From IMG/VR virus record IMGVR_UViG_3300042294_002093, positions 1 to 64,000 of that record: a DNA stretch of 64,000 bases; one strand, given 5' to 3'. The position numbers and the translations under genes are program-made. The notes beneath the pieces were generated by a model, which searched no databases, had not been told where the DNA came from, and saw only the letters and a program-made list of their open reading frames with translations. This DNA is from a virus (lineage: Duplodnaviria > Caudoviricetes). Shown in pieces: positions 1 to 64,000 of the stretch (its first letter is position 1; each line of letters begins with the position of its first letter).

Positions 1-2
1 AT

Positions 3-143
3 TCTCTTAATGGAGAAATTATTAGCGGTGAAAAAACAGACCATTGGTTTGGTAATGATAAAGAAGCGTATCGTGTTTTAATTCGCACACCGCATTCTTA
101 TAAAGACCACTATCGCATAATTGCGGTTAAGGTAGGTGACTAA
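3..143 (+). CDS. hypothetical protein, 5'-partial
   Basis: open frame from the window edge to TAA at 141-143, overlapping the next ATG (TAATG). Confidence 0.5.
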   Translation, partial: SLNGEIISGEKTDHWFGNDKEAYRVLIRTPHSYKDHYRIIAVKVGD

Positions 144-250
144 TGTCTGATTACCTTAACTATCTAGATGAGGTCTATACCGATCTAGTTGCTGAGTATG
201 GTGAGGGCATAACCCTTGCCTACCATGAGGCTAATAAATCGGAGATGTGA
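143..250 (+). CDS. 35 aa acidic microprotein (MSDYLNYLDEVY...)
   Basis: manually translated; coupled to the upstream stop; SD-like AAGGTAGG upstream. Confidence 0.55.
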   Translation: MSDYLNYLDEVYTDLVAEYGEGITLAYHEANKSEM

Positions 251-261
251 GGCAACTCACA
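246..261. promoter_or_regulatory. CRP/GlxR-type box TGTGA-N6-TCACA (perfect)
   Basis: TGTGAggcaacTCACA upstream of the promoter at 290-311. Confidence 0.65.
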
Positions 262-289
262 CTCCAACACACCCCCTACAATTAGAAAA

Positions 290-311
290 TGTCAGCGATA
301 ACTGATAGAAT
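290..311 (+). promoter_or_regulatory. PafBC/RecA-NDp-type promoter (TGTCAG-N10-TAGAAT)
   Basis: matches TGTCRG-N10-TANNNT; followed by an A/C-rich leader and GAAAGG SD. Confidence 0.65.
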
Positions 312-345
312 TACAATTCAACAAACAAACGAAAGGTGGTCAGAA

Positions 346-534
346 ATGACTTATACTGTAAAACTAGAAACCTTTAATGGTTCTGTAAAAAAAATCAACC
401 TACCTTCTCAGGGTGCGGTTGCTCAATTCATAAACACCTACCCAAACCAATTACCCGTTGGCGTATCCGTAAAACTTTCCTGTGATGTCTTAGGTGTTAG
501 TGGCACACTAAGAGGAAAGGCATTGGTGAAATAA
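346..534 (+). CDS. hypothetical early protein
   Basis: ORF-track 289..534; start moved to ATG 346 after the GAAAGGTGG SD, because 289 lies inside the promoter. Confidence 0.7.
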   Translation: MTYTVKLETFNGSVKKINLPSQGAVAQFINTYPNQLPVGVSVKLSCDVLGVSGTLRGKALVK

Positions 535-683
535 TGATAAACACTTTAATGCGTTTTGACTGTGATGAGTGTAATGGTGTTGGTCTTATCTTTTGGGGTA
601 ATGACCTTGACTATGATGTAGAAAAATGCGACTGTAATGATTTCGCACTAGGAACTTTATTTACTACGAAAGAGGCTGACTAA
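534..683 (+). CDS. 49 aa Cys-rich (CxxC...CxC) zinc-binding microprotein
   Basis: manual translation MINTLMRFDCDECNGVGLIFWGNDLDYDVEKCDCN...; TAATG coupling at both ends; paralog of 1259..1423. Confidence 0.7.
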   Translation: MINTLMRFDCDECNGVGLIFWGNDLDYDVEKCDCNDFALGTLFTTKEAD

Positions 684-889
684 TGAAAACAATTACACAC
701 TCACTAAAATTCGTAACTGAATTAGATGAAACTAATGAAACTGCACAACGCTTACTTGCCTTACCGCAAGAAATGCAAATTGCTATGTTAGAAGGTATGC
801 TAAAAAATTTAGTTGTGCCTGCACTAAAACCAGTTATTGATGAATTAAACGCAGGCAATTCTTACGCAACGCTAAAGGTGGCTAACTAA
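683..889 (+). CDS. hypothetical protein
   Basis: ORF track; TAATG coupled. Confidence 0.7.
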   Translation: MKTITHSLKFVTELDETNETAQRLLALPQEMQIAMLEGMLKNLVVPALKPVIDELNAGNSYATLKVAN

Positions 890-1077
890 TGACTAGAAAA
901 GACTATATACAAACCGCTAATATCTTAAAAGAGTTTAGAGATGAAATTCCGCAAACTACTTATGAGGATATAGTAGATTTATTTTGCCAATGGTTCAAAT
1001 CAGATAATCCAAATTTTGACTATGCAAGATTTGAAACTGCTTGCGGTATTGATGAAATTGGTTTAATTCCAGCATAA
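889..1077 (+). CDS. hypothetical phage protein (MTRKDY...NPNFDYARF type)
   Basis: ORF track; TAATG coupled. Confidence 0.75.
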   Translation: MTRKDYIQTANILKEFRDEIPQTTYEDIVDLFCQWFKSDNPNFDYARFETACGIDEIGLIPA

Positions 1078-1083
1078 TAAAAA

Positions 1084-1111
1084 ATTCCTGAGCAAGAATA
1101 AAAACTGCTCA
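1084..1111 (+). ncRNA. H-type pseudoknot RNA motif, copy 1
   Basis: ATTC-CTGAGCAA-GAAT-aaaaac-TGCTCA; P1 ATTC/GAAT, P2 TGAGCA/TGCTCA. Confidence 0.65.
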
Positions 1112-1127
1112 AATTTTGGCCAGCGTG

Positions 1128-1148
1128 TCGTCCACAGGCTTATCCACA
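1128..1148 (+). promoter_or_regulatory. tandem DnaA-box pair (TCGTCCACA-ggc-TTATCCACA)
   Basis: one perfect TTATCCACA and one single-mismatch to the actinobacterial TTGTCCACA, 3 nt apart. Confidence 0.5.
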
Positions 1149-1158
1149 GGGTTTATGA

Positions 1159-1174
1159 TGTGATTAAAATCACT
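1159..1174. promoter_or_regulatory. CRP-type box (1 mismatch)
   Basis: TGTGAttaaaaTCACT. Confidence 0.5.
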
Positions 1175-1212
1175 CCCGAAATCTCCCTGAAAACCTGCTT
1201 GAGAGTGGCAAG

Positions 1213-1234
1213 TGTCGGTTGTATCTGATAGGAT
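1213..1234 (+). promoter_or_regulatory. PafBC/RecA-NDp-type promoter (TGTCGG-N10-TAGGAT)
   Basis: exact TGTCGG-N10-TANNNT match upstream of ATG 1259. Confidence 0.65.
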
Positions 1235-1258
1235 AAAGATATAAAGAAAGAAGGCAAA

Positions 1259-1423
1259 ATGGGTAAAGTAAAATCAACAATAATGGATATATTGGAATGC
1301 GATAGTTGCTATGGCTATGGTTGGCAATTCGCAGGAAATGATGTAGACTATGATGTATGGGCTTGCGAATGTAATCCTTACAATATCTCTGCTGATGAAC
1401 TAATAGATTGGAAACTAAACTAA
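1259..1423 (+). CDS. 54 aa Cys-rich zinc-binding microprotein
   Basis: manual translation ...ECDSCYGYGWQFAGNDVDYDVWACECNPY...; paralog of 534..683. Confidence 0.7.
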   Translation: MGKVKSTIMDILECDSCYGYGWQFAGNDVDYDVWACECNPYNISADELIDWKLN

Positions 1424-1632
1424 TGGAATATAACTATTCACTTACTACTTCCTATGATGGGAAGTTAATTCATACCCTGCGAGTTAGCGATATGCTAGAG
1501 GCAGTAGACGCTTGGACTAAATGTGTAGACTATGGCACAGCCAAAGAATACGCAACCTATAACTTGTCAGACCCAACAGGAAAGATGTATACTAAAACCT
1601 TCTACACCAACGGAGAGGTCGTAATTAAATAA
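1423..1632 (+). CDS. hypothetical protein
   Basis: ORF-track 1408..1632; start at the coupled ATG 1423. Confidence 0.7.
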   Translation: MEYNYSLTTSYDGKLIHTLRVSDMLEAVDAWTKCVDYGTAKEYATYNLSDPTGKMYTKTFYTNGEVVIK

Positions 1633-1919
1633 TGGGAAGCGTAACAGCAATAGGTTTAGCAGATACAACGCTAGACCTAGAAACACAATTACTTTATCAC
1701 TTAAAGGGTAATCATTATCCACCAGTCCCCGCAGAAATGGTTAAGCCTTGCATTGAAGCAATTGACGCTTACTATGATAAAGATTGGTCACGCATGATTG
1801 AAATGCCTATGGTTGGCGACTTTCAGATTTTGTATAAAGGCATGACACACGCACCTGCTAGTGCTATTGTAAGTCAGCACCACTTAGAGTGGTTCATTGA
1901 GCCTAGTGATGAGGAATAA
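1632..1919 (+). CDS. hypothetical phage protein (HLxxNHYPPVP motif)
   Basis: ORF track; TAATG coupled. Confidence 0.75.
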   Translation: MGSVTAIGLADTTLDLETQLLYHLKGNHYPPVPAEMVKPCIEAIDAYYDKDWSRMIEMPMVGDFQILYKGMTHAPASAIVSQHHLEWFIEPSDEE

Positions 1920-1920
1920 A

Positions 1921-2157
1921 ATGTCTGCTACAATAAACGATATGGAATTGATTCACGCAGATAGTTTAACACCAGATCAATTAATGATTGGTGATTTAAT
2001 AAAAATTGGTGATGATATAGTTGAAGTTACTTTTATTGAAAGTGATTCAACAGGAGACAACTATGACATACAAACAAAAAATGAGTTTGGTGAATTAGAA
2101 ATTACTCAACACTCATACACTGATTTAATTCCTCTCTACGTTTTTATTCAAGAATAA
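1921..2157 (+). CDS. hypothetical acidic beta-rich protein
   Basis: ORF-track 1897..2157; start after the GAGG SD. Confidence 0.65.
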   Translation: MSATINDMELIHADSLTPDQLMIGDLIKIGDDIVEVTFIESDSTGDNYDIQTKNEFGELEITQHSYTDLIPLYVFIQE

Positions 2158-2221
2158 TAATGCGTAGCCTTTCGGGGCCAGCCGATGTCCGCTTTGTCCG
2201 ATTTTTATTAATTACGTAGAC

Positions 2222-2250
2222 TTGTATTTTTTCCCTAAAAATGTTATACT
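2222..2250 (+). promoter_or_regulatory. sigma70-type promoter TTGTAT-N17-TATACT, probably leaderless
   Basis: extended -10 TG; ATG 5 nt downstream. Confidence 0.6.
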
Positions 2251-2255
2251 AAATT

Positions 2256-2978
2256 ATGACCCAATTAAAAAGATCTCATGACAGAAAGGTGGCTAACCTT
2301 GTCACAAAAAATGGAAAACAGGCCGCAATTGCAAACACGTTCGGTCTCCCTGCTGGAAAAGATTACTCATGCCCTGGTGCCACTAGTGTTTGTGAAAGCG
2401 TTTGCTACGCAGGAAAACTTGAAAAGTTATTCAAAGGAGTAAAGACTAACCTCCTACACAATTGGGAGTTATTGAAAGACGCAGACCATGAAACTATGGT
2501 TGGATTGTTGTATACGATGATTGCTGATTTCAGAAAAGATTGTGAAAAGAAAAATGCTCCATTGCTATTTCGTATTCATTGGGACGGTGATTTCTTTAAT
2601 GATACCTATACCAAAGCATGGAAAGAAGTTATAGAGTATCACAGTGATATAAAGTTTTGGGTATACACTAGAGTACACTCTGCAGCGGTAATGCTTAAGG
2701 GTATACCTAATCTATCTTTATACTATTCCACAGATAGTGAGAATAAAGAGATAGGTGTTAGTTTAAAGAAAGATCATGGTGTGCGCCTTGCATACCTTGC
2801 AAAGAATTTCGCCATAGGCCAAGCAGATATGAAAGAGTTATTTAATAAGCCTGGCGCTAAGTGTCCTGAAAACTTAAAGTCTATTCCACTTATCTCATCT
2901 AGTGGCTCCGCTTGCGTATCTTGCGGATTATGTGTATACTCTAAAGCAGACGTAGTATTTTCTGCGAGTAAGAAGTGA
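2256..2978 (+). CDS. GP88-like (radical-SAM-related, Cys-rich) phage protein
   Basis: CPGATSVCESVCYA motif, RIHWDGDFF, WVYTR and C-terminal CP...CxxCxxC pattern. Confidence 0.7.
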   Translation: MTQLKRSHDRKVANLVTKNGKQAAIANTFGLPAGKDYSCPGATSVCESVCYAGKLEKLFKGVKTNLLHNWELLKDADHETMVGLLYTMIADFRKDCEKKNAPLLFRIHWDGDFFNDTYTKAWKEVIEYHSDIKFWVYTRVHSAAVMLKGIPNLSLYYSTDSENKEIGVSLKKDHGVRLAYLAKNFAIGQADMKELFNKPGAKCPENLKSIPLISSSGSACVSCGLCVYSKADVVFSASKK

Positions 2979-3078
2979 TAATGGAGATATTAGCAATAGT
3001 ATTAGTAGTTATATTTATGCTGTTTATGTTTGACTCCCCTTTTGGGTAGGGGTGTCCTAAATGTCCGATTTGTCCTAA

Positions 3079-3094
3079 TGTGATGTATCTCACA
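3079..3094. promoter_or_regulatory. CRP-type box (perfect)
   Basis: TGTGAtgtatcTCACA upstream of TTGTAT-N17-TAGACT (3135-3163). Confidence 0.65.
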
Positions 3095-3200
3095 GAGAAA
3101 TAATCTCAAAATGTGAGAAATCTAAGAAATAGATTTGTATTTTTATCCAAAAAATGTTAGACTTAAACAGTAAGAAAAAACCAAACAAAGGAGAAACACA

Positions 3201-3365
3201 ATGTCCGTAGCAACCGCAACATACAAGGTAGGCGACCTCTACACAACACAAAAGTCAAAGGTAGTAGGAACTATCGTGGAAATCACACCACAGGCAAATG
3301 GTAATGTCCGTGTTAAGTTAGATGTAAATGGTTCATACCGATACACAACTTGGACGGCAAAGTAA
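3201..3365 (+). CDS. 54 aa SH3/KOW-like beta microprotein
   Basis: manual translation MSVATATYKVGDLYTTQKSKVVGTIVEI...; AAGGAG SD; paralog of 3983..4153. Confidence 0.75.
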   Translation: MSVATATYKVGDLYTTQKSKVVGTIVEITPQANGNVRVKLDVNGSYRYTTWTAK

Positions 3366-3384
3366 TCTTAGCCTAGTGGCTAAA

Positions 3385-3411
3385 GTCCTGAGCATGACCA
3401 AAAACTGCTCA
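3385..3411 (+). ncRNA. pseudoknot motif, copy 2 (preceded by a TTAGCC/GGCTAA hairpin)
   Basis: GTC-CTGAGCAT-GAC-caaaaac-TGCTCA. Confidence 0.65.
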
Positions 3412-3460
3412 ACTTAATACCCCCATCAAACCCACTAAACAGAAACGGAAACAAAAACAA

Positions 3461-3883
3461 ATGGCAAGAGGCAAAGCAATAAATGTAAAAATCGCTACAC
3501 CAAAGGTTATTACAGCCCTAACAAATAAGTTAGCAGAACTAGAGGCTAACTACAAAAAGCAAGACGAGAACGAAGCAAAGTATAACGAAGCACTAGAGGC
3601 TTGGAAAAAAGAATTATTTACTTTCGCTATCGCTAACATAGATAAGGCTCAAAATGTGCGAACCAACTATCGCCAATGGTCAAGCAACCTTAATGTTGAT
3701 TTTGATTTAACAGTTAAGGAAGGCGAGTTCCCTGCTGAGCCAACTAGGGATTTTGAGCAAATCCATCAGCACACTTATCGTGAGATGAAAGAGGAAATCT
3801 CTAACGCTATCCGTATCCTTTTAATGACGGACGAGGAAACAGTTAGCACTAGCACCTATAACGCTATTGCTCGTTATCTTTAA
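3461..3883 (+). CDS. hypothetical coiled-coil protein
   Basis: ORF track, 140 aa. Confidence 0.8.
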   Translation: MARGKAINVKIATPKVITALTNKLAELEANYKKQDENEAKYNEALEAWKKELFTFAIANIDKAQNVRTNYRQWSSNLNVDFDLTVKEGEFPAEPTRDFEQIHQHTYREMKEEISNAIRILLMTDEETVSTSTYNAIARYL

Positions 3884-3982
3884 TTAGATAAATAGGTGGG
3901 GAAGGGTATTTGACTTCCCCCCTAAAAAATGTTAGACTAAGTAAGTAATGACCCCAAACCCAAACAGAAAGGCAAGACCCAA

Positions 3983-4153
3983 ATGACACTAGGCGGATAC
4001 ACATACCAAATCGGTGATTTATTCACCACAAGCAAAACAGGTATCACAGGTAGAATTGTAAAGTTCTCACCTATTAACTCTAAGACCACTAGAGTATCCT
4101 TACAGTTAGCAAATGGCGCAAGACGCCTTGCTATGGTAAGCACAACTAAATAA
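3983..4153 (+). CDS. 56 aa SH3/KOW-like beta microprotein
   Basis: manual translation MTLGGYTYQIGDLFTTSKTGITGRIVKF...; GAAAGG SD; own promoter TTGACT...TAGACT. Confidence 0.75.
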   Translation: MTLGGYTYQIGDLFTTSKTGITGRIVKFSPINSKTTRVSLQLANGARRLAMVSTTK

Positions 4154-4157
4154 TAAA

Positions 4158-4186
4158 AACTCCTGAGCATGAGTTAAAACTGCTCA
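4158..4186 (+). ncRNA. pseudoknot motif, copy 3
   Basis: AACTC-CTGAGCAT-GAGTT-aaaac-TGCTCA. Confidence 0.7.
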
Positions 4187-4206
4187 CCTATAGGATCTTT
4201 GACAAA

Positions 4207-4228
4207 TGTCAGTGGCCGATAGTATAAT
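4207..4228 (+). promoter_or_regulatory. PafBC/RecA-NDp-type promoter (TGTCAG-N10-TATAAT), also with TTGACA at 4199
   Basis: exact spacing match. Confidence 0.65.
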
Positions 4229-4262
4229 TAAATTAACCAAACAAACAGAAAGAAGCCCCACA

Positions 4263-4742
4263 ATGTCAACTAACATTAATGACGCCGTAACAATTGATAA
4301 ACTAGAAGTACCGTACAACCCAAATCTTCTTGTAACATATAAAGCCATTGCTGGTACATATGCTGCTCCTGAAGAGCCAACTTATTTAACATCCAAGGTA
4401 ACAGACCTTGAATGGGAACTACACAGTGCACGTGCTCGTGAAGAAGCGCTACGTAGTCTTCAAGGAACAGTGAGACAACTTGAAGACAATATTGTAGAAT
4501 GGTATGACCCTAACTATTCTAAAGAAGAAGTTCTTGTAGCGCTATGCGAACTCTTTGGTATTAATCCAGTCAAAGAAATTGAAGTACAAGGAACTGTTTC
4601 ATTCAGTGGAACAATCAGTGTACCAATGTCAGAGATTGCAGACTTTGATTTAAGTAATGTCACGATTGATGTTGATTTAAGTTCATATGAGTATGACGCT
4701 GACTTAAATGTAGACGAGGTTTCTTTGGAAGACCACTACTGA
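4263..4742 (+). CDS. hypothetical acidic protein
   Basis: ORF-track 4206..4742; start moved downstream of the promoter and SD. Confidence 0.75.
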   Translation: MSTNINDAVTIDKLEVPYNPNLLVTYKAIAGTYAAPEEPTYLTSKVTDLEWELHSARAREEALRSLQGTVRQLEDNIVEWYDPNYSKEEVLVALCELFGINPVKEIEVQGTVSFSGTISVPMSEIADFDLSNVTIDVDLSSYEYDADLNVDEVSLEDHY

Positions 4743-4793
4743 GATCTGTAGCAACCGCTGCAGGGACCGTTTAAATTTGATAGGGGGCTATCA

Positions 4794-4821
4794 AAATCCT
4801 GGCCATGATTTAAAACTGGCC
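4794..4821 (+). ncRNA. pseudoknot motif, copy 4 (covariant)
   Basis: AAATC-CTGGCCAT-GATTT-aaaac-TGGCC; P2 changed to GGCCA/TGGCC. Confidence 0.7.
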
Positions 4822-4878
4822 TATTTTTTATTTAAAAAAGCCAGCCACAAAAATCTAAAATGTCAAACAACACGCCGA

Positions 4879-4894
4879 TGTGTTTACGATCACA
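4879..4894. promoter_or_regulatory. CRP-type box (1 mismatch)
   Basis: TGTGTttacgaTCACA. Confidence 0.5.
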
Positions 4895-4942
4895 TAATAA
4901 AAATGTCCGAATTGTCCATGTTTAACTATCTGGATTTGCATT

Positions 4943-4964
4943 TGTCAGCCTGTCCTGTTATACT
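4943..4964 (+). promoter_or_regulatory. PafBC/RecA-NDp-type promoter (TGTCAG-N10-TATACT)
   Basis: exact spacing match upstream of the DUF932 gene. Confidence 0.65.
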
Positions 4965-4995
4965 TAAATTAACAACAACAGAAAGAAGGAAACTC

Positions 4996-6012
4996 ATGGC
5001 ACATGACCTAGAAACACAAAACGGAAAGACATCTTTTGCATCTTTTCGTGAACCTGCATGGCATGGATTGGGTACTGTCTTTACAGAAGAAAAAACAACC
5101 GTAGAAATGTTGGAAGCAGCAAATCTTAATGGTTGGAATGTTCGTCTTGAAGATTTGGAAACCCCAACACACTTAACAAGCGACAAGGCATATCAATATG
5201 TTTTGCGTACTAACCCAACAGACAAAACACAAACAGACATTTTAGGCGTTGTTGGTGAGCGCTACCATGTTTTACAAAATGAAGATTTATTTTCATTTGG
5301 TGATAACATTCTTGATGGTGGCGGACGCTGGGAAACTGCTGGTTCAATCAAGGGTGGGCGTGTAGTATTTGGCGCTCTTGCTCTTGAGCGTGAAACAGTT
5401 CTTGACCCTAATGGTGTTGCGGATAAGGTAAAAACTTATTTGCTGATTAACACATCACATGACGGTTCAATCGCTATTCAAGCAAGCATTACACCTGTTC
5501 GTGTTGTTTGCGCCAACACTCTCAATCTTGCGTTAGGTGCTAAGAAAAAGAAGAATGGCATCAAACAATCATTCAAGATTCGCCACACACAAACTGCAAA
5601 TGGTAAAGTGCAGATTGCTCGTGAAACTCTTGGTCTTGCTAATGCTTACATGGACGAATTTGATATTATGGCTAAGGCTATGATTGAAAAAGAAGTTTCT
5701 GCTAAGCAATTTAACGACATTATTCTTACAGCGTATGCAAAACCTGAAAAAGATACTAAGGGTGCGCTAAAGAAATGGGAAAACAAAATAGATGTTATTA
5801 ACGACATCTACACAGGCGAGTTTAATGGTATGATTGCTAATACTGCTTGGGGTGCTTTCAATGCACTAACTGAGCGTTTAGATTGGTATCGTTCTGCTCG
5901 TGGTGGTTCTAACGAATCTATTCTCGCATCTGCTAGTGGATTTGACCCTGCAATTAACGCAGAGAAAAATCGTTTGCTAAAAGTTGTGCAGAATGTTATG
6001 CAAATTGCATAG
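4996..6012 (+). CDS. DUF932 / TIGR03299-like phage-plasmid protein
   Basis: MAHDLE...REPAWHGLG, ETAGSIKGGRVVF, NTSHDGS, TPVRVVCANTL motifs; AGAAGGA SD before ATG 4996. Confidence 0.85.
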   Translation: MAHDLETQNGKTSFASFREPAWHGLGTVFTEEKTTVEMLEAANLNGWNVRLEDLETPTHLTSDKAYQYVLRTNPTDKTQTDILGVVGERYHVLQNEDLFSFGDNILDGGGRWETAGSIKGGRVVFGALALERETVLDPNGVADKVKTYLLINTSHDGSIAIQASITPVRVVCANTLNLALGAKKKKNGIKQSFKIRHTQTANGKVQIARETLGLANAYMDEFDIMAKAMIEKEVSAKQFNDIILTAYAKPEKDTKGALKKWENKIDVINDIYTGEFNGMIANTAWGAFNALTERLDWYRSARGGSNESILASASGFDPAINAEKNRLLKVVQNVMQIA

Positions 6013-6028
6013 CACAATTTAATATATG

Positions 6029-6060
6029 CCACCTGAGTAAGTGGATGCAAAAACTGCTCA
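6029..6060 (+). ncRNA. pseudoknot motif, copy 5 (3 nt upstream of tRNA-Asp)
   Basis: CCAC-CTGAGTAA-GTGG-atgcaaaaac-TGCTCA; G-U pair in P2. Confidence 0.6.
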
Positions 6061-6063
6061 CAA

Positions 6064-6137
6064 GGTTCCATAGATCAATTGGTTAGATCGCTACCCTGTC
6101 ACGGTAGAGGTTACGGGTTCAAGTCCCGTTGGAATCG
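6064..6137 (+). tRNA. tRNA-Asp(GTC)
   Basis: cloverleaf GGTTCCA/TGGAATC, anticodon loop CTGTCAC, TTCAAGT T-loop. Confidence 0.92.
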
Positions 6138-6154
6138 CAAAGCGGGGCCAGCCA

Positions 6155-6170
6155 TGTGATCAATATAACA
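6155..6170. promoter_or_regulatory. CRP-type box (1 mismatch)
   Basis: TGTGAtcaataTAACA upstream of the TTGACT promoter at 6200. Confidence 0.45.
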
Positions 6171-6234
6171 TTTTTGAAAAAATTCGATTACGAAGAGTCT
6201 TGACTTTTCCCTAAATTTCTGCAATAATTAATAC

Positions 6235-6390
6235 ATGACCCAAACAATAAATGACCTAATAAATGAAATCTATGATGACAACTTCTCTCACCTTGAGTTT
6301 GAAGAAAATATGGGGGGAACAGATTGTGACTGCCATATCCATATTACACTAAACACTATCGCTAAGTATGCAGGAATTGAGGTAGGATAA
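6235..6390 (+). CDS. 51 aa hypothetical (CDCHIH motif), probably leaderless
   Basis: manual translation; ATG directly after the promoter. Confidence 0.6.
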   Translation: MTQTINDLINEIYDDNFSHLEFEENMGGTDCDCHIHITLNTIAKYAGIEVG

Positions 6391-6548
6391 TGCTAGGTTA
6401 TATTAGCACTGATGTAGATGATATGGTTTATGCGTTGGATTCTGTACTTACCACGATAAATTCAGATGACGACCCTTGGCTATATAACAATACTTGGAGA
6501 GCCATGGATTTCTTAAAAGGTTTGCAAATAGAAGGGTACTTTGACTAA
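6390..6548 (+). CDS. 52 aa MLGY-family microprotein
   Basis: manual translation MLGYISTD...MDFLKGLQIEGYFD; TAATG coupled. Confidence 0.65.
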   Translation: MLGYISTDVDDMVYALDSVLTTINSDDDPWLYNNTWRAMDFLKGLQIEGYFD

Positions 6549-6715
6549 TGTTAGGTTATACCTATAAAGATATACAGGCCTTTGGTAATAGTCTTACTTG
6601 GGCTATTGATACCGCCAAATTTCAGGGGGATGAACAAAACTATAAACAATTACTAATAGTATGGGACTTCTTTGAGGGACTACTAGCAGAGGGGTATATA
6701 GCAGATGTGGACTAA
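6548..6715 (+). CDS. 55 aa MLGY-family microprotein
   Basis: manual translation MLGYTYKD...WDFFEGLLAEGYIADVD; tandem paralog of the previous gene. Confidence 0.65.
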   Translation: MLGYTYKDIQAFGNSLTWAIDTAKFQGDEQNYKQLLIVWDFFEGLLAEGYIADVD

Positions 6716-6917
6716 GTATGATTATCTATGTACTAACTGTGATGCTTTAATTGAAGTTACCGCCCTGGAAATACCAAGAGTAGATCCTGATTGTATTTGT
6801 GGCAATGGAATGGTTATTAATATTGGTACATCTCCTGCTTTTGAGCCTATCATTACAGATGTGAGCAAGGTCACACCTACTAGACTTGTCAAAATCAACA
6901 CCAACCCTTATAATTAA
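6705..6917 (+). CDS. zinc-ribbon-like hypothetical protein
   Basis: YDYLCTNC...CIC motif. Confidence 0.55.
   Translation: MWTKYDYLCTNCDALIEVTALEIPRVDPDCICGNGMVINIGTSPAFEPIITDVSKVTPTRLVKINTNPYN
6860..6875. promoter_or_regulatory. CRP-type box (perfect) upstream of TTGTCA-N17-TATAAT (6886-6914)
   Basis: TGTGAgcaaggTCACA; lies inside the 6705 ORF. Confidence 0.6.
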
Positions 6918-6920
6918 TAT

Positions 6921-7073
6921 ATGGACCTAAACACATTAAGAGAGTATATAAGAATTCACACAATATCCCTTGAACAGGATTTGCAAAACGAGGACGGTGC
7001 TGATAGTATTGTTCCTTACCTTGAAGGAGCCATTCACGTATCTAAGCACTACTTGGAGATGATTGATGAATGA
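6921..7073 (+). CDS. 50 aa hypothetical, probably leaderless
   Basis: manual translation MDLNTLREYIRIH...; ATG 6 nt after TATAAT. Confidence 0.6.
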   Translation: MDLNTLREYIRIHTISLEQDLQNEDGADSIVPYLEGAIHVSKHYLEMIDE

Positions 7074-7344
7074 ATTATCAGATAGTTTAGCACCACACCT
7101 ACAACGCATGGTAGACGCTGGAGTATCAGGTCTTGATATTATGCATGGTGAGTTAAAGAATCTAATGTTAATTGCTGAGCAAGACCTTGCAAGCGCATTG
7201 GAGCAAGAAGAGAAGTCTGAAGAGGCAATGGATTCTATGGTCCGTACAGAATGTGAAGGACGATTAGATATGCTAGTAGAACTATATAAACTAACATATG
7301 ATTTATCATTTGCTATCAATGACAGGACAAAGAGCAATGAATAA
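7063..7344 (+). CDS. hypothetical helical protein
   Basis: ORF track. Confidence 0.7.
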   Translation: MMNELSDSLAPHLQRMVDAGVSGLDIMHGELKNLMLIAEQDLASALEQEEKSEEAMDSMVRTECEGRLDMLVELYKLTYDLSFAINDRTKSNE

Positions 7345-7771
7345 CTTTATTGAAATGGATTATGATGAATGGTTTGATACCTATAAGCCCATCCTTAATC
7401 ATATAGATACAAATGCTTCCTTTGACGGTACGATGTTTGAGACCTATGGTGATGAGGTAGAGTTTGTTAAATCTCAATCCCCTGACAAAATCTGGATGTA
7501 TGGGGACGGAGACGACGGTGGCTCTTTCATATGGGCAGGTTGGGGATTTGTAAATAGAATAGGATACTTTATCACTGAGGTTCCTTTCCCTGCAGATACA
7601 GATATACAAATCAGAGTTAGCCACAACTGGTTCTATTGCGAATCCTGTAGCGCTGAATTCGAAGACCCTAATAATACTATTAGAGATGCCTTTGATGAGG
7701 CAGACTTGCAAAAGTGCCCAGAGTGCGCTACAATTGAGGAAATGACCCTAGTAGGATTGGACAACAAATGA
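7337..7771 (+). CDS. hypothetical protein with C-terminal CxxC..CxxC
   Basis: ORF-track 7298..7771; FETYG and GWGFVNRIGYFIT motifs. Confidence 0.7.
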   Translation: MNNFIEMDYDEWFDTYKPILNHIDTNASFDGTMFETYGDEVEFVKSQSPDKIWMYGDGDDGGSFIWAGWGFVNRIGYFITEVPFPADTDIQIRVSHNWFYCESCSAEFEDPNNTIRDAFDEADLQKCPECATIEEMTLVGLDNK

Positions 7772-8106
7772 AAACAGAAATAACTGGACTAACATATATT
7801 GGTTCTTTTACAGTAGATTCAGGACAGGCCATGGTCGGTGACCCTTGCTATCTTGATGAGTGGAAAAACTGGGACTCAGATAAACAAAACTTTGATGAGC
7901 ACCCTAAGCATAAAGGTGAATACAGTTACCTAGGTGCCTCTAATGCTACAATTGTAGAAGGCTTTGGTGACCTTGGCCTTGGCCGTGCTGTTGCCTTTTC
8001 TACTGGATACGGTGACGGTATTTATCCTGTTTACGCAAAATTAGACGGAACTCGTGTTTTAAAAATTATTATCGACTTTGAAACAGAGGATGAGGAGTCC
8101 AACTAA
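7768..8106 (+). CDS. DUF4241-like hypothetical protein
   Basis: VDSGQ..GDPCY and STGYGDGIYPV motifs. Confidence 0.6.
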   Translation: MKTEITGLTYIGSFTVDSGQAMVGDPCYLDEWKNWDSDKQNFDEHPKHKGEYSYLGASNATIVEGFGDLGLGRAVAFSTGYGDGIYPVYAKLDGTRVLKIIIDFETEDEESN

Positions 8107-8263
8107 TGGCAAGATGGGAAATTGAAGTAATCTTTGAACCAACAGGCGACTACATGAATTTTGAATATGAGACTGACAATGAAGATGAAGACAGCATCTT
8201 TAATGAGATAAGTAATCAACTATCAATCGTACCTAACCTAGTAGAGAGTAATGAGGTAGAGTA

Positions 8264-8614
8264 ATGGGAGCACGTATTAACTTTGTATTTAGGGACCGTG
8301 AGGATACCCCTGCAGTAGTACTATATAGCCACTGGGGTGAGACTGAATGGCAGCGGGACATAGCAATGGCCCTGGAGCATTCAAAACCTAGATGGGAAGA
8401 CACATCCTACTTTACACGTATGATGATCAGTTATCTTATTCAAGATGAAATATTAGGGGAAACAGGGTTTGGTATTTTTGCTATTAATGATATCACTCAG
8501 GACCTAGGTGATGACACTGTAATTATTGACATGACTAATAAAACTATCATGAGCAATGTAGCGGTTGATTGGGATAAATTTGTGGCTGCTTACTCGCCAC
8601 TCGTCAACGCCTAG
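8264..8614 (+). CDS. hypothetical phage protein (MGAR...LYSHWG)
   Basis: ORF track; GAGG SD. Confidence 0.75.
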   Translation: MGARINFVFRDREDTPAVVLYSHWGETEWQRDIAMALEHSKPRWEDTSYFTRMMISYLIQDEILGETGFGIFAINDITQDLGDDTVIIDMTNKTIMSNVAVDWDKFVAAYSPLVNA

Positions 8615-8643
8615 AGAGGGGTCTACTAGGCTGATAACAAGGT

Positions 8644-8688
8644 GGGGCGCTGAGATTCTTGCCAGTCTTGCGCCCCCCTTACTTTTTT
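8644..8688 (+). terminator. GC-rich hairpin plus T-tract
   Basis: GGGGCGC...GCGCCCC followed by TTACTTTTTT. Confidence 0.55.
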
Positions 8689-8712
8689 GGTATAATGAAA
8701 TAGAGGAGAGTT

Positions 8713-8931
8713 ATGACATACAGCGTTCGAAGAAAACCTGAGAATACAAAAGAACAGCGTTATGCTGAGAGAATTGCTAAACTCCTCAATGAGGACATGG
8801 GACTTAACTTAGAAGCGGTTGGTTATTTTTTAGTTAGAAATAATCCTGTTATAGCCTATAAGCGTTTAGAGGTAGTTAGTTTAATGGCAGGGGAAGAATA
8901 TGATACACTTATGGAAGAGATGAAAGGTTAA
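8713..8931 (+). CDS. hypothetical protein
   Basis: ORF track; GAGGAG SD. Confidence 0.7.
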   Translation: MTYSVRRKPENTKEQRYAERIAKLLNEDMGLNLEAVGYFLVRNNPVIAYKRLEVVSLMAGEEYDTLMEEMKG

Positions 8932-8937
8932 CTAACT

Positions 8938-9231
8938 ATGGCAATACCTAGCGCAGACAAAGCGGCGATCCTATCCCAATTTTGGATGGAATTTAGAGAT
9001 GATGAAGAGTTAAAAGATTTTGTAGAATTTAACGATATGGGATTACCCCTAGCATTTTTCGTGGCATCAGGAATAGTACAAGAAAGTCCAATGGCAGAGA
9101 CATACATTTCAGAAACATTTGATTTATTTTTAGTTGCTCTTGAGATTGAAGAACAAGAGATTGACGGAATGGAAACACTTAATGATGTCTTGGACTATGC
9201 AAGGTCTAAGAAAGAAGGAGACGTCAACTAA
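8938..9231 (+). CDS. hypothetical acidic protein
   Basis: ORF track. Confidence 0.7.
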   Translation: MAIPSADKAAILSQFWMEFRDDEELKDFVEFNDMGLPLAFFVASGIVQESPMAETYISETFDLFLVALEIEEQEIDGMETLNDVLDYARSKKEGDVN

Positions 9232-9285
9232 GTTTAACACACATCCTGCTATTGCAGGGGTGGGGCTGGCCACATAATATCATAT

Positions 9286-9922
9286 CAAACCACATTTGTC
9301 AAACCTTATTACGATAGATAAAAAAATTTCCCAGATCCTTGGCCAAACCTTATTACGAAGAGTATAAAAATTTCCAGATTCTTAGACAAACCTTATATAT
9401 CAAACCTTTATATCTCCCAAACCTTTATTTCTTATATCAGGTGTATAATAATCATATGAGTCCAAGACATTTTTCAAGAATGATGAATCCTCAAATGGCA
9501 AAACAAGAAGATGAGGCTTTGGCACAAGCCTTTACTTCCTTTACTGTTGCTATTGGATTAGGAAGATACTTTACTTCATCCCCCGCCGTTCAAATGATTA
9601 ATAGTCCTATCGAAGATCCCGCCAAAGCGGGGGATCAAAAGATAAACCATGGATCTTTCTACAAGTAATACCCTATATACAAACACTATATTATCCAAAC
9701 ATTATTTTCTGATGTTTTTGATATTTTTTATATCTTTTTAAATAAAATATTACGATAATCAAACATTTATCCTGAAATTTGGACAAATTTGTCATAGTGT
9801 TTTGGTACAAAACATACTTGACAAACACTAATGTTTGGTATATAATCCGCTATGGGGATATGAAGATATAAGGTTTGGATATGTGGTATAAGAGATAGGA
9901 AGGTTTGGGGATAGGTGGTTTG
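9286..9922. repeat. iteron-like CAAACC repeats (six forward 9286-9423, three inverted 9872-9922) including a ~44 bp tandem duplication
   Basis: caaaccttattacga at 9300 and 9344; GGTTTG at 9872, 9902 and 9917; AT-rich core ~9700-9765. Confidence 0.6.
9456..9668 (+). CDS. hypothetical protein, probably leaderless
   Basis: ORF-track 9339..9668; ATG 9456 follows TATAAT. Confidence 0.45.
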   Translation: MSPRHFSRMMNPQMAKQEDEALAQAFTSFTVAIGLGRYFTSSPAVQMINSPIEDPAKAGDQKINHGSFYK

Positions 9923-10077
9923 GGCCGTGGGGATTACGACGCCCTTATTAAAAATGCTCAATACTCCACTATCCTCCACTTCACTCCACTTCTAGACTAT
10001 CTAATTAAATTATCAGTAAGATTAATATGTGAACAACTCTTATTGACAAACCACTTTATTTAACATATAATAGATAT

Positions 10078-10266
10078 ATGATAAATCTCAGAGGTATCCC
10101 AACACCTGTTTGTCCTTGTTGTGGATCAAGTTTATTAAGGGTAACAGTCCAGTTTGATCAAGAAACCTATGAGATCGCAGGGTATCTATTAAATGATGCT
10201 CAGTGTATGGAGTGTAAATGTCTTATTACAGCACCTACTCCATTAGACCATCCAGACTATATCTAA
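10078..10266 (+). CDS. zinc-finger microprotein (CPCC...CMEC), leaderless
   Basis: TTGACA-N17-TATAAT-N6-ATG. Confidence 0.75.
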   Translation: MINLRGIPTPVCPCCGSSLLRVTVQFDQETYEIAGYLLNDAQCMECKCLITAPTPLDHPDYI

Positions 10267-10426
10267 CCTGATCAAAACCATGATATGATCTATTAATGAT
10301 TAACCTAGATGTCTTATGCTTTAATTGTGGTGCTATGTATCAAGTAGCCTATGGAACAAAAAATATCACCAAACAATGTCCAAAATGCAACGGTAAATAA
10401 TAACCATGCTATACTGATTAAGGCGA

Positions 10427-10497
10427 TTCAGGTTCCTATAATGGTCGTAGAGCAGTTTCCGAAACTGATAATGAAGGTCCGATTCCTTCACCTGAAG
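10427..10497 (+). tRNA. tRNA-Arg(CCG), atypical
   Basis: TTCAGGT/ACCTGAA acceptor, loop TTCCGAA, T-arm GAAGG-TCCGATT-CCTTC. Confidence 0.65.
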
Positions 10498-10682
10498 CCT
10501 ATTTGTTAACCTTCATGTGCTAGTATAGGGTTATGGAATGTAAACACTACTATGAAATTGATCTAGATGGCAAGGTAACTTGCTATAACTGTCATGCTGT
10601 AGTAGATGAAACTAAAACAAATAATGATGATTTCTGGGAATCGCAAATGAGTTTTGAGGAATAAAACCAGGGTAAATAAAGA

Positions 10683-10997
10683 TTACGATACACCCTTTAT
10701 AGCCTTATTGACCATACGTATCAAACCTTTTCTTGTTATTTTTGACGCATCAAATGTCTCCGTATAACCCCCTTGTGGCATATCTTCCTTATCTAGGAAA
10801 GAACCATGTTTATTAGTAAGTGTCTTTACTACTATAGATTCTACTGCTCTTGCTTTATCCCGTTCGGAAAACCACCAATACTTGATTAATATCCAACCCT
10901 TGGTCTTATGGCTTGCAAACCTTTTACCTGAGATATCTGATATCCCTATTTTGATAGCCTTGTGTATAGGGCTATAGAGTATGTATAGTAGGGTCAT
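10683..10997 (-). CDS. GIY-YIG/T5orf172-like nuclease-domain protein
   Basis: LLYILY...IKIGIS...R...E...GGYTETF pattern; leaderless start after TATAAT. Confidence 0.6.
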   Translation of the reverse strand: MTLLYILYSPIHKAIKIGISDISGKRFASHKTKGWILIKYWWFSERDKARAVESIVVKTLTNKHGSFLDKEDMPQGGYTETFDASKITRKGLIRMVNKAIKGVS

Positions 10998-11045
10998 AGG
11001 TATATTATACTTGACATTCCCTTCGATTTTTGATATGATGAATAC

Positions 11046-11243
11046 ATGACAAATCATATGAAAAATTCAATTTGTGCCTATGAGCGTGAAGAGCCTTATT
11101 TTACTAACTATCACTGGTGTACTAGATGTCCTTCTGCTGATGAGTACCGTGTGATAGAGCGTCAACAAAAACTTAAGTGGGCAAATTTTAACAAAGAAAA
11201 AGCCGCTGCTTTGAAAAATAAAAATATAAAGAAAGATAAATAA
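11046..11243 (+). CDS. hypothetical basic protein
   Basis: ORF track; TTGACA-N17-TATGAT promoter directly upstream. Confidence 0.6.
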   Translation: MTNHMKNSICAYEREEPYFTNYHWCTRCPSADEYRVIERQQKLKWANFNKEKAAALKNKNIKKDK

Positions 11244-11431
11244 TATGAGAAAAATCAATGACAAAGTATCACAGCATAAAGTAAAAAGAGCAAAAAAGAA
11301 TAAAAAAAGAATCTCCGCCCACCCATATCACAAGATATCAAGGTTTGAAAGAGAGCAAGAGTTTATCAGAAGAAGGATCATTGCTTCTGGAATTTCTGCG
11401 TAAGCAGCAAAAATAGGATACTAATAGAATC

Positions 11432-11539
11432 ATGTCAAGGATAGTCATTTGCTCTACTTGTAACAAGGAATGGGAACTTAGATGGGGTATCTTTGCTCAC
11501 GAATCATTGGCTAGGCATATGAAGGATACTCACCGATAG
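11432..11539 (+). CDS. 35 aa C2H2-type zinc-finger microprotein
   Basis: manual translation MSRIVICSTCNKEWELRWGIFAHESLARHMKDTHR. Confidence 0.55.
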   Translation: MSRIVICSTCNKEWELRWGIFAHESLARHMKDTHR

Positions 11540-11591
11540 TGCCCTTGTAGGGCATGGAGAGGTTTTGTTACTTCTATTTTTCGCCGAACTT
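11536..11591. repeat. 56 bp dispersed element, copy 1
   Basis: ATAGTGC hairpin ... TTCTATTTTTCGCCGAACTT; same spacing as the copy at 12074. Confidence 0.65.
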
Positions 11592-12073
11592 TGATATACT
11601 AGATATAACGACAGGAGGTTAGAGTGATTAATTTATTATTTCTTATACCAGCATTTATTTTGGGATACGTTGCATGTTATTTTGTAATGACATACAAGGT
11701 TGACTAATGAAAGAACCTAAGATTATAAGCATGGATTGGCGTGGCCTTGGATATTGGCCTGTCTGGAAAGATGGTAGAATAGTATGGGAAAAAGAAGATA
11801 AGGAAACTTGTGATTAAAAGTAAAGAGTGGCGAGTCAGTAATAAGGTTTGGTTTTCTGCTGGTTTTTCTTCCCGTAGGTTTGGATTAGGGTTTAGTGTAG
11901 ACAAATATAACCTAAGCATAGACTTTGTGTGTTTCTGGATAAACCTTGAATATTAATGAAATAGTCAGGATGTCTGTTATTATGACTGAAATAGATACTG
12001 GCTTTATTATTACCACAGAATATCGTGAAGATATGATTAAAAGAATAGTGGCCAAAATAGAAAAATCTATCTA

Positions 12074-12129
12074 ATAGTGCACTGCTAGGTGCATAGATTA
12101 GTTTACTCTTTCTATTTTTCGCCGAACTT
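12074..12129. repeat. 56 bp dispersed element, copy 2
   Basis: identical 20 bp 3' block and a covarying hairpin. Confidence 0.65.
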
Positions 12130-12156
12130 AAAAAATTTATAGGGTATAATTAACAT

Positions 12157-12765
12157 ATGGCACACATAGTTAACAATATTCCAGTTGGTCACGATCCAAG
12201 CGAAATTGAGCGTATTCAGTCTTATAATGATTTTTTTGAAAAAGTTGGTAACTCATCAGAAAATATCAAACTAATATCAAATTTTTTATCCGATGATGAG
12301 ATTAAGTATTTGCTTGATAATGTTACTGAAAACAGAAAATTTAGTTTTGAGTCACAAAAAGATGATTCAGGTAATGCTATAAACTGGATGCACATTTATG
12401 CTGGTATAGAAGATAAGTTTAAGATTCGAGATAAAGTAAAAGTAGAAATTGTCAGTGCCTATGGCTTTGACTCTATACGCCCTAAAGAGTCTCATCTGCA
12501 AGTGGCTAAATGGGAAAAAGGAACTAGTTTAAACTTACATGTTGATGATCTGGGATATGTTACAGACAATCATATCCCTACTCTTATCTATTTAAATGAT
12601 GATTACGAAGGTGGCGAAATTAGTTTTGCTACACACGATATTACTATAAAGCCTAAAGTTGGAGATCTTTTAATATTCCCTGGAAATATGCACTATGCAC
12701 ACGAAGTAAAAGAAGTGCTTTCTGGAACAAGATATACCCTGCCAATCTGGTTTACAATCATATAG
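12157..12765 (+). CDS. 2OG-Fe(II) oxygenase (prolyl-4-hydroxylase-like)
   Basis: HVD...YLNDDYEGGEI...HEV...RY. Confidence 0.85.
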   Translation: MAHIVNNIPVGHDPSEIERIQSYNDFFEKVGNSSENIKLISNFLSDDEIKYLLDNVTENRKFSFESQKDDSGNAINWMHIYAGIEDKFKIRDKVKVEIVSAYGFDSIRPKESHLQVAKWEKGTSLNLHVDDLGYVTDNHIPTLIYLNDDYEGGEISFATHDITIKPKVGDLLIFPGNMHYAHEVKEVLSGTRYTLPIWFTII

Positions 12766-12779
12766 GGTATAATTAAATA

Positions 12780-13046
12780 ATGACAGATGGCATATCAAAA
12801 GAAACCAATAAAAAAAGAAAACTTCTTGATGGATCTGAGGTAAATGATTACGACTACCCCATTGATCTAATTCTGCACACAAAGGCTCCTGGAAAATGGA
12901 AGTTGATAGACCTTGAAACTGGTCAAGAGTATCTTGGATCAGATATATCACACGAAACATTTGGAGAAATATTAAGAACTAAAGTGGCAAAGTCTAAAAT
13001 TGGTTCTTGGTTTAAAACAAAAGGAAGAACAATAAACAATGGATAA
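12780..13046 (+). CDS. hypothetical protein
   Basis: ORF track; leaderless promoter. Confidence 0.7.
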   Translation: MTDGISKETNKKRKLLDGSEVNDYDYPIDLILHTKAPGKWKLIDLETGQEYLGSDISHETFGEILRTKVAKSKIGSWFKTKGRTINNG

Positions 13047-13890
13047 TGTAAATAAGCCTATAACATTTCACTGGATGTGGAGAAGGCATTGGCAGATAAA
13101 CGATAGTATTGAAAACTTAGATCTAAATGGAATTCTTAATATGGCTAAAGAACTAGACGGTGCTAACGTAAAATCTGTTTTACTCCCTTATGGGCCAGGT
13201 GGCATTGACTTTTCTTTAGTTATACAAGAAGCATTACAAAAAACAAATCAATTAATTATGACTATTGCTTTACCAGCATATGGAACAAGCCCAGATTATG
13301 CTGCCAAAATTTGTGAAACATTAAATCGCTTTGCACCTGGAAGAATTGGTGTAAATCTTGTTGCTGGAAGATGGGGAGATGAAGGCAATGGACCTTCTGA
13401 AAAACTAGTTTTAGATCACTATATGCACGACTCAAGTTTGATTGATACATTGGAAAAAAGAGTAGCAATATCTGCAGTATGGATGGACAAAGTTATGGAT
13501 TTGATGAAAAGACATCAACATAAAACACACATGGCTGTTGTAGGATCTTCGGATACAACAATCCAAATAGCAAACAAGCATTGTGAATACATATATGTAG
13601 ATGACAATTTATTGTACAGAGATCAGTTTAAAAAAATTGATCTTGGTCGTGTAAAACCAATACTTATTATTGATCCACTTATTATTAATCATCCAGATGA
13701 AGAACAAAAAATCAAGTATGATAAAAATGCACCAGTTAGAAAACAACATCATCATGTAAAAGGAACACAGGAAGAAGTTGTTCGTCAAATTAGAGATTTA
13801 TCAAATAAATTTAATATATATGATTTTATGATTCACACTGATCAAGCAGACATAAGTCAGTTATTAAAATTAGTAAAGGAGTTTAATTAA
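13039..13890 (+). CDS. luciferase-like (LLM) flavin-dependent monooxygenase-like protein
   Basis: SPDYAAK..TL.RFAPGRIGVNLVAG and GT.EEVVRQI motifs of the SsuD/LLM fold. Confidence 0.6.
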   Translation: MDNVNKPITFHWMWRRHWQINDSIENLDLNGILNMAKELDGANVKSVLLPYGPGGIDFSLVIQEALQKTNQLIMTIALPAYGTSPDYAAKICETLNRFAPGRIGVNLVAGRWGDEGNGPSEKLVLDHYMHDSSLIDTLEKRVAISAVWMDKVMDLMKRHQHKTHMAVVGSSDTTIQIANKHCEYIYVDDNLLYRDQFKKIDLGRVKPILIIDPLIINHPDEEQKIKYDKNAPVRKQHHHVKGTQEEVVRQIRDLSNKFNIYDFMIHTDQADISQLLKLVKEFN

Positions 13891-13891
13891 T

Positions 13892-14446
13892 ATGCAGATA
13901 TCTGAAGAAACTAAAGAAAAATTTAATAAAATAGGTAGCGGTATTGATAACGTAAAAATATTTAACAATTATCTTGGTGCAGTTGAATGTAAAAATATTA
14001 TTAAGTTAATTAAAATAACACAAACAAGTAATAGTAGGCTTCTTCAATCTGAGGAGTCATCTGGACACAATACGCTGTCTTTGGTGTATTACGACTCACT
14101 TTCTCTTCCAGAAAAATATGTACCAGGAATTAATTCTATTGTAGAAAAAGAATATAATGTAAAATTAAAGGCAAGACATTCTCGTTTTGCTGAGTGGAAA
14201 CACAACAACAGTAAGTCAATACCAATAGATGATATGGGTTCTAAAGATTCAAATCATATTGCTGGTTGGGTATATCTTAATGACGATTATGAAGGTGGAG
14301 ATCTTTCTTTTATTAATCAAAATTTATCTTTTAAGCCAAAGACTGGCGATTTAGTTTTATTCCCTGGAAATATTCACTATTGGTATAACGTAGGACCTGC
14401 AAATGGGTCAAGGTATATAATGCCAATTTGGTTTGATTTTTTATAA
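13892..14446 (+). CDS. 2OG-Fe(II) oxygenase-like protein, metal ligands degenerate
   Basis: YLNDDYEGGDL...FPGN core, but PID replaces HVD and YNV replaces HEV. Confidence 0.7.
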   Translation: MQISEETKEKFNKIGSGIDNVKIFNNYLGAVECKNIIKLIKITQTSNSRLLQSEESSGHNTLSLVYYDSLSLPEKYVPGINSIVEKEYNVKLKARHSRFAEWKHNNSKSIPIDDMGSKDSNHIAGWVYLNDDYEGGDLSFINQNLSFKPKTGDLVLFPGNIHYWYNVGPANGSRYIMPIWFDFL

Positions 14447-14462
14447 TGGTAGAATTAGTTAT

Positions 14463-15029
14463 ATGAAATATAAACTTCCTTATTTATTAACCTATCCAAG
14501 AAGCGGTTCTCATTATTTTGATGACCTTGTTTATAAAGAAGCAAAAATCCACATTGAAAAATCTCATTTTGTAAATTTGCTATTTGATAAAAATAATAAT
14601 AAAGAAAAAACAATACTCACAATAGTAAGAGATCCAATAGATAGCATTAATTCTGTTGTAGCAGCAGAAACACAGAATGCATCCATGAGAATAAACCCAC
14701 ATTTTGTTAGGCCAAAAGTTAATGAACTTATAACATTCTACATATTGCTATATAGTTTTTTGTGTGACCATGCAGATTACGTTATTGATTTTAATGATTT
14801 AGTAGAATATCCAGATGCCGTAATTAAAAAAACATTGAATTTATTAGAAATAAATGAAGAAAATTATAATCTTTTTTATAGAGGAGAACAGCCCTATGCT
14901 AAAGAATATATTCCATCAAGCAAAAAATTACCAAATTATGACAAAGATATTCTAAGCAAATATAATTTTAATATTGATTTGTGCTATTTTTACTATAACA
15001 GGCTTTTAGAAAAAAAGATTATAGTTTAA
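14463..15029 (+). CDS. sulfotransferase-like P-loop protein
   Basis: TYPRSGSH (5'-PSB-like) and IVRDPIDS (3'-PB-like) motifs. Confidence 0.6.
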   Translation: MKYKLPYLLTYPRSGSHYFDDLVYKEAKIHIEKSHFVNLLFDKNNNKEKTILTIVRDPIDSINSVVAAETQNASMRINPHFVRPKVNELITFYILLYSFLCDHADYVIDFNDLVEYPDAVIKKTLNLLEINEENYNLFYRGEQPYAKEYIPSSKKLPNYDKDILSKYNFNIDLCYFYYNRLLEKKIIV

Positions 15030-15057
15030 TAAACTTGTAGATATGATATAATTTTAT

Positions 15058-23216: not shown

Positions 23217-23567
23217 TTAGTAGTTAAAAATTCCCACATCGACTTTATTAAGTTTTGCTTCGCTAACTAATTTTGACAAACTTTCTTTTTCTTTTGATAA
23301 AAAAATAAAGTAGTTAAAATCAGACATGTTTTCTAAAATCCAGTCTGGTGCAACTTTATAAAACTTAATTTTTTTTCCTCTACTCTTCATACTACGTTCT
23401 GATAAATTTACAAACTCCATTACCATTGAATTAACTTTTGCTGGTCCTGCTGAGTAAATGTAAAAATACTGGTCATTTTCTTGTAAACCAGAAAGGGCAA
23501 CCCCAATAGATCGCAAGAAGACATTGTAATCTTCGAAACTATTCGTTCCTTGCACTCCCACTATCAT
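23217..23567 (-). CDS. hypothetical protein (SLOG/YspA-like N-terminus)
   Basis: IVGVQGTNSFEDY. Confidence 0.55.
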   Translation of the reverse strand: MIVGVQGTNSFEDYNVFLRSIGVALSGLQENDQYFYIYSAGPAKVNSMVMEFVNLSERSMKSRGKKIKFYKVAPDWILENMSDFNYFIFLSKEKESLSKLVSEAKLNKVDVGIFNY

Positions 23568-23961
23568 CGTCTAATCCCTCTCGCAATTTATCCATAATAA
23601 ACAGCATTTTATCTAATTCTACACTATCCATACCTATTGTGTCAACTACCTTTGTCGTTGCTGAGTCCACCCCATTATTATTTATAGATGCCTCGTAAAA
23701 AATATTATCTTTAACCCAATATGCCATACCCTCAATTATTATTACTCTAACATTTGTTTTGTTTTTATAAATTGTTGATTGGCACATTTTTTTCTTAATA
23801 GTTTTATTTATCATTGTTGGCAAAAGTGGTCGCACTAAATCAAAAATATGACTTTGACTATACCTTACTGTAAGTTTTTGTTTTTTTGTTTCTTCTTTTT
23901 TAATAAAAAACATACAAACAATTAAAATAAAGGTAGTAAAAGAGCCAATCAAATATTCCAT
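23539..23961 (-). CDS. membrane-anchored hypothetical protein
   Basis: ORF track; N-terminal TM. Confidence 0.7.
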   Translation of the reverse strand: MEYLIGSFTTFILIVCMFFIKKEETKKQKLTVRYSQSHIFDLVRPLLPTMINKTIKKKMCQSTIYKNKTNVRVIIIEGMAYWVKDNIFYEASINNNGVDSATTKVVDTIGMDSVELDKMLFIMDKLREGLDDDSGSARNE

Positions 23962-23982
23962 TTTAACCCCTTAATAATTATA

Positions 23983-24315
23983 CTACCTTTCTTTTTTTAA
24001 TGCCTTAAGAACTTCTTTTAATGTTATTTTGTTATTTTTTTTAAGTTTTTGCACTTCTTTATTGTCAAATGCTTTTTCTGTCAAACTTACAATTGGGTTG
24101 TTGTCAGTAACATCCATGTCAATAAATCCGTATTCCCAAAGTTGCATCATTTCTTGTGAAAAATATAGATTTACCTCATTTTGCAACTCACTTGAAAAAT
24201 CTTTTAGTTTGTCTGTAAAGGTATAAAGAATTTCCCCAGTCTCCTGATCAATTCCAGAAAACTCTAAACTTCCGTTTAAGATTAACTCCTCAATAAATTT
24301 ATCTTCTGGCTCCAT
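23983..24315 (-). CDS. hypothetical protein (related to 42669..42893)
   Basis: LILNGSLEFSGIDQETGEILYTFTDKLK similar to LVLQNALEISSIDSNTGEMLYSITDKLK. Confidence 0.7.
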   Translation of the reverse strand: MEPEDKFIEELILNGSLEFSGIDQETGEILYTFTDKLKDFSSELQNEVNLYFSQEMMQLWEYGFIDMDVTDNNPIVSLTEKAFDNKEVQKLKKNNKITLKEVLKALKKER

Positions 24316-24336
24316 TTATTTATCCAATATAAAAAT

Positions 24337-24744
24337 TTATTTGCCAGACTTTTTTCTAGCCTTAACAAGTGCATCAAAGTCTTTAACCTTAGTATCTCCT
24401 AAGTATCCCCATGCATATCCATCGTTAATCATCATGTCATTTAAGGATACTGTGTCTCCATTAATATATACCCAGCCCAAAATGCGACCATACTTTTCAG
24501 ATGAGTCCATCTTTTCAGTCTTAATAACAACAGACTTAGCATCCTTTAAAGCCTTCTTTAGGTACTCCTTAGACTCAAGACCAAGAGCCTTTTCTTTAAG
24601 ATCCTTTGTGCGAGACTCTGGTGTATCAATACCAGCCAATCTTACACGGGATTGAAAAAGAATGTCAAAACCCAAATCAATAAGAACGTCAATGGTATCT
24701 CCATCTACTACATTCTCTACTTTTCTTACATAATACTCATACAT
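24337..24744 (-). CDS. thermonuclease (SNase-like)
   Basis: VVDGDTID, RVRLAGIDTPE, EKYGRILG. Confidence 0.9.
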   Translation of the reverse strand: MYEYYVRKVENVVDGDTIDVLIDLGFDILFQSRVRLAGIDTPESRTKDLKEKALGLESKEYLKKALKDAKSVVIKTEKMDSSEKYGRILGWVYINGDTVSLNDMMINDGYAWGYLGDTKVKDFDALVKARKKSGK

Positions 24745-24760
24745 ATTCTGTCCTCTTTTT

Positions 24761-25381
24761 CTATACGTAGTCTATGTTTAATACAATTCTTAGCAAGTTA
24801 TCACTTGGTGGGGTTGATGAGTGGAAATAAGATCCATCAAAAACAATACCAGTTCCTGCTTTTGGTGAAACCGTTTCAATTATATCCATACTGCCTTCGT
24901 CTGAACCAAACTTTTTATTAAAAAATATAGTATCTCCGTCAGAATCATTTAGATAATAAAGAAAAACATTGTGCTTTATTGGTGTATCAACATGCATAAG
25001 GTTGTGATGTCCAGGTTTATTCATTGTTAAAACATTTATTCTGCATCTTAAGATTTTATTGTAAGATATTTTGTGTTTTTTACAAAACTTATCAAAAACC
25101 ATGGAGTGTTCATTATTGTTTAAATCTCCAATAATCTGAAAGCCACCTTTTGCATTTGGACTATTCATAGCAAGAGGCGTTTCATTAAAAGGAAAAACAT
25201 TTTGCTCTTTTAGGTAATCTGCTTTAAGTGCTGTTGTAATCCCTTTTAAAAGCCAGTTAATATTATTAGACTTTTCACTATTAAAGATTGTTTTAATAAA
25301 CAAATCTTGCTCTTCTTTAGACAAAAAATCATTATCTTTTATTAATACTGGACTACCCATTAAGTTTTTTTCTTTCGTCAA
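24761..25381 (-). CDS. 2OG-Fe(II) oxygenase-like protein
   Basis: HVD...LYYLNDSDGDT...FDG..FHSS...RIVLN. Confidence 0.8.
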   Translation of the reverse strand: MTKEKNLMGSPVLIKDNDFLSKEEQDLFIKTIFNSEKSNNINWLLKGITTALKADYLKEQNVFPFNETPLAMNSPNAKGGFQIIGDLNNNEHSMVFDKFCKKHKISYNKILRCRINVLTMNKPGHHNLMHVDTPIKHNVFLYYLNDSDGDTIFFNKKFGSDEGSMDIIETVSPKAGTGIVFDGSYFHSSTPPSDNLLRIVLNIDYV

Positions 25382-25580
25382 GGATTGTTATTGCAAACTT
25401 CATCATTTTTTCATATCCTACAGGATTATCCATAACACTATTATAGTGATGACCACAAAACAAAAGATCTCCATTTAAACCAGTTACCTGAACAAGTGCC
25501 TCTGCATTGCAGGAATCACATCGATCTAGTGGTGTAAGTGTCCATTGTTCTTTAACGTTATCTTTAGTCATTGTAAACAT
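25353..25580 (-). CDS. zinc-binding actinophage-type protein
   Basis: DRCDSC.A.A...LLFCGHH. Confidence 0.7.
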   Translation of the reverse strand: MFTMTKDNVKEQWTLTPLDRCDSCNAEALVQVTGLNGDLLFCGHHYNSVMDNPVGYEKMMKFAITILDERKKLNG

Positions 25581-25641
25581 ATTATACCTTCCGATTGTTG
25601 CCTATACATAAGTATATCCTAGTATGGCTAGTATGTCAAAG

Positions 25642-26244
25642 TTAGATATACTTAAGTCTTGATGCTTCTTCAGCAAGGGTAAATGTTATCCTAGATCTTT
25701 CATCTACTATTTTATGAAAGTCTTCATATACAACCCCATTGCTATAGTATCTGTAATACTCTCTTCTAAAATGAAAATTACAATAAAAAATACTTTCTGA
25801 AATTTTATCCATGTCTTTTATTGCAGTCCAATTTATTTTACCAATAACTAACTTAGTGGGAATAACTTTTACAAAGGCATCAGCAATACATCCCATAGTT
25901 TTATTATATGAATTAATTAATGAGCAACTGTGCCCAACGGTTTCTGTAGTTGTTACATTTTGTGCAAATGTTTCTTTTACCTTTTCTGTTTCATCTATTA
26001 TAAATTCTTGAATATTTTCTCCAGGTTTTAAATATCCATGTTTAATCATATGTACTTCATAGTAGTAATGATAGTCACATAGAAATTTTTTACCGTGTGT
26101 TCCCTCTATATAAACAAATGCTGGGGCAGCGCAAGATACCGTGGCATTTTGAGTAACTTTTTGCACTTCTAATATTGATAAAGGCAAGTGCATTTTTGCA
26201 TCAAATTGTTGACAGATTTGTCCTTTTGGTATGCTTGTTATCAT
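25642..26244 (-). CDS. hypothetical protein with two Cys/His modules
   Basis: C..PAFV...LCDYH and C..DAFV...YCNFH internal repeat. Confidence 0.65.
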   Translation of the reverse strand: MITSIPKGQICQQFDAKMHLPLSILEVQKVTQNATVSCAAPAFVYIEGTHGKKFLCDYHYYYEVHMIKHGYLKPGENIQEFIIDETEKVKETFAQNVTTTETVGHSCSLINSYNKTMGCIADAFVKVIPTKLVIGKINWTAIKDMDKISESIFYCNFHFRREYYRYYSNGVVYEDFHKIVDERSRITFTLAEEASRLKYI

Positions 26245-26426
26245 TTTTTCCTATTATCTGTGGAATAAAATCCACTACCGTTAAAAAGTGCTCCTACATT
26301 AGAGTATACACGAACTAAAGAAGTATTGCAAGTTTCACACTTATACCCAGGATCTCTATCCTTAATAGATCTTTCCTTGGTATATCTTTGTGCACATGGC
26401 ATGCAATCGTATTCGTAAACTGCCAT
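26241..26426 (-). CDS. FmdB-family zinc-ribbon protein
   Basis: YEYDCMPC...CETC...F.GSGFYSTD. Confidence 0.8.
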   Translation of the reverse strand: MAVYEYDCMPCAQRYTKERSIKDRDPGYKCETCNTSLVRVYSNVGALFNGSGFYSTDNRKK

Positions 26427-26533
26427 GCTTTATTTCTTCTTTGCTTTTACTGTCCAAACTGGAAGGTTAAGTTTATCTCCACGCCACTCATAACCAAGGA
26501 GTTTAACAACAAGTTTAATAATTTTAATTCTCA

Positions 26534-26707
26534 TTACTTTACCTTTCTTTCCCATTTTGTTTTTTCTTGTATAATTCCATCTTTGTCTCTGTCTACAGCA
26601 TTTGGATTAAAGCCTTCGGCAATTTTTTTATTCAGGATATTTTCTTTAATTGTGATAATAGAAATAGACAAAGCCATACCAACGTAAACTAATAATGCTT
26701 CTATCAT
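26534..26707 (-). CDS. small membrane protein
   Basis: TM plus DRDKDGIIQE. Confidence 0.55.
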   Translation of the reverse strand: MIEALLVYVGMALSISIITIKENILNKKIAEGFNPNAVDRDKDGIIQEKTKWERKVK

Positions 26708-26904
26708 TTTATTTTCTTTCCAAATCTTGCCCACAATCTTTCATGAACAAAGTACCCAAATGCTTCAATAGCAATGTAAAGAATAGCACCAAGACTTGCA
26801 TATTCCCACTCACCAGTAAAAATATAAATGATTCCAGCAAGAACTACAAGATGAAATGTTTCCCAACTAATTGTTTTAAGTGAAGATTTCTTGGTTGATT
26901 CCAT
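26704..26904 (-). CDS. DUF2061-like small membrane protein
   Basis: SSLKTISW...YFVHERLW. Confidence 0.7.
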   Translation of the reverse strand: MESTKKSSLKTISWETFHLVVLAGIIYIFTGEWEYASLGAILYIAIEAFGYFVHERLWARFGKKIK

Positions 26905-27452
26905 TACTTTACCTTGTTTAGCAAAGGAGTGTTTTCTTCTCCAACATATACTGGACGACCCCAACCAACAACACCATTAAGCAACTTCTTCTTATTGTTT
27001 TTTACATAACCACGAGTCTTCTCTACGCACATTCCTCCGTTGCGTTGATCTCCCTTTGCAGTTCCTGAAGTATTTCCTTCAATAACTTGAATCGTTCCAT
27101 CGCCATTGTTCTTTATACAAATACCAACATGAGAAATTCTGTTAACACCATCTTCTGGGAAATCAAAATAAATCCAGTCACCTGGAGTTGGATCATCATT
27201 ACGTGCATCTGCCCAACGGTTATTCTTTTTAAACCAATCAGATGCTGCGACTGTTGATGCAGACTTTGGATACTTCTTTGGATCTAATCCTGATGTGAAT
27301 GCACACCAAGAAACAAATGACTGGCACCATGGTTGAAAATTCACTCCAGTCCATTTACCGTACTTTGTTTCATTGTCTTTTGGACCTTCAATGGTTCCAA
27401 CTTCTTTTTTAGCCACTTCAATAATTGCCTTTAGTGTTCCTTTATCAGCCAT
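26904..27452 (-). CDS. CHAP-domain peptidoglycan hydrolase (endolysin-like)
   Basis: PWCQSFVSW, PGDWIYF, SHVGI, IEGNT. Confidence 0.85.
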   Translation of the reverse strand: MADKGTLKAIIEVAKKEVGTIEGPKDNETKYGKWTGVNFQPWCQSFVSWCAFTSGLDPKKYPKSASTVAASDWFKKNNRWADARNDDPTPGDWIYFDFPEDGVNRISHVGICIKNNGDGTIQVIEGNTSGTAKGDQRNGGMCVEKTRGYVKNNKKKLLNGVVGWGRPVYVGEENTPLLNKVK

Positions 27453-27490
27453 TTTATTCCTCCTATAGAATATGTATTAATTATACCAGA

Positions 27491-28915
27491 TTAGCGTGTA
27501 ATTGTAAAGTTATATGTTTTTTCCCATGCCTGAATGTCTAGTTCATCATTGAGAAGTGGTTGGCCTTTAATATTAAGGCTAGTATTAAGAAGAACTGGCA
27601 CCCCAGTCTGTAAATAAAATTTATTTAAAGTCCTCCATAGTCCACGATGTTGATATTTATTTACAGTCTGAACTCTTGATGTTCCATCTTTATGCACTAC
27701 TGATGGTATTTTATCAGGCTGTAAACATTTAACTGTATATTGCATATATGGGGAATCAAAGTCCATATCAAACCATTTGTCTGCACACTCCTCCATAACA
27801 ACTGGAGCAAATGGCCTAAATAATTCTCTTTGTTTAATTAAATTAACTTTGTCCTTGATTAAAGGATCTCTTGGATCTGCCAAGATACTTCTATTACCCA
27901 ATGCTCTTGGACCATACTCTGCTCTCCCTGTTGCTACTGCTACGATTCCGTCTTTTAATATACCGTCAACAATTTGCTGAACAGGGTACTCTCCTCCAAG
28001 ATCATGGCCAAGGTATGGATCTTTCCATTCTAAATGTTTGCCATATAGTGCTGCTGCTGCACCCAAAGAACTTCCAGCATCTCCAGGGTTTGGCATAATC
28101 CAAACATCATCAAATATATTCCATAACAAGGTATTTGCAGAAGAGTTTAAAGCACATCCACCCATAAAAACTAGTTCATGTTTACCAGTTATTTTTTTTG
28201 CATGAACCATAAAATCAAACAGCCTTAATTCATAAACTTTTTGAACTGCTGCTGCTATGTCAAACTTATCTTGCTCGGTTATTTCTTGTCCCCAGTCAGT
28301 GATTCCTTTATGAAAATTATATTTTTGATAACCTATTGAGGGAAAATACTGAAAAACTTTTTGATAATATTTAGTCCAGTCTCCATATGCTGCCATACCC
28401 ATCATTATATATTCTTCCTGATTTGGCATTAAGCCAACCAATTTAGTGAATGCGGAATAAAATAGTCCGAAACTAAAAGGGTAGTTTATTTTTTCTTTGA
28501 GAGTTATTGAAGATCCTTCTCCAACCCAGATAGTGGAAGTGTTATATTCACCCATTGAATCTAATACTACAATAACGGCATCATCAAACTTGCTTGTATA
28601 GTACCCCGCTGCTGCGTGAGAGTAGTGATGTTTAAAAGATATTCTTGGAATATTTTCTATATTAAAACGTGGTCTCCATTCTCCTAAACCACCCTTAATA
28701 AACAATCTAGAGGCCTTTAGGAGAGGCTTTTCGTAATAGGCAATGTAATCTGGTGTGCCATACTGCAAAGCATCTTTTATTAAACTATCATTGATATACC
28801 AGTCATTTTTTTGTTTGCTATACCTTTCAGCATGCCCCGCAAAAATAATTTCGCCATCTTTAATCAATGACACAGAGGCATCATGAGACGTTTCGTTTAC
28901 TCCAAGAATTATCAT
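27491..28915 (-). CDS. carbamoyltransferase (NodU/CmcH family)
   Basis: HDAS, HHYSHAA, MGMAAYG, GGCALN, EYGPRALGNRS, RPFAP, LNTSLN. Confidence 0.92.
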   Translation of the reverse strand: MIILGVNETSHDASVSLIKDGEIIFAGHAERYSKQKNDWYINDSLIKDALQYGTPDYIAYYEKPLLKASRLFIKGGLGEWRPRFNIENIPRISFKHHYSHAAAGYYTSKFDDAVIVVLDSMGEYNTSTIWVGEGSSITLKEKINYPFSFGLFYSAFTKLVGLMPNQEEYIMMGMAAYGDWTKYYQKVFQYFPSIGYQKYNFHKGITDWGQEITEQDKFDIAAAVQKVYELRLFDFMVHAKKITGKHELVFMGGCALNSSANTLLWNIFDDVWIMPNPGDAGSSLGAAAALYGKHLEWKDPYLGHDLGGEYPVQQIVDGILKDGIVAVATGRAEYGPRALGNRSILADPRDPLIKDKVNLIKQRELFRPFAPVVMEECADKWFDMDFDSPYMQYTVKCLQPDKIPSVVHKDGTSRVQTVNKYQHRGLWRTLNKFYLQTGVPVLLNTSLNIKGQPLLNDELDIQAWEKTYNFTITR

Positions 28916-28922
28916 TTTGTCC

Positions 28923-29009
28923 TTAATAAATATATCTTTGGCCTTTGTCATGCTTCTTTATTTTTTTTAAAAGAAAATACATTTTAATTTTTTTAATAAT
29001 TTTTTTCAT
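28923..29009 (-). CDS. 28 aa Lys-rich peptide (MKKIIKKIKMYFLLKKIKKHDKGQRYIY)
   Basis: manual translation; fills the gap, ATGA-coupled to the upstream gene. Confidence 0.4.
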   Translation of the reverse strand: MKKIIKKIKMYFLLKKIKKHDKGQRYIY

Positions 29010-29665
29010 GCTTCTCCTGTTGAGTGTATCATATTTTTCATATTGTGGAACCAATGTGGCAAAGAATATCTAAATCCAGAAGTAATTGGATGAACTTCAT
29101 GTATGTATAAAAAATTTGAAGGGAAAAATATAATGCTTCCTGCTGGTGGTTTAATCTTTATATTAGAGTTAACAAACTCAATTTCTCCGCCTTCATAGTC
29201 ATCATTTAAATACATGACTGTTGATAATACCCTGCTGCTTACGCCATGATCTTGATGTGCTGGAAGAAATCCATTAACTCCGTACTTTAATAAATGAATG
29301 TTGTATTCTCTGTTTTTGATATTTTGTCCAGCAAATGGATACAAAACATTGGTATAGTGATCGGCGCTTCTATCTAATGCTCTATACAATTCTGTTGATA
29401 TTAACTTTTGGTCGTTGTAATAAAAATCATTTTCTTGAATATCTTCTGGTTTTGGGAAAAACTTTTGCTCACAAAACAACTTATCTCCATGTGACCAATT
29501 TTTCCAATGCTCTGCCTGAGTAAAAGATCCATTGTGAGCGTTAATTTTTAGTCTATCATCTATACCATTAACCATCTCTATAATTTTTTGTGGATTATTA
29601 ATTACATTTTTATAAAGAACCAAACCAAGATCAAAAACTTCATAATCAAATGTTTCTGTATTCAC
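29006..29665 (-). CDS. 2OG-Fe(II) oxygenase (P4H-like)
   Basis: HQD...YLNDDYEGGEI...HEV...RY. Confidence 0.85.
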   Translation of the reverse strand: MNTETFDYEVFDLGLVLYKNVINNPQKIIEMVNGIDDRLKINAHNGSFTQAEHWKNWSHGDKLFCEQKFFPKPEDIQENDFYYNDQKLISTELYRALDRSADHYTNVLYPFAGQNIKNREYNIHLLKYGVNGFLPAHQDHGVSSRVLSTVMYLNDDYEGGEIEFVNSNIKIKPPAGSIIFFPSNFLYIHEVHPITSGFRYSLPHWFHNMKNMIHSTGEA

Positions 29666-30239
29666 TTTGAATCGCCCTCCACTTCATGTCGTCGTCTTCT
29701 GGTGCAAACTCTGGATCACAATGTTCTGGTAGGCTAGTATGCATATACAGTGCTGTATGCCTTTTCCCAGATTTAATTTCAGTTATTCCATGAATGTATT
29801 CTGATCCTGCACTTGGAAAAAATACAGCAGAATATTTTTTGGGTTTGTATACAAAATTTTGATTTGGAAAATATATATCTCCACCTTCAAACTCATCATT
29901 AAGGTATATTATGGTGCTCCACTCAATAAATGGCTCAGGACCTTGAGCATCTATATGAAGGTCTCCTTTTGTTCCTGGAAGCCAACAAGAACCAAATGCT
30001 TTGAATGTGTATATTGGATTAACAAACCCATTAAACTCTTTGTGTTTTTCATTAGAAAGAAAACTATATTTTTTTAATACATCCATAACATTTTTATTAT
30101 ATGGGAAAGCGGTACCACCAAATCTTTCTTTGTAATATTCTGGATAGGGGTTTGTTTCGCTTGGACTTAACTGTTCATCAATCAAAATCCTTGCATCTTC
30201 TTCGCTTATAAAGTTATCAACTATACTAATTCTATGCAT
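29646..30239 (-). CDS. 2OG-Fe(II) oxygenase (P4H-like)
   Basis: HID...YLNDEFEGGDI...HGI...RH. Confidence 0.85.
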   Translation of the reverse strand: MHRISIVDNFISEEDARILIDEQLSPSETNPYPEYYKERFGGTAFPYNKNVMDVLKKYSFLSNEKHKEFNGFVNPIYTFKAFGSCWLPGTKGDLHIDAQGPEPFIEWSTIIYLNDEFEGGDIYFPNQNFVYKPKKYSAVFFPSAGSEYIHGITEIKSGKRHTALYMHTSLPEHCDPEFAPEDDDMKWRAIQSEYRNI

Positions 30240-30281
30240 ACGATTTCCCTTTACTAAACATATTTTAATGCCTTTATTCTA

Positions 30282-31106
30282 TTATACTATAGATATAAAA
30301 CTATATGGTTTTAAGAATCTGCCTTCATCTAAATGCGATAGATTAGTTTCCGCAGTATTGTATTCAACATCATCAACCTGGTATGGCATTTTTGATATAG
30401 TTTTTAGATCAACTCCATGAACATTTTTAAACATCTCTGTATCATATGAACGCAAAAATTTTATCAGTTTATTATATCCATTATATATAGAGTATGGTCT
30501 ATAAACCTTATAGTCAAAAGATCCTGTTGAACAAAATTTGCTTGGCAAAGAATATATTTGATAACTGTTATTTATTAATGTTAAAGATAACAGTAAATCT
30601 TGACCAACACCCTTTAGACTAATAAGTTTATTTAAAAAAATAAAACAGTTTCCACCCATAAAAATAAATGACATATCAGCATAGTTTGTCAAAAGAAGTT
30701 CAGTAGACGTCTCTACTTCTTTTTTTATAAAATAGCCGTCTATATTTATTTTTACCTTACCAGTACCAGAAATAATCATCTTACCTTTAAGGCTATTTAT
30801 TAAAAAAACATCCCAGTCTGGCTCTATATATTTTATAGAAGACACTTCCATATAAAAATCAGATTTGTCTAATGAAAGAACTTTTTTTCTATAAACAGAA
30901 ATGCCAGAATAGTCATTCCAATTTACAAAATTATAAACAACTCCTTCTATGTTTTTAAAAATATACTCACGATTTATATTGCTTTGATCGTAAACATAAT
31001 AAACTACTTTGTTTGTTCTACTTTCATTATTTTTTAAAAGTAATATTTGGTCATATAAATCTTTTTCTTTGTAAGAATAAATAAAAACCTTTATATACTT
31101 TTTCAT
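30282..31106 (-). CDS. GT-A / GT60 (Skp1 hydroxyproline GlcNAc-transferase)-like protein, divergent
   Basis: IKVFIYSYKE...DQ...G...R...DFYMEVSS..IEPDWD..LI resembles the Gnt1 N-terminal pattern. Confidence 0.45.
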   Translation of the reverse strand: MKKYIKVFIYSYKEKDLYDQILLLKNNESRTNKVVYYVYDQSNINREYIFKNIEGVVYNFVNWNDYSGISVYRKKVLSLDKSDFYMEVSSIKYIEPDWDVFLINSLKGKMIISGTGKVKINIDGYFIKKEVETSTELLLTNYADMSFIFMGGNCFIFLNKLISLKGVGQDLLLSLTLINNSYQIYSLPSKFCSTGSFDYKVYRPYSIYNGYNKLIKFLRSYDTEMFKNVHGVDLKTISKMPYQVDDVEYNTAETNLSHLDEGRFLKPYSFISIV

Positions 31107-31762
31107 ATTAATGGAATATAGTGTTGTTCTGGAGTAAGGTGATTAAGCATTTTAAGAGGAATTACGTCATAGGCTAAAGTTACACGAGCCCCGTCCCAAT
31201 CCCAATCACCCATTGCATGTGGGTGACCCATCTCAGAGACAATTAGTCGATTATCTAAATTTTTATTCTCAAAAATCTTTTCTTCCTTATTGTCAATTTT
31301 ATACCAAGTAGATGAAGGCTCTGCTTTTATACAGTAATAGCCATGAAAAAATGGTGCCCATGGTCCACCGTGATCATGCCAGTTCAACTTTCCAACTTTT
31401 CTATCATTAATATTAAACCAACCTTGGACCATATATTGCTGCTCTTCAAAATTAATTCCGTAGTATTCACATGCTTCTTTTACTGTATCTCTAAGAGCAA
31501 CAAAGATCTTGTAGATTTCAGGACTGTAGAATTGAAAAACGTTATACTCTTTCCATTTTATAGTTGATAAACTTCCAGACTCAAGCCAGTATTCCTGTCC
31601 TTCTGAGTGTAATGGCTTAACTCCCTTAAGAGTGGCTTGTTCAATCTCTGTATACTTTGACTTTAAAAATTTTTCTAACTGATCTAGATCATTATCTAAA
31701 AATCTTTCAAAAAACTTATGAGGCTTATCATATGTCTTTGGCTTGTTGTATATGTTGTTCAT
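31103..31762 (-). CDS. putative 2OG-Fe(II) oxygenase (paralog of 17375..18031)
   Basis: WHDH...HGYYC...H...RVTLAYD. Confidence 0.7.
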   Translation of the reverse strand: MNNIYNKPKTYDKPHKFFERFLDNDLDQLEKFLKSKYTEIEQATLKGVKPLHSEGQEYWLESGSLSTIKWKEYNVFQFYSPEIYKIFVALRDTVKEACEYYGINFEEQQYMVQGWFNINDRKVGKLNWHDHGGPWAPFFHGYYCIKAEPSSTWYKIDNKEEKIFENKNLDNRLIVSEMGHPHAMGDWDWDGARVTLAYDVIPLKMLNHLTPEQHYIPLI

Positions 31763-31772
31763 TCTTTCTCCT

Positions 31773-32510
31773 TTAGTAGTTTTTCTTTTGCCAAGTTGTT
31801 TTTTTGTAATGCGCTGTAACGTGAGACCTTCTTTTTTCTTCTCTGATCCTGTGCTCAGAAACAGACTCTAAACTTGTATCAATTTCAAGTTCCCAGTCAT
31901 CCCTTTTAATCGGAATCATTTGAAAAAGTGGAGTTCCAGCCTCTATTATACCAATAAAATCCCTTTTTAGAAAAAATGGTACAAATACAGGAAGGCCCCA
32001 TATGTCTGAATCAACTATTGCTGAAGGTACATAGAATGGAAGGTCAAACCTATTCATTGGGTGAGTTATTAAAAGTGAGTATCCTGGAGGTGTTTTATAA
32101 TACCAAGACATCTTCCATCCAAACTGAACAGGGTAACACTCTTTTGGTATTGGCATATCTACCTTTGGCCTACTATCTAAAATAATAAATTTAGATTGCC
32201 AAGATATTTTAGGTTTTCCTAAAGTATTAACCTCTACGGTTAAGTCTTCTGATAGTGGTTGCAAGTATCCAGAAACCATTGCATCCAAAAATGGCGGACA
32301 AAGTTTTGTTGATACATCTGATCCATCGCTACCTCTGTCATTTACTGGATGTAAGTATGCAATATTTTTGCTAGATGACTGATTATATCCACCTAAGTCT
32401 TTATACCAATCTGGTATAGCATCTTTTGCGGATATTGGACTTTTGTTATAATCTATAAATTCTTTGTTTTCAGAAATAGAAATAAAAGACATCTTATTCT
32501 TTATACTCAT
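31773..32510 (-). CDS. hypothetical protein with a dUTPase-like beta fold
   Basis: KLCPPFLDAM, TPPGYSLLITHP.N, GTPLFQMIP. Confidence 0.6.
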   Translation of the reverse strand: MSIKNKMSFISISENKEFIDYNKSPISAKDAIPDWYKDLGGYNQSSSKNIAYLHPVNDRGSDGSDVSTKLCPPFLDAMVSGYLQPLSEDLTVEVNTLGKPKISWQSKFIILDSRPKVDMPIPKECYPVQFGWKMSWYYKTPPGYSLLITHPMNRFDLPFYVPSAIVDSDIWGLPVFVPFFLKRDFIGIIEAGTPLFQMIPIKRDDWELEIDTSLESVSEHRIREEKRRSHVTAHYKKTTWQKKNY

Positions 32511-33162
32511 TTATCAAACTTTCTACTATTTCTTTATCTTTTATTATAATATCAAACTGTGGTGAACCTATTTCTAGTATACCATAATCTATATTTTCAT
32601 AAGAACTCATATACTCTTTACTATTTATAATAGAGAAGTCAACCCAGGATGGTTCTAAAAATTGATCACTAGTACTAACTTTTTTAAAATTTATTGTTTT
32701 ATTAAAAATAAAAAATGGGGATCCGTCTATTCCAGAAATATCAAACTCTATATCTTTATCAAAAACCCAAGGAGTATAAAATCTATAAATTGCATTAAAG
32801 CATTTGCTTGGAACATCGTATATATTTGGTGATGGATAAAACTGCCTTTGCCACGTTTTATCTAGTGCATATAAACCATTAACTTGTGGTTCAACCCATA
32901 TTTCAGCGTGTGTTTTTTGTCTTATAATTGCAAAATCTTCTTGCAATATAAGTTCTGGCTTATTTGAAAAATGAAATGCATATCCATTTATTGGCTTAAT
33001 TAATTTATTATCGTAGTTCCTGTTGCGATATATATATGATTCCGACCACTCAGGAAAAATTGTACGGTTATCTGTACATATATCTTTAAATGTTTTTGTT
33101 GATGAGTTAATCCATGATAGTGAACCAACTATATTATTTTTACAAAAACTATTAATATCCAT
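32494..33162 (-). CDS. hypothetical protein
   Basis: ORF track, 222 aa. Confidence 0.65.
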   Translation of the reverse strand: MDINSFCKNNIVGSLSWINSSTKTFKDICTDNRTIFPEWSESYIYRNRNYDNKLIKPINGYAFHFSNKPELILQEDFAIIRQKTHAEIWVEPQVNGLYALDKTWQRQFYPSPNIYDVPSKCFNAIYRFYTPWVFDKDIEFDISGIDGSPFFIFNKTINFKKVSTSDQFLEPSWVDFSIINSKEYMSSYENIDYGILEIGSPQFDIIIKDKEIVESLINEYKE

Positions 33163-33174
33163 TCATTTCCTTTG

Positions 33175-33247
33175 CTGGGGTGGCAGGCATCGATCCTGCG
33201 ACATCCGAATTAACAGTTCGGCACTCTACCATCTGAGTTACACCCCA
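33175..33247 (-). tRNA. tRNA-Asn(GTT)
   Basis: TGGGGTG/CACCCCA, loop CTGTTAA; T-loop ATCGATG atypical. Confidence 0.85.
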
Positions 33248-33255
33248 CCATTCTC

Positions 33256-34053
33256 TTAATTAGAGAGAATTGTTACCATTTTTGAAGATGGTGCTATTGA
33301 TTTTGAATTTGCTGCAACGGCTGCTGAGGCTGCTGAAGTATGAAATTCAATAGATATGCCTGGAATTAACCCCTTAAGTAGTGCATCTTTATCAGGAGTT
33401 ACTAAAGTTGCTAAAATGTCAACTTCTCCAGTCTTGTATGTGCTCTTATACATATATGATCCAACAGAAACAACCTCTGATACGCATGCTGGGAAATCAA
33501 TTGGTTTTGCTGGATTATTTCCTGCTGAAGCATATACCTGAATACCCTTTAGATTAAGAGAGATAACAGAAGACTTTACCTTATCAAAACCTGTTTGCGG
33601 TGTGTATGGTGCTGATGCTGGAGGAAAACACTGTCCAGCCAACCTTGGTGTAGTATTGTTTATGTATCTTGAGAATGATACTGCAGATACAGCATTAGAA
33701 TTGCTATTTACAAAATCTAAAGCATTAATAAATCCATGAAGGTTAACATCAGTAGCAATACCCCTTTTGCTTACTGGCGCTGCCTGAATTAAAACCAATG
33801 TTGCAGATGGATTTTGCTGACGAGCAATAAGTGCCATCTGTGTTCCATGATCTTTATTTGATACTGTTTTGTTTACACAACGATCTGACGCAACACAAAC
33901 AAACTCAACACTTCCAGTAATCTGTGATAGATTAAATGCATCGTCAATAATAACAATTCGCTCACCTACTGCTGCTTGTGATTGAATTGGTACTACAACT
34001 GAAAACAATACTGCTAATAGTACTACGATCTTTTTCATTTTATTCCTTTTCAT
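33256..34053 (-). CDS. secreted subtilisin-like (S8) protease homolog
   Basis: signal peptide; IIDD, HGTQMA, ASAGN, FPAC..V.SVG, HTSAA. Confidence 0.7.
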   Translation of the reverse strand: MKRNKMKKIVVLLAVLFSVVVPIQSQAAVGERIVIIDDAFNLSQITGSVEFVCVASDRCVNKTVSNKDHGTQMALIARQQNPSATLVLIQAAPVSKRGIATDVNLHGFINALDFVNSNSNAVSAVSFSRYINNTTPRLAGQCFPPASAPYTPQTGFDKVKSSVISLNLKGIQVYASAGNNPAKPIDFPACVSEVVSVGSYMYKSTYKTGEVDILATLVTPDKDALLKGLIPGISIEFHTSAASAAVAANSKSIAPSSKMVTILSN

Positions 34054-34054
34054 T

Positions 34055-34258
34055 TTACGATATCATCAATCTGATGACATGACAACATGGGTCGCCACCT
34101 TGGCCCCACTCTTCACCTTCTTCTTCACTCATGTACTCATATCCGCCATCATGAGTATTGCAGTATGGTGGTGTTACCCAACCTCTTTCAATACCGTTTT
34201 CAAGCCAGATACCAAACTCCTGCTCTTCTGGAGATATGTCTTCGTGCAAATGGTTCAT
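34055..34258 (-). CDS. hypothetical protein
   Basis: ORF track; CNTHDG, GGDPC. Confidence 0.65.
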   Translation of the reverse strand: MNHLHEDISPEEQEFGIWLENGIERGWVTPPYCNTHDGGYEYMSEEEGEEWGQGGDPCCHVIRLMIS

Positions 34259-34273
34259 GTATTAATTATAGCC

Positions 34274-34804
34274 TTAAACACTGACTACGTCAACTGGGCC
34301 CATGCAAGATGGGCTAAACTTTATTGCTGAATTTACTGCTCCAACAACTCTTTTACGAGGATCTTTAGATTTTTCTGTAGCATTTAAGTATCCATATGCA
34401 TATTCAGCGCCAGAGCCCATTGCCAAATAACCTAAATTATATTTAGATAAAGACATATCTACAGAACTGTGTTCATATATCTGTCCTTTAATACAAATAA
34501 TAAGACCAAGGTCGCCTTCTTTAGTTGTGTCTACCCACCAGTCATTATAAAAATTTCTTAGTTGTTTAATAAATTTAGTTTGCATAAACTTATCTGTATC
34601 TTTTATGTCTGGCACATATGGATTAAAGTTATAACGAATGCGCTCACCGTCCAATGCCCCAGCATATCCAATTAAATATGGTCCAAGTTTCCAAACCTTT
34701 GGTGCTGTTAAAGAAAGAATTGTGTTGTCATCGGAAGCACCACGATCACCAGCCATATATATTTTATTAGTTAATTCATCACGAACAACAGCAAGCACAG
34801 TCAT
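34274..34804 (-). CDS. Ntn-hydrolase, proteasome-beta/HslV-like peptidase
   Basis: M-T start, AGD, PKV, GYAG, AMGSG motifs. Confidence 0.75.
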   Translation of the reverse strand: MTVLAVVRDELTNKIYMAGDRGASDDNTILSLTAPKVWKLGPYLIGYAGALDGERIRYNFNPYVPDIKDTDKFMQTKFIKQLRNFYNDWWVDTTKEGDLGLIICIKGQIYEHSSVDMSLSKYNLGYLAMGSGAEYAYGYLNATEKSKDPRKRVVGAVNSAIKFSPSCMGPVDVVSV

Positions 34805-34880
34805 AGGCAAAGCCCTCTCCAGAGATATATACCTAAGTATATCATTCCTAGAAAGGGCTGTCAACTATGGTCAATAATGA

Positions 34881-35165
34881 CTAATTAGCCTTTTTGTCTA
34901 CTGTTTTAAACGCATCATTGATCTCTGACAATGTGAGTCTTCCATCGTCCAAAAAAGCCCTTGCCAGTCTTTCAATAACGCTTGCTACGCCAAGTAGTCC
35001 CGCTAACATTACTGCTTGAATTGTATCAATTCCAACAACTGCTCCAGCGCCTAGTACTGATAGGCCAGATGCTGCAAAAACTGCGACAATACGCATTAAT
35101 ATATTAGAAAGGGCTTTTTGTGGGCTCTCTTTTTTATGATCTACTAACACTTTTTTAGTTGCCAT
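34881..35165 (-). CDS. membrane protein
   Basis: two TMs; DDGRLTLSEIN. Confidence 0.7.
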   Translation of the reverse strand: MATKKVLVDHKKESPQKALSNILMRIVAVFAASGLSVLGAGAVVGIDTIQAVMLAGLLGVASVIERLARAFLDDGRLTLSEINDAFKTVDKKAN

Positions 35166-35167
35166 AT

Positions 35168-35350
35168 TTATTCCTCATTTCTATTTCTGATCGGACTTGT
35201 AATTATCCAAAGAGCAGTTGTAGCCATAATTCCATAGCCAACAACAGTCTTTGCACTTCCATCCAAAACGACCCAAGCAATAAACATACCAAGAAGGGTC
35301 CATGCTTGGTCTACCATATCTTTTAGGATATTCTTTATTATTCTTACCAT
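35168..35350 (-). CDS. small membrane protein
   Basis: WTLLGMFIAWVVLDGSAK. Confidence 0.7.
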   Translation of the reverse strand: MVRIIKNILKDMVDQAWTLLGMFIAWVVLDGSAKTVVGYGIMATTALWIITSPIRNRNEE

Positions 35351-37377
35351 TTTCTTCCTCCTCGTGAACCTGGTGAATTTGCTCCTGATGAGCCTCCCCC
35401 AGAACTTCCTCCGCCTCCAGTGCTGCCTCCTGTGGCTCCTCCTGCAGCAACTGCTGCTGCGTTAATTGCTGCACCTGCTGCTACAACTGTAGCAACAACC
35501 ATATCTGTTGCTTCTTCTCTTTCTTCATCTGACATATCTGCACCTATATTTCCCAATGCCTGGAGTGCTGCTCCAGGATCTGCAAATGCTGTTGATAATA
35601 ACTCTGCTGGATTTTCAAGTAATACTAAAGATGCTGCTACCTCTGCAGTAATAACAACTTCGTTACCATTTTCATCTTGTCTTACCTCAACTGGAGTATC
35701 TGCAGGCAAATCCTTATATTCAATTCCTGCCTCCTGTATCTGTTCTTTAGTCAAAGATTCTCCCTCTTCAAGTGATTCTATAAGAGCATCTGCAATCAAT
35801 TCTTTTTCTACATTAGTTAATTTTCCGTCTTCAGATAAAGTATCTGCAAGATTTTGAACTTCTTCTGCAGTTACTTCACCATCACTCGCAAGTTCATTTA
35901 AAATATCTTCTGCTTCTTCTGTATTTATTCGCCCATCAGATAATGCGTCATTAACAGATTCTTCTACTGCTTCTTCTGATCCTACTTCTGGCTCTTCTGC
36001 AGGTTGCTCTTCTATAATTGGTTCTTCAATTCCTGGTTCTTCAGTAATAGGCTCTTCTACTATAGGCTCTTCTACTATAGGCTCTTCTGTAACTGGCTCT
36101 TCTGTAGGCATTTCTTCTATAGGTGGCTCAAATACAGGTGGTTCAGGTAGCGAAGGTTCAATATAAACTGGTGTAGATTCTGCAATCTCTGCTATTTTTG
36201 TTGCTAATATTGTGGCTGCTTCTGATAATGTAGTAATATTGTTTTGTGAAACAGTTAGTATTGGAGCAATAACGATATTTGCATTTGCTGTATTTGTTGC
36301 AACAACTGCTGTGATTGCTGAATTTAATGTGGCAATTTGTGCATTTGCTGTATCAATTGCTGCCAGTACTGTTGCATTGTCTGGATCAGGGGTAGGAGTA
36401 AATGCAGAGCCCTGACTGATTGTTCCAGTAAATCCTGTAGTAGTACTTGTATTATTAATATTTGTTACAACACCATTAGTTGTCTCTCTTACGTTAAACC
36501 TTGCGCCATTTGGAATAGGTCCAGTCACGCTTACGTCTGCCTGCCAGGCACCATCTGATGGGTTTACATCTGCGTTAAATCTAACTTGAGTCATTTGTGT
36601 ATCGGCGGTAGTTAGTGGAAATACTCTAAGATCCCAAGCAATGTCAAGTGTATTAGTAGTTGTTGAATATGTAATCCCAGAACCATTACTCCATGTAGTC
36701 CAGTCATATCCTGCTATAGAAATAGAAGGGGCATTAGGAGTAGAGTAATAATTTCCACCTTCATTTACACCAAAGGTAATAGTTGCATTAGATCCAACGT
36801 AAACATTATTATATGTTACTCCTCCCATCTGTAAATTAAATGGAAGGTTCATGCGGATACCCGCATCATCTGTATTTGCTAAAACATTTGATGTTGTCCC
36901 AACTGTGGCTACTAAAGCATTTACCGCATCTTGAGCGTTATTAATTGCTACATTTGCTTGAGTTAATTGTGTTTGAGCCTCTGTCCGTGCAGGAGTTACT
37001 GCTGCTACCGCCGTGGTTGCAGTTGCTATAGTTGCTGTAGTTGACTCTACTAATGTTTGTGCTGATTGAATTAAAGTGGTTGCTGTTTCTATAACCAAAG
37101 GCACTTCTGCTACCGCAGTAATTGCTTCAGTGACTGCAGTATTTGCTATTGTTACGGCAGTGTTAGATGTTGTTACTGCTTGGACTGCAGTTTCTATTGT
37201 GGCTGTTGCGGTATCTGATGCTGCTTCTGCCTGTGCTACTTCTGTAGCAGCAGTGTCCAAGGCTGTATTGACTGCCTGTTGGGCAGGACTTACAACAACC
37301 TGCTCTGCTGGGGGTGGAACATCATTAGCATGTGCATGATCGACTGGAGATATAAGCATCCATAAAGTTAAAAACAA
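35344..37377 (-). CDS. large secreted/membrane-anchored surface protein (Ala/Thr-rich stalk, NIDO-like beta domain, EEP repeats)
   Basis: signal peptide, DD...LPF..YVGSN.TITF motif, Pro/Glu repeats, hydrophobic then Gly-rich C-terminus; start may lie slightly upstream. Confidence 0.75.
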   Translation of the reverse strand: MFLTLWMLISPVDHAHANDVPPPAEQVVVSPAQQAVNTALDTAATEVAQAEAASDTATATIETAVQAVTTSNTAVTIANTAVTEAITAVAEVPLVIETATTLIQSAQTLVESTTATIATATTAVAAVTPARTEAQTQLTQANVAINNAQDAVNALVATVGTTSNVLANTDDAGIRMNLPFNLQMGGVTYNNVYVGSNATITFGVNEGGNYYSTPNAPSISIAGYDWTTWSNGSGITYSTTTNTLDIAWDLRVFPLTTADTQMTQVRFNADVNPSDGAWQADVSVTGPIPNGARFNVRETTNGVVTNINNTSTTTGFTGTISQGSAFTPTPDPDNATVLAAIDTANAQIATLNSAITAVVATNTANANIVIAPILTVSQNNITTLSEAATILATKIAEIAESTPVYIEPSLPEPPVFEPPIEEMPTEEPVTEEPIVEEPIVEEPITEEPGIEEPIIEEQPAEEPEVGSEEAVEESVNDALSDGRINTEEAEDILNELASDGEVTAEEVQNLADTLSEDGKLTNVEKELIADALIESLEEGESLTKEQIQEAGIEYKDLPADTPVEVRQDENGNEVVITAEVAASLVLLENPAELLSTAFADPGAALQALGNIGADMSDEEREEATDMVVATVVAAGAAINAAAVAAGGATGGSTGGGGSSGGGSSGANSPGSRGGRKW
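35988..36120 (-). repeat. 15 bp coding tandem repeats (EEPI[V/T])
   Basis: ataggctcttctact units. Confidence 0.8.
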
Positions 37378-37470
37378 ACCGATTAATCCAATTTTTATAA
37401 GTAATGATTTAATTAACCTTTCCCCCTTATACAGACAATGTCTGTTAGGATGATTATACCATTTTATTAC

Positions 37471-37502
37471 AAAAAAAAGAGGGCAGAAATTAATCTGCCC
37501 CC
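37471..37502 (-). terminator. intrinsic terminator
   Basis: GGGCAGA-ttaatt-TCTGCCC then TCTTTTTTTT on the minus strand. Confidence 0.75.
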
Positions 37503-37519
37503 TAATTTAGAGAAGTTAA

Positions 37520-39208
37520 TTACTTCTTTTTGTATCCTGTAGGACATACAGGTGCAACGGCTGTAACCTTTTTAGTTAACTTACCCTTTACACATGTGAT
37601 TGTTTTCTTAGGAGCAATCATTAATTGAAGTTGCTCAATTTGCTTTGTGATAGATGCAATAAGTGCTACGATTCCATTAAGAACCTCAGCATTGCTAATT
37701 GCGCCATCAGCAATCTTGTAAGATACAGTTTTTGCTGCATCAGTTGCTACATAGGCTGGAAGATCTACGATCATATTGTATGCACCATTGACATTGCCAA
37801 CAGTAAACTTGTATGTCTTTACTCCTTGAGCAAATGTATCTGCTGATGTTGGAGCAGCAATTGCTGTTAATCCACCACCAGAAATGGCAACGCCACTTCC
37901 AACTGTAGAGGTATCTGCAACCTTTGCGCCATTAATATCAGTAGCAGAGATTGTAAGTGTAGCAATTTCTCCTGGAACATAAGAGTTCTTATCGAGAGAT
38001 GCTGTGTACTTGTTTACGCCTAGACCACATGCTGCAACAAACTCGTTTGAGTAAATTTCAGACAGGTCTGATAATACATGCTTGATTCTTACAATAGAAG
38101 AACCAGATGTAGCAGCGCATGTCCAACCACCAGTTTGTACTGCTGTAGCGGATGAAGATCCACCTACAGAAACTGCAGTAACTTGAGAAGTATACTTTGT
38201 GGTATCAGCAGTTGGAGTAATTCCAGCCAATTGATTACCAGCAGCATCCTTAACTACAAAGTCATAAGTTCCTGTGCGTGTTCCATTAGATAATGCAATG
38301 TCAACACCTGTTACGGAAATTGATGCTGCACGACCTGAGAATGCAATACTTTTAGTTGCAAGAGTTACACCATTAAAAGTAATTGTAATTGTTGTATTTA
38401 CTGGCTTGTTTTCATTTGCAGTTCCTTGAACTACATATAAAACTCCAGAAGTTCCTGTTTTGGCTGCTGTATTAACCTGTGTGCTTGGAGCAGCATCCCA
38501 TGCTACTACCGCACCATTAGTTGCAGTTGCTTGAATTACACCGCTAGTTGATAGTTGTGCTGCATAAGCATCCATTGTACGAACGTTTACGTATCCCGTT
38601 CCTGCATTAGTAACGCTTGTAGCAGTTGCAACATCTACACTAGATGTTAGTGTTCCCGCTGTTGCTGAATCTTGTACACGAACATAAGAGTCTGCTACAG
38701 ACAAAACGTTTGTTTTTACAGTTGTTCCAGCATAGATAGTTTTAATATCAATAGTAGAAGTAGTTGATCCAACTTTCTTCTTTTGTGTTACCGTTACGGT
38801 ACCTGCACCATTAACAGTCAACTTAACATTTGTTGGCAGTGTAACTGCTGTTGATGTTGTTGCTGTAAATGTAAATGTCTTACCTAAATTAGTAAGTGTT
38901 GCTCCCGTAGGGTTTGATCCTGCTGCTGTGTAATCAGTAAATGTTGCTGGACCAGAAATTTCTAGCGATAGATTGTCGTCTGCAGTAGCAGCCAAGGTAT
39001 CGCTTGTTGTTAATGCAACAATTGCGTTAACTCCAGCCTCTGCCTTGGTTGTGTCTGTTAATACGGTTACACCACGTGCACCAGCAGCAAGTGAATCAGA
39101 TAATACATATCCGTTTGTCACTGCAGCAGAAGCCTGTGGAATTGCAACCAAAAATGTGCTTGATACGGCTGCAGCCATAACTAAAGCGATTTTTTTGAAT
39201 GAATTCAT
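37520..39208 (-). CDS. host-like S-layer / Ig-like surface protein with an acI-type C-terminal motif
   Basis: MNSFKKIAL signal, Thr/Ala/Val-rich body, C-terminal KKTITCVKGKLTKKVTAVAPVCPTGYKKK. Confidence 0.75.
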   Translation of the reverse strand: MNSFKKIALVMAAAVSSTFLVAIPQASAAVTNGYVLSDSLAAGARGVTVLTDTTKAEAGVNAIVALTTSDTLAATADDNLSLEISGPATFTDYTAAGSNPTGATLTNLGKTFTFTATTSTAVTLPTNVKLTVNGAGTVTVTQKKKVGSTTSTIDIKTIYAGTTVKTNVLSVADSYVRVQDSATAGTLTSSVDVATATSVTNAGTGYVNVRTMDAYAAQLSTSGVIQATATNGAVVAWDAAPSTQVNTAAKTGTSGVLYVVQGTANENKPVNTTITITFNGVTLATKSIAFSGRAASISVTGVDIALSNGTRTGTYDFVVKDAAGNQLAGITPTADTTKYTSQVTAVSVGGSSSATAVQTGGWTCAATSGSSIVRIKHVLSDLSEIYSNEFVAACGLGVNKYTASLDKNSYVPGEIATLTISATDINGAKVADTSTVGSGVAISGGGLTAIAAPTSADTFAQGVKTYKFTVGNVNGAYNMIVDLPAYVATDAAKTVSYKIADGAISNAEVLNGIVALIASITKQIEQLQLMIAPKKTITCVKGKLTKKVTAVAPVCPTGYKKK

Positions 39209-39222
39209 TTGTTTCCTTTTCT

Positions 39223-40998
39223 TTATAGTAGATTGAATCTATCCAGATAATCTTTTACATCATCTGGCATAGACTTTAATTGTATCACATTGGTGCTGTT
39301 TGAGTCAAGTGGATCCTTTGGTCTATCTCTAAACGTATGAATCTCTATCTCCTCATTTGTATTTTTTGGGGTATGTGATATAGCCCCAAATATTGCTCCA
39401 CACACAGCATCTGCCAAGTCCTTGGAAGATTTTCTTGGGTGGTCAACTCTATTGTTTTTCATAATTTTTAACTCTGTTAACTCTTCAAACAAAAGTTCAA
39501 TTGCAGGCATTATTAGTCTTTCTTCATATACTAGCATAGCCATATCTTCATAATGTTTTTTTGCAATAGAAACAGTTTCGGTTCTAATTCCAACTTGTTT
39601 TAATTCATTCTGAATATCAAATGACTGCCAACGGTCAAACGAAACCATTCCAATATCAAAACCCTGTCTACGTAAATTCTGAATCCACAATTTTACTTCA
39701 GAAAGATTTACTGGGCCTTCAACCTTTGGCTCCCAATATACTACTGCATCTACTACGACTACAGGTGCTACTTGCTGATAATCTTTAATTACCTGAATAT
39801 TTACCCATTTTTCTACGTGTGCAATTGCAACCGCACATTTGTCATGCTTTTGTGCAAGGTCTGCATGGATATAATATTTTTTGTTTGGATCTGGTTTAAA
39901 TGTTTCGTCAAATCTTTTATGTGTATCTATTGGATTTCTTAAAGTCATGCATGCTCTTATTTTTTCTACCTGCTTAAAAAATGCATCAGTAGAGTGTGTT
40001 GGAACACATGCAAAGCGTTGCATAGCATCACCTAAGTCTGTCATAAATGCAATTTTAAAATCATCGATCTTGCGAGTAGGATTAACTTCCCATGTTGGAC
40101 GTTTAAGAGCAAATACTCCTGGATACTTGTATGAAATAATTGCATCCTCATCCCACTCAATTTCAAAAGAATTACCTTCCATATCTTCTGGCAAATCTTC
40201 ATTAATAATAAACTTATGTGTCTTACGTATAACATCTTTTTCTAAAATAACTTTGTCATATTGTGTTGAAATAAAGTCTCCAGGGTAACGAGGAAATGAA
40301 AGTAGTGCAACTTTTCCAAGGTCAGGAAAACGAGAATCTACTGAAGCACGAAATGCTTTATAGATATTCTCAGCAGTCTTTCCTTGGTCATTTCCAGTAC
40401 CAACTTGATTTGCAAAACCAGAAATTTCATCAAGAACTGCAAGGATCAAGTTTAAACCCTCGTGTGATTCTCTTTCTGAGTGACCAGAGTAAACAGTAAT
40501 AGCATTATCAAACTCAATGCTTTCTGCTTTTGGATTATACTTCCCAGCAAACCATGGAGACTTTTCAATTTTTGTTTTAAAACCTTTAAAAAATACATTC
40601 TTGGCCTGTTGTGCGTTAATAGCAACGTTAATAATATCTATAGCATCTCCAGATGGCTTACCAAAATATTTTGCTGGGTCTTTTAAACATAGAAGTTTGT
40701 ATACAATGTATGCACACGCTACTGTAGATGTGAAGTCTTTACCAGATCCCTTGCCAAGTTGCAGAATAACCTCATTCTTTGTATACTTTTTATAATATCT
40801 TGAACCTTCTTCTTGGCCCATTAGATCAATTAAATCTTCTTTTTTATATATTTGACTCATTGCTTCAATGATGTCATATTGAATTTGAGATAGGGGTGGT
40901 TGACCTAAAAAATCTTTGCCTTCAACAAAAGTAATTGCATCAACAGGAGTTTCTTTAAAGTTATTGTTTTTAAGTACTTCTAAAAATTCATCATACAT
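39223..40998 (-). CDS. terL: terminase large subunit
   Basis: LGKGSGKD Walker A, VLDE Walker B, HADLA nuclease motif, DHP..SKDLADA. Confidence 0.88.
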   Translation of the reverse strand: MYDEFLEVLKNNNFKETPVDAITFVEGKDFLGQPPLSQIQYDIIEAMSQIYKKEDLIDLMGQEEGSRYYKKYTKNEVILQLGKGSGKDFTSTVACAYIVYKLLCLKDPAKYFGKPSGDAIDIINVAINAQQAKNVFFKGFKTKIEKSPWFAGKYNPKAESIEFDNAITVYSGHSERESHEGLNLILAVLDEISGFANQVGTGNDQGKTAENIYKAFRASVDSRFPDLGKVALLSFPRYPGDFISTQYDKVILEKDVIRKTHKFIINEDLPEDMEGNSFEIEWDEDAIISYKYPGVFALKRPTWEVNPTRKIDDFKIAFMTDLGDAMQRFACVPTHSTDAFFKQVEKIRACMTLRNPIDTHKRFDETFKPDPNKKYYIHADLAQKHDKCAVAIAHVEKWVNIQVIKDYQQVAPVVVVDAVVYWEPKVEGPVNLSEVKLWIQNLRRQGFDIGMVSFDRWQSFDIQNELKQVGIRTETVSIAKKHYEDMAMLVYEERLIMPAIELLFEELTELKIMKNNRVDHPRKSSKDLADAVCGAIFGAISHTPKNTNEEIEIHTFRDRPKDPLDSNSTNVIQLKSMPDDVKDYLDRFNLL

Positions 40999-41524
40999 CT
41001 GAAATTACCGTTATAACTTCGTTTTCTTTTGATATTGTAGAAAGTTTACGCATAATTAAATCACGAACTTCTGGATGTGATGATGCTATATCTCTAAGTA
41101 TTCCAACAAGAACCTCTTGCCTATTTTCAATCTCTAACATTTCATCTGCAAGTTCTTTGTTTTCTAATAGACCAGCCTTTTGTAACATATCAATACGCTT
41201 AGACTCAATATCCATAACAAGTTTGATGGCTGCTGTTTTAGCGCTAAGGTTGTTTGTCATTGATGCTTCATCAATAACCTCATATGATTTTGATATTAGT
41301 TTGCTATAGTGAGTGTCTGCTCCAGAAAGCGCTTCTTTTGCACGAGCACGGATAGCAGCACTATTAGATGCAGTAACCTTCCATTCATCAATATACGCAA
41401 CAACACGTTGTCTTGGAATGTCTAGTTGTTTTGAAATTACTGTTGGGTCGTTTCCTTTTAAATATTCTTCAACAACGTTATTTACCTGATCAAGGTGTTT
41501 TACTAAATCTTCTTCAGTTGACAT
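40991..41524 (-). CDS. putative terminase small subunit (HTH plus helical)
   Basis: overlaps terL upstream; N-terminal HTH. Confidence 0.55.
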   Translation of the reverse strand: MSTEEDLVKHLDQVNNVVEEYLKGNDPTVISKQLDIPRQRVVAYIDEWKVTASNSAAIRARAKEALSGADTHYSKLISKSYEVIDEASMTNNLSAKTAAIKLVMDIESKRIDMLQKAGLLENKELADEMLEIENRQEVLVGILRDIASSHPEVRDLIMRKLSTISKENEVITVISDV

Positions 41525-41774
41525 GCTTGCCTTCTAGCCTATTAATTTCATCTTTAATGTAAAATATTGCTTTTTCAAGGTCTTGTATTGTTTTTGATTC
41601 ATCTTTAAGTCCTGCTCTCCAAAGGTATTTAAAAGCATTCCCAATATTAAAATTACGATGGCGAGTTATTTCTATACATTCAATACCAGAAGGATCTGAA
41701 GTATAGTGTAATGGGTTATTAACTTGATCAACAGTTATGTTAAGATTCTCACTCATCATCATTCTCCCAATCAA
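41514..41774 (-). CDS. DUF3310 family protein
   Basis: VNNPLHY..GIECI...GNAFKYLWRAGLK...DLEKA. Confidence 0.85.
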   Translation of the reverse strand: MIGRMMMSENLNITVDQVNNPLHYTSDPSGIECIEITRHRNFNIGNAFKYLWRAGLKDESKTIQDLEKAIFYIKDEINRLEGKHVN

Positions 41775-41864
41775 ATACGTCTGGTAAGTCTTTTAATGTA
41801 GATAGTGCATAGGTAATTCCAACTGCCCCTACAATTGCTAAGGCTAAAATAATTTTATTTTTAT

Positions 41865-42020
41865 TCATCGTCTAGATTTCCTTAATTTAAATTTTGCAAG
41901 GTATACATATATAGTTTCCACTGTACATCCACACTCTTTAGCAATGTCTTCTGGAGTCTTTTTATCTAAAACGTAACGTTTACGAAGCCAAGACTCACTT
42001 GTATATAGTTTAGCAGCCAT
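41865..42020 (-). CDS. small HTH DNA-binding protein
   Basis: WLRKRY...PEDIAKECGCTVETI. Confidence 0.7.
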   Translation of the reverse strand: MAAKLYTSESWLRKRYVLDKKTPEDIAKECGCTVETIYVYLAKFKLRKSRR

Positions 42021-42024
42021 GGCT

Positions 42025-42669
42025 TTATTTGTCAACCTCTTTTTCATTAATATCATAATTAAATCTATTAGAGTTTTCTATGATCCACTTATCTTGATTT
42101 TCAACATCGTATTTTCTTTCATTAATTATCCTATCAATTAAATAGTCTTTTTCAAGAGTAAATGATGGCTCATATACACGAACCCTATTGTTTGGCTGGA
42201 TGGCAAAATTTCCATCATCTCTTTGTATAACATGACCACATTTGTGATCTGCAGGGCTTTCAGAGTACCCATCGTCTAAAACATTTGTGTCTGGGTTATG
42301 CCAATCCAATGTAAATAAGTATGTTCCTTTCTGCATTGTTTTTGTTCTGTCTATATAAGACATTCTAAGGTTTGTTAAATTTTCAAATCTTGTTACGGCA
42401 ACGTGGTGACTAAAAGAATTCCATAACACTAGATTGTGTAGGTCAACTTCAGGAACTCCTGGCTCTGTACAGAAAGCAGAAATTGGAAGTCTCCACCACA
42501 ATCCACCATCTGGCATCATAATATGAAACAGTGGGCTTCTAGACTTTAAACTTGAAACACCAAAAATAACACACTCAAAATATTTATCATGGCTGTCTTG
42601 ATGATTTCTTAAATAATTTCCTCTTACATAACAGTTTATAGGTGGTATGTTTGCATTTAACTCTGGCAT
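42025..42669 (-). CDS. conserved hypothetical phage protein
   Basis: LNANIPP, YLFTLDW, HKCGH, QPNNR. Confidence 0.75.
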   Translation of the reverse strand: MPELNANIPPINCYVRGNYLRNHQDSHDKYFECVIFGVSSLKSRSPLFHIMMPDGGLWWRLPISAFCTEPGVPEVDLHNLVLWNSFSHHVAVTRFENLTNLRMSYIDRTKTMQKGTYLFTLDWHNPDTNVLDDGYSESPADHKCGHVIQRDDGNFAIQPNNRVRVYEPSFTLEKDYLIDRIINERKYDVENQDKWIIENSNRFNYDINEKEVDK

Positions 42670-42893
42670 TATATATTTATTTTCCAATTCATTGTCTTGG
42701 GACCTTGATCAATTAATTCAAACATCTGTTGTTCAAATTGTTTTCTTAGTTGCTCATACAGTTTAGGGTTAACTTCTTTTAGTTTGTCTGTAATAGAATA
42801 TAACATTTCTCCAGTATTACTGTCAATACTTGATATCTCTAAAGCATTTTGTAAAACTAGATGCTCTATCATTGCTTCTGTTCTAATGTCCAT
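42669..42893 (-). CDS. hypothetical protein
   Basis: ORF-track 42669..42950 trimmed to MDIRTE. Confidence 0.6.
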   Translation of the reverse strand: MDIRTEAMIEHLVLQNALEISSIDSNTGEMLYSITDKLKEVNPKLYEQLRKQFEQQMFELIDQGPKTMNWKINI

Positions 42894-42894
42894 T

Positions 42895-43482
42895 TTATAA
42901 AAACGCCTTCTCCCAGTTATGCATTGCCCAGTGGCCGATTCCACAAGCATCTGCTATATCATTATCCGTAATAGCCTTATCATATTGAACATTAATAAAT
43001 TTAATAGTTCTTTGCTTTCTTAATTCTCTTTCATATGATTTAAACCAAGAATCTGATTTTCCTGGATTTTGTGATCGAATAAATAATTTTTCATCTTTAG
43101 AAATCTTTTTGTTGCCAATGAAGTTTTGCCATGTAATTGGTGCAACCTTTCCTATTGTCTTTGTTCCAGATTGCCCTGCTGCTCCAAGAATAGCACCCTG
43201 AACTAGTGCAAGATCTGCAGCAGTCTTAGGACTATTCATAAATACAGTATGCTCAATTACTATTGCTTCAAACCCATCATAATAATCAAGAAATGCCTTT
43301 ACTTTTTGACCAGCATCCATTACCTTTTGATATGTGTCATTTCCAGAAAAGTTTATCTTTCCAACAGTGCTCAATATTTTTTCTTGAGTGTTAAACAAAG
43401 CAAAAGCAAGACTATTGGTACTAGCATCTATAGAACAAATGGTCTTTGGAATAATTTCTAAACCCCACTTATTTTTTACCAT
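42895..43482 (-). CDS. RuvC-like Holliday junction resolvase
   Basis: SIDAS, IVIE, DNDIADA..IG. Confidence 0.75.
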   Translation of the reverse strand: MVKNKWGLEIIPKTICSIDASTNSLAFALFNTQEKILSTVGKINFSGNDTYQKVMDAGQKVKAFLDYYDGFEAIVIEHTVFMNSPKTAADLALVQGAILGAAGQSGTKTIGKVAPITWQNFIGNKKISKDEKLFIRSQNPGKSDSWFKSYERELRKQRTIKFINVQYDKAITDNDIADACGIGHWAMHNWEKAFL

Positions 43483-43756
43483 TACCTTTTCCTTTTATCT
43501 CTTTTAGTGCTTTTTGAACACTGCTTGGATTTACATTACATAAAACACAAAGATTTTCATCATTATATATAGATAACTGAGATCCACATTGTTTGCAAGA
43601 TCTTTCCTTACCCTTTCTTTTTTGCCGACGAGTGGCAATATATCTTTCTGCAATCTTTTGTTTTGTAGCATCTTCTCTACAAATTGGAGAGCAATATATC
43701 TGATAACTTATATCTGAGTTAAACTCAGTGTCACACCAACTACAATGCTTCGTCAT
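43469..43756 (-). CDS. zinc-finger protein
   Basis: several CxxC motifs. Confidence 0.7.
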   Translation of the reverse strand: MTKHCSWCDTEFNSDISYQIYCSPICREDATKQKIAERYIATRRQKRKGKERSCKQCGSQLSIYNDENLCVLCNVNPSSVQKALKEIKGKGNGKK

Positions 43757-44534
43757 TCAAAGGCTCCAAGGAATTAATCTTAATATCCCCTACCTCTGCT
43801 GACGCACACGCTTTTTGAATTGGACAGTTTTTACAGATCTTAGAATTTGATCTATAATTTTTTTTAGGTAGAGTCCTATCTACCCAAGCCTTTCTAACTG
43901 TCCTCATCCAATCAAACGCTTGGTCTACCCACCTGCGATAGTGATCATTTACTTCTACTGGCAAAATTAATAACTCATGATTATTTTTATTTTCATAAAT
44001 TAACACAGCCTTTGCCTTTTTTAAAATTTTCATATAGATTAACAATTGAATAAGGTGACCAGTCTTTGGCTTCATGTGTGCCTTACGGTATTCAAAACCT
44101 TCGTTCATCACTGTTTTAATTTCACCAAGCAGTGGCTCTCCCTGCCAGTTAAGCATAACGTCTCCATAGCCAAAAATTGGTGGATCAGAGTGTGTAATAG
44201 TAAATTCTGAATCAATTAAAAAATCTGGAACATTTCCCATAGCAGATTGAATTCTTTCATGCGATTTAGTTCCTGCTGTCATATTAGCAGCGCCATAGGC
44301 ATCTGCATTGTCCTCAAATGTCTGACCATCAAAAGCCAGGTACCAGTATCTTGGACATTCTCCATGACCGTAGGCAATTGTAGATGGAGCAAAAGTTTTC
44401 TTTTGCGTATGTTTATCAATTCTGTTAATTGTATAACCACTTTTTATCATATCAGTTAACCCAGCCACATCTATTGAATGTACTGGAGGAACTTCTTTTT
44501 TAACCATAATCTGCTGTAATAAACTTTTTGTCAT
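43740..44534 (-). CDS. Cas4/RecB-like PD-(D/E)xK exonuclease
   Basis: CPRY, GT..HE, GYGD, GEIKT, QLLIYM, C-terminal CxxC..C. Confidence 0.8.
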   Translation of the reverse strand: MTKSLLQQIMVKKEVPPVHSIDVAGLTDMIKSGYTINRIDKHTQKKTFAPSTIAYGHGECPRYWYLAFDGQTFEDNADAYGAANMTAGTKSHERIQSAMGNVPDFLIDSEFTITHSDPPIFGYGDVMLNWQGEPLLGEIKTVMNEGFEYRKAHMKPKTGHLIQLLIYMKILKKAKAVLIYENKNNHELLILPVEVNDHYRRWVDQAFDWMRTVRKAWVDRTLPKKNYRSNSKICKNCPIQKACASAEVGDIKINSLEPLNDEAL

Positions 44535-44569
44535 TTTTTACTCGTTTCTATTAGTATAAGTATAGCAGA

Positions 44570-44875
44570 TTAGCGTGTAATATATTTTAATGCAGACACT
44601 AAATTGTTTAGTGATTCTGCTGCAGTGTAATAAAGGTTCTTTTTCCCACGATCTGACTTGTCTACATTTGCCATCCAGGTTGCTTTAAAAGCCATCTTTG
44701 CTGCGATAGCCTGAAGACGCACAATTTCAATATGTGCTACATTTAAAGGAATATCTGGCTTAATAATAATCTTAGCAATAAATGTAAGCGCTGCAGTTAG
44801 TTCCTCGTCTTGCATATAGTCTGCAATTTCTGAAAGACCATTTACCATATCAATTGTTGTGTTTTCGTTTTGCAT
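44570..44875 (-). CDS. hypothetical protein
   Basis: ORF track. Confidence 0.75.
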   Translation of the reverse strand: MQNENTTIDMVNGLSEIADYMQDEELTAALTFIAKIIIKPDIPLNVAHIEIVRLQAIAAKMAFKATWMANVDKSDRGKKNLYYTAAESLNNLVSALKYITR

Positions 44876-44894
44876 TTTTTATCCCATCTAGTAG

Positions 44895-45602
44895 TTATTT
44901 ATGTGCCTCTGATATTTTTTTCAAAGACTCTTCTTTTTTGGTAAAATTTTCTTTATGCTGTAAAAATACTGGATCCAAGTTCCATTTTTTAATTTTTTCT
45001 TTTTTTAATTCTAGTGATTTAGTAACAAAGTCTAAATCTTCAAAATCTTTTTTTGTTGAAAAATGCATAGTTAAAATTTCTGTATTGTCTCCTTCTTTAA
45101 ATAGTACTGGCTCTCTCCAGTGTGCTTGACCTGCACCCCAAAAAATAAGAAGGTCTCCATATTCAAGACTAAAACTTTTATCTTCAATTACTATTGGCCA
45201 GTCAATGTTTGTATACAATTGACAGTACATTGTAAGTTTAGAGAAATAATTGTCTAAGTCGTAGCGAACTGGAAATTTTGGATTTGCATTTATATTATGT
45301 TTTTTGTTATAACTAAAATAACTGTTACGGTACATAAATACCTCTTCACCAACTATTTTTGAAGCAAAATCTTCAAGTTTTTTTTGTATAGGCTCTGGGT
45401 AAATTACTTCTATTTGCATTCGTGCTATAGATAGCAAAACAAGTGGAGAATAAAACTCATCTAAATCTTTAGCCTTTTTTTGATATTTTACTATTGAAAG
45501 TAAAGCCTCTACTTCTTCAGCAGTAAGAAAACCTTTTATAATTTGTGGAACTATTTTATTTTTTGGTTCGTATCCTGTATTTATAACTTTTTCAGACAAC
45601 AT
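44895..45602 (-). CDS. 2OG-Fe(II) oxygenase-like, HxD His replaced
   Basis: paralog of 45608; RYD instead of HYD; HWR retained. Confidence 0.65.
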   Translation of the reverse strand: MLSEKVINTGYEPKNKIVPQIIKGFLTAEEVEALLSIVKYQKKAKDLDEFYSPLVLLSIARMQIEVIYPEPIQKKLEDFASKIVGEEVFMYRNSYFSYNKKHNINANPKFPVRYDLDNYFSKLTMYCQLYTNIDWPIVIEDKSFSLEYGDLLIFWGAGQAHWREPVLFKEGDNTEILTMHFSTKKDFEDLDFVTKSLELKKEKIKKWNLDPVFLQHKENFTKKEESLKKISEAHK

Positions 45603-45607
45603 TATTT

Positions 45608-46297
45608 TTATCTAACGACTTTGTTATCTAATTTATTTTCTTTAAAGTATTTAGTTTTCATTTCAACTAGGTGTTTGATTCTTTCTTTTCTTTCTTCTTC
45701 ATTTCTTGCTTTTAAATTTAATTCATTATAATCTTTTAGATTAGAAAAGTGACAGGTTAACATTTTTACACTATCATCAGTATTAAATTTTTGTTTTTCT
45801 CTCCAATGTAACCTTCCAGCACCCCAAAAAATTAACAAATCCATGTATTCTAAAACAAATTTTTCGCTTTCTACAAATATTGGCCAATCAATTGTTTTAT
45901 CTAATTGATAATCAAAAGTTATTTTTGAATAATAGTTATCAGAGTCATAATGAAATGGAAGTTCTGATGTGTTGTTCTCTCCAAAGTCTGAACCAGAATA
46001 TTCTAAATAACTGTTATGAGTCATTACAACCTCTTCTCCACAAATACTGGATGCAAGATCTTCAAATTTTTTCTTAATATGTTCTGGATAAACTAATTCT
46101 ACATGCATTCTTCCAAGATTATTTAAAACAATTTTTTGATAAAATTCATCATCTCCGTTATAAGATTTGGCAGAATTAATTACATTTTCCATTTCTTCTA
46201 CTTCGGATTTTGATAAAACGCCTTTAATTATTTGTGCATCAAAATTATTTTTTGCAGCAAAAGGTTTTGCATATTTATTTATATAATCATTTTTCAT
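45608..46297 (-). CDS. 2OG-Fe(II) oxygenase-like
   Basis: HYD...DWPI...HWR. Confidence 0.7.
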   Translation of the reverse strand: MKNDYINKYAKPFAAKNNFDAQIIKGVLSKSEVEEMENVINSAKSYNGDDEFYQKIVLNNLGRMHVELVYPEHIKKKFEDLASSICGEEVVMTHNSYLEYSGSDFGENNTSELPFHYDSDNYYSKITFDYQLDKTIDWPIFVESEKFVLEYMDLLIFWGAGRLHWREKQKFNTDDSVKMLTCHFSNLKDYNELNLKARNEEERKERIKHLVEMKTKYFKENKLDNKVVR

Positions 46298-46298
46298 A

Positions 46299-46835
46299 TT
46301 AGTTTTTCTCCTTTTTAGTAAACTTAACTAGTAAAACTTTTTCAAAATCTAAATCAGACATCTTAATAAAAGGTCTAGAATGATACTGATTTACGCCATC
46401 AAAAAGAACTGCTGAATTGTTTTCTAAAACAAAACTTTTGTCTTCTACAACAACTGGCCAAACAATATTTGTTTCAATACAATAGTCAACAACTATTGCA
46501 TCAAACCCATCTCCATCTTTATGGGGCAATAACTTGGGAATTCCATACTTATTGCTATATTCTATATATGTTGTGTTTCCAGCATAATAATAATCATCCC
46601 AGTTATTATCTATTAAAATTTTTTTAAATTCGTTAAGACATTCATCTGATAATGGTACATTTTGAATAGTAACTCTACCCATTGATTTTCGCCAAATCTT
46701 TACTGGATAAGTAATATTTTTATCAAATTCTTCTTCTGTGACTTCTAGGGAATTAAAATAGTGATCAACAGTATCTTTTATTTCTTGTATACTTTTGTCT
46801 GATAAAACGTTTTCTACATATATATTATTAAACAC
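46299..46835 (-). CDS. 2OG-Fe(II) oxygenase-like
   Basis: PHKD...WPV...HSR. Confidence 0.7.
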   Translation of the reverse strand: MFNNIYVENVLSDKSIQEIKDTVDHYFNSLEVTEEEFDKNITYPVKIWRKSMGRVTIQNVPLSDECLNEFKKILIDNNWDDYYYAGNTTYIEYSNKYGIPKLLPHKDGDGFDAIVVDYCIETNIVWPVVVEDKSFVLENNSAVLFDGVNQYHSRPFIKMSDLDFEKVLLVKFTKKEKN

Positions 46836-46859
46836 TTAAACTCCTTTTATTATACACTA

Positions 46860-47171
46860 TTATACACTATCCTCTATGATTTGTTCTAAAATACTCATTT
46901 CAATTATAGCAAGTCTGACCTTAGAATTCCCCTCGCCTATTACTACAACAATTGCTGGGTCGTTGCCATTTTTTATAGCATCAGTTGTTGCCTTAGCCCA
47001 TACTTCTTTGTTTAAAGTAAAAGACTTTCCAACTTCTTTAAAGTCCACAGTAAAATTTTCCCAAGATGCGTCACCTTTGTGTGTTCCACGTCCTGAGTTC
47101 TTGTGCTGTTTAGCACCTATTCTTTTACTTTCACTCTTCTCCGTCAAAATCTCTCCTCTTTCTTTTTCCAA
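46860..47171 (-). CDS. PD-(D/E)xK Holliday-junction-resolvase-like nuclease
   Basis: NSG...KGD...VDFKE..KSFTL..W. Confidence 0.65.
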   Translation of the reverse strand: MEKERGEILTEKSESKRIGAKQHKNSGRGTHKGDASWENFTVDFKEVGKSFTLNKEVWAKATTDAIKNGNDPAIVVVIGEGNSKVRLAIIEMSILEQIIEDSV

Positions 47172-47307
47172 GATAAACCGTTGTTAAATGTTTTTGTTTG
47201 CACATCCAGGTAAGAGTTTTAGTTTCAGCGTAACATCTTAATGTTAAAACAACTTCTTTGCATGTATGGCATGGCCACTTTCCTGGATAGACTGTGTAAT
47301 TAGACAC
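47131..47307 (-). CDS. 58 aa zinc-binding hypothetical protein (GTG start)
   Basis: manual translation ...CHTCKE...WMCKQKH...; fills the gap after recA. Confidence 0.55.
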   Translation of the reverse strand: MSNYTVYPGKWPCHTCKEVVLTLRCYAETKTLTWMCKQKHLTTVYLGKRKRRDFDGEE

Positions 47308-48310
47308 TTAGTCTTGCCTTAATAGATTCTTGTAAATCAAGATCTTCTCTTACACGATTGACAAATGCTTCTTTACCCTGAACCTTTGTACCATCAGGAA
47401 GTATATACCAAGCGCCTGTGCGTTCAACAATACCATTTAGTTCTGCGGTAGTAACTAAATCACCGATTGTGTCAAGACCAATGTTGTCACCTCTAAAATA
47501 AAAATCATATTCACCAGACTGGAATCCTGGAGAAGTTTTAGAAAACTGTAACTCCCAACGAATAGTTCTTCCAACCTTTTCTTCAATAAGTTTATCCCCT
47601 ACTTGAATCTTGCCTTTAATTGCTTGATTGTCTGATTCCGAACTAAATAGTTTAACAATGCAAGAGGAATAAAACTTAGTAGCCTGACCACCAGAAGGCT
47701 GCTGACTAGTATACATAGCATTAATATTATTACGAGACTGGCTAATAAGCACAAGCAAAGTAGGCTTAACTTTATTATTAGCATAGTTAAGCATTTTCCA
47801 TGCATTGCTAAAGTCACGAGACTCTGCTCCAATCTGTTTAGTATTTTCTAAAGGCTTCATTTCATCTGTATCTTTTTCAAAATAGATTGCAGGAAGCATT
47901 GATGTAATAGAGTCTACCACAATTAAGTCAACTCCTGCATTCATTAAGCCAACACCTACATCAACCATGTCACTAATAGTTCTGGCTTGTGAGTAGATTA
48001 GTTTTTCTGGATCTACACCAAGAGTTCTAGCCCAGTCCTCTGAGTATGACATCTCTGAATCAATCCATGCACAAAGTTTTCCTTCTGCTTGTGCTAAAGC
48101 AATCATTTGAAGGCACATAGAAGACTTTGCAGAGGACTTTGAGCCCCATATAAGGACTTGTCTACCGTAAGGCAAACCACCTCCTAGGGCACGGTTTAAA
48201 CCAAAACTAGGTGTAGGTTGATATTCATAATTAACGCCTACTCCGCTACCTAATTTCTTTCTCAACTTGGGATCAAGTTGTGCTAATGCTTCTTCTATAC
48301 TAACCGACAT
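47300..48310 (-). CDS. recA: RecA/UvsX-like recombinase
   Basis: LGGGLPYGR, WIDSE, VVDS, ISQSR, GGQATKFYSS, GAWY. Confidence 0.9.
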   Translation of the reverse strand: MSVSIEEALAQLDPKLRKKLGSGVGVNYEYQPTPSFGLNRALGGGLPYGRQVLIWGSKSSAKSSMCLQMIALAQAEGKLCAWIDSEMSYSEDWARTLGVDPEKLIYSQARTISDMVDVGVGLMNAGVDLIVVDSITSMLPAIYFEKDTDEMKPLENTKQIGAESRDFSNAWKMLNYANNKVKPTLLVLISQSRNNINAMYTSQQPSGGQATKFYSSCIVKLFSSESDNQAIKGKIQVGDKLIEEKVGRTIRWELQFSKTSPGFQSGEYDFYFRGDNIGLDTIGDLVTTAELNGIVERTGAWYILPDGTKVQGKEAFVNRVREDLDLQESIKARLSV

Positions 48311-51300
48311 GTACATCCTCCAATGTGACTGTTCCGTCTTTTGTTTTTCCAAAATCAAACTTGTATGACTTTCCTTCTTCAATATTCATATATGCCTTTG
48401 CAAATGATGTAGGAAATACAGTAATGGAGTGAAGGTCTCTCCTTGTATCAGCAAGCGTAAGAGATGCCATCTTCTTTCCTGTCTTTGTAATTCTTGGTTT
48501 AAAGGAGACTACAAACATTTCTTCATCTGTATATGGTAGTTGCTTATAACTTAAAAACTTTACAAGTGCATGAGATGATTCTTTTATCTCGTCTGAAGGT
48601 ATGAAAGACACAATCCTATTATCATTACACAAGACCAAATAAGAACGACCTGTCTCAATAGTCGTATTTTCATCATCAAATATACCGACACTGCCAGTTT
48701 TGTCCAAAATTTCAACTCGTGACCATCCTGTTCCTCGCTTAATTGATTTTACCATACCCATAAAAATGTATGATCCCTTTTCTTCAAAGTCAACAATGTC
48801 CTGAATAAATGCGTAATAGTGAGAAGGTATTGTAATGTTAAACTCTGGAAGGTTTAAGTACTCATATAGATTCTCTTTAATTTCCTGATCATTTCTAGGA
48901 TTATCATTAAAGGTTGCAGCACCAGTTACTCTTAGTGCTTGCAGTGCACGACTGTTTACTCCGTTTCCTTTAGTAAATGTAAATTCTTCAAGTTCTTTGT
49001 ACGAATTGAATGGTCGTGCAGATATGTATCTTTCGCCAATCTTGTCAGATATGAACTTGATAGCACTGAGTCCAAACCTAATACCTTTACCCTCAATTTT
49101 AAAATCAATATCCGAATCGTTAATGTGAGGTAACTTAACGCTAATACCCATTCTTTTTGCTTCAATAAGATATTCAGTTCTTGCATCTTTGTCCTTTTCA
49201 TTTTTTAATACTGAGTACATAAACTCAAGTGGGTAATAATATTTTAGCCATGCAGTCCAATAAGATAGTGTCGAATATGCTACTGCGTGAGACTTGTTAA
49301 ATGAATAACCTGCGTGAGCCTCAAAGTCATGCCATAAATCACGAGCAGCATTAGGAGTAATAAACTTAGATGCTCCCTCTACAAACTTTTCTTTAAACTG
49401 ATCAAACTCTTTAGCATCTTTTTTCTTTCCAATAATTTTCCTAACTTTATCTGCTTCTGACATTGACATACCGCCAAGGTGTACGCATGCTTGCATAACT
49501 TGTTCCTGGTAAAGAATACAGCCGTAAGTGTCTTCCGTAAATTCTTTTAGGACTTGGTGTGTGTAAGATATGTTTTGACGACCATGCTTACGATCAACAT
49601 AGTCTTTTCCAATAGTATTCATTGCACCTGGACGAACAAGAGCATTTGATGCTGCAAGTTCATTTAGATTCTTTACACCCATCTTAACAATAAGATTTGT
49701 ATATGGTGCTGCTTCACACTGAAACACTCCTTTTGTATATCCGTCTGAGAGCATTTGATAAACATTTGTATCATCCATCTTTATCTTAAGAAGATCTATT
49801 TTTTTGCCATCTCGTTCTTTAATTATATCAATTGTGTTCTTAAGAACTGATAAAGTTTTAAGACCCAAAGCATCAATCTTAATTAAGCCAATTCTTTCTG
49901 CTTCTTCCATATCAACGCCAACCACAGGAATTCTTTCATCCGATCCAGGAGAAGATCTTGTTTCTAATGGTGCATATCTAAAGATTGGTTCTTTACTTGT
50001 TACTACACCTGCTGCGTGGATTCCTGTACCACGAATACGACCACGAAGTTGCTCTCCGTATATTTCTACTTCTGGATATTTTTCACGGAACTCTATTGTT
50101 GACTTTGAGGTACAGTAGTCGTCCCATGAGTCTACTGTTTTTAAAACCTTATTAACATCTGACAACGGAATATTAAGTACTCTTGAAACATCTCTAACAA
50201 TTCCTTTACCTGTAAACTCAAGAAAGGTAGCAATAGATGCAACATGTCTGTACTGTCTAACAAGATAATCTTTTACTTCTTCACGACGAGTGTCTTGAAT
50301 ATCTGTATCAATATCTGGAAAGTCGTTGCGGTCTGGATTAATAAAACGAAAAAACAAAAGATTGTGTTTAATGGGATCAATGTCTGTAATCTTTAGTGCA
50401 TAACAAACAAGTGATCCAGCAGAAGAACCTCTCCCTGGTCCAACCATAATGTCTTCTTTTTTAGCCCAATTAATCATGTTACTCACAACAAGAAAATATG
50501 GAGCAAACTTCTTGTCTTTAATAATCTGCAACTCTTCTTCAAGCCTATCAAGATACTCTTGATTATTTGATAAACCTCTTTCTGCAAGACCAGCAAGTGC
50601 TAACTCTTTTAACTCTTTATCTGGATTCTTGTATTGCGCTGGTAGTAAATCTAATCCTTCTTGGATTCCATAGTCCCCAATTTTTTCTGCAACCTCTAAA
50701 GTGTTTGAATAAATGTCTGGACGATCAATCCCCTGAGCCTCCATTGCAGACTTAATTTCTTCATATGAAAGTAAATGAATGTCAAACTTGTTAAATGTAA
50801 TTTGTCGGTCTTCTCCATAAAGATAATCAAGTCTTTTCATCATGTCAGGCTTCTTCTTGGATTTTTCAAAAGTGTGTTCTTTATCAATCTTTACATGTGT
50901 ATTAAGAAGTAATTTAAATTCTTGAATTTCTTTTTGATCTGTATGGCTGTGATGACAGTCTGGTGTTACAACAACTTTTACGTTATACTCATCTGCCAAA
51001 GCAATTAATTGTTTGTTTATTTCTGCAGTATTGTGTGGCATTACCTCAACATAATAATCATTATTAAATACACGCTTAAACCATGCAATATAATCTTTTG
51101 CTATAGCAAATTCGCTATTCTCAAGTGCCTTAACTAATACGCTGCTTGGGCATGCAGATGTTACGATAATTCCTTCAGAATACTTTTCAAGTATTTCAAA
51201 GTCAAATCTTGGCTTTTTAAAGTATCCTTCTGTCCAAGATATTTCACTAATTTTATTTAAATTCTCTAAACCAATTTGATTCTTGGCGAGAAGAACTATA

Positions 51301-51575
51301 TGGTTATAGACTAGATCTAGATCTCCGTCTCTTTCAGACTTATCTCTAGTGTCAAATCTATCTTTACACATATAGCCTTCTACGCCAAGTATAGGCTTAA
51401 TACCCTTTGCTTTTGCAATACGGTGCAGTTCCCTATGCCCAGATAAAGTACCGTGGTCAGTGATAGCAATTGCTGGCATCCCTAACTCAACTGCACGGTC
51501 AACGTATTCTTCTGGAGTAGCAATCCCGTCAAATAACGAGTAATGAGTATGTACGTGTAAGCCTACGTAAGACAT
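48300..51575 (-). CDS. dnaE: DNA polymerase III alpha subunit
   Basis: PHP HVHTHYSLFDG, GRGSSAGS, PDIDTD, GYSFNKSH. Confidence 0.95.
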   Translation of the reverse strand: MSYVGLHVHTHYSLFDGIATPEEYVDRAVELGMPAIAITDHGTLSGHRELHRIAKAKGIKPILGVEGYMCKDRFDTRDKSERDGDLDLVYNHIVLLAKNQIGLENLNKISEISWTEGYFKKPRFDFEILEKYSEGIIVTSACPSSVLVKALENSEFAIAKDYIAWFKRVFNNDYYVEVMPHNTAEINKQLIALADEYNVKVVVTPDCHHSHTDQKEIQEFKLLLNTHVKIDKEHTFEKSKKKPDMMKRLDYLYGEDRQITFNKFDIHLLSYEEIKSAMEAQGIDRPDIYSNTLEVAEKIGDYGIQEGLDLLPAQYKNPDKELKELALAGLAERGLSNNQEYLDRLEEELQIIKDKKFAPYFLVVSNMINWAKKEDIMVGPGRGSSAGSLVCYALKITDIDPIKHNLLFFRFINPDRNDFPDIDTDIQDTRREEVKDYLVRQYRHVASIATFLEFTGKGIVRDVSRVLNIPLSDVNKVLKTVDSWDDYCTSKSTIEFREKYPEVEIYGEQLRGRIRGTGIHAAGVVTSKEPIFRYAPLETRSSPGSDERIPVVGVDMEEAERIGLIKIDALGLKTLSVLKNTIDIIKERDGKKIDLLKIKMDDTNVYQMLSDGYTKGVFQCEAAPYTNLIVKMGVKNLNELAASNALVRPGAMNTIGKDYVDRKHGRQNISYTHQVLKEFTEDTYGCILYQEQVMQACVHLGGMSMSEADKVRKIIGKKKDAKEFDQFKEKFVEGASKFITPNAARDLWHDFEAHAGYSFNKSHAVAYSTLSYWTAWLKYYYPLEFMYSVLKNEKDKDARTEYLIEAKRMGISVKLPHINDSDIDFKIEGKGIRFGLSAIKFISDKIGERYISARPFNSYKELEEFTFTKGNGVNSRALQALRVTGAATFNDNPRNDQEIKENLYEYLNLPEFNITIPSHYYAFIQDIVDFEEKGSYIFMGMVKSIKRGTGWSRVEILDKTGSVGIFDDENTTIETGRSYLVLCNDNRIVSFIPSDEIKESSHALVKFLSYKQLPYTDEEMFVVSFKPRITKTGKKMASLTLADTRRDLHSITVFPTSFAKAYMNIEEGKSYKFDFGKTKDGTVTLEDVHVG

Positions 51576-51578
51576 CTA

Positions 51579-52232
51579 CTACCAGTCGATATTAGTGCTG
51601 GTAACAGATGGAGTGTCAAATCCAAAGTAGAATGCTTCTTGCTCTGGATATGGAACCTCACGAACAACCTTTTCTAGGTTGAAGAATTCAAAACCTTCCC
51701 ATGCAAATGGTTCTGCATCTGGCTTTGAAGGTAGAAGTGTGTAATTGGTTTCAGTTCCCTGACCATTACGCTTTAACTTCCACTCAAGATTTGAAATGCT
51801 ACCTGTATCAAGTGCATATTCACGAATGTTATTAAATGCTGATTGTTTAGAAATTCCTTGGGACCAAACAGCAATGTATGGATCTTCAAGTCCGTCATTC
51901 ATTAGAACGTTGCAATAGAAACGCAAACGTGCTCTCCAACCTGACTTTGGTTCCTTACGTGCCATTTCGCATCCAAAACAACGTCCCTCAGAGTCCTGAG
52001 TACATGCTGCCTTGCGCTTGTAATCCTTTGGATTTGTGTGTTCTGAAACTACTACAGAAAGACCACGAGTCTCTGAATAGTTTGCTGAGTCAACGTCTAG
52101 TTCTTCAACAAAACGAACCTTTGCTGATTGCCCATCCGCAAGTTTTACCCAGCGAACTTTTTGTCCTGTGCCTTCGTACTTTGGTTTTTCGAGCAGGGCA
52201 TTGATATCTTTTAGTCCCTTAATTACGCTCAT
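51579..52232 (-). CDS. single-stranded DNA-binding protein (gp32-like)
   Basis: Zn motif H..C..CxxC, KRNGQGTETNY, acidic/aromatic tail; located next to dnaE. Confidence 0.65.
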   Translation of the reverse strand: MSVIKGLKDINALLEKPKYEGTGQKVRWVKLADGQSAKVRFVEELDVDSANYSETRGLSVVVSEHTNPKDYKRKAACTQDSEGRCFGCEMARKEPKSGWRARLRFYCNVLMNDGLEDPYIAVWSQGISKQSAFNNIREYALDTGSISNLEWKLKRNGQGTETNYTLLPSKPDAEPFAWEGFEFFNLEKVVREVPYPEQEAFYFGFDTPSVTSTNIDW

Positions 52233-53755
52233 ACTTTTTCTCCTTCGTTTTTTATTTTATGTAGATATTCGTCAAACACTATTGATGATTTTATAATCTC
52301 ATCATTTTTTTGAACTATATCAGTATACATCAAAATTGACTCATTGTCAACTAAAGAATGTAATAGTTTATAATCATATAACTCATTGCCTAAATATACG
52401 GCAAGCCATGATGGATAAGAAAACACACTATTTATGCTATTCCCAAAAACATCAGAAAATAAATTATTTTTCATATCTTTCAAAAACTTTTTTAATTTTG
52501 GTGGCATAGTGTTTTTTTGAATAAAATTTTCCCAAAAAACAGTATTAGTTTTATTTGTTATGTAATGCAAATATATAAAAGAATGAACTTCTTCATTTAT
52601 ATTACAAAAAATATTATTAAAATCATTTTCTTTCTTTTTTGACCTATTATAGAAAATTTCTATAAAGTTTTTATCAGTAATAGTCTCTAGCATTTGAGAT
52701 AGTATTGATAAGGAGGTAGCCTCTAGTGGTTCAAAAAAACCAGAAGAAAGTCCAAGAGCAAGACAATTATTTCTTAATGGCGTATAAAAATACCCACTAT
52801 CAAATTTTATTTTTTTCTTTATATCTACATCATTACCAAATTTATTTTGTATTTCTTTAATAGCATCAGATTCAGAAATAAAAGAAGAGTCGTAGACATA
52901 TCCACAACCATACCTATCTTGAACTGGAGCCTTCCATGCCCAGCCATAGTCCATTGCTATTGATTCTGTGTATAATTTAATTTTGTCTTCTTTTATCCAA
53001 AAGGCTATTGCTGAATCACATGGCAAACTATTTGACAAATCATTCCACTCAGAGTTAAACTTTTTTCCTATCAAAAGCCTATTGGATCCAGTACAATCAA
53101 TAACAAAATCACAATCAACTTTACTATTTGAAAAAATTAATTCTTTAATATCTCCATTTGTATCAAACACACAATCTTCAAAGTCATCATCAATTATTTT
53201 AATATTTCTTTCAATTGCAATAGATCTTAAGAACGACAACATTTTTTGTGCATCAAAATGTAATGAATGATGTGCTTTATTAAATTTATGATTATCAGAT
53301 AGATATGAAAATGGATTTATTTTATTCAAATTTCCATCTTTTAAAACTGCATATGATGCAGCCTTGGAAAATTCTTTATGCATTTCTACCTTAAAATCTA
53401 AATAATTTTTATATTTGTTTTTTGATAGTAAGTTTGTCTTTATAAAATTTTTAATAGATTTTTTAAAATTTATAGGATCATAAATATGAAGCCAGTAATA
53501 TTTGTTATTGTTTGCCCATCCAGTAAACTTAATTCCATTTTTGACGGTAGCCTCGGCATTCATTAAAGATTTATCAATATCAACATCTATTTTTTTTAAT
53601 AAATAAAAGAAGTTTGGATTGGTGCCTTCCCCAACACCTATCGCACCAATCCTACTGCTATCAATAATAGTTACTTCAGCGTTTTTGATTGTTTTTTGTA
53701 AATAAAGTGCACTGACATACCCAGCGTTTCCCCCACCTACAACAACTATTTTCAC
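52229..53755 (-). CDS. flavin-dependent tryptophan halogenase-like protein
   Basis: GGGNAG, GVGEGT, K.GIKF, DCTG, WAWKAP, FFEPLEAT. Confidence 0.85.
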   Translation of the reverse strand: MKIVVVGGGNAGYVSALYLQKTIKNAEVTIIDSSRIGAIGVGEGTNPNFFYLLKKIDVDIDKSLMNAEATVKNGIKFTGWANNNKYYWLHIYDPINFKKSIKNFIKTNLLSKNKYKNYLDFKVEMHKEFSKAASYAVLKDGNLNKINPFSYLSDNHKFNKAHHSLHFDAQKMLSFLRSIAIERNIKIIDDDFEDCVFDTNGDIKELIFSNSKVDCDFVIDCTGSNRLLIGKKFNSEWNDLSNSLPCDSAIAFWIKEDKIKLYTESIAMDYGWAWKAPVQDRYGCGYVYDSSFISESDAIKEIQNKFGNDVDIKKKIKFDSGYFYTPLRNNCLALGLSSGFFEPLEATSLSILSQMLETITDKNFIEIFYNRSKKKENDFNNIFCNINEEVHSFIYLHYITNKTNTVFWENFIQKNTMPPKLKKFLKDMKNNLFSDVFGNSINSVFSYPSWLAVYLGNELYDYKLLHSLVDNESILMYTDIVQKNDEIIKSSIVFDEYLHKIKNEGEKV

Positions 53756-53788
53756 AAAATTGCCTCACTAACTATTGTATTTAAAATT

Positions 53789-54316
53789 TTACTTAGCCAT
53801 ATTTCTTTGATCATATCCAAACTTATTTATCATTTCAACAGATGGCATCCAGGTATGAGAGTTTTCTTCTACTCCATGACCTTCTACAATTCTATTAAAC
53901 ATATTAAATGCTGCACAAACAACGATTGCTTCTTTTAACTGATCTTCAGAAAATCCAGCATTCAGAACTGCTTCAACATGTGTGCTATTTATGCTTGATG
54001 GTGAAGTAGTTAAAACTTTTACATAATCTAAAATAGTTTTTAATTTATTTTCTTCATAATTTCCGTCAATGGCATCTTCTAACGCTTTTTCGTCTGCACC
54101 AATTGAAATTGCAAAAGCCTTATGTGATCCTGTACAAAACTTACAAGAGTTTAGTGATGATGTGAATGCTGCAATAAACTCTCTATCCTTTGGATCTAAA
54201 AACCCAGGCTCTCTTAGTATTTCTTGAGCAAAAGAAAGTAATGGCATAAACTTGTTTGGCTGTTGCATAAATACATCTGCTATAGTTTGTCCGCTTGGAA
54301 CTGATTGTAGTAACAT
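53789..54316 (-). CDS. AhpD/CMD-family peroxidase-related protein
   Basis: REFIAA..S.LNSCKFCTGSH, AFNMFNR. Confidence 0.8.
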   Translation of the reverse strand: MLLQSVPSGQTIADVFMQQPNKFMPLLSFAQEILREPGFLDPKDREFIAAFTSSLNSCKFCTGSHKAFAISIGADEKALEDAIDGNYEENKLKTILDYVKVLTTSPSSINSTHVEAVLNAGFSEDQLKEAIVVCAAFNMFNRIVEGHGVEENSHTWMPSVEMINKFGYDQRNMAK

Positions 54317-55264
54317 TTATTTTCCTATCATTAGTTGGATTGAATCTGAAAAGTTTGAATTTAATTTAGTAATTTCGGAATCGTCCATATCACCAATATC
54401 TTTATACTTGCTATCCAGATTTATTACAGAAACTCTTGAGCCAAGTTTTTCAATAATCTTTGTCTTCATATTTCCACCTGCTTCATCGTTGTCTGCAATA
54501 ACTATTATATCATTAAAACATTTTTGAAGCAATTCTATCTGAGTGTTTGAAACATTAGATCCAAGAGTGGCAACTGAGGACAGTCCACACTGATCAAGTC
54601 TAATAGCATCAAAGGATGACTCAACCACATATACTCTGCTAGATGACTTAACCCTATTTAGATTAAAGAGTGTTTTTGATTTTGGTAATCCTGGAGTATT
54701 CTTAAATTCTTTTCCGTCAACAGATCTTCCAACAAATCCAATTGGCATTCCATCTGGACTGTGAACTGGAACAGTTACCATATCTTGTTTTTCTGAATAA
54801 CCAAGAGAGAATTTAGACCAAGAAATATTTGTTATTTTTCTGTAATTAAAATAATCTTTTGCCCTGTCTGAAGATAGCAAATTGTTATGAAGCCTTTTTA
54901 AAATTAATTCATCAAATAGGGTGAACTCTGGTTTTTGATAAAGAGCCTTATTTATATCTTGCTCTAGGTTTCCTTCTTGCTCTTTGCTTTTGATAAATCT
55001 AATTGACTCAAAATATGTTCGTCCAGAAACATGCATTACAAACTCAACAAGACTAGCAACGTGATGGCAAGAAAAACAAAAAAATGTTCCGTTATACTTA
55101 TCAATTTCACCAGCAGGTGTGCGATTATTATTATGAAATGGACAAAAAATTATGTAGTCAGAATCTATTTCTGATTCAACTGTGATACCTGAGCCTGTGA
55201 CGACTCTTTTAATTTGTTCTTTAGTGTATAAATTGCTTTGCTTCCGTCTATTCCATTTATCCAT
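54317..55264 (-). CDS. dnaG: DNA primase (CHC2 zinc finger plus Toprim)
   Basis: CPFH...CFSC, VVESSFD, DNDEAG, KD. Confidence 0.85.
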   Translation of the reverse strand: MDKWNRRKQSNLYTKEQIKRVVTGSGITVESEIDSDYIIFCPFHNNNRTPAGEIDKYNGTFFCFSCHHVASLVEFVMHVSGRTYFESIRFIKSKEQEGNLEQDINKALYQKPEFTLFDELILKRLHNNLLSSDRAKDYFNYRKITNISWSKFSLGYSEKQDMVTVPVHSPDGMPIGFVGRSVDGKEFKNTPGLPKSKTLFNLNRVKSSSRVYVVESSFDAIRLDQCGLSSVATLGSNVSNTQIELLQKCFNDIIVIADNDEAGGNMKTKIIEKLGSRVSVINLDSKYKDIGDMDDSEITKLNSNFSDSIQLMIGK

Positions 55265-55509
55265 TCGCTTTGCTTTCTCCCTGTACGTATCCCATATATT
55301 GTTATTTCAAATTCAAAATATTTCTTTTTTTCATTATAGTCTATTGTAAAATCTATGTCAATATCAAGTCTAGGGACATATCCAGATAAACGCATTTCAG
55401 ACTCAATAAGTCTGGTGTATTCGTTTTTAAGTCGGCCAATTGCTGACTCATCGTAGATTACTCCACTTAAATTGAACCTTTTTATAGGTTTGTGATGATA
55501 GTTCGCCAT
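55165..55509 (-). CDS. hypothetical protein
   Basis: ORF track; leaderless TATAAT-N7-ATG. Confidence 0.6.
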   Translation of the reverse strand: MANYHHKPIKRFNLSGVIYDESAIGRLKNEYTRLIESEMRLSGYVPRLDIDIDFTIDYNEKKKYFEFEITIYGIRTGRKQSEWINGIDGSKAIYTLKNKLKESSQAQVSQLNQK

Positions 55510-55523
55510 GTAACATATTATAC

Positions 55524-56744
55524 CTACTTATCTTCAAAATCTTTATATCTGTAATATCCCTTGTCAAAATCAACCTGTACAAGAAAGTCTCCCATAAATC
55601 CATTACGATTCTTTCTAAAGGCACACTCAATAACATCGCTATTTTGTGCACGACCAAGTGCAATTACCCAGTCAGCATCATATGCAATCTGTCTTGACCA
55701 AGAAGTTTGTCCTAGAGTAGGGACGCTTGTTAAATCATTTGCATCATCTGGTGTAGCAGAAGAGATAGCAATAATAGGAACTTCTTCACCAATAGCCATT
55801 AGTTTAAGTTCTCTTGAAAGGTTTTTCATTCGTACCGTTTCATTTTCTGATTTTTGATTTGGAGACATTAACTGAAGATAGTCAACAATAACAAAGTCTG
55901 GCTTATACTGGTCAATCTTTCCACGAAGAACTGATGGATTAATTTCTCCACCTTGATCATTTGAGATAATGTGAAACTCTGGCTTACCCTGTAGATGTTT
56001 AGCATGCCAAGCCTTAAGAGTGTCTAACTCTACATTTCCGTTACTTAATTTTCTGTGGGACCAAAGACCCTCACCCATAATAGTAAATACACGATTACGA
56101 ACTTCTGTTTCTGACATTTCAAGTGAAATTATAAGAGGCGTCTTACCCTGTTTCCAGGCCTGTACAGCAAAGTAAAGAGCAAGCCAAGACTTTCCAATAC
56201 CTGGATATGCAAGGAAGACTCCTAACTGTCCTGGCATAATTCCTGAAGGAAGATAGTTGTCAAATCCTGGTAGTCCAGTTTTAATACCAACATGGCCTGC
56301 AGCCTGTTGTACTTTAAGATTTTCAAAATAAGCAACTGCAGATTCTAGATCTGTTACATCAATGTCACGAATTGCAGACGTGTTCTTTTTTAATTCTGAT
56401 GTTTGTGTAATTAGGTTATCTAATGCCTTGTTACCTTCGCCCTGCTGAACATCTCCAGCAGCAGATCTTAAAATATCTTTTAGGCTGTCAGTTAAATATT
56501 CTGTTTGCAATTCTTCAAGATGATGTTTTGTTGCTCCAACACCTTCTATTGGTTGGAAGTCTCTAAATTTATCTACAACAAGATTGGTTGGTGGAACAGA
56601 ACTGTTGTGCTCAAAATAATTTCTTATAAACTCCCAAACATCATTGTGAGTTCTAAGAAGGTTATCGATGTTTGCCTGAAGAAGTACATGCACCTGCTTA
56701 TCATTTAGGACTGCTGAAATTACTTTTGCTTCTGCATTATTCAC
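55524..56744 (-). CDS. dnaB: DnaB-like replicative helicase
   Basis: AYPGIGKS, SLEM, VDYLQL, YDAD, KNR. Confidence 0.9.
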   Translation of the reverse strand: MNNAEAKVISAVLNDKQVHVLLQANIDNLLRTHNDVWEFIRNYFEHNSSVPPTNLVVDKFRDFQPIEGVGATKHHLEELQTEYLTDSLKDILRSAAGDVQQGEGNKALDNLITQTSELKKNTSAIRDIDVTDLESAVAYFENLKVQQAAGHVGIKTGLPGFDNYLPSGIMPGQLGVFLAYPGIGKSWLALYFAVQAWKQGKTPLIISLEMSETEVRNRVFTIMGEGLWSHRKLSNGNVELDTLKAWHAKHLQGKPEFHIISNDQGGEINPSVLRGKIDQYKPDFVIVDYLQLMSPNQKSENETVRMKNLSRELKLMAIGEEVPIIAISSATPDDANDLTSVPTLGQTSWSRQIAYDADWVIALGRAQNSDVIECAFRKNRNGFMGDFLVQVDFDKGYYRYKDFEDK

Positions 56745-57045
56745 TTAGCCACTCCTTTGCCATTCTTCTTCTTTCTGCTCTTTCTTTATTATCCTGATCT
56801 TTATCTAATTTTGCTTGTAATATTTTTTCCGCATTGTAAGCAAAGTAACTCCAAGAAGGAGACAAAGAAACGTTAAAGTAATACTCAAGAATATCATAGC
56901 ACTGTCCTATTCCATATGACTCAATAAGAGCATCTGAAGCCCATTGTTCTACATTTAAATTTAATGATGGCTTTTTTTCATACTTTGCAGTATGATGCTT
57001 GCTGTATCTTGAAAGCAAAGCCATTCGGTCTTTGCGTTCGGCCAT
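56737..57045 (-). CDS. hypothetical protein (helicase-associated position)
   Basis: ORF track; overlaps the dnaB start. Confidence 0.7.
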   Translation of the reverse strand: MAERKDRMALLSRYSKHHTAKYEKKPSLNLNVEQWASDALIESYGIGQCYDILEYYFNVSLSPSWSYFAYNAEKILQAKLDKDQDNKERAERRRMAKEWLSE

Positions 57046-57251
57046 TATTCGTTAATCTCAGCCTTTGCTTCGTTAATTTTTTCAGTTAGTCTGTTTTCAA
57101 CAAACTGATAGACACGATCAAATGCTTGGTTTATATTTTCTCCATTTTTACGTGAATCAACAATTCCAAGATCAATTCTTAGTGATTGAAAGTTGCCAAG
57201 ATTAAGTGTGTATCCCAATGTAACAGATACCTTTGTGTCTTCGTTTTCCAT
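57045..57251 (-). CDS. hypothetical protein
   Basis: TLNLGNFQSLRID. Confidence 0.7.
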   Translation of the reverse strand: MENEDTKVSVTLGYTLNLGNFQSLRIDLGIVDSRKNGENINQAFDRVYQFVENRLTEKINEAKAEINE

Positions 57252-57264
57252 TTCATACCCTTCG

Positions 57265-57807
57265 TTAAATAGACTCATTCCACACTGGAATAAACCTTCC
57301 ATCTTCAGTTCTTCTATATGTAAGTATACCGTCTCCCATCCTGCGTGTCAACTCTTGCTGTGATGGTGTAATGTCGTTTGTTATTAAATTATCTTTTCTT
57401 GGTCTACCAATATGGTATGAAGCAAGTATATCACGAATCTCTTTTACTTGTGATTCTGAGTAATATGACCTAACTCGAAATCCTCTTGCTCCACCCTTTT
57501 GTGATCCAGTTGGAAAAGGAATGACTCCTCGTTTCATTAATGATGGCATATATTTTTTATGACGATTAACTAAATCAGCAGTCTGGCCAACGGTGTATGC
57601 TCTTTCTCTTTTATTTTTAAAATCACTAACTAAACAACTTTCAATTCTATCTTGTGTAATGTTATAAACAGACATTATCCCATTGGATCTATTTATATGA
57701 TAAATTCTAACAAGATCTTTGTTGAGAAACCAAACCTTTTTATTCCCCTGTATTATAGGGGACTCATTGTAGCCTTCGCTCTCAATACTTCCTTTTTTAG
57801 TAGCCAT
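57265..57807 (-). CDS. MerR-like HTH DNA-binding protein
   Basis: YTVGQTADLVNRH...RSYYSE..V. Confidence 0.6.
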   Translation of the reverse strand: MATKKGSIESEGYNESPIIQGNKKVWFLNKDLVRIYHINRSNGIMSVYNITQDRIESCLVSDFKNKRERAYTVGQTADLVNRHKKYMPSLMKRGVIPFPTGSQKGGARGFRVRSYYSESQVKEIRDILASYHIGRPRKDNLITNDITPSQQELTRRMGDGILTYRRTEDGRFIPVWNESI

Positions 57808-57944
57808 TGTCCCTCTGCCGTTGCTGTAGGTGGATGAAAAAATCTTCGTGATCCGCAGTATATGCAATGAATTTCCAAATGATCAATTTTACTGTACTGT
57901 CTGTCTATGAACATTTTCCGTGTACATTTTATACATTTTATCAT
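57753..57944 (-). CDS. zinc-ribbon microprotein
   Basis: CIKC...CIYCG. Confidence 0.6.
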   Translation of the reverse strand: MIKCIKCTRKMFIDRQYSKIDHLEIHCIYCGSRRFFHPPTATAEGQWLLKKEVLRAKATMSPL

Positions 57945-57946
57945 TC

Positions 57947-58390
57947 TTAATTTGGAATTCCAATTATAATAAGATTAACATCAACAGACATATCTCCAGT
58001 TGTTCCGAATCTAACAATTCCCTCAACTTTAGATGTTGTAACGGTTTTTAAAACTACTGAAACATTTTTACCAGCATCTGTGCCACCGATATTAATTGGT
58101 GTTGCAGTAGCAATTGGTGCATATTTAAAATCAGTTGGAAAATCATAAGAAAACGCAACTTCTGTTCCAGCATTTCGTGTAGAACTGTTTACAACGCTCA
58201 CATATCCACCAATAATTCTAGCCTCAGAAGCCTTTACACTTTGTTTTCCAACCCCTGGTGTGTCTACTGTTACATACTTGTATACTGCTGGAGATATTTG
58301 TGAAGATAAATCATTTATTGCTGTAGCCAACTGATAGATATAGGAAACATCTAGTGGTTGGCCTCGCTCTGGTAGTGGTAGTTTTGCCAT
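57947..58390 (-). CDS. putative virion/tail protein
   Basis: PERGQP; beta-rich; position after tail-type genes. Confidence 0.55.
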   Translation of the reverse strand: MAKLPLPERGQPLDVSYIYQLATAINDLSSQISPAVYKYVTVDTPGVGKQSVKASEARIIGGYVSVVNSSTRNAGTEVAFSYDFPTDFKYAPIATATPINIGGTDAGKNVSVVLKTVTTSKVEGIVRFGTTGDMSVDVNLIIIGIPN

Positions 58391-58408
58391 AATATATCTA
58401 TTATACCA

Positions 58409-58849
58409 TCAAACATTTTCCTGTGTTGACTCAAAAAGGGTTGAGCCTGTATATCTTTGTTTTGGAAATGTTGGTACTTGTACAGCAATCTGTACCTTAT
58501 TTGCACTAGATTTAATAACTGTAGAATAGGTTGTTGTAAAAACAGTAGAAACAAACTGCCATGGCTCATTATCCCATTTAATATAAACATCAAATTCAGA
58601 TTTTGTACCAGCCTCTGGAACCCACACTGCGGTAACTACCTCGTTTGTCGAATCTATAGCAATTCTATAATCTATAACAGTTACATCTGGAAGCGCAACG
58701 TTATACTTAATTGACCAGTGAGAACTTCTATTTTTATCTTCTGATACAACTCTAAATCTGAACGCATAGTCTTTATTTTCTCCAGATCTCTGTGGCAAAG
58801 AAGATTTTGGGATTATTACTTTTTTAATACCGTTATCTGGCAATGCCAT
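58409..58849 (-). CDS. putative virion protein (FnIII-like)
   Basis: RFRVVSEDKNRSSHWS. Confidence 0.55.
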   Translation of the reverse strand: MALPDNGIKKVIIPKSSLPQRSGENKDYAFRFRVVSEDKNRSSHWSIKYNVALPDVTVIDYRIAIDSTNEVVTAVWVPEAGTKSEFDVYIKWDNEPWQFVSTVFTTTYSTVIKSSANKVQIAVQVPTFPKQRYTGSTLFESTQENV

Positions 58850-59982
58850 TATTGAACATCCAAAGCAAACCTAAACTCAATATAGTTTGTTGTGTTTGCT
58901 AATTTAATTATAGGCTGTGCTCCTATATTTTTAATAATAGAATAACCACTCATTCCATACAATGGATTTGCAGTGCTGTTGTTTTCTAATCTAATTGCAT
59001 CAAGGCATATATAAAAATTATCTGTTACCGACCCACCATCTGTTACAGAAGCAAGAATTTTAACTACGTCAACTTGACTCCATGTAAAACCAGAACTTTT
59101 GTACAGTTCCTGTAATTGTTTTGTTGCAACTACATATCTATTTGTACTAAAGTCATGCTGACCTACTCCCGTTCCATTATTTAAGTTTACTTCAAACCTT
59201 GCCCATTCTCCAGAATTATGAATGTCTGATGACGCAAACTCAACAATAATTTTTACATTGTCTGGAACAGCGGTAGACTCTCCATTTTTATTAATTACAG
59301 TAAATGCCAATTTAATTTCATCAGTTGGAGCATTTCTGTTAAAGTCTAATTCTGCTCCAGTTAAATGAAGGTGTTCAGATCCAGCATTAATAACAAGGCG
59401 ATTATTAATATCAGTTGATATGTCTGACAAGTCTCCTCTAAGAACAACAATGTTATTAAAGAACCTACATCTTTCATATCTTAGATATCTATTTTGATTT
59501 GTAAAAATACGATTGTCAGCATTTGTTTGAAATACAGGACTTGTTGTATTTATAACGTTGTTTTGTAAATCTCCATCTAGTGGTTCGTATATAATTGGAA
59601 TAGATGTTGCTGTAGTTGTAGTATGATATTCCCAGTTCTCATCTTGAGTAAATGCATAAATTGACTTACTGTCATATGCTCCTGTAGAAGTATTTGATCC
59701 CGCAGAAAATATACCAACCTCTGTTATTTCATATCTTTCTTCTGATGGAAGTTCTGCCGTAAAAACAAGTTTTGTTATATTATCTTCAGAGACATAACCA
59801 CGAGAAATAATTGGAACACGGAACATCTCAAAATTAAGTCTTTCCTTGTTAGAATAGTCACCAAGAACGCCATCTGATGCTAATGGCTTTGCTCCGCAGC
59901 CAAGAGCAATATATGAGGCATAGGCTGGAGCCTGTCCTAGTAGGTATTTTGCTAAAATATTTTTTCCAGTATTAGTAATCAT
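58849..59982 (-). CDS. putative tail/baseplate protein
   Basis: MITNTGKNILAKYL..IALGCG..ITEVGIF pattern typical of tail-fibre/baseplate N-termini. Confidence 0.6.
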   Translation of the reverse strand: MITNTGKNILAKYLLGQAPAYASYIALGCGAKPLASDGVLGDYSNKERLNFEMFRVPIISRGYVSEDNITKLVFTAELPSEERYEITEVGIFSAGSNTSTGAYDSKSIYAFTQDENWEYHTTTTATSIPIIYEPLDGDLQNNVINTTSPVFQTNADNRIFTNQNRYLRYERCRFFNNIVVLRGDLSDISTDINNRLVINAGSEHLHLTGAELDFNRNAPTDEIKLAFTVINKNGESTAVPDNVKIIVEFASSDIHNSGEWARFEVNLNNGTGVGQHDFSTNRYVVATKQLQELYKSSGFTWSQVDVVKILASVTDGGSVTDNFYICLDAIRLENNSTANPLYGMSGYSIIKNIGAQPIIKLANTTNYIEFRFALDVQ

Positions 59983-60471
59983 TTAATTCACCTCATATAT
60001 TGTATCATTAAATATATCCCCACCACTAAGTATTTGTACTTCTACCTGTTCATCTTTTTCTAAATTAACTACATTTATTATTAAATTTCCTGTATCTGAG
60101 TCAATATATGCTGTTTCATTATTTCCACCAGTTCCAACTGTAGGTATTTTTTTGTCTAGTTGTATTGGAAATTTTTTAAAATAACTCTCTAGGGTATCCT
60201 GTAGCGAAATAATGTTTTGCGGATTGTATTGATAGTTTAATAATGTCAGGTTTTTGATTGGTTGATAAATAACATTTTGACCACTGACAATATCTGATCT
60301 TGATATATTAATAATTTCTTGCCCACCTATGTCTTCAAAAACAAGATCAGTCATTATTTCTATTGGAAGTGACTCATCTGTTATAACAAAAATATCTTTA
60401 GATGCTGCAAGAACACCGTCTGATGCAGTAGATGCATTAGGTCTTGGCAGATTTGGTGTTGCTTCAACCAT
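59983..60471 (-). CDS. putative virion protein
   Basis: ORF track; structural-module context. Confidence 0.55.
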   Translation of the reverse strand: MVEATPNLPRPNASTASDGVLAASKDIFVITDESLPIEIMTDLVFEDIGGQEIINISRSDIVSGQNVIYQPIKNLTLLNYQYNPQNIISLQDTLESYFKKFPIQLDKKIPTVGTGGNNETAYIDSDTGNLIINVVNLEKDEQVEVQILSGGDIFNDTIYEVN

Positions 60472-60472
60472 T

Positions 60473-63400
60473 TTATACCTCACTCAGATATATATTCATA
60501 TCTGGACCTTCTGAGTTTTTTGCATACTCTATATTATATACTACAAACCTACTTGAAACACCAGAAACCTGATCAACTAAGTCATTATCTTGATAGTCAA
60601 TAGTAACAATATCTCCTAGTTGTAAGGTTGGAGTTGCAAAAATTTTTAAGCCTACAGACCTTCTAGGTTTAATCACTTTATTAACAATCCATTCCATTAA
60701 ACTATTAGCATCATCCTGTGTCTGAATATAAGGGGTTTCTAATGAAAAATCTTTTTTGCCGTATGTCATTCTACTAACTTTTATATCTTTAAAGTCATTG
60801 TCGTACTTAGTTGGAGATTTAATTAAATTTGAACCTGAAATATCTGGATTTGAAAAATCACTATTTTTACTAAAATATTCATCCATAGTTAACTCGTGCT
60901 GGGATTCTTGTGTAAATGTCACACCCTGAATTCTTAAATAATTTCCAGTTGTTTCGTCAAGGCTAATGGCAGTATCTGTTGAATTAAAAATTAAAAACTC
61001 TGCTCCGTATGAACCTGCTCTAAATCCAGAAACAACATATCCCTTTATTTTATTAAATGTTGGTGAAAGTTTTGCATAAAGAGCAGGATATGCTTTATCA
61101 TATCTGATATTAAAGTATGCTGCTTCTCTCATAATACAACCAAACTCTTCAAAGTACATATTATACTCTGGTGGTTGTGATGCGCTTATTCCTGATAGAT
61201 AGGTTGACTGAACTATTCCACTCATGGCGTACTTTCTAAATGATTCATTTACATCAATTTCTTGGTCGCTAACTGCTGACATTACTGGGGTATCTAGTGC
61301 AAAAGTTGTGTTTTGACTATAGTTATTAGTTAGTGCATAAAGGTTTTCAAACATACATCTTGCAGATCCACGAACAAACATAGCCATATTATTATAGATT
61401 GGAAGTGGAGATGTATCATCTACTGTAGACACTAACCTGTTGTTTATGTATAGATAAAATCGTCTTATGTTTCCAAGGTCTTGATATTCTACTGCTAGAT
61501 CATATACTGTTGGATTTTCTTCTCCAACCATCCTTGACTGCCCCGTAAATTTTCCGTCATCAACAATAATATTTGTTAGTCCGCCCCACAACTTTACTGG
61601 AATAGCGTTTGATGTAACCGAATCTCTCATCACTTTGTAAAAAATTACATTGTCTAGATTTTCTGCAGAATTACTATAACTATTAACATTGTTTTCAGTT
61701 AGTGCTAATATTTCAAAATAGTAGCCAACGTTAGTTGATGGGTTTAACATTACTGCTAGACCGCCAGAACCTGCGCTAATATTAATATTTTGTTCTGGTG
61801 AATTACCAGTTACAACAAAGTATGTATCGCTGCCTATTGGAGTTTGGCCACGATTTTCATTATTTTCAATTTTACCAATAATTCTCATTCGTGTTCCAAA
61901 ATGTTTAAACTTATTTGTTAGTGGCTTGTGCACATAAGAAACAAAGTCAACACCACTCTGTGTTGTTGTAAAAGATGGACCATTTAATATAAAAGCAGAA
62001 GACTGAATAGTTCCACTCTGTGTTGTTTTTAATTTATTAAGATCTGTCTCTGTTCCATAATATTGTGAAAGAAAGTTTTTGATAATTCCAGTTCTAACAG
62101 ATTGTTGTGCTAATGAGTTTGAAACGCCTGCTGCCTGTGTGTCTAAGGTAAATTCTTTTATTTTAGCATCAATAGATGACTGATCTGCAAGACTAAACAA
62201 TAGTTCTGATTTCATAGTGCAACCACGAACAGAATCGTTTGATGTCCAATAAGGATCTAACCCAGCATTGTGCGATACAACTTGTGTTCCAAACTGACCC
62301 CTACCATGTTTTGCGACTGGGCCATTTTTAAGTTTTGTAATACCATTAATATTTTGATAATTTGGAACAGAATAAATTCTTACTAGGCCAGTTGGATATA
62401 TTTTACCATTATGAGTTAATTTAGAAAAATAATTTTGATATTCAAGTACGTTGTTAATCCAAACATTGCCATATCCAGTTATGCTATATTCTACTGCATC
62501 AAACTTAATAACTTCTCCATTTGAATAAAAGTATCCATTATATCTAGATAGCCAGTAAATTCCTTCTCCAAGATCCATCACGTTGTTAAGCAAAGTATTG
62601 TTTGCAACATATGGGACAGTGGTAGACAAATTTGAATTAAGAGGAATTGCTGCAAGAGTATAACTGGACTGATTGTTTGATTGATTATTAACCGATTTTG
62701 CATTTTGATCACCAGTTACCTCCCATAAAAGTACTGGCTTATAAATCCATGTTTTTTCTTGGTCTATAAGGCTTGCCTGTTTAAGCGATCCGTATGTTTT
62801 TTGTATGTACCTAGTCTTATAATTAATGCTACCGTCATTAAAAATATCATTATTTTGAGAAGAAACAGATATTATGTTTGCCAGTTTATTTTTACTTGCT
62901 TTGTTTTGTAACACTCCATCTTTGATAAAATCTTTAGATCCGTATAACTCAAAATCTGTAAGTCTTTCGTCTACAGTTGGAAGAATATAGTTTTTGCTCA
63001 TCATAACAAAATTATTGTATTCATCAAAAAACATTGCTGTTTGAGTTGATACAGCAAGTTCATTTAAAACTTCTGCGACTGTTGTATCTGGAGATATGAA
63101 AAAGTATGGAATTATTGGATCAGGCTCTCCTGGTGTTCTCTTAAAAATGTAGTTAGAAAAACCAATAGAATCAAGAATCATAGCAACTGCATAACTAAGA
63201 GATGCACTGGTTGCAAGAGTTTGTGGAGCAGTTATTGATTCAAAATAAAAAAACATATCTCTCAATTTTAAAGATACCTGTCTATTTTCATTATCAACTT
63301 CAGGGAAACCTTCTGTGTACATTGTTTTAATTGGTACAAAATAGTCATTACCATTTACATTAATAATAATTTCATAAAATTTAATTTGAATATTTTTACT

Positions 63401-64000
63401 TATATAGTTTTTTACTATGCTTGAATTATTATTAATATTAAATGCTTGATCATAATCAAACAAATTTAGCGTACCGTTTGATGCAAGTAATTGACCAACT
63501 GGAAGACCTGACAAGCCAAGATCAGATGCAGTCTTTGTAATTGAAAAGTCAACAGTTTTATCTGAAAGATCTACAACTAGTCTTGGAGATAACTCAATTA
63601 AGTCAAAAGTTGAGTCTGATTTTGTCATTGTTTCTACAACAACTCGAAGCCCTTCAATGTATTCAAATTCTCTGTAAACATTTTTACCATCAGTAGGACT
63701 TGAGTATATTATTGGTGATGTTAAATCTGTAACAAAATTTGTAAGTCTATCTACTGATTCATCTGCAACATCCCAACCATAAGTTGGTATAAAGGTTTCA
63801 TATCTATTTTCAAACCATATATGATAAACACCAAGATCTAAGTCATTTTCCTTAATTAAATATGCATAACCATTAATGCTTTTTTCTGGAAGAAAGTTAG
63901 TAGATGAATACTCTTCTGATTTTATAAAAACATCTCTATATCTGTTTGGAACTATCAATCCATAAGATAACTCTAAGTAGCCATCTTCTGAAATTAATGG
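60473..64000 (-). CDS. large minor tail / baseplate-hub-like protein, 5'-partial
   Basis: frame stays open to the window end; C-terminal PYIQT..A....P.LQLGDIV.I motif. Confidence 0.7.
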   Translation of the reverse strand, partial: PLISEDGYLELSYGLIVPNRYRDVFIKSEEYSSTNFLPEKSINGYAYLIKENDLDLGVYHIWFENRYETFIPTYGWDVADESVDRLTNFVTDLTSPIIYSSPTDGKNVYREFEYIEGLRVVVETMTKSDSTFDLIELSPRLVVDLSDKTVDFSITKTASDLGLSGLPVGQLLASNGTLNLFDYDQAFNINNNSSIVKNYISKNIQIKFYEIIINVNGNDYFVPIKTMYTEGFPEVDNENRQVSLKLRDMFFYFESITAPQTLATSASLSYAVAMILDSIGFSNYIFKRTPGEPDPIIPYFFISPDTTVAEVLNELAVSTQTAMFFDEYNNFVMMSKNYILPTVDERLTDFELYGSKDFIKDGVLQNKASKNKLANIISVSSQNNDIFNDGSINYKTRYIQKTYGSLKQASLIDQEKTWIYKPVLLWEVTGDQNAKSVNNQSNNQSSYTLAAIPLNSNLSTTVPYVANNTLLNNVMDLGEGIYWLSRYNGYFYSNGEVIKFDAVEYSITGYGNVWINNVLEYQNYFSKLTHNGKIYPTGLVRIYSVPNYQNINGITKLKNGPVAKHGRGQFGTQVVSHNAGLDPYWTSNDSVRGCTMKSELLFSLADQSSIDAKIKEFTLDTQAAGVSNSLAQQSVRTGIIKNFLSQYYGTETDLNKLKTTQSGTIQSSAFILNGPSFTTTQSGVDFVSYVHKPLTNKFKHFGTRMRIIGKIENNENRGQTPIGSDTYFVVTGNSPEQNINISAGSGGLAVMLNPSTNVGYYFEILALTENNVNSYSNSAENLDNVIFYKVMRDSVTSNAIPVKLWGGLTNIIVDDGKFTGQSRMVGEENPTVYDLAVEYQDLGNIRRFYLYINNRLVSTVDDTSPLPIYNNMAMFVRGSARCMFENLYALTNNYSQNTTFALDTPVMSAVSDQEIDVNESFRKYAMSGIVQSTYLSGISASQPPEYNMYFEEFGCIMREAAYFNIRYDKAYPALYAKLSPTFNKIKGYVVSGFRAGSYGAEFLIFNSTDTAISLDETTGNYLRIQGVTFTQESQHELTMDEYFSKNSDFSNPDISGSNLIKSPTKYDNDFKDIKVSRMTYGKKDFSLETPYIQTQDDANSLMEWIVNKVIKPRRSVGLKIFATPTLQLGDIVTIDYQDNDLVDQVSGVSSRFVVYNIEYAKNSEGPDMNIYLSEV

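What the first reader, a model, noticed from the sequence alone, without database searches (positions are those of the whole stretch)
290..4964. Early promoters carry the host PafBC (RecA-NDp) DNA-damage motif: phage genes possibly wired to the host WYL ssDNA sensor
Seen: four intergenic promoters share TGTCRG-N10-TANNNT with identical spacing (290-311 TGTCAG..TAGAAT, 1213-1234 TGTCGG..TAGGAT, 4207-4228 TGTCAG..TATAAT, 4943-4964 TGTCAG..TATACT). Each is followed by a leader, SD and gene, including DUF932. Established: TGTCGG-N10-TA-N3-T is the mycobacterial RecA-NDp motif recognised by PafBC, a WYL-domain activator triggered by single-stranded nucleic acid that acts through a -26 element, independently of LexA. 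Inference: the phage uses the host DNA-damage activator to switch on or time early genes, possibly triggered by its own incoming DNA. I do not know of this being described for a phage.
Basis: partly seen in the sequence, partly recalled or inferred. Interest (0 to 1): 0.88.

Follow-up and report, generated by a model that had tools for sequence, protein, structure and literature searches.

The report
Lake phage promoters with PafBC boxes
Four early promoters of an uncultured lake phage of actinobacteria carry, at exactly the right place, the short DNA box that actinobacteria use to switch on recA through their single-stranded-DNA alarm protein PafBC, so the phage probably taps that host switch, though its host is not identified and nothing has been tested at the bench.

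Summary
TGTCRG-N10-TANNNT occurs four times in the window (290, 1213, 4207, 4943). All four are on the + strand, intergenic, and followed by a leader, an SD and a gene. Alone this is borderline (1.03 expected; 4 of 100 shuffles reach 4). Relatives settle it: in 80 related phage loci N10 gives 548 hits against 62 or fewer at other spacings, apart from 171 at N16. The box stands before DUF932 in 57 of 64 distinct upstream regions.

The phage is not a mycobacteriophage. It is a 111-kb, 35% GC lake phage with a WhiB gene, and its nearest cultured kin are Streptomyces phages, which lack the motif.

The box and its spacing equal the published PafBC consensus. The phage encodes no WYL, PafC-type HTH, sigma region 4 or AsiA homologue.

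The host is unidentified. Small (1.0-1.5 Mb, 46-49% GC) actinomycete genomes, which I take to be acI-like, have a pafBC-like pair (25 of 29). They carry the strict motif before recA (26 of 26, mostly TGTCAG).

Against a pure PafBC reading, all four window promoters also have -35-like hexamers, one of them perfect.

This scan has already reported the same thing on many related phages.

The parts
283..311 (+). Promoter 1. It has a -35-like TAGAAA at 283-288 (4 of 6), the box TGTCAG at 290-295, an extended -10 TG at 303-304 and the -10 TAGAAT at 306-311.
346..1077 (+). Four small ORFs behind promoter 1 (346-534, 534-683, 683-889, 889-1077). None matches a Pfam or PHROG family. The 534-683 ORF is a small Cys-rich protein.
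1205..1234 (+). Promoter 2. It has a weak -35-like GTGGCA at 1205-1210 (4 of 6), the box TGTCGG at 1213-1218, an extended -10 TG and the -10 TAGGAT at 1229-1234.
   Evidence: The orthologous gene in relatives has this motif in only 1 of 10 distinct upstream regions.
1259..2157 (+). Four small ORFs behind promoter 2 (1259-1423, 1423-1632, 1632-1919, 1921-2157), with no family match.
4199..4228 (+). Promoter 3. It has a perfect -35 TTGACA at 4199-4204, an 18-nt spacer holding the box TGTCAG at 4207-4212 (TGTCAGTGGC), and a perfect -10 TATAAT at 4223-4228.
   Evidence: The first ten bases of the box region equal the commonest recA promoter of the small actinomycete genomes.
4263..4742 (+). A 159-aa ORF behind promoter 3, with no family match.
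   Evidence: The motif is kept in 6 of 6 distinct orthologous upstream regions.
4935..4964 (+). Promoter 4. It has a -35-like TTTGCA/TTGCAT at 4935-4941, the box TGTCAG at 4943-4948, an extended -10 TG and the -10 TATACT at 4959-4964.
   Evidence: In 64 distinct orthologous regions both the -35 TTG and TGTC are highly conserved while the spacer varies.
4996..6012 (+). DUF932 gene (338 aa) behind promoter 4.
   Evidence: Pfam PF06067, 163.2 bits; phrog_1221, unknown function.

Best explanation
The four sites are real early promoters of an uncultured lytic-type lake actinophage. Each combines a housekeeping-type -10 (three with an extended TG) with a PafBC-type '-26 element', TGTCRG, exactly 10 nt upstream of the -10.

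Most likely the host RNA polymerase with its primary sigma factor reads them together with the host's PafB/PafC heterodimer (sigma adaptation). Transcription of these early units would then rise when PafBC is loaded with single-stranded DNA.

The four promoters here also keep -35-like hexamers. They probably therefore have a PafBC-independent basal activity, and PafBC acts as a booster rather than an on/off switch.

Shown here: the motif, its spacing, its conservation, its identity with the published consensus, and its use together with pafBC-like genes in candidate host genomes.

Inferred: that PafBC binds these sites, which bacterium is the host, and the source of the single-stranded DNA (phage replication or injection, or UV damage to the host).
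For: 1. Sequence and spacing equal the ChIP-seq consensus tGTCgg(N10)tA(N3)T. The PafB HTH reads the GTC triplet at -23 to -28 (PMC8635444, passages).

2. The spacing is strict. In the record N10 gives 5+1 hits against 0-3 at other spacings. In 80 related loci it gives 548 against 62 or fewer at other spacings, apart from 171 at N16, a second TANNNT register.

3. The box is under selection. TGTC is kept before DUF932 in 62 of 64 distinct upstream regions while the 10-nt spacer varies.

4. Across relatives 220 of 361 distinct promoters of this class have 3 or fewer of 6 matches to a -35. Something must replace the -35 there.

5. The phage is an actinophage. It has a WhiB gene at 22708-22992 (45.2 bits) and its nearest cultured kin are Streptomyces phages.

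6. Its record holds no WYL, no PafC-type HTH, no sigma region 4 and no AsiA.

7. Every WhiB-bearing genome in a sample of the phylum also has a WYL ORF: 165 of 165, or 154 of 154 without the 11 unpublished genomes. I overlapped by hand.

8. Candidate hosts are the 29 genomes of 1.0-1.5 Mb in a class sample of 401.
- All 29 have WYL, and 25 of 29 have a tandem pair.
- In G409 the pair is WYL+WCX, then HTH_PafC (113.8 bits)+WYL, followed by tatC.
- The strict motif stands within 300 nt before recA in 26 of the 26 genomes where recA was found (19 TGTCAG, 7 TGTCGG), followed by a LexA-like box.
- In 202 kb of motif-rich regions of five such genomes N10 gives 27 hits against 0-3 at N5-N16.

9. The flanks agree. 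The phage consensus is A-(a/t)-(A/T)-TGTCAG-T and the host-like consensus is A-n-T-TGTC-n-G-T.
Against: - The host is not identified. A scan with the phage WhiB found only short phage-like contigs binned into four unrelated MAGs.
- WhiB similarity to the small genomes (28-40%) is no better than to other actinobacteria.
- None of 37 phage early proteins hits the motif-rich host regions.
- The phage has 35% GC against 46-49% in the candidate hosts.
- All four window promoters have -35-like hexamers, one of them a perfect TTGACA-N18-TATAAT. Only 3 of 27 host-like promoters reach 4 of 6, and published PafBC promoters lack a -35.
- Orthologous genes swap between this class and ordinary consensus promoters. 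GP88 has the box in 23 of 59 distinct upstream regions, the 3201 gene in 28 of 59 and the 3983 gene in 17 of 55. The box is therefore not indispensable.
- Three cultured Streptomyces phage relatives, whose hosts I recall to be PafBC-bearing, show 2, 0 and 0 hits against 5, 2 and 2 in the control.
- There are no binding, TSS or expression data.
Confidence: 0.55

Rival explanations
1. A phage-encoded factor reads the box. It could be an activator that replaces the -35 contact, like T4 MotA/AsiA at middle promoters. It could instead be a repressor that sits in the spacer and shuts the early units off later. On this view the likeness to the PafBC box is convergent or mimicry.
For: - A box about 30 nt upstream plus a -10 is the known build of T4 middle promoters. 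The comparison is drawn in PMC8635444.
- The block holds many small genes of unknown function, so an unrecognised DNA-binding protein cannot be excluded.
- The four promoters here have usable -35 hexamers with 17-18 nt spacers. A protein bound in the spacer would then more likely repress.
- Cultured relatives lack the motif, so it is a clade-specific invention.
Against: - An independent phage box that equals TGTCRG at exactly N10 in an actinophage would be a striking coincidence.
- No WYL, PafC-type HTH, sigma region 4 or AsiA homologue is in the record.
- Candidate hosts use the identical box and flanks.
- Genes that carry a consensus promoter here carry the box in relatives. This does not fit a strict early-then-middle cascade.
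Confidence: 0.22
2. Another host DNA-binding protein reads the box, not PafBC. It could be a different WYL or HTH regulator of the unidentified host.
For: - The small genomes also carry a third WYL ORF of about 735-800 aa.
- The early region holds other conserved boxes. TGTGA-N6-TCACA sites and 9-bp phased ATGTCCG/TGTCC repeats lie upstream of the promoters. Several regulators therefore seem to act here.
Against: The PafB HTH reads exactly GTC at this position. The same box sits before recA in candidate hosts, which is the classic PafBC target.
Confidence: 0.1
3. No factor reads the box. These are ordinary primary-sigma promoters, and TGTCAG is carried along because the promoter-leader cassettes are copies of one another.
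For: - All four sites have -35-like hexamers and three have an extended -10.
- Leaders downstream are alike.
- Promoter cassettes are exchanged between orthologous genes.
- The window count alone is borderline.
Against: - TGTC stays nearly invariant while the neighbouring spacer diverges.
- 220 of 361 distinct family promoters lack a usable -35.
- The strand bias is 548 to 15 and the spacing peak is sharp.
Confidence: 0.1

Closest known systems
PafBC-dependent (RecA-NDp, recA P1-type) promoters of Mycobacterium and other actinobacteria, read by 'sigma adaptation' (PMC8635444; PMC11804915)
   Same: The box is TGTCRG. The gap to a TANNNT -10 is exactly 10 nt. The inferred position is -28 to -23. 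The T-rich or A-rich base just upstream of the box is shared. The setting is actinobacterial.
   Different: - They sit in a phage genome and drive small genes of unknown function and DUF932, not repair genes.
- A is at box position 5 in 93% of family instances, against g in the mycobacterial consensus. The small actinomycete genomes also prefer TGTCAG (19 of 26).
- The four promoters here keep -35-like hexamers.
- They have about 30-nt leaders with an SD, whereas 18 of 27 host-like promoters look leaderless.
T4 middle promoters (MotA box at -30 plus a -10; AsiA/MotA 'sigma appropriation')
   Same: A phage promoter class defined by a short box between the -35 and -10 positions plus a standard -10.
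   Different: The factors there are phage-encoded. No AsiA homologue is in this record (MotA was not searched). The box sequence here is the host's PafBC box.
Early regions of Streptomyces phages of Stanwilliamsviridae (Jay2Jay, BillNye, Blueeyedbeauty)
   Same: They are the closest cultured relatives (DnaE 52-55% identity, DUF932 about 51%). A block of small genes with DUF932 lies near a genome end.
   Different: The motif is not enriched there: 2, 0 and 0 hits against 5, 2 and 2 in the control, and none in 8.6 kb of the Jay2Jay early block.

Membership tests
PafBC-dependent (RecA-NDp) promoter | Box tGTCgg (GTC core read by the PafB HTH) | tested here: met
   4 of 4 sites have TGTCAG or TGTCGG. 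The consensus is from PMC8635444.
PafBC-dependent (RecA-NDp) promoter | Exactly 10 nt between the box and a tA(N3)T -10 | tested here: met
   4 of 4 sites. The spacing scans peak only at N10.
PafBC-dependent (RecA-NDp) promoter | Box lies at -23 to -28 from the transcription start | not testable with these tools
   Inferred from the -10 only. The RNA runs are kept as contigs and show no starts.
PafBC-dependent (RecA-NDp) promoter | No -35 element (hybrid promoter) | tested here: not met
   The best -35 matches at 16-18 nt are 4, 4, 6 and 4 of 6. Across relatives 141 of 361 reach 4 of 6, against 463 of 2394 random TANNNT sites. In host-like promoters 3 of 27 do.
PafBC-dependent (RecA-NDp) promoter | The host encodes PafB and PafC | tested here: inconclusive
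   The host is unidentified. WYL is present in 165 of 165 WhiB-bearing genomes sampled. A tandem pair is present in 25 of 29 small actinomycete genomes. The G409 pair carries HTH_PafC, WYL and WCX next to tatC.
PafBC-dependent (RecA-NDp) promoter | The host uses the same box at recA and other damage genes | tested here: inconclusive
   Met in candidate hosts: 26 of 26 before recA, and N10 gives 27 hits against 0-3 in the motif-rich regions. That these genomes are the host group is my inference.
PafBC-dependent (RecA-NDp) promoter | PafBC binding, and induction by ssDNA or DNA damage | not testable with these tools
   This needs in vitro transcription, ChIP or reporters.
T4-type middle promoter (sigma appropriation) | Phage-encoded AsiA-like and MotA-like factors | tested here: inconclusive
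   AsiA (PF09010) has no match in the record. MotA was not searched. Many small ORFs have no family.

The most novel reading that the evidence does not exclude
A whole, very abundant clade of virulent lake actinophages has wired its early genes to the host's single-stranded-DNA alarm, PafBC. This would be the first phage regulon run by sigma adaptation. Single-stranded DNA made by injection, by phage replication, by host DNA breakdown or by UV damage would serve as the phage's own timer or booster. In this member the promoters are dual, with a basal -35 mode plus a PafBC mode.
Probability: 0.45. Interest if true: 0.8.

Novelty: new variant of a known kind. Interest (0 to 1): 0.6.

Why it matters
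PafBC is known as a cellular DNA-damage activator. A phage that places its early genes behind PafBC-type promoters would turn a host alarm, and one linked to phage resistance in mycobacteria (cited in PMC12848934; the cited paper was not read), into a phage switch.

The phage clade is common in lakes. 367 related stretches were found in the viral collection, and pieces of close relatives were laid on the window from four lake or freshwater RNA libraries.

The idea is directly testable with the published in vitro PafBC transcription assay. It also gives a sequence signature that may help tie uncultured phages to PafBC-bearing actinobacterial hosts.

Tried and rejected
**Host search**
- The phage WhiB against genome contigs gave only five short phage-like contigs binned into MAGs of four unrelated taxa. 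One MAG (G001) has 68-69% GC in its own DNA against 37% in the phage-like contig. I treat this as mis-binning and not as a host signal.
- The phage Hsp20 against 301 genomes hit only that phage-like contig, one weak match elsewhere in G001 (30% identity) and one weak match in G270.
- The phage WhiB is 26-40% identical to WhiB genes everywhere, so it does not point to a host.

**A wrong turn that I corrected**
- I first took the genomes of 1.6 Mb or less in the phylum sample as host proxies. 21 of 25 lack WYL. The motif is not enriched in them. None of 27 has the box before recA.
- Searches then showed that none of them has a WhiB gene, so they are not the kind of actinobacterium this phage infects. 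I dropped them as evidence against the reading.
- One of them, G024, has a tandem WYL pair. TGTCNN-N10-TANNNT precedes its recA, its ruvA and five other genes, but there is no clear spacing peak.
- Strict hits in G179, G205, G244 and G024 were mostly inside genes.

**Other partial results**
- Among mid-size WhiB-bearing genomes, TGTCNN-N10-TANNNT precedes recA in 8 of the 12 loci assessed. My RecA regex failed on 20 of 32 loci, which were left out.
- In 400 kb drawn at random from ten small genomes there were 0 strict N10 hits. The hits cluster elsewhere in those genomes.

**RNA**
- 18 metatranscriptome runs hold 5-9% of the sampled words.
- Contigs of four runs from four studies, labelled lake water or freshwater, cover parts of the region at 90-99% identity.
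- Contigs show no starts, strand or level, and DNA may be present in the libraries. This gives no support for or against promoter activity.

**Other sites in the record**
- 82815 (+) lies on the non-coding strand of the late genes.
- 73824 (-) lies at the start of a giant ORF.
- A TGTCAG-N14-TATACT lies at about 108615.
- I did not count any of these as promoters.
- Megablast of the region against the phage collection found nothing.

**Tools and sources not seen**
- Supplements of the papers were not seen. The PafBC regulon lists and host tables there could bear on the comparison.

Full report
**What is there.** The window is the first 64 kb of a 111,082-base viral record, rated 99% complete and linear, with 35.2% GC. 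Its first 17 kb hold small + strand genes. The rest is a − strand block with terminase, DnaB, primase and a DnaE-type polymerase.

The pattern TGTCRG-N10-TANNNT occurs exactly four times, at 290, 1213, 4207 and 4943, all on the + strand. Each site lies in an intergenic gap and is followed by an A-rich leader, an SD and a start codon, at 346, 1259, 4263 and 4996. The last gene is DUF932. The nine other proteins behind these promoters match no Pfam or PHROG family.

**Is it more than chance?** The window count alone is borderline: 1.03 expected, and 4 of 100 shuffles reach 4. The spacing and the relatives decide it.
- In the record, N10 gives 5+1 hits and every other spacing from N4 to N21 gives 0-3.
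- The DUF932 protein found 367 related stretches in the viral collection. 80 loci were kept, at 89-100% protein identity.
- In those 922,597 bases N10 gives 548 hits on the gene strand and 15 on the other. Other spacings give 62 or fewer, except N16 with 171, which is a second TANNNT register.
- Choosing promoters by gene orthology, the strict motif precedes DUF932 in 57 of 64 distinct upstream regions (TGTCNN in 62 of 64). It precedes the 346 gene in 23 of 32, the 4263 gene in 6 of 6, but the 1259 gene in only 1 of 10.
- In the alignment of the 64 DUF932 regions, TGTC and the −10 are nearly invariant while the 10-nt spacer varies.

**What kind of phage.** It is not a mycobacteriophage.
- It encodes a WhiB protein (45.2 bits).
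- Its closest cultured relatives are Streptomyces phages of Stanwilliamsviridae, at 52-55% DnaE identity and about 51% DUF932 identity.
- RNA libraries labelled lake water or freshwater, from four studies, hold pieces at 90-99% identity.
- Three Streptomyces relatives do not carry the motif: 2, 0 and 0 hits against 5, 2 and 2 in the control. There are none in 8.6 kb of the Jay2Jay early block.

**Comparison with the known system.** The ChIP-seq consensus for PafBC is tGTCgg(N10)tA(N3)T. The PafB HTH reads the GTC triplet at −23 to −28. Such promoters lack a −35, and PafBC sits between the DNA and sigma region 4 (PMC8635444, passages). Single-stranded DNA bound to the WYL domains activates PafBC (PMC11804915, abstract and passages). 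The phage box and spacing are therefore the same.

The family consensus from 385 distinct instances is A-(a/t)-(A/T)-TGTCAG-T…TG-n-TAnAAT, with A at box position 5 in 93%. The record holds no WYL, no PafC-type HTH, no sigma region 4 and no AsiA.

**The −35 question.** The four promoters here have −35-like hexamers at 17-18 nt, scoring 4, 4, 6 and 4 of 6. The 4207 promoter is a perfect TTGACA-N18-TATAAT.
- Across relatives 141 of 361 distinct promoters of this class reach 4 of 6.
- 463 of 2394 random TANNNT sites reach it.
- 21 of 23 promoters of the other class, with a consensus −35 and AAAATGnTAnAnT, reach it.

So many family members lack a usable −35, but the four here do not.

Orthologous genes also swap classes. 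GP88, which has a consensus promoter here, has the box in 23 of 59 distinct upstream regions in relatives. The 3201 gene has it in 28 of 59 and the 3983 gene in 17 of 55. I read the window's promoters as dual-mode.

**Hosts.** The host is not identified (see Tried and rejected). I first used the smallest genomes of a phylum sample as proxies. I withdrew that when searches showed that they have no WhiB.

In the phylum sample 165 of 301 genomes have WhiB and 44 of 301 lack WYL. The two sets do not overlap, by my hand comparison. So 165 of 165 WhiB-bearing genomes have a WYL ORF, or 154 of 154 without the unpublished ones.

A class sample centred on a large WhiB-rich genome (401 genomes) holds 29 genomes of 1.0-1.5 Mb.
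- All 29 have WYL, and 25 have a tandem pair of ORFs of about 300-345 aa.
- All 29 have WhiB homologues.
- Ten of them have 46-49% GC.
- In G409 the pair is WYL+WCX, then HTH_PafC (113.8 bits)+WYL, followed by tatC. From memory, this is the mycobacterial pafB-pafC-tat order.
- recA was found in 26 of the 29, and all 26 have the strict motif within 300 nt upstream. 19 have TGTCAG and 7 TGTCGG, most often TGTCAGTGGCGCCTGCTACCTT. A LexA-like box follows directly.
- Hits cluster within genomes: 9 of 13 in G409 lie within 48 kb.
- In 202 kb of such regions from five genomes N10 gives 27 hits against 0-3 for N5-N16.
- Only 3 of the 27 have a −35-like hexamer of 4 of 6 or better, and 18 look leaderless.

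By size, GC and class I take these genomes to be acI-type lake actinobacteria. No tool named them.

**Reading.** The best explanation is that host RNA polymerase with host PafBC reads the box (confidence 0.55). In this member that comes on top of a −35-dependent basal mode.

The rivals are:
- a phage-encoded activator or spacer-bound repressor (0.22);
- another host regulator (0.10);
- a passenger sequence in copied promoter cassettes (0.10).

Against the best reading stand the unidentified host, the GC gap, the −35-like hexamers, the class swapping, the absence of the motif from cultured relatives and the lack of any binding or TSS data.

**Novelty.** I found no paper on phage promoters of PafBC type.
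- 'PafBC' with 'phage' gave 61 papers, of which I saw 15 listed.
- 'RecA-NDp' gave 9 papers, all listed.
- 'PafBC' with 'mycobacteriophage' gave 12 papers, 10 listed.
- A five-term search gave no relevant title among the 12 listed.
- One paper cites work on pafBC and mycobacteriophage resistance (PMC12848934, passage). I did not read the cited paper.

Within this scan the same reading has been made on many related phages: 32 notes in at least 28 genomes. This window is a further and rather weak example, with four sites that all have −35-like hexamers.

Noticed in passing
window 246-261, about 1158-1176, 3078-3096 and 4879-4897: There are CRP/GlxR-type palindromes (TGTGA-N6-TCACA, perfect at 246-261) upstream of early promoters. 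The TCACA half before the DUF932 promoter is kept in relatives.
   Followed up: partly
window 2186-2203, 3052-3076 and 4904-4919: Direct repeats ATGTCCG…TGTCC(G), spaced 9 bp start to start, lie about 55-70 nt upstream of promoters of both classes. ATGTCCGATTT is conserved before DUF932 in relatives.
   Followed up: partly
window 1086-1112, 3387-3412, 4160-4186 and about 4797 and 6035: The element TCCTGAGCATGA…AAAACTGCTCA recurs just after gene ends. Earlier notes of this scan read it as a mini pseudoknot RNA.
   Followed up: no
window 1127-1150: A perfect DnaA-box-like TTATCCACA, with a second TCCACA nearby, lies in the gap before promoter 2.
   Followed up: no
window 2221-2249, 3134-3163, 3909-3939 and 6190-6220: A second promoter class has TTGACT or TTGTAT, then 17-18 nt, then TGtTAGACT or TGtTATACT, with a shared ccctaaaaaa spacer. 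It drives GP88 and two paralogous genes of 54 and 56 aa.
   Followed up: partly
window 534-683 and 1259-1423: Two paralogous small Cys-rich (CxxC…CxC) proteins, one behind each of promoters 1 and 2, have no family match.
   Followed up: no
G409:C1:462000-510000, G547:C1:411000-433000, G531:C1:411000-442000 (loci L275-L281): In small actinomycete genomes the PafBC-type promoters cluster in one chromosomal region, and many directly precede start codons in a leaderless-like way.
   Followed up: partly
G001 contigs C69, C75 and C102 (loci L090, L092, L195): A 68-69% GC MAG labelled Acidimicrobiaceae holds several 37% GC contigs of this phage clade. One contig has four PafBC-type sites within 2 kb. 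This is probably a binning artefact.
   Followed up: partly
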